A program made the position numbers and the translations under genes. A stretch of 4,613 bases of DNA, from the IMG/VR virus record IMGVR_UViG_2703718783_000010; one strand, 5' to 3'. Positions within the stretch are counted from its first letter, which is position 1, and each line of letters starts with the position of its first letter. Below the pieces are notes generated by a model. It did no database searches. It saw nothing but the letters and a program-made list of their open reading frames with translations, and was not told the origin of the DNA. Of the stretch, positions 1-4,613 are shown one piece after another. Origin of the DNA: a virus (lineage: Duplodnaviria; Heunggongvirae; Uroviricota; Caudoviricetes).

Positions 1-879
1 GTCCACACCTTATCCGACGGCCGGTCCTGCACGAACGTCAGCGTCTGCCGGTTCCATACCGGCATACAGCGCATCGCAGAGCAGAAATCACTGAGCACAT
101 CCCACGCCTTGCGCTGTGTGGTCAGGTACGCATTACAGGTGATGCGCGGCTCCGTGCCGCCAAAACCGTCCGGCACTGACTGGTCGCAGTACTGGCCGAT
201 GACATACAGCGCCCATTTATCCACATCCGCCGCACCAAGACGTTTCCCCATGCCGTAGCGCGGGTGGGTCAGCATATCCCACAGACACCAGGCCATGTTG
301 TTGCTGTATGCCGGTTTCAACGTTCCGTCCCAGATACCGCTGTATTGCCGCGTCTGCGGGTTATAATTCGACGGCACCTGCAGAATACGCCCGCGCAGAT
401 GATAATTACGGCTCACCTGCTGGNNNNNNNNNNNNNNNNNNNNNNNNNNNNNNNNNNNNNNNNNCCAGCAGGCGGACTTCCGACGGATTCCTGTCACCCT
501 TTGAGGTGGTTTCCACCAGTGCCTGCACACCGAAGGTAAAGCGCAGACGGTCGATGTTTGCCGACGTGATGGTCCGGGTGATCGGCGTGTCGTATTTCAC
601 TTCCGTACCCAGCACCGTCTCGGATCCGGAGGATTCAAATCCCTCCGGCGGTGTCTGTTCCTGCTCACCTGCCCGGAACACCACCGTGACACCAGAGATG
701 TTGGTATTCCCCTCACTGTCCAGCACCGGCGTACTGTTCAGCAGCACGCTTTTTAACCCATCCACCGGACCTTCAATCGGCCCTTCGCTGATGGCATCGA
801 TCACACTCAGCAACTGCGTGGATTTCAGGTTGTCCTTCGCTTCGCGCGGGGTATGCCCCTTACTGCTACCTTTACCCAT
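1..879 (-). CDS. J: Tail tip / host-specificity protein J (central tail fibre), N-terminal part. Start codon at 879..877; the gene continues past position 1 (3'-partial) and is interrupted by the N-run at 424..464.
   Basis: Minus-strand translation from 879 reads MGKGSSKGHTPREAKDNLKSTQLLSVIDAISEGPIEGPVDGLKSVLLNSTPVLD...NIDRLRFTFGVQALVETTSKGDRNPSEVRLL, which I recognise as the lambda gpJ N-terminus. Below the gap (from 422 downward) the translation resumes as SQQVSRNYHLRGRILQVPSNYNPQTRQYSGIWDGT..., also recognisably gpJ. GGAG lies 8 nt upstream of the ATG (plus 888..891). The frame is 0 mod 3 above the gap and 2 mod 3 below it, so the 41 N do not preserve frame. Confidence 0.93.
424..464. other. 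Run of 41 N: assembly gap or masked segment inside the J coding region
   Basis: Literal n characters in the sequence. The J reading frame is recognisable on both sides but shifted by one base, and roughly 90 residues of lambda-J-like sequence between ...EVRLL and SQQVSR... are unaccounted for. Confidence 0.99.
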
Positions 880-888
880 TCCTCATGC

Positions 889-921
889 TCCATAAACGAC
901 AAAACCGCCCGCAGGCGGTTT
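889..921 (-). terminator. Stem-loop with downstream U-rich tract in the I-J intergenic spacer (weak intrinsic-terminator-like or RNA-stabilising hairpin)
   Basis: On the gene (minus) strand the spacer reads AAACCGCC-TGCG-GGCGGTTTT-GTCGTTTATGGAG. This is a perfect 8-bp stem (plus 902..909 pairing with 914..921) with a 4-nt loop, followed by a T-rich stretch that runs into the J Shine-Dalgarno. Seen directly; function is inferred. Confidence 0.35.
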
Positions 922-939
922 CACATAAAACATTTTGCA

Positions 940-1581
940 TCAGCGACCAATCACCACAACCTGACCACCATCCCCTTCGTCTGCCGTGCTGATCTCCTGA
1001 GAAACCACCCGCGACCCCACACGCATTTCACCGTACAGAACAGGCAAAACATTGCCCTGAGCAACCATGTTATCCAGTGATGAGAAATACGTGTTCTGCT
1101 TACCGTTATCCGTGCTGGTCGTTGTTGCGGTACTCGCTTTCGGTGCCAGCATCTGTGCAACACCGCCAAGCGTCATCGCCGCACCCATTGAAAAGAGAAT
1201 GTCACTGAAAGCGATACTGATCCCCGGCATCCAGATTGCCGTAGCAATCAACGCCGCACCCAGCACCGCCTGAAACACACCGCCACTTTTTGCTCCCGCA
1301 AGACGCGGCACGATGTGGATCACTGCACCATTTGCCAGCGGCTCATTAAGACGGGATGATAATTCGGTTTCGCCTGCATCACGCCCGGCAATCCGCACCT
1401 GATACCAGCCGTCGCTCAGTTTCTGACGAAACGCCGGGAGCTGTGTGGCCAGTGCGCGGATGGCTTCAGCCCCCGTTTTCACACGAAGGTCGATGCGGCG
1501 GCCAAATCGTTGCAAATCCCCGTAAAGGCAGATGCGCGCCATGCCCGGTGACGCCAGAGGGAGTGTGTGCGTCGCTGCCAT
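940..1581 (-). CDS. I: Tail tip assembly protein I, 213 aa: N-terminal ubiquitin-like (beta-grasp) domain ending near a Gly-Gly, then a hydrophobic Gly/Ala-rich segment and a conserved C-terminus
   Basis: Translation MAATHTLPLASPGMARICLYGDLQRFGRRIDLRVKTGAEAIRALATQLPAFRQKLSDGWYQVRIAGRD...TDNGKQNTYFSSLDNMVAQGNVLPVLYGEMRVGSRVVSQEISTADEGDGGQVVVIGR matches lambda gpI at both ends. Stop TGA at 942..940. Its first 103 nt overlap the 3' end of K in another frame, as in lambda. Confidence 0.9.
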   Translation of the reverse strand: MAATHTLPLASPGMARICLYGDLQRFGRRIDLRVKTGAEAIRALATQLPAFRQKLSDGWYQVRIAGRDAGETELSSRLNEPLANGAVIHIVPRLAGAKSGGVFQAVLGAALIATAIWMPGISIAFSDILFSMGAAMTLGGVAQMLAPKASTATTTSTDNGKQNTYFSSLDNMVAQGNVLPVLYGEMRVGSRVVSQEISTADEGDGGQVVVIGR

Positions 1582-2222
1582 TTGTCGGTATACCTCTCTC
1601 GTTTGCTCAGTTGTTCAGGAATATGGTGCAGCAGCTCGCCGTCACCACAGTAAATGGCGGCATGATTCGGCACCGATGAACCAAAACAGCACTGCAGCAC
1701 ATCGCCAGGCTGCGCCTCTGTCAGTGCGACACGGTAAAAACCCGTCGCCTCCATATTGTCAAGATAGAGATTCTGACCGTGACGCCACCAGTCATCCTCC
1801 CGGTGAAAATCCGGCAGTTCAGTCCCCGCCAGATGATAAGCGTCCCGGAACAGCGCGTAACAGTCCGTCACCCCGTGCTCAAAGCGCCGCCCGGTGAGAT
1901 GCGGCACACAGCGGAACTTATGAATCGCCCCCCGGCAGACCAGCCACCACGGCAAATCACTCTGCACCTGCAGCCGCCGGTCAGCCTCACTCAGCCAGGG
2001 CAGACCACTGGGGTGGCTGTGGACCAGCGCCACAATCTCACCCTGCATTTCTGCCTGCAGCCAGTCCTCCGGAGCCATCCGGAAATAATCCTCCGGCTCA
2101 CCGGAAATATTCACGCAGGGAAAATAGCTTTCCCCCTCCGGCGTTCTCACCACGAAGCCGCACGACTCCGCTGGCGCACATCGCCGGGCGTGCGCCAGAA
2201 TCGCTGATTCTGTCTCTGTCAT
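1479..2222 (-). CDS. K: Tail tip assembly protein K, 247 aa: N-terminal JAMM/MPN-type metalloprotease motif plus C-terminal NlpC/P60-type Cys/His peptidase domain
   Basis: Translation MTETESAILAHARRCAPAESCGFVVRTPEGESYFPCVNISGEPEDYFRMAPEDWLQAEMQGEIVALVHSHPSGLPWLSEADRR... matches lambda gpK. HSHPSGLPWLSEAD fits the JAMM consensus HxHx7Sx2D (H68, H70, S78, D81), with candidate upstream Glu residues (E19, E29, E31). NlpC/P60-like candidates are C121 (DCYALF) and H187/H199 (HAAIYCGDGELLHH). The start at 2222..2220 lies 4 nt after the L stop. The track's longer ORF (start 2297) would overlap the L C-terminus by 71 nt and is not preferred. Confidence 0.88.
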   Translation of the reverse strand: MTETESAILAHARRCAPAESCGFVVRTPEGESYFPCVNISGEPEDYFRMAPEDWLQAEMQGEIVALVHSHPSGLPWLSEADRRLQVQSDLPWWLVCRGAIHKFRCVPHLTGRRFEHGVTDCYALFRDAYHLAGTELPDFHREDDWWRHGQNLYLDNMEATGFYRVALTEAQPGDVLQCCFGSSVPNHAAIYCGDGELLHHIPEQLSKRERYTDKWQRRTHSLWRHRAWRASAFTGICNDLAAASTFV

Positions 2223-2226
2223 GGGA

Positions 2227-2925
2227 TTACTGCGAAAGTTTGTTAATGGAAAGGAAGCCGCCAAAGTTGCCGACGTTATTGCGGAACTTACAGCCACTCA
2301 GGCATTTGCTGCATTTATCCTTCGTGATATCGGACGTCGGCTGGTCATATTCATCCGCGACCGCCGGACCGCTATAACCGCACTCATCACCGCGATAGGT
2401 CCAGGTGCAGGTGTTGGCCAGCATGATGCGCCCCGGAAAAACAGCACCATCCGTTTCCGTCGGCGTGGACAACACAAAGGAGGCACTGACCGCGCTCAGT
2501 TCGCTGCACTGCTCGACGCGCCAGCGGCTGATCACCTCCTGCTCCGGATCGGCATCACTGTTTCCGTTGACGAAATTCACCGCATCCAGAAAACGGGCGT
2601 AAACCTTACGCCTGACCACCGTTCCGCCGACCAGACTCTGCAGATCTTCCACCATCCCGGTGACCATACCGTACAGGTTAGAAACCGTCAGCGTGGGGCG
2701 CGTACTGGTGCCTTTGCCATTCAGTTCAAAACCGCTCCCCTGAATGGGATACGCCTGATACTGTCGCCCCTGCCAGGTGACCGGCTCACCTTTTTCGTTC
2801 TGCTCATTACAGAAAAAATAACGTTCTCCACCGACCTCTGTCAGATCGATTTCCCAGAGCACCACGCTGGCCGACTGCTCCGCACGGGTGCATTCATTCA
2901 GTGTTTCCTGTTGGATATCCTGCAT
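2227..2925 (-). CDS. L: Minor tail protein L, 232 aa, with C-terminal cysteine cluster (putative Fe-S site)
   Basis: Translation MQDIQQETLNECTRAEQSASVVLWEIDLTEVGGERYFFCNEQNEKGEPVTWQGRQYQAYPIQGSGFELNGKGTSTRPTLTVSNLYGMV... matches lambda gpL. Start ATG 2925..2923 overlaps the M stop TGA 2927..2925 (ATGA). GGTGG lies 7 nt upstream of the ATG. Stop TAA at 2229..2227. Confidence 0.95.
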   Translation of the reverse strand: MQDIQQETLNECTRAEQSASVVLWEIDLTEVGGERYFFCNEQNEKGEPVTWQGRQYQAYPIQGSGFELNGKGTSTRPTLTVSNLYGMVTGMVEDLQSLVGGTVVRRKVYARFLDAVNFVNGNSDADPEQEVISRWRVEQCSELSAVSASFVLSTPTETDGAVFPGRIMLANTCTWTYRGDECGYSGPAVADEYDQPTSDITKDKCSKCLSGCKFRNNVGNFGGFLSINKLSQ

Positions 2926-3254
2926 CAGTTCACCACCTGTTCAAACTCTGCGCTGAACTCAACACGCAGCATACTGACCCGCGACGACCATTTTGCGCAG
3001 GTCACCTTTATCTGCCGCCACTCATAAGGCGGCGTCCACAGAAAGGCTTTCCAGCCCCCGTGCTCAGCCAGAAACGACTCCAGCGCTGTGGCCTCCCAAC
3101 GGGGAACAGAAAGCGTCACACTGTACGTTTTCAGGTCAGCGTTCAGCCCGGCAGGCGCTCGCTGGGAATAGCCATCACCAAAGCGCACCTTTCTTACGGA
3201 AGGGGCCGAAGCCACATCCATACCGGGTTTCACTTTCCAGCGGAAGGTTTTCAT
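2925..3254 (-). CDS. M: Minor tail protein M, 109 aa
   Basis: Translation MKTFRWKVKPGMDVASAPSVRKVRFGDGYSQRAPAGLNADLKTYSVTLSVPRWEATALESFLAEHGGWKAFLWTPPYEWRQIKVTCAKWSSRVSMLRVEFSAEFEQVVN matches lambda gpM. Start ATG 3254..3252 overlaps the H stop TGA 3253..3251 (ATGA). GGAGG lies 6 nt upstream (plus 3262..3266). Confidence 0.95.
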   Translation of the reverse strand: MKTFRWKVKPGMDVASAPSVRKVRFGDGYSQRAPAGLNADLKTYSVTLSVPRWEATALESFLAEHGGWKAFLWTPPYEWRQIKVTCAKWSSRVSMLRVEFSAEFEQVVN

Positions 3255-4613
3255 CGTCCACCTCCGGAGAACAGACCACCATCGCGCATCTGCCCGGTCA
3301 CAACATCCATTGCCGCCTTACGGGCTACGTCATAAACAGCCTTCAGTGCCTGTGGCCCTATCTGACCGTTCGTGCCGTCGTTGTTAATCACCACATGGTT
3401 ATTCTGCTCAAACGTCCCGGACGCCTGCGACCGGCTGTCTGCCATGCTGCCCGGTGTACCGACATAACCGCCGGTGGCATAGCCGCGCATCAGCCGGTAG
3501 AGATTCCCCACGCCAATCCGGCTGGTTGCCTCCTTCGTGAAGACAAACTCACCACGGTGAACAATCCCCGCTGGCTCATATTTGCCGCCGGTTCCCGTAA
3601 ATCCCCCGGTCGCAAAATGGAATTTCGCCGCAGCGGCCTGAATGGCTGTACCACCTGACGCGGATGCTCCACCACTGGCAGCACCGCCAATGGCGCTGCC
3701 GATACTCCCGACAATCCCCACCATTGCCTGCTTAAGCAGAATTTCTGTCATCATGGACAGCACGGAACGGGTGAAGCTGCGCCAGTTCTGTTCACTGCCG
3801 GTCAGCATCGCCGCCATATTCTGTGCAATACCATCAAAGGTCTGCGTGGCAGCACTTTTAACCTGCGACATACTGTCCGTGGCGCTCTCTTCCCACTCAC
3901 TCCAGCCGGACTTCAGGCCTGCCATCCAGCTCCCGCGAAGCTGGTCTTCAGCCGCCCAGGTCTTTTTCTGCTCTGACATGACGTTATTCAGCGCCAGCGG
4001 ATTATCGCCATACTGTTCCTTCAGACGCTGTTCCGTGGCTTCCCGCGCTGCCTGCCGGTCAGTCAGCCCCCGGCTTTTCGCATCAATGGCGGCCCGTTTT
4101 GCCCGTTGCTGCTGTGCGAATTTATCCGCCTGCTGCGCCAGCGCATTCAGGTGCTCCTGATACGTGACCTTATCGCCAAGTGCAGCCAGCTGGCGCTTGT
4201 ACTCCAGCGTCTCGTCTTTATGCGCCAGCAGGGATTTCTCCTGTGCAGACAGCTGGCGACGTTGCGCCGCCTCCTCCAGTACCGCGAACTGATTCTCCGC
4301 CTTCCACAAATCCCGGCGCTGCTGGCTGATTTTCTCATTCGCTCCGGCATGCTTCTCCAGCGTCCGGAGTTCTGCCTGAAGCGTCAGCAGGGCAGCATGA
4401 GCACTGTCTTCCTGACGATCGCCCGCAGACACCTTCACGCCGGACTGCTTCGGCTTTTTCAGCGTAGCTTCATAATCCTTTTTCGCTGCCGCCATCAGCG
4501 TGTTGTAATCTGCCTGCAGGATTTTCCCGTCTTTCAGTGCCTTATTCAGTTCTTCCTGACGGGAGGTATATTTCTCCAGCGGCGTTTGCAGGCGTTCGTA
4601 AGCCTTCTGCGCC
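3251..4613 (-). CDS. H: Tail tape measure protein H, C-terminal ~453 codons (5'-partial; the gene begins beyond the right edge)
   Basis: The minus-strand frame is open from the window edge (AQKAYERLQTPLEKYTSRQEELNKALKDGKILQADYNTLMAAAKKDYEATLKK...) through to ...MDVVTGQMRDGGLFSGGGR and stop TGA 3253..3251. It has a long Ala/Gln/Lys/Glu-rich helical region, a Gly/Ala/Ser-rich tract and the characteristic gpH C-terminus. The Met at 4495 in the ORF track is internal, not the true start. Confidence 0.95.
   Translation of the reverse strand, partial: AQKAYERLQTPLEKYTSRQEELNKALKDGKILQADYNTLMAAAKKDYEATLKKPKQSGVKVSAGDRQEDSAHAALLTLQAELRTLEKHAGANEKISQQRRDLWKAENQFAVLEEAAQRRQLSAQEKSLLAHKDETLEYKRQLAALGDKVTYQEHLNALAQQADKFAQQQRAKRAAIDAKSRGLTDRQAAREATEQRLKEQYGDNPLALNNVMSEQKKTWAAEDQLRGSWMAGLKSGWSEWEESATDSMSQVKSAATQTFDGIAQNMAAMLTGSEQNWRSFTRSVLSMMTEILLKQAMVGIVGSIGSAIGGAASGGASASGGTAIQAAAAKFHFATGGFTGTGGKYEPAGIVHRGEFVFTKEATSRIGVGNLYRLMRGYATGGYVGTPGSMADSRSQASGTFEQNNHVVINNDGTNGQIGPQALKAVYDVARKAAMDVVTGQMRDGGLFSGGGR

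Follow-up and report, generated by a model that had tools for sequence, protein, structure and literature searches.

The run of 41 N's in the tail gene J of an Escherichia coli lambdoid prophage scaffold is an assembly artefact that most probably hides 271 bp of ordinary coding sequence

The 4,613-bp stretch of DNA that we analyzed, referred to here as the window, contains a run of 41 N's inside J, the gene for the tail tip attachment protein. The question that this locus raises is what lies behind the run: a 41-bp feature, some content other than J, or an ordinary piece of the gene. Sequence comparison identifies the window as the reverse complement of the GenBank WGS record LOFQ01000074.1, 4613 bp with the N's included, that belongs to the E. 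coli draft assembly GCA_001606705.1; a literature search found no paper mentioning LOFQ01 or GCA_001606705. The gap is present in the WGS record itself, between pieces of 4149 bp and 423 bp, in agreement with an earlier sequence-only reading of the same DNA, according to which the run is a placeholder and not a 41-bp feature. The N-run is an assembly artefact and no biological feature, and there is nothing novel about it. Most probably, it is a scaffold gap in a short-read draft that hides 271 bp of ordinary J and that arose from a break at a repeated prophage combined with an underestimated gap size.

The minus strand of the window carries a lambda-like tail module, H'-M-L-K-I-J' (Table 1). 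As is the case for lambda gpJ/TipJ, J comes after H-M-L-K-I, based on gene calls and Pfam matches in the record and in 10 related contigs. The scaffold is only 4.6 kb, with conserved tail genes at both of its outer ends. The H part is 99.6-99.9% identical to ten related loci (L004-L013), and the K product is exactly the protein KYR36720.1 / WP_062862240.1, labelled Escherichia coli. A mosaic boundary lies at approximately window position 2213. On one side of it, H, M and L match a widespread prophage type (L012) at ~100% identity; past it, identity to this type drops, from 97% to 86% in K and to 51-83% in the center of I. Across the whole collection, the exact K of the window is found on only two contigs and the exact I on one. 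A search for this K/I lineage with the gap filled recovered only a 2.1-kb contig that ends in I and a 1.2-kb metagenome scaffold that ends at J codon 118. K runs ~100 nt into the 5' part of the I frame (window 1479..1581), and the start of I is ambiguous, with the ATG at 1581 giving 213 aa, the record calling 200 aa, and related contigs having 182-215 aa. Between I and J, at window ~895..925 on the minus strand, lies a GC-rich hairpin, AAACCGCC-UGCG-GGCGGUUU, that is followed by a U-rich tract and has a minimum free energy of -22.8 kcal/mol (z = -2.96 versus shuffles). This hairpin resembles a terminator, is absent from the list returned by a consensus terminator scan, and presumably has a near-identical counterpart in lambda.

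Table 1. Coordinates of the features described in the 4,613-bp window
Feature	Position	Strand	Basis or remark
Run of 41 N's, most probably a scaffold gap between two contigs	424..464		Sole N-run of the window; also in LOFQ01000074.1
J (tail tip attachment protein), 5' fragment, codons 1-138 plus first base of codon 139	465..879	-	Translation, Pfam, identity
J, downstream fragment, last base of codon 229, codons 230-369 and 2 nt	1..423	-	Translation; runs off contig end
CCTGCTGG, 8 bases adjoining the gap	416..423		Reverse complement of 465..472
CCAGCAGG, 8 bases adjoining the gap on the other side	465..472		
Tape-measure protein H, C-terminal 453 codons	3251..4613	-	PF09718 Tape_meas_lam_C on the record's call; runs off contig end
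Minor tail protein M, 109 aa	2925..3254	-	PF05939 on the record's call
Minor tail protein L, 232 aa	2227..2925	-	PF05100; exact protein in 566 blocks of the collection
Tail protein K (C40/NlpC-P60 peptidase), 247 aa	1479..2222	-	PF14464 and PF00877
Tail assembly protein I	940..1581	-	ORF; PF06805 Lambda_tail_I on the record's call (200 aa); start codon uncertain

Translation of the two sides of the run defines what the missing segment has to supply. J starts at the ATG at position 879, and the 415 nt from 879 to 465 comprise 138 codons (MGKGSSKGH...NPSEVRLL) followed by G, the first base of codon 139. On the other side, 423 to 1 consists of a last codon base, C, and then QQVSRNYHLRGRILQVPSNY... 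(140 codons and 2 nt); the N-run is thus followed by the single base C and by 140 codons, QQVSRNYHLRGRILQ..., that reach to the end of the window, and this downstream fragment translates in frame 1 as QQVSRNYHL.... Since one extra base precedes the gap and one base follows it, only a spacer of 1 mod 3 keeps J in frame, and the 41 N's amount to 2 mod 3. The observation of the sequence-only reading that J is readable on both sides of the run but with its frame shifted across it is therefore accurate. Taken literally, the sequence gives a 157-aa ORF (406..879) that crosses the N's into the wrong frame and stops. In LOFQ01000074.1, J is called as a 138-aa product that stops where the gap begins, and the 423-bp piece is without any gene call, which is the truncation by gene callers that had been anticipated.

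The upstream J fragment is 96-99% identical to annotated J genes, and its 138-aa product matches the Pfam family PF24801 (FNIII-A_GpJ) with E=2.4e-13 and 50.7 bits (cut-off 27). The match extends over profile positions 3-54 of 126 only, because the remainder has been removed by the gap; PF24801 spans residues 86-207 in a full-length relative, and the codons hidden by the gap, V139 to S229, complete the FNIII-A domain of J. For the downstream fragment, PF13550 (Phage-tail_3) reaches 22.4 bits versus a cut-off of 23, with only the first 35 profile positions falling before the contig end. Judged by its nucleotide identity of 95-98.6% to annotated J genes, there is no practical doubt that this fragment also belongs to J. 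The C-terminal Ig-like and receptor-binding domains (PF24421, PF24489, PF09327 and PF12421) lie at residues 610-1159 of the full-length relative, and J in the window ends at codon 369. Neither this lambda-type J of the TipJ family nor the lambdoid prophage tail module around it is out of the ordinary.

Given the frame constraint, the spacing of the same flanks in relatives is informative. When aligned to lambda J (J02459.1, nt 15505-18903), both flanks are collinear and in the same orientation, with 271 bp of J between them, coding V139 QIQRNGGWVTEKDITIKGK...VDSEQFG S229. The sequence-only reading had put the loss at about 90 residues and the true length near 271 bp, which is 1 mod 3, and these estimates, its frame argument and the peptide that it expected there all prove right, as 91 codons are touched by the 271 bp of lambda, 89 of them wholly hidden, and the spacers of relatives run from 270 to 272 bp. 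The spacer is likewise 271 bp in 12 further fetched loci and in the J genes of Stx phages, at ~79% identity. Among the 59 IMG/VR and GTDB loci that carry the left flank and whose length permits a judgement, it is 271 bp in 58 and 270 bp in one; eight more loci stop inside the hidden segment, all of them beginning with the normal continuation. For complete E. coli genomes, we took 57 rows as an even sample down the ranking of 4512 complete records, and 52 of them show a span of +230 over the 41 N's (that is, 271 bp), the other five being +/-1 from this. No insertion or inverted segment was seen between the flanks in the relatives examined, roughly 130 in total, and none of these has a 230-bp deletion. 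A flank followed by exactly 41 bases and the other flank was found in no record of IMG/VR or of the species-representative genomes, the source assembly being outside both. Variable sites among the relatives number 24/271 in the hidden segment, versus 47/415 and 34/423 in the two flanks, and the variability of the hidden segment is ordinary.

Lambda itself shares the gene order H-M-L-K-I-J with the window, and the flanks are 96.4% identical upstream (15/415 mismatches) and 97.4% identical downstream (11/423), with the 60 nt before the gap being identical. Structures of the lambda tail tip (8IYK, 8IYL, 8K35, 8XCG, 8XCI and 9E7M) cover J residues 1-436, the hidden residues 139-229 included. Unlike lambda, the window has 41 N's in place of 271 bp (codons 139-229), the receptor-binding C-terminus lies beyond the contig end, and K and I are of another lineage (~88% identity over the aligning part). 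The best overall matches to a 1-kb stretch around the gap, at 97.6-97.9%, are J genes of E. coli lambdoid prophages, such as those of strain Z1322HEC0009 (NZ_CP148570.1, WP_338913329.1) and the phage PhiR49_2 (PV340570.1). Both have a spacer of 271 bp and share with the window the neighboring I gene and the I-J intergenic region, and their J genes are intact, unlike that of the window, with 1159 and 1232 codons, respectively. However, neither is the source lineage, since K/I are only 90-91% and L/M 90-92% identical. A lambda-identical 40-mer was also found in species-representative assemblies of taxa unrelated to one another, namely Neobacillus, Kitasatospora, Pseudomonas, Shewanella, Bradyrhizobium, Corynebacterium and others (L062-L082). 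Many of these matches are on contigs of ~48.5 kb or near 1x coverage, and they look like contamination of the assemblies with lambda control DNA.

The run has the properties of a scaffold gap, in that the N's are part of the deposited record, the flanks are collinear and are continuous in relatives, and the literal length is inconsistent with the frame. Like scaffold gaps of estimated length in short-read WGS assemblies, it is an N-run between two short contigs of a WGS record, here in a multi-copy prophage gene whose call is truncated at the run. Under this explanation, the two pieces would be contigs that were ordered and oriented by read pairs, one of 4149 bp (H'-M-L-K-I-J codons 1-138) and one of 423 bp (J codons 230-369). 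The figure of 41 would be the scaffolder's estimate of the length rather than a measured value, as suggested by its being a non-standard gap value. The real DNA between the contigs would be the 271 bp of J codons 139-229, presumably with this content in the strain, and would restore both the frame and the FNIII-A domain. The likely cause is that the strain has more than one lambdoid prophage, with near-identical H and J sequences; a de Bruijn-graph assembler would lose the single copy here, and contigs would be cut where SNPs separate the copies. In complete E. coli genomes, the 1-kb stretch is matched in 4482 of 5426, at a median of 2 and a maximum of 8 places per genome. Clustering at 90% identity places the 138-aa fragment in a group of 3793 members, and those of the listed ones that have names are nearly all annotated as partial J proteins of ~113-154 aa; draft contigs therefore commonly stop in this region of J. 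When J alleles are paired at random, just 3% of the pairs agree at every position of nt 416-686, and the exact tract that they share around the gap has a median length of 81 nt. Because such identity is rare, the gap may stand for several short unitigs in a row, some shared and some unique, that were discarded, and not for a single cleanly collapsed repeat.

On this account, the scaffolder would have set the gap too short at 41. Naive gap estimators, as Sahlin and colleagues reportedly described in 2012, undershoot since only the longest inserts span the gap. One of the linked contigs here is just 423 bp, and gap-size estimates are steadier when links join large contigs (BESST, PMC4262078). 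Some observations stand against the explanation. The estimate of 41 differs from 271 by 230 bp, a serious error had numerous read pairs bridged the gap; the two flanks differ in their nearest relatives, as described below; and a scaffold gap leaves unaccounted for an 8-bp inverted repeat that exactly adjoins the gap edges.

The positions of the contig ends were compared with polymorphic sites among the relatives. A common polymorphic site lies at exactly the 28th base from the end at three of the four contig ends, namely the H end (24/28 relatives), the left gap edge at J nt 388 (12/77) and the right edge at J nt 714 (29/69). This arrangement fits, only suggestively, de Bruijn contigs bounded by SNPs at which a second copy differs. 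A k of ~27-28, considered from the matching 27-nt offsets at J nt 388, J nt 714 and the H end, was downgraded, as ~19% of sites are polymorphic and the J end misfits. The 128th base is polymorphic at both gap edges too, several values of k fit, and the look-elsewhere probability for an offset match is ~0.1-0.15 as a rough estimate. Contigs of nine other public E. coli assemblies (L084-L092), one of them 361 kb and one from a Logan assembly, stop at J nt 413-415. A k-independent hot spot at these positions was set aside as largely a selection effect, given that the contigs came from a look-up by fragment length, that there are 3793 other partials, and that four of the nine share one allele. The commonest polymorphism, at J nt 288, sits exactly 127 nt before the break, and therefore k = 127, a commonly used k-mer size, would give the same contig end.

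It is conceivable, although unlikely, that the gap is real but the scaffold is chimeric, joining a J 5' part and a J internal piece from two prophages of one genome, in which case the two flanks would not occur together in any one J gene. The two flanks do have different nearest relatives. The upstream flank is 99.3% identical to L043 and L050 (3 mismatches), which are only ~95% identical downstream (18-22 mismatches, with 18 for L043), and the downstream flank is 98.6% identical to L002 (6 mismatches), which is only 97.1% identical upstream (12 mismatches). Such a difference could stem either from the usual lambdoid mosaicism or from a join of two J copies, and a chimera would also be in keeping with a gap estimate that is 230 bp off and with the 2-8 copies of the stretch that are common in E. 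coli genomes. Nevertheless, SNP mosaicism is normal among lambdoid J genes, where the shared exact tracts have the short median given above, the window itself changes lineage between L and K/I, and order, orientation and approximate distance of the pieces all fit one J gene. We consider it very unlikely that the spacing of 41 bp is true, with the N's being low-quality or masked bases and J being a pseudogene in a decaying prophage that has suffered a 230-bp deletion and a frameshift. The literal sequence does yield a frameshifted J, and prophage tail genes are often pseudogenes, examples being the J remnant of REL606 and L002, in which M is frameshifted and H truncated. However, such a deletion is absent from all of the ~130 relatives, no viral or representative-genome record has the flanks exactly 41 bases apart, the edges are without a direct repeat and have an inverted repeat instead, and a deletion offers no reason for the N's. 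In E. coli B REL606 (L093, NC_012967.1 551306-554657), a J pseudogene lacking the N-terminus is located directly after the terminase small-subunit gene. This remnant matched only downstream of the gap, but a REL606 junction at the gap edge was rejected, as J homology there starts at nt 631, which makes it a deletion junction inside the hidden segment.

The remaining alternatives would place something other than a simple gap at this position. The sequence-only reading had cautioned that anything inserted in the gap would be invisible in the window, which is logically right, and multi-copy insertion sequences are classic contig breakers, yet nothing supports an insertion. An insertion of at least 0.8 kb is hard to square with an estimate of 41, that is, with bridging by short-insert read pairs. 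In addition, junction contigs normally extend k-1 bases into the element, whereas J sequence alone continues right up to the N's on both sides, and no relative carries an insertion here. IMG/VR scans for other sequence following the left flank or preceding the right one gave only unrelated chance matches and one ordinary J with a SNP. Non-J content, such as an insertion sequence or other mobile element in J, is thus extremely improbable. The eight bases adjoining the gap on either side, CCTGCTGG and CCAGCAGG, form a perfect inverted repeat, for which the chance is ~5e-5 per site pair (lambda J). The repeat is native to J, lambda included, and CTGCTGG/CCAGCAG is composed of the common E. coli codons CTG and CAG; its placement at the gap edges is probably coincidental. 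Were the reads to hold the 271-bp segment in both orientations, through inversion at the repeat or as a fold-back library artefact, the graph would branch at the inner edges of the repeat. Both contigs do stop exactly there, as this model predicts for any k-mer size, and six of nine other contigs, in a sample fetched via the 138-aa fragment, also stop at exactly J nt 415. These nine, however, were retrieved with a query fragment of precisely this length, and one allele is common to several of them. Moreover, the inversion junction is absent from complete E. coli genomes, in which none of 7368 places in 5426 genomes covers >58% of the junction query, 60/60 fetched segments are collinear with lambda, and 8-bp inverted repeats at such spacing are far too common genome-wide to break assemblies. 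We give this account hardly any credence, and real structural heterogeneity at the repeat, whether from coexisting orientations of the segment or from another J copy rearranged exactly at J nt 415/416 and 686/687, is most improbable.

A scaffold gap over 271 bp of ordinary J is therefore the reading that we retain. Annotators of the record are left with a 138-aa 'partial J' and an uncalled 423-bp fragment, or with a false frameshifted pseudogene if the N's are taken literally, and the lengths of N-runs in drafts are unfit for inferring frame or indels. For the biology of J there is no consequence, the finding being an annotation caveat only, and the case also shows that short-read E. coli assemblies break systematically at lambdoid tail genes.

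Follow-up and report, generated by a model that had tools for sequence, protein, structure and literature searches.

The center of gene I in a lambda-like tail gene region is probably an old alternative allele exchanged by recombination among lambdoid prophages

Gene I in the window (the whole 4,613-nt stretch of DNA analyzed here) encodes a tail tip protein with the ends of lambda gpI and a different middle. How did this middle come to differ, and is its exchange limited to one gene? The window carries tail genes on the minus strand in the lambda order, H (C-terminal 454 codons)-M-L-K-I-J (N-terminal part). This strand carries every long open reading frame (ORF) with homologues, and all ORFs in the window are intact. 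When 50,697 phage records were searched by megablast, lambda and its close relatives matched the window with 95% coverage and approximately 95% identity, and the counterpart in the lambda record J02459 is 11741-16613. The N terminus of J is 99% identical to lambda J. A run of Ns also lies inside J (Table 1), and this scaffold gap indicates a scaffolded draft or a metagenome assembly as the source of the window. No RNA family was found when the whole window was scanned against Rfam.

Table 1. Positions of features in the window
Feature	Position	Strand	Basis or remark
Gene I (tail tip assembly/insertion protein)	940..1581	-	213 aa plus stop; ORF list
C-terminal plug and beta-strand domain, residues 157-213	940..1113	-	100% identical to lambda; differences synonymous only
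Divergent tract at the protein level, residues 69-156	1114..1377	-	37 substitutions and a 10-residue deletion relative to lambda
Variable plug-start stretch, residues 149-157	1111..1137	-	Separately reassorting sub-cassette
Hydrophobic helix H2 and invariant GAxMxLGGVAQMLAPK, residues 125-148	1138..1209	-	Invariant columns, hydropathy, AF2
Hydrophobic helix H1 and turn, residues 102-124	1210..1278	-	Alignment, hydropathy, low-confidence AF2; lambda H1/H2 from PMC11101478
Gly100-Gly101, end of ubiquitin-like domain	1279..1284	-	All surrounding codons differ from lambda, peptide kept
Ubiquitin-like (beta-grasp) N-domain, residues 14-97	1291..1542	-	Pfam; fold according to Iyer et al. 2006 (PMC1779556)
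Cassette with 100% nucleotide identity to finished E. coli prophages (e.g., CP027388) and IMG/VR contigs	1061..1395	-	Nucleotide comparison
[quoted passage not shown]
H codons 821-840, tape measure	3293..3352	-	8/20 residues differ from lambda; second swapped patch
N run inside J	424..464		41 N in place of approximately 271 nt of lambda-equivalent sequence; scaffold gap

The neighborhood of gene I is that of the Lambda_tail_I/TAPI family, with K (JAB plus NlpC/P60) upstream and J downstream, and the first 103 nt of the gene are shared with the 3' end of K. Pfam PF06805 (Lambda_tail_I) was found on residues 14 to 97 (E value of 4e-24; 85.3 bits against a cut-off of 23.8), and PDB chains of lambda gpI matched the protein with an E value of 3.5e-105. 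BLASTP aligned it to lambda gpI with 176/223 identities (79% overall) and a single 10-residue gap, which agrees with the lengths of 213 and 223 aa given in the original prediction. Codons 1 to 13 (window 1543-1581) are absent in 70 to 90% of distant homologues, which begin at the position of Met14, and the NCBI products annotated for close relatives have 200 or 191 aa. Met14 may be the true start, and this would shorten the unusual overlap with K. Some homologues (P0001, P0027, and P0042 [335 to 337 aa], P0026, and P0061) have an NlpC/P60 (K-like) or other domain fused to the I domain. These fusions are likely to be K-I read-through or frameshifted annotations across overlapping genes. Another homologue, P0066, has residues 27 to 63 duplicated internally.

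All of the amino acid differences from lambda gpI are confined to residues 69 to 156. Residues 1 to 68 are 100% identical to lambda gpI, and residues 157 to 213 are 100% identical to lambda residues 167 to 223. A pairwise alignment did not show uniform near-identity over the tract between them, which is 58% identical to lambda (37 substitutions in 88 aligned positions) and lacks lambda residues 125 to 134. A nucleotide identity plot against J02459 (60-nt windows) had its dip in the center of I, with 52 to 69% in the tract and 93 to 100% in the flanks, and further patches in K, H, and M. Between approximately window 1155 and 1394, the 60-nt values were as low as 0.52 to 0.62, and they were 0.25 to 0.32 over the gap. 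By the Nei-Gojobori method, codons 69 to 160 had a pS of 0.76 and a pN of 0.27 relative to lambda, compared with a pS of 0.11 for codons 1 to 68 and 0.23 for codons 161 to 213, both with a pN of 0. Synonymous divergence is therefore up sevenfold across 92 codons, which is far beyond chance on a background that is approximately 4% diverged. The pN/pS ratio in the tract is approximately 0.36, which is purifying and not positive selection. Codons 83 to 103 are all unlike those of lambda, but the peptide GAVIHIVPRxAGAKSGGVFQ is still kept. The 5' boundary of the tract is sharp, at codons 67 to 69. The 3' boundary is graded, with pS values of 0.62, 0.52, 0.33, and 0.11 in successive segments, and the drop from 0.33 to 0.11 occurs within residues 157 to 213 towards the 3' end.

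The original prediction had conserved ends and a divergent middle, and it had the Gly-Gly at residues 100 and 101. Both are correct. Its divergent range of residues 69 to 150 (window 1132-1377) has the right 5' end but stops six residues short at the 3' end. It also put the divergence in a Gly/Ala-rich linker that follows the Gly-Gly. However, the first residue of the tract is 32 positions ahead of the Gly-Gly, within the ubiquitin-like Pfam domain, and the last, residue 156, is in the plug region.

What the tract might do can be read from work on lambda and its relatives. An N-terminal ubiquitin-like beta-grasp fold ending in a conserved glycine was assigned to the family by Iyer et al. in 2006, who also predicted that K cuts the protein behind this C-terminal glycine through its JAB peptidase domain; the middle of I was described as a low-complexity linker (PMC1779556). 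In lambda cryo-EM structures, a gpI trimer in the tip lumen plugs the tube (PMC10721106, PMC11101478, PMC12617516) and gpH 818-849 rests on it as a three-helix coiled coil (PMC10721106, PMC12617516). The C-terminal domain of gpI takes part in beta-sheet augmentation with gpJ, and residues 137 to 152, the equivalent of H2, are resolved in the virion (PMC10721106). Lambda H1 and H2 are lost from density after receptor binding, and their entry into the outer membrane has been proposed (PMC11101478).

Mapped from lambda, the swapped tract spans the end of the N-domain, the Gly-Gly, H1, the H1-H2 turn, H2, and the first plug residues. The last third of the ubiquitin-like domain (residues 69 to 97) is inside it. 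The 10-codon deletion follows directly on residue 124 (window 1210/1209), in the H1-H2 turn. Residues 102 to 146 have a mean Kyte-Doolittle hydropathy of 1.54 (1.51 in lambda) and one charged residue, an Asp in the turn. An AF2 model of the window protein, built from 25 close relatives, had H1 at residues 102 to 117 and H2 at residues 125 to 135. This model is poor (pLDDT of 46 and pTM of 0.38); its secondary structure alone was used, and H1 and H2 as structures are taken from lambda cryo-EM alone. The idea that the center of I is an unstructured spacer was rejected. A repeat scan of window 900-1700 found no template-like structure near the tract; its only hits were a direct repeat of 15 nt in two copies and a single weak inverted repeat. 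The copies of the direct repeat (93% identical; window 1173-1187 and 1248-1262) are in the codons of MGAAMT in H2 and LGAALI in H1. They could hint at a GAA-type motif common to H1 and H2, or they could be due to chance.

Close homologues fall into at least five classes by the helix region in the center of I: the window type (...ALIATAIWMPGISIAFSD...), a B type (...AVMAVAIWMPGVGIMASN...), a C type (...LSIVASN...), a WWNP type, and the long lambda type. Hybrids also occur. One has a B-type H1 joined to a lambda-type GGMTG/H2, and another has a lambda-type N-domain end with WWNP helices. After window-type helices, the plug may start with ASTATTTST or with ARTPRTQTT. In three otherwise window-like alleles (L014, L015, and L017), the sequence is AGAKSSGVFQ, with Ser in place of Gly at residue 100. 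G101 is invariant in 25 close relatives.

We extended the comparison to a family alignment of 56 sequences, consisting of 54 mostly distant representatives, the window, and lambda. The column of G101 is glycine in 49/56 of them, and the second Gly alone is well conserved across distant relatives. The spacing from G101 to APK ranges from 37 to 58 residues and is 44 in the window and 54 in lambda. Therefore, the window allele is a typical member of the family, and its 10-residue deletion is within the normal family length range. We also considered the possibility that the center is hypervariable at deep divergence, but this was rejected. The mean frequency of the top residue across the family was 0.39 to 0.49 in the center and 0.51 to 0.53 at the ends, so that conservation of the center is only slightly lower. 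This suggests that the contrast with lambda is due to recombination among close lineages and not to a general lack of constraint.

The 276-nt center was 100% identical in at least eight complete E. coli genomes and at least 99% identical in 47 records. For the segment as it is in lambda, 1,683 E. coli records had at least 99% identity. No phage record in the collection matched the whole central segment at above 83.5% identity, and the cassette was found only in prophages of bacterial genomes and in IMG/VR contigs. Two of the loci with the cassette are the finished chromosome of E. coli 2011C-4251 (L163) and an IMG/VR contig from an independent isolate genome (L003). The 13 mismatches to gene I of the window in these two loci are all outside window 1061-1395. 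L163, L003, and L002 share the cassette at 100% identity but surround it with H, L, K, or J alleles other than those of the window. On an unrelated metagenome scaffold in ENA, a gene with 8 nucleotide differences, all synonymous, has an identical 213-aa product. The pattern of divergence, the donors, and their reassortment are demonstrated by these comparisons and by the identity profiles described below. The allele is already known, and finished E. coli genomes have it under the name tail assembly protein.

Mosaicism had been proposed as a localized exchange. The kind of event was right, because pS is saturated relative to lambda and the cassette is 100% identical to that of other E. coli prophages. 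However, the view that the exchange is confined to I, next to a near-identical K, was not borne out. Identity profiles against ten loci showed that the best match switches between loci along the window. H resembles lambda, L020, and L036, but its last 40 codons resemble L008, L020, L026, L036, and L070 and not lambda. For K, and for I as far as window 1114, the match is L003, a prophage lineage with 98 to 100% identity over approximately window 1114-2250. Where I ends and J begins, the window is closer to lambda again. K has a patch of its own at approximately window 1701-1870, in the NlpC/P60 part, with 72 to 88% identity to lambda and amino acid changes that cluster at approximately K residues 133 to 176. 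This patch is 100% identical in L003 and unlike that in L163, which has the same I center. Therefore, the K patch is separable from the I cassette. M is approximately 87% identical to lambda. In H, a nucleotide patch at approximately window 3254-3400 has 63 to 77% identity to lambda (measured over window 3254-3373), compared with 93 to 100% for the remainder of the gene, and at least four allele types of the H C-terminal helix circulate.

The comparison of K revealed a peculiarity of the lambda record. At approximately 2720-2735 of lambda J02459 (L001), which corresponds to approximately window 2085-2100, one base is missing (GGAGGC-TATTT versus GGAGGCGTATTT or GGAGGATTATTT). Among 138 loci with this site, the missing base is unique to the lambda reference; prophages with 100% lambda gpI are among the loci that have it. 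It breaks the upstream frame, which is why lambda K is annotated as 199 aa. Elsewhere, K has 247 aa and a complete JAB domain that starts 48 residues earlier than in the lambda annotation. The missing base is probably an error or a strain mutation in the 1982 sequence.

Lambdoid phages are textbook examples of mosaic exchange. We put a probability of about 0.85 on the reading that the center of I is an old alternative allele, that these tail tip genes are mosaic by homologous recombination, and that the cassette is likely to be functionally equivalent. The saturated pS in the patch, together with its pN/pS of approximately 0.36, points to an old, selected allele brought in by homologous recombination and not to fast local evolution. 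The source of the window would be a lambda-like E. coli prophage or phage with tail tip genes patched from several alleles, which the many lambdoid prophages of E. coli would swap with one another by homologous recombination. The near-universal 5' end (codons 1 to 68) and 3' end (codons 157 to 213) of gene I would be kept, and its center would be an anciently diverged allele of the "short-A" type, which is common in Shiga-toxin-producing and other E. coli prophages. Either lambda or the window may be the recombinant, with exchange in either direction. By analogy with the lambda structures, H1 and H2 would lie in the lumen of the tail tip below the C terminus of the tape measure and would drop towards or into the outer membrane at the tip opening. 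All family-invariant motifs and the hydrophobicity are kept and only the H1-H2 turn is shortened, so this is most likely a functionally equivalent, interchangeable cassette, with its structural roles taken from lambda. The window allele is ordinary lambdoid mosaicism of a kind already known.

Could the center have diverged in place with no exchange at all, as a low-complexity linker under relaxed constraint or subject to targeted hypermutation? The region is Gly/Ala-rich, has been described as such a linker (PMC1779556), and varies in length across the family. However, pS is saturated inside the patch only, and relaxed mutation of a linker would not be so sharply bounded. Invariant motifs are kept inside the patch, no repeat or template structure is nearby in window 900-1700, and the identical cassette in other genomes with different flanks refutes a reading without exchange. 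We regard divergence in place as wholly implausible. An assembly artefact is somewhat easier to imagine, in which the assembler joined reads of different prophages at the conserved ends of I. The window does contain a scaffold gap, and I is repeated in E. coli (approximately 11,000 copies in 5,426 complete genomes), with a median copy number of 2 per genome and a maximum of 12. Also, no complete genome matched the whole 642-nt gene at above 98.0% identity, and the mismatches cluster towards the 3' end, at window 958-1060. Even so, the 5' junction and the tract from K to the I center are matched in the independent L003, the I portion of this tract is also in the finished chromosome L163, an identical protein is on another scaffold with different synonymous sites, and all ORFs are intact. 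An artefact is therefore very improbable. A chimera could be suspected at most for the 3' junction near window 1000-1060, without consequence for the finding.

A further alternative is that the central alleles are co-adapted to a partner, which could be the H C-terminal helix, the receptor-binding type of J, or the host outer membrane. Diversifying or balancing selection would then keep the allele classes, for example through escape from exclusion systems that block injection. Discrete and deeply diverged classes of the I center do exist side by side in one host species. In addition, H residues 821 to 840 are swapped in the window (8/20 differ from lambda, versus 8/~433 elsewhere in H), and lambda cryo-EM sets gpH 818-849 on the gpI trimer. 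Because of this, we tested coupling to the H C terminus by counting types over 119 loci with both genes, which were sampled by similarity to two queries, so that the counts are not population frequencies. The long (lambda) I center was found with types H3, Hlam, Hlam_PQM, and Hwin in 0, 32, 16, and 16 loci, respectively. The corresponding counts were 5, 6, 3, and 5 for the short-A (window) center and 16, 6, 7, and 2 for the short-B center. An obligate coupling was rejected, because the types reassort: the exact window-type center is paired with all four H types and the long type with three. The only asymmetry is H3, which was found with long I in 0/64 loci and with the short types in 21/50. 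Its absence from long I may be due to linkage across 1.9 kb, to population structure, or to biased sampling of loci; some constraint or population structure exists. Coupling of the I center to the J receptor-binding type was also rejected, because pairing was free over 94 loci with complete J. The I types pair with receptor-domain clusters J1 to J5 with no exclusivity, and I alleles were found with at least four J receptor-domain types as well as the four H types. The purifying pN/pS in the patch also argues against co-adaptation. We consider it unlikely, although less so than an artefact.

Similarly, it is doubtful that the H1-H2 hairpin alleles are kept in E. coli prophages through a functional difference. 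If so, the difference might concern release of the tape measure by the plug, entry of the helices into the outer membrane, or sensitivity to prophage- or host-encoded injection blocks. A swap would then alter the infection phenotype and not be neutral, and the partial linkage of H3 to the I type would be a trace of this. On the favored reading of an exchangeable cassette, the allele matters little by itself, and its modest value is as a map of replaceable gpI segments. Wholesale replacement is tolerated where the ubiquitin-like domain ends, in H1 and the H1-H2 turn, and where the plug begins. The motifs that outlast complete codon turnover are GAVIHIVPRxAGAKSGGVFQ and GAxMxLGGVAQMLAPK. The alleles are also natural chimeras for tests of the proposed Gly-Gly cleavage or of H1/H2 membrane insertion.

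Among known systems, one likeness is to the plug domain of the phage T5 baseplate hub protein pb3. The lambda gpI trimer has the same position as this domain and closes the tube alike, and a hydrophobic segment has been proposed to reach the outer membrane (PMC10721106). However, the pb3 plug is an insertion domain in one large hub protein, without a separate gene or a ubiquitin-like N-domain, and we liken the two by description. Within the Lambda_tail_I family, the window protein has the ubiquitin-like domain with its C-terminal glycine, the Gly-rich hydrophobic middle, and the small C-terminal domain. Its spacing is nearer to the family median than that of lambda, which is the long one. Lambda gpI itself (223 aa; PDB 8IYK, 8IYL, 8K35, 8XCG, and 9E7M) has the same gene position between K and J and shares the Pfam domain, the Gly-Gly, the GAxMxLGGVAQMLAPK motif, and the C-terminal domain. 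The window protein differs in an H1-H2 turn that is shorter by 10 residues and has an Asp (D127), and its plug starts with ASTATTTST where lambda has ARTPRIQTT. A further likeness is to the 213-aa class of E. coli prophages (e.g., WP_152071223.1 of E. coli 2011C-4251, CP027388; IMG/VR L002 to L005), in which window 1061-1395 is 100% identical at the nucleotide level and the whole gene I is 98.0% identical. These alleles differ by 13 nt at the ends of the gene, and their flanking K, H, and J alleles are unlike those of the window. Of the 13 differences, 11 fall within the final 120 nt of the gene, a part in which the window sequence is nearer to lambda.

What the first reader, a model, noticed from the sequence alone, without database searches (positions are those of the whole stretch)
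1479..2222. K encodes a two-peptidase protein (JAMM/MPN + NlpC/P60) next to ubiquitin-like I: a phage ubiquitin-like processing pair
The sequence shows a complete JAMM signature (HSHPSGLPWLSEAD = HxHx7Sx2D, with several Glu residues upstream) and a downstream Cys/His pair compatible with an NlpC/P60 papain-like fold. The overlapping next gene I has a Gly-Gly at residues 100-101 at the likely end of its beta-grasp domain. Established comparative work predicts that gpK-type JAB domains process gpI-type ubiquitin-like domains. The full 247-aa start at MTETES is needed to include the upstream Glu, so older 199-aa models starting at M49 (MAPEDWLQ...) would lose part of the active site.
Basis: partly seen in the sequence, partly recalled or inferred. 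Interest (0 to 1): 0.4.

Follow-up and report, generated by a model that had tools for sequence, protein, structure and literature searches.

The report
Lambda-type tail protease K and gpI
This is the well-known lambda-type tail-tip assembly gene K, a two-protease protein that trims a ubiquitin-like cap off the neighbouring tail-plug protein I; the reading is correct but was predicted in 2006 and has since been reported as experimentally confirmed, so it is ordinary.

Summary
Window 2222..1479 (minus strand) encodes a 247-aa homologue of lambda gpK (227/247 identical), inside an H-M-L-K-I-J tail-tip module. Pfam finds Prok-JAB (residues 4-98) and NlpC/P60 (111-224), both above threshold. An AlphaFold model matches JAMM deubiquitinases and NlpC/P60 endopeptidases. 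Both catalytic sets (E19/H68/H70/S78/D81; C121/H187/H199) are kept in 97-99 of 99 homologues at 33-59% identity. A gpI homologue follows K in every intact locus examined. I add three refinements. (1) The 199-aa lambda K model comes from one G missing in J02459/NC_001416; other lambda records carry it and have the 247-aa frame open. (2) The conserved glycine ending I's Ub-like domain is G96 (G96-A97 invariant), not the Gly-Gly at 100-101. (3) I's family-conserved start is M14, so residue numbers depend on the start chosen. Novelty: already known. Interest: low.

The parts
1479..2222 (-). Gene K, 247 aa (28.3 kDa), tail-tip assembly protein with two peptidase domains
   Evidence: ORF. 227/247 identical to the long form of lambda K. 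Synteny L-K-I-J. Long ORF intact in 79/80 related viral loci.
1929..2213 (-). JAB/MPN+ (JAMM) metalloprotease domain, residues 4-98
   Evidence: Pfam PF14464, 9.4e-14, 51.7 bits. PDB 2KKS match over residues 7-105. Foldseek top hit 5ld9/5lda JAMM1.
2166..2168 (-). Catalytic Glu E19 (PAESCG), lost in the 199-aa model
   Evidence: 97/99 conserved. Invariant in 34/34 close homologues.
1980..2021 (-). JAMM motif HSHPSGLPWLSEAD (H68, H70, S78, D81)
   Evidence: Read from the sequence. H68 99/99, H70 98/99, S/T78 98/99, D81 99/99.
1551..1892 (-). NlpC/P60 (C40) papain-like domain, residues 111-224; triad C121 (1860-1862), H187 (1662-1664), H199 (1626-1628)
   Evidence: Pfam PF00877, 1.7e-12. C121 98/99, H187 98/99, H199 97/99. 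Foldseek hits to MepS, LytE and others.
2079..2222 (-). Codons 1-48 of K, the N-terminal extension absent from 199-aa models
   Evidence: pN/pS 0.29. Homologues have a median of 20 residues before the catalytic Glu. Pfam JAB match starts at residue 4.
2085..2093 (-). GAGGATTAT: site homologous to the single G missing from the lambda reference (between 14266 and 14267 of NC_001416)
   Evidence: Alignment A1. With-G allele in 45 fetched loci, without-G only in NC_001416 among them.
2222..2229 (-). L stop (TAA), 4 nt (TCCC), then K start (ATG). No Shine-Dalgarno sequence, so translational coupling to L is inferred
   Evidence: Sequence. The coupling is an inference.
940..1581 (-). Gene I (213 aa from M1; 200 aa from the conserved M14 at 1542)
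   Evidence: ORF. E = 3.5e-105 to lambda gpI of 8IYK. M14 invariant 51/51.
1291..1542 (-). Ubiquitin-like (ThiS/MoaD-like beta-grasp) domain of I, residues 14-97
   Evidence: Pfam Lambda_tail_I, 4e-24. AF2 secondary structure b-b-a-b-b-a-b ending at P92 with pLDDT about 58-68. Top Foldseek hits are SUMO/ubiquitin but only at E 0.04-0.5. hhalign to MoaD E 1e-3, probability 21%.
1291..1296 (-). Invariant G96-A97, predicted C-terminus of the Ub-like domain and candidate scissile region
   Evidence: 51/51 and 22/22 for G96. Aligns to MoaD G80-G81. The cleavage position itself is inferred.
1279..1284 (-).
   Evidence: Present in the window. G100 32/51 and 15/22, G101 45/51 and 20/22.
943..1212 (-). 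C-terminal structural ('plug') part of I, equivalent to lambda gpI 134-223 seen in virions
   Evidence: 9E7M and 8IYK matches. PMC10721106 and PMC12617516.

Best explanation
K is the lambda-type tail-tip assembly factor gpK, a non-structural cytoplasmic enzyme with an N-terminal JAMM/MPN+ zinc metalloprotease and a C-terminal NlpC/P60 cysteine peptidase. Its partner, encoded by the overlapping next gene, is gpI. gpI has an N-terminal ThiS/MoaD-like ubiquitin-like domain, a Gly/Ala-rich hydrophobic linker, and a C-terminal domain that forms the trimeric plug in the tail-tip lumen and holds the tape-measure C-terminus. During initiator assembly (J, then I, L, K) the Ub-like domain acts as a removable cap. 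Once I is seated in the J/L complex, the JAB domain of K cuts it off at or just after the invariant G96-A97, which licenses the next assembly step, and K then leaves. Shown here: domain identities, active-site conservation, K-I synteny, and the correct 247-aa reading frame. Taken from the literature: K is absent from virions, only the I C-terminus is present in virions, and cleavage by K is reported in a meeting summary. Inferred: the exact scissile bond, the checkpoint role, the role of the NlpC/P60 domain, and translational coupling of K to L.
For: Pfam JAB plus NlpC/P60 above threshold. AF2 model with pLDDT 84.8 matches JAMM1 (solved with SAMP2), Rpn11, CSN5, AMSH and MepS/LytE. Catalytic residues conserved 97-99/99 and 33/33 in intact close homologues. 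An I homologue lies directly downstream of K in all intact divergent loci. H89..P92-x3-G96-A97 is invariant, and MoaD's C-terminus aligns there. gpI 134/135-223 is the only part seen in virions and gpK is not detected by MS. The single virion gpI peptide (9.87% coverage) fits only residues 202-223. The 2006 prediction is. In F-pyocin the PA0640 N-terminus is present in stalled tips and absent from mature particles, and deleting PA0639 gives tip-less tubes.
Against: No cleavage data were generated here. The only statement that K is the protease is a conference summary without data or a mapped site. The I model is low confidence (mean pLDDT 46.9) and its beta-grasp matches are not significant. 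Iyer et al. report phages whose K has only NlpC/P60, so the JAB domain may not always be the cutter. Recombinant PA0640 loses its N-terminus in E. coli without its K homologue. The equally conserved NlpC/P60 site is left without a defined substrate.
Confidence: 0.85

Rival explanations
1. The NlpC/P60 domain, not the JAB domain, cuts I (or the two make successive cuts), and the JAB domain mainly binds the Ub-like domain.
For: The NlpC/P60 triad is as conserved as the JAMM site. Iyer et al. note K variants with only NlpC/P60 next to I, and suggest the papain-like domain might also process I. PHROGs include separate JAB-only and NlpC-only families.
Against: The full JAMM catalytic set, not just a binding surface, is conserved 97-99/99. 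The closest structural match is an active Ubl-cleaving JAMM1. The meeting report refers to gpK's 'deubiquitinating domain'.
Confidence: 0.1
2. The JAB domain is primarily an anti-defence deubiquitinase that strips host Bil-type ubiquitin-like conjugates from the central tail fibre J.
For: Hor et al. raise this as a speculation for DUB domains in siphophage tail-assembly proteins. K acts at the J-containing initiator.
Against: K is required for tail assembly in hosts without such systems (also classical genetics, from my own knowledge). A cognate Ub-like substrate, I, is encoded next to K in every intact locus. There are no PADLOC hits. It could be a secondary role.
Confidence: 0.05
3. The NlpC/P60 domain is a virion-borne peptidoglycan hydrolase used for cell-wall penetration at infection.
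For: Structural similarity to D,L-endopeptidases MepS and LytE. Weak hit to TIGR02219 'phage cell wall peptidase'.
Against: gpK is not detected in virions by MS or cryo-EM. The TIGR02219 score is 20.1 against a cutoff of 81.9. No signal peptide or membrane segment is evident in the sequence.
Confidence: 0.03
4. K is a catalytically dead chaperone (pseudoenzyme) that only scaffolds the tip.
For: K is called an 'assembly protein', and no activity has been published in full.
Against: Both active sites are under strong conservation across 33-59% identity. pN/pS is 0.12-0.29.
Confidence: 0.02

Closest known systems
Bacteriophage lambda gpK (tail tip assembly protein K; TAPK of Iyer et al. 2006)
   Same: 227/247 identical to the long form of lambda K. 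Same L-K-I-J position, same JAB plus NlpC/P60 architecture, same overlap with I.
   Different: The window is a lambdoid variant, about 92-95% identical in DNA to listed phages and 98.9% to E. coli prophages. It has HSHPSG where relatives have HSHPGG or HSHPDG. The reference lambda entry shows only 199 aa because of a missing base.
Bacteriophage lambda gpI (tail tip assembly / plug protein; PDB 8IYK, 9E7M)
   Same: E = 3.5e-105 over the full length. Ub-like domain, hydrophobic linker and C-terminal plug domain.
   Different: The hydrophobic Gly/Ala linker is 10 residues shorter (213 vs 223 aa).
Archaeal and eukaryotic JAMM deubiquitinases (P. furiosus JAMM1 with SAMP2, Rpn11, CSN5, AMSH)
   Same: MPN fold and the E...HxHx7Sx2D zinc site. 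A substrate with a ubiquitin-like beta-grasp domain ending in glycine.
   Different: No E1/E2 or conjugation machinery nearby. The predicted reaction is a linear peptide-bond cut within one polypeptide (Ubl-linker-plug), not isopeptide removal. The domain is fused to an NlpC/P60 domain.
P. aeruginosa F-pyocin PA0639/PA0640
   Same: Homologues of K and I. The N-terminal part of PA0640 is removed during maturation, and deleting PA0639 abolishes tip assembly.
   Different: A tailocin, not a phage. The authors did not identify the protease.

Membership tests
JAMM/MPN+ metalloprotease (Pfam Prok-JAB PF14464) | Profile match above the curated threshold | tested here: met
   51.7 bits vs cutoff 25, residues 4-98.
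JAMM/MPN+ metalloprotease (Pfam Prok-JAB PF14464) | Complete E...HxHx7Sx2D motif, conserved among homologues | tested here: met
   E19, H68, H70, S78, D81 present. Conserved 97-99 of 99 at 33-59% identity.
JAMM/MPN+ metalloprotease (Pfam Prok-JAB PF14464) | MPN fold | tested here: met
   AF2 pLDDT 84.8. Foldseek 5ld9_A E 6.2e-5, TM 0.65 on target, plus Rpn11/CSN5/AMSH.
JAMM/MPN+ metalloprotease (Pfam Prok-JAB PF14464) | Zinc-dependent cleavage after a Ub-like C-terminal glycine | not testable with these tools
   Only a conference summary reports cleavage of gpI by gpK.
NlpC/P60 (MEROPS C40, Pfam PF00877) | Profile match above threshold and papain-like fold | tested here: met
   47.7 bits vs cutoff 23, residues 111-224. 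Foldseek hits to MepS, LytE and T. thermophilus NlpC/P60.
NlpC/P60 (MEROPS C40, Pfam PF00877) | Cys-His-His/polar catalytic triad conserved | tested here: met
   C121 98/99, H187 98/99, H199 97/99.
NlpC/P60 (MEROPS C40, Pfam PF00877) | Peptidoglycan (gamma-D-Glu-mDAP) endopeptidase activity | not testable with these tools
   The substrate is unknown. K is absent from virions. TIGR02219 scores 20.1 vs cutoff 81.9.
Lambda gpK / TAPK tail-tip assembly family | Position between L and I/J in a lambdoid tail module, with high identity to lambda K | tested here: met
   (227/247 identical). phrog_30 at 1.4e-159.
Ubiquitin-like beta-grasp (ThiS/MoaD-like), N-terminal domain of gpI | Lambda_tail_I profile match | tested here: met
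   PF06805, 85.3 bits vs cutoff 23.8, residues 14-97.
Ubiquitin-like beta-grasp (ThiS/MoaD-like), N-terminal domain of gpI | Beta-grasp fold | tested here: inconclusive
   AF2 domain pLDDT is only about 58-68 with the right order of elements. Eight of the top 10 Foldseek hits are SUMO/ubiquitin-family proteins, but at E 0.04-0.31. hhalign to MoaD is end to end at E 1e-3 but probability 21%. The PDB profile hits to MoaD and Ta0895 are at E about 0.65-1.
Ubiquitin-like beta-grasp (ThiS/MoaD-like), N-terminal domain of gpI | Conserved glycine at the C-terminus of the domain | tested here: met
G96 51/51 and 22/22.
E1/E2-dependent ubiquitin-like conjugation systems (Bil, CBASS Cap2/Cap3 type) | E1 and/or E2 genes adjacent to the Ubl and the JAB | tested here: not met
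   The window holds only H, M, L, K, I and J. No PADLOC hits. This is a processing pair, not a conjugation system.

The most novel reading that the evidence does not exclude
The NlpC/P60 domain of K, whose triad is as conserved as the JAMM site yet has no assigned substrate, may be the unidentified protease that cleaves the tape-measure protein gpH to gpH* in its Gly-rich C-terminal region. Alternatively it may make a second cut in I's Gly-rich linker. Either way K would be a dual-specificity maturation protease controlling two checkpoints of tail assembly.
Probability: 0.12. Interest if true: 0.5.

Novelty: already known. Interest (0 to 1): 0.15.

Why it matters
The biology is established: a viral ubiquitin-like domain and JAMM protease pair acts as an assembly checkpoint. 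It was predicted in 2006, is now backed by virion structures and MS, and has been reported as experimentally shown. The practical value here is for annotation. The canonical lambda record (J02459/NC_001416) lacks one G in K. As a result the reference protein is a 199-aa fragment that loses the catalytic Glu, falls below Pfam's JAB threshold, and is named only 'C40 family peptidase'. That truncated model has been copied into newer records (DE3, lambda imm21) and appears in 199-aa clusters totalling about 11,000 member sequences. Anyone mapping the cleavage site should look first at the invariant G96-A97 before the Gly-Gly at 100-101.

Tried and rejected
- **Programmed -1 frameshift in K:** I considered this as the explanation for lambda's out-of-frame N-terminus. 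I rejected it because five other lambda or lambda-derived records, and lambda-type DNA contaminating unrelated assemblies, all carry the extra G. There is also no X XXY YYZ slippery site there.
- **Programmed K-I fusion through the overlap** (I is in the -1 frame of K): rejected. The K-I fusion proteins in the database are clusters of 1-2 sequences (P0018, P0030, P0105), and the overlap has no slippery heptamer.
- **GTG start at 2297 (272 aa):** rejected. It overlaps L, and homologues have a median of only 20 residues before the catalytic Glu.
- **Locus searches that failed or found little:** the A4 alignment had no searchable stretch in viral contigs, and neither did A5 in genome contigs. Single distant K seeds in viral contigs gave 0-3 loci each.
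- **NCBIfam:** only sub-threshold hits (desampylase 29.6 vs 130).
- **PADLOC:** no hits.
- **Literature search for a published note on the K indel:** nothing found in the held library, and the Casjens and Hendrix review was not available.
- **Terminator scan:** it did not flag the I-J hairpin.
- **pN/pS for I's start:** it could not choose between M1 and M14, because codons 2-13 barely vary in either frame.
Full report
**What is in the window.** All listed genes lie on the minus strand and form a lambdoid tail-tip module:
- H, C-terminal part: 4495..3251
- M: 3254..2925
- L: 2925..2227
- K: 2222..1479
- I: 1581..940
- J, N-terminus: from 879, interrupted by a run of N at 424-464

Pfam confirms each gene: Tape_meas_lam_C, Phage_min_tail, Phage_tail_L, Prok-JAB plus NLPC_P60, Lambda_tail_I and FNIII-A_GpJ. 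The DNA is 91-95% identical to many lambdoid phages. The K-I stretch (window 940-2230) is 98.9% identical to prophages of E. coli, and a match to it occurs in 4,399 of 5,426 complete E. coli genomes, with a median of 3 copies per genome.

**Checking the observation.**
- K starts MTETES at 2222 and is 247 aa.
- HSHPSGLPWLSEAD is at residues 68-81.
- The catalytic Glu is E19 in PAESCG. It aligns to PNEACG of the JAB protein 2KKS.
- Prok-JAB (residues 4-98, 51.7 bits) and NLPC_P60 (residues 111-224, 47.7 bits) both exceed Pfam's thresholds.
- An AlphaFold2 model (pLDDT 84.8) matches P. furiosus JAMM1 (solved alone and with the ubiquitin-like SAMP2), Rpn11, CSN5 and AMSH in the N-terminal half. 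It matches MepS, LytE and other NlpC/P60 enzymes in the C-terminal half.

The test was that the catalytic motifs would not be conserved. An exhaustive search found 2,731 cluster representatives at E<=1e-3. In 99 full-length homologues at 33-59% identity the counts are:

| Residue | Conserved |
|---|---|
| E19 | 97/99 |
| H68 | 99/99 |
| H70 | 98/99 |
| S/T78 | 98/99 |
| D81 | 99/99 |
| C121 | 98/99 |
| H187 | 98/99 |
| H199 | 97/99 |

Among 34 closer sequences the only deviant is scrambled across the whole JAMM segment, which suggests a frameshifted gene call. The test does not refute the finding. Both sites appear to be functional.

**The start-codon claim.** The 247-aa start is right, for four reasons:
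- The JAB profile match begins at residue 4.
- Homologues have a median of 20 residues before the catalytic Glu.
- The long ORF is intact in 79 of 80 related viral loci.
- Codons 2-48 show purifying selection, with pN/pS 0.29 against 0.12 for codons 49-213.

Truncating to 199 aa drops Prok-JAB to 21.6 bits (window) and 23.3 bits (lambda), below the cutoff of 25. This explains the RefSeq name 'C40 family peptidase' for lambda K.

In J02459/NC_001416 the upstream ATG (14133) is out of frame with annotated K (14276..14875). The reference reads GAGGC-TATTTCC. Five other lambda or lambda-derived records read GAGGCGTATTTCC: PV340536, KT232076, LC730321 (48,503 bp), DE3 and lambda imm21. The window's lineage reads GAGGATTATTTCC at the same site and likewise keeps the frame open. 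Among all fetched loci the with-G form occurs in 45 and the without-G form only in NC_001416. In the phage-collection search only J02459, NC_001416, OR474059 and OR974322 matched without a gap. The 45 include lambda-type contigs at low coverage in assemblies of unrelated bacteria, which look like independent re-sequencings of lambda DNA. So real lambda almost certainly encodes a 247-aa gpK, and the 199-aa protein comes from a one-base omission in the 1982 sequence. A private mutation in the sequenced stock is the less likely alternative. Newer records are inconsistent: 247 aa in PV340536, 211 aa in KT232076, and still 199 aa in DE3 and imm21 despite the extra G. Four 199-aa clusters with 2,207, 1,684, 2,159 and 4,936 member sequences exist in the protein collection.

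**Translation signals (inference from the sequence).** K's ATG lies 4 nt after L's TAA and has no Shine-Dalgarno sequence, which suggests coupling to L. M49 has GGAGG 11 nt upstream. That probably attracts gene callers and could in principle act as an internal start.

**Gene I and the Gly-Gly.**
- I matches lambda gpI over its full length (E = 3.5e-105). Its hydrophobic linker is 10 residues shorter than lambda's.
- G100-G101 exist if numbering starts at the first ATG.
- In two independent divergent sets the invariant feature is H89-x-x-P92-x-x-x-G96-A97. One set is 22 I proteins from loci with K at 43-76% identity. The other is 51 proteins from the lambda-like and Pasteurellaceae clades.
- G96 is kept in 22/22 and 51/51, and A97 in 51/51.
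- G100 is kept in 15/22 and 32/51. G101 is kept in 20/22 and 45/51. Some homologues have no Gly at all at 100-101.
- The I model is weak overall (pLDDT 46.9). Its N-terminal domain (pLDDT about 58-68) has the beta-grasp order of elements, with the last strand ending at P92 and confidence falling below 50 for residues 94-103.
- Foldseek's best hits are SUMO, ubiquitin and NEDD8-type proteins, but only at E 0.04-0.5.
- A profile comparison aligns the domain end to end with E. coli MoaD and pairs IHIVPRLAG96 with VAFFPPVTG80 (E 1e-3, probability 21%).

I therefore place the equivalent of the Ub/MoaD C-terminal glycine at G96(-A97), four residues after the last strand. The spacing matches Gly76 after strand 5 in ubiquitin (my own knowledge). 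This fits the single 'highly conserved glycine' described by Iyer et al. The true scissile bond remains untested.

**I's start.** M14 is invariant (51/51), and distant homologues begin there with no upstream extension. Databases use at least four different starts for I, giving 223/213, 200, 191 and 190 aa. Codon analysis could not separate M1 from M14. I-frame codons 14-34 have pN/pS 0.026, but codons 2-13 barely vary in either frame.

**Pairing of K and I.** An I homologue lies immediately downstream of K, usually overlapping its end, in every intact divergent locus examined. These come from Proteus, Providencia, Xenorhabdus, Sodalis, Pasteurellaceae, Oceanisphaera, Edwardsiella, Citrobacter and an IMG/VR phage. 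No E1 or E2 genes are present.

**What is already known.**
- Iyer, Burroughs and Aravind (2006, PMC1779556) described TAPK as JAB plus NlpC/P60 and TAPI as a Ub-like domain, a Gly-rich linker and a C-terminal domain. They predicted that the JAB releases the Ub-like domain by cutting at its C-terminal glycine.
- Cryo-EM of lambda resolves only gpI 135-223 (PMC10721106) or 134-222 (PMC12617516), as a trimeric plug holding the gpH C-terminus. gpK is absent from virions by MS.
- The virion MS table lists one gpI peptide at 9.87% coverage. The only fully tryptic peptide of that size is residues 202-223. This is consistent with loss of the Ub-like domain, though weakly so.
- A 2025 conference report states that the Davidson lab showed gpK cleaves the Ub-like domain from gpI, and only after gpI has joined other tip proteins (PMC12908700).
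- In F-pyocin the gpI homologue PA0640 keeps its N-terminal region in stalled tips and lacks it in mature particles. Deleting the gpK homologue PA0639 gives tip-less tubes (bioRxiv 10.64898/2026.02.24.707460).

**Mechanism and rivals.** The best-supported model (confidence 0.85) has four steps: K is a transient assembly enzyme; its JAMM domain removes I's Ub-like cap at about G96-A97 once I is seated in the J/L initiator; this licenses tape-measure and tube attachment; K then leaves. The rivals are:
- The NlpC/P60 domain does the cutting (0.10).
- K is an anti-Bil deubiquitinase, a speculation in Hor et al. (0.05).
- K is a virion cell-wall hydrolase, contradicted by its absence from virions (0.03).
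- K is a non-catalytic chaperone, contradicted by active-site conservation (0.02).

The NlpC/P60 substrate is the real open point. The protease that converts gpH to gpH* is stated to be unknown, so K's second domain is a candidate. That is speculation.

**Verdict.** The novelty class is 'already known'. The useful additions are the reference-sequence error behind the 199-aa lambda K, the G96-A97 motif as the conserved end of the Ub-like domain in place of the Gly-Gly at 100-101, and M14 as I's conserved start.

Noticed in passing
L095-L108, L115, L116, L118, L122, L129, L141, L146, L147 (genome contigs): DNA about 92% identical to the window (the level of lambda itself), many with the lambda-type with-G K allele, sits on short or roughly 1x-coverage contigs in assemblies labelled Neobacillus, Pseudoxanthomonas, Paenibacillus, Bradyrhizobium, Streptomyces, Enterococcus, Shewanella and others. 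This looks like lambda DNA contamination of public assemblies.
   Followed up: partly
L001:1260-1279 (NC_001416 14259-14278): The lambda reference lacks one G that is present in the other lambda-type copies fetched, which splits K's reading frame. Two further records (OR474059, OR974322) also lack it and may be reference-guided assemblies.
   Followed up: yes
L090-L092: 2387-3202, 3193-4050, 4011-4706: In one IMG/VR clade a full K (JAB plus NlpC/P60) is followed by a second 286-aa ORF that has only a JAB domain plus about 180 aa of unknown sequence. A divergent I follows, which keeps the P-x-x-x-G-A motif but has no Pfam hit.
   Followed up: partly
window 895-930, minus strand (I-J spacer): A 10-bp GC-rich hairpin (AAACCGCC-UGCG-GGCGGUUU) is followed by UGUCGUUUAU. 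Folding gives dG -22.8 kcal/mol, z -2.4. It looks like a terminator or an mRNA-stabilising stem, but the consensus scan did not flag it.
   Followed up: partly
window 1479-1581 (K/I overlap): K-frame synonymous sites are almost frozen (pS 0.002, pN/pS about 13), while the I frame shows pN/pS 0.026 for codons 14-34. Selection on I's first beta-strands therefore dominates K's low-confidence C-terminal tail (K pLDDT below 50 for residues 241-247).
   Followed up: yes
window 940-1581; L148; L004; L005: Gene I is annotated with several different starts in public records: M1 (223/213 aa), M14 (200 aa), a start at codon 23 (191 aa in PGAP) and a GTG at V34 (190 aa in lambda). The last two would truncate the first strand(s) of the Ub-like domain.
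   Followed up: partly
window 424-464: A run of 41 N lies inside the N-terminal part of gene J. It is a masked stretch or an assembly gap.
   Followed up: no
window 2079-2096, minus strand: GGAGG lies 11 nt upstream of the internal ATG (M49). This probably explains why gene callers pick the 199-aa model, and it might support a genuine internal start giving a product without the catalytic Glu (199-aa clusters).
   Followed up: no
window 3251-3700, minus strand (H C-terminus): The tape-measure C-terminal region is very Gly-rich (GGAASGGASASGG...GGFTGTGGKYEPAG). Lambda gpH is cleaved to gpH* in the corresponding region by a protease that the literature calls unknown.
   Followed up: no
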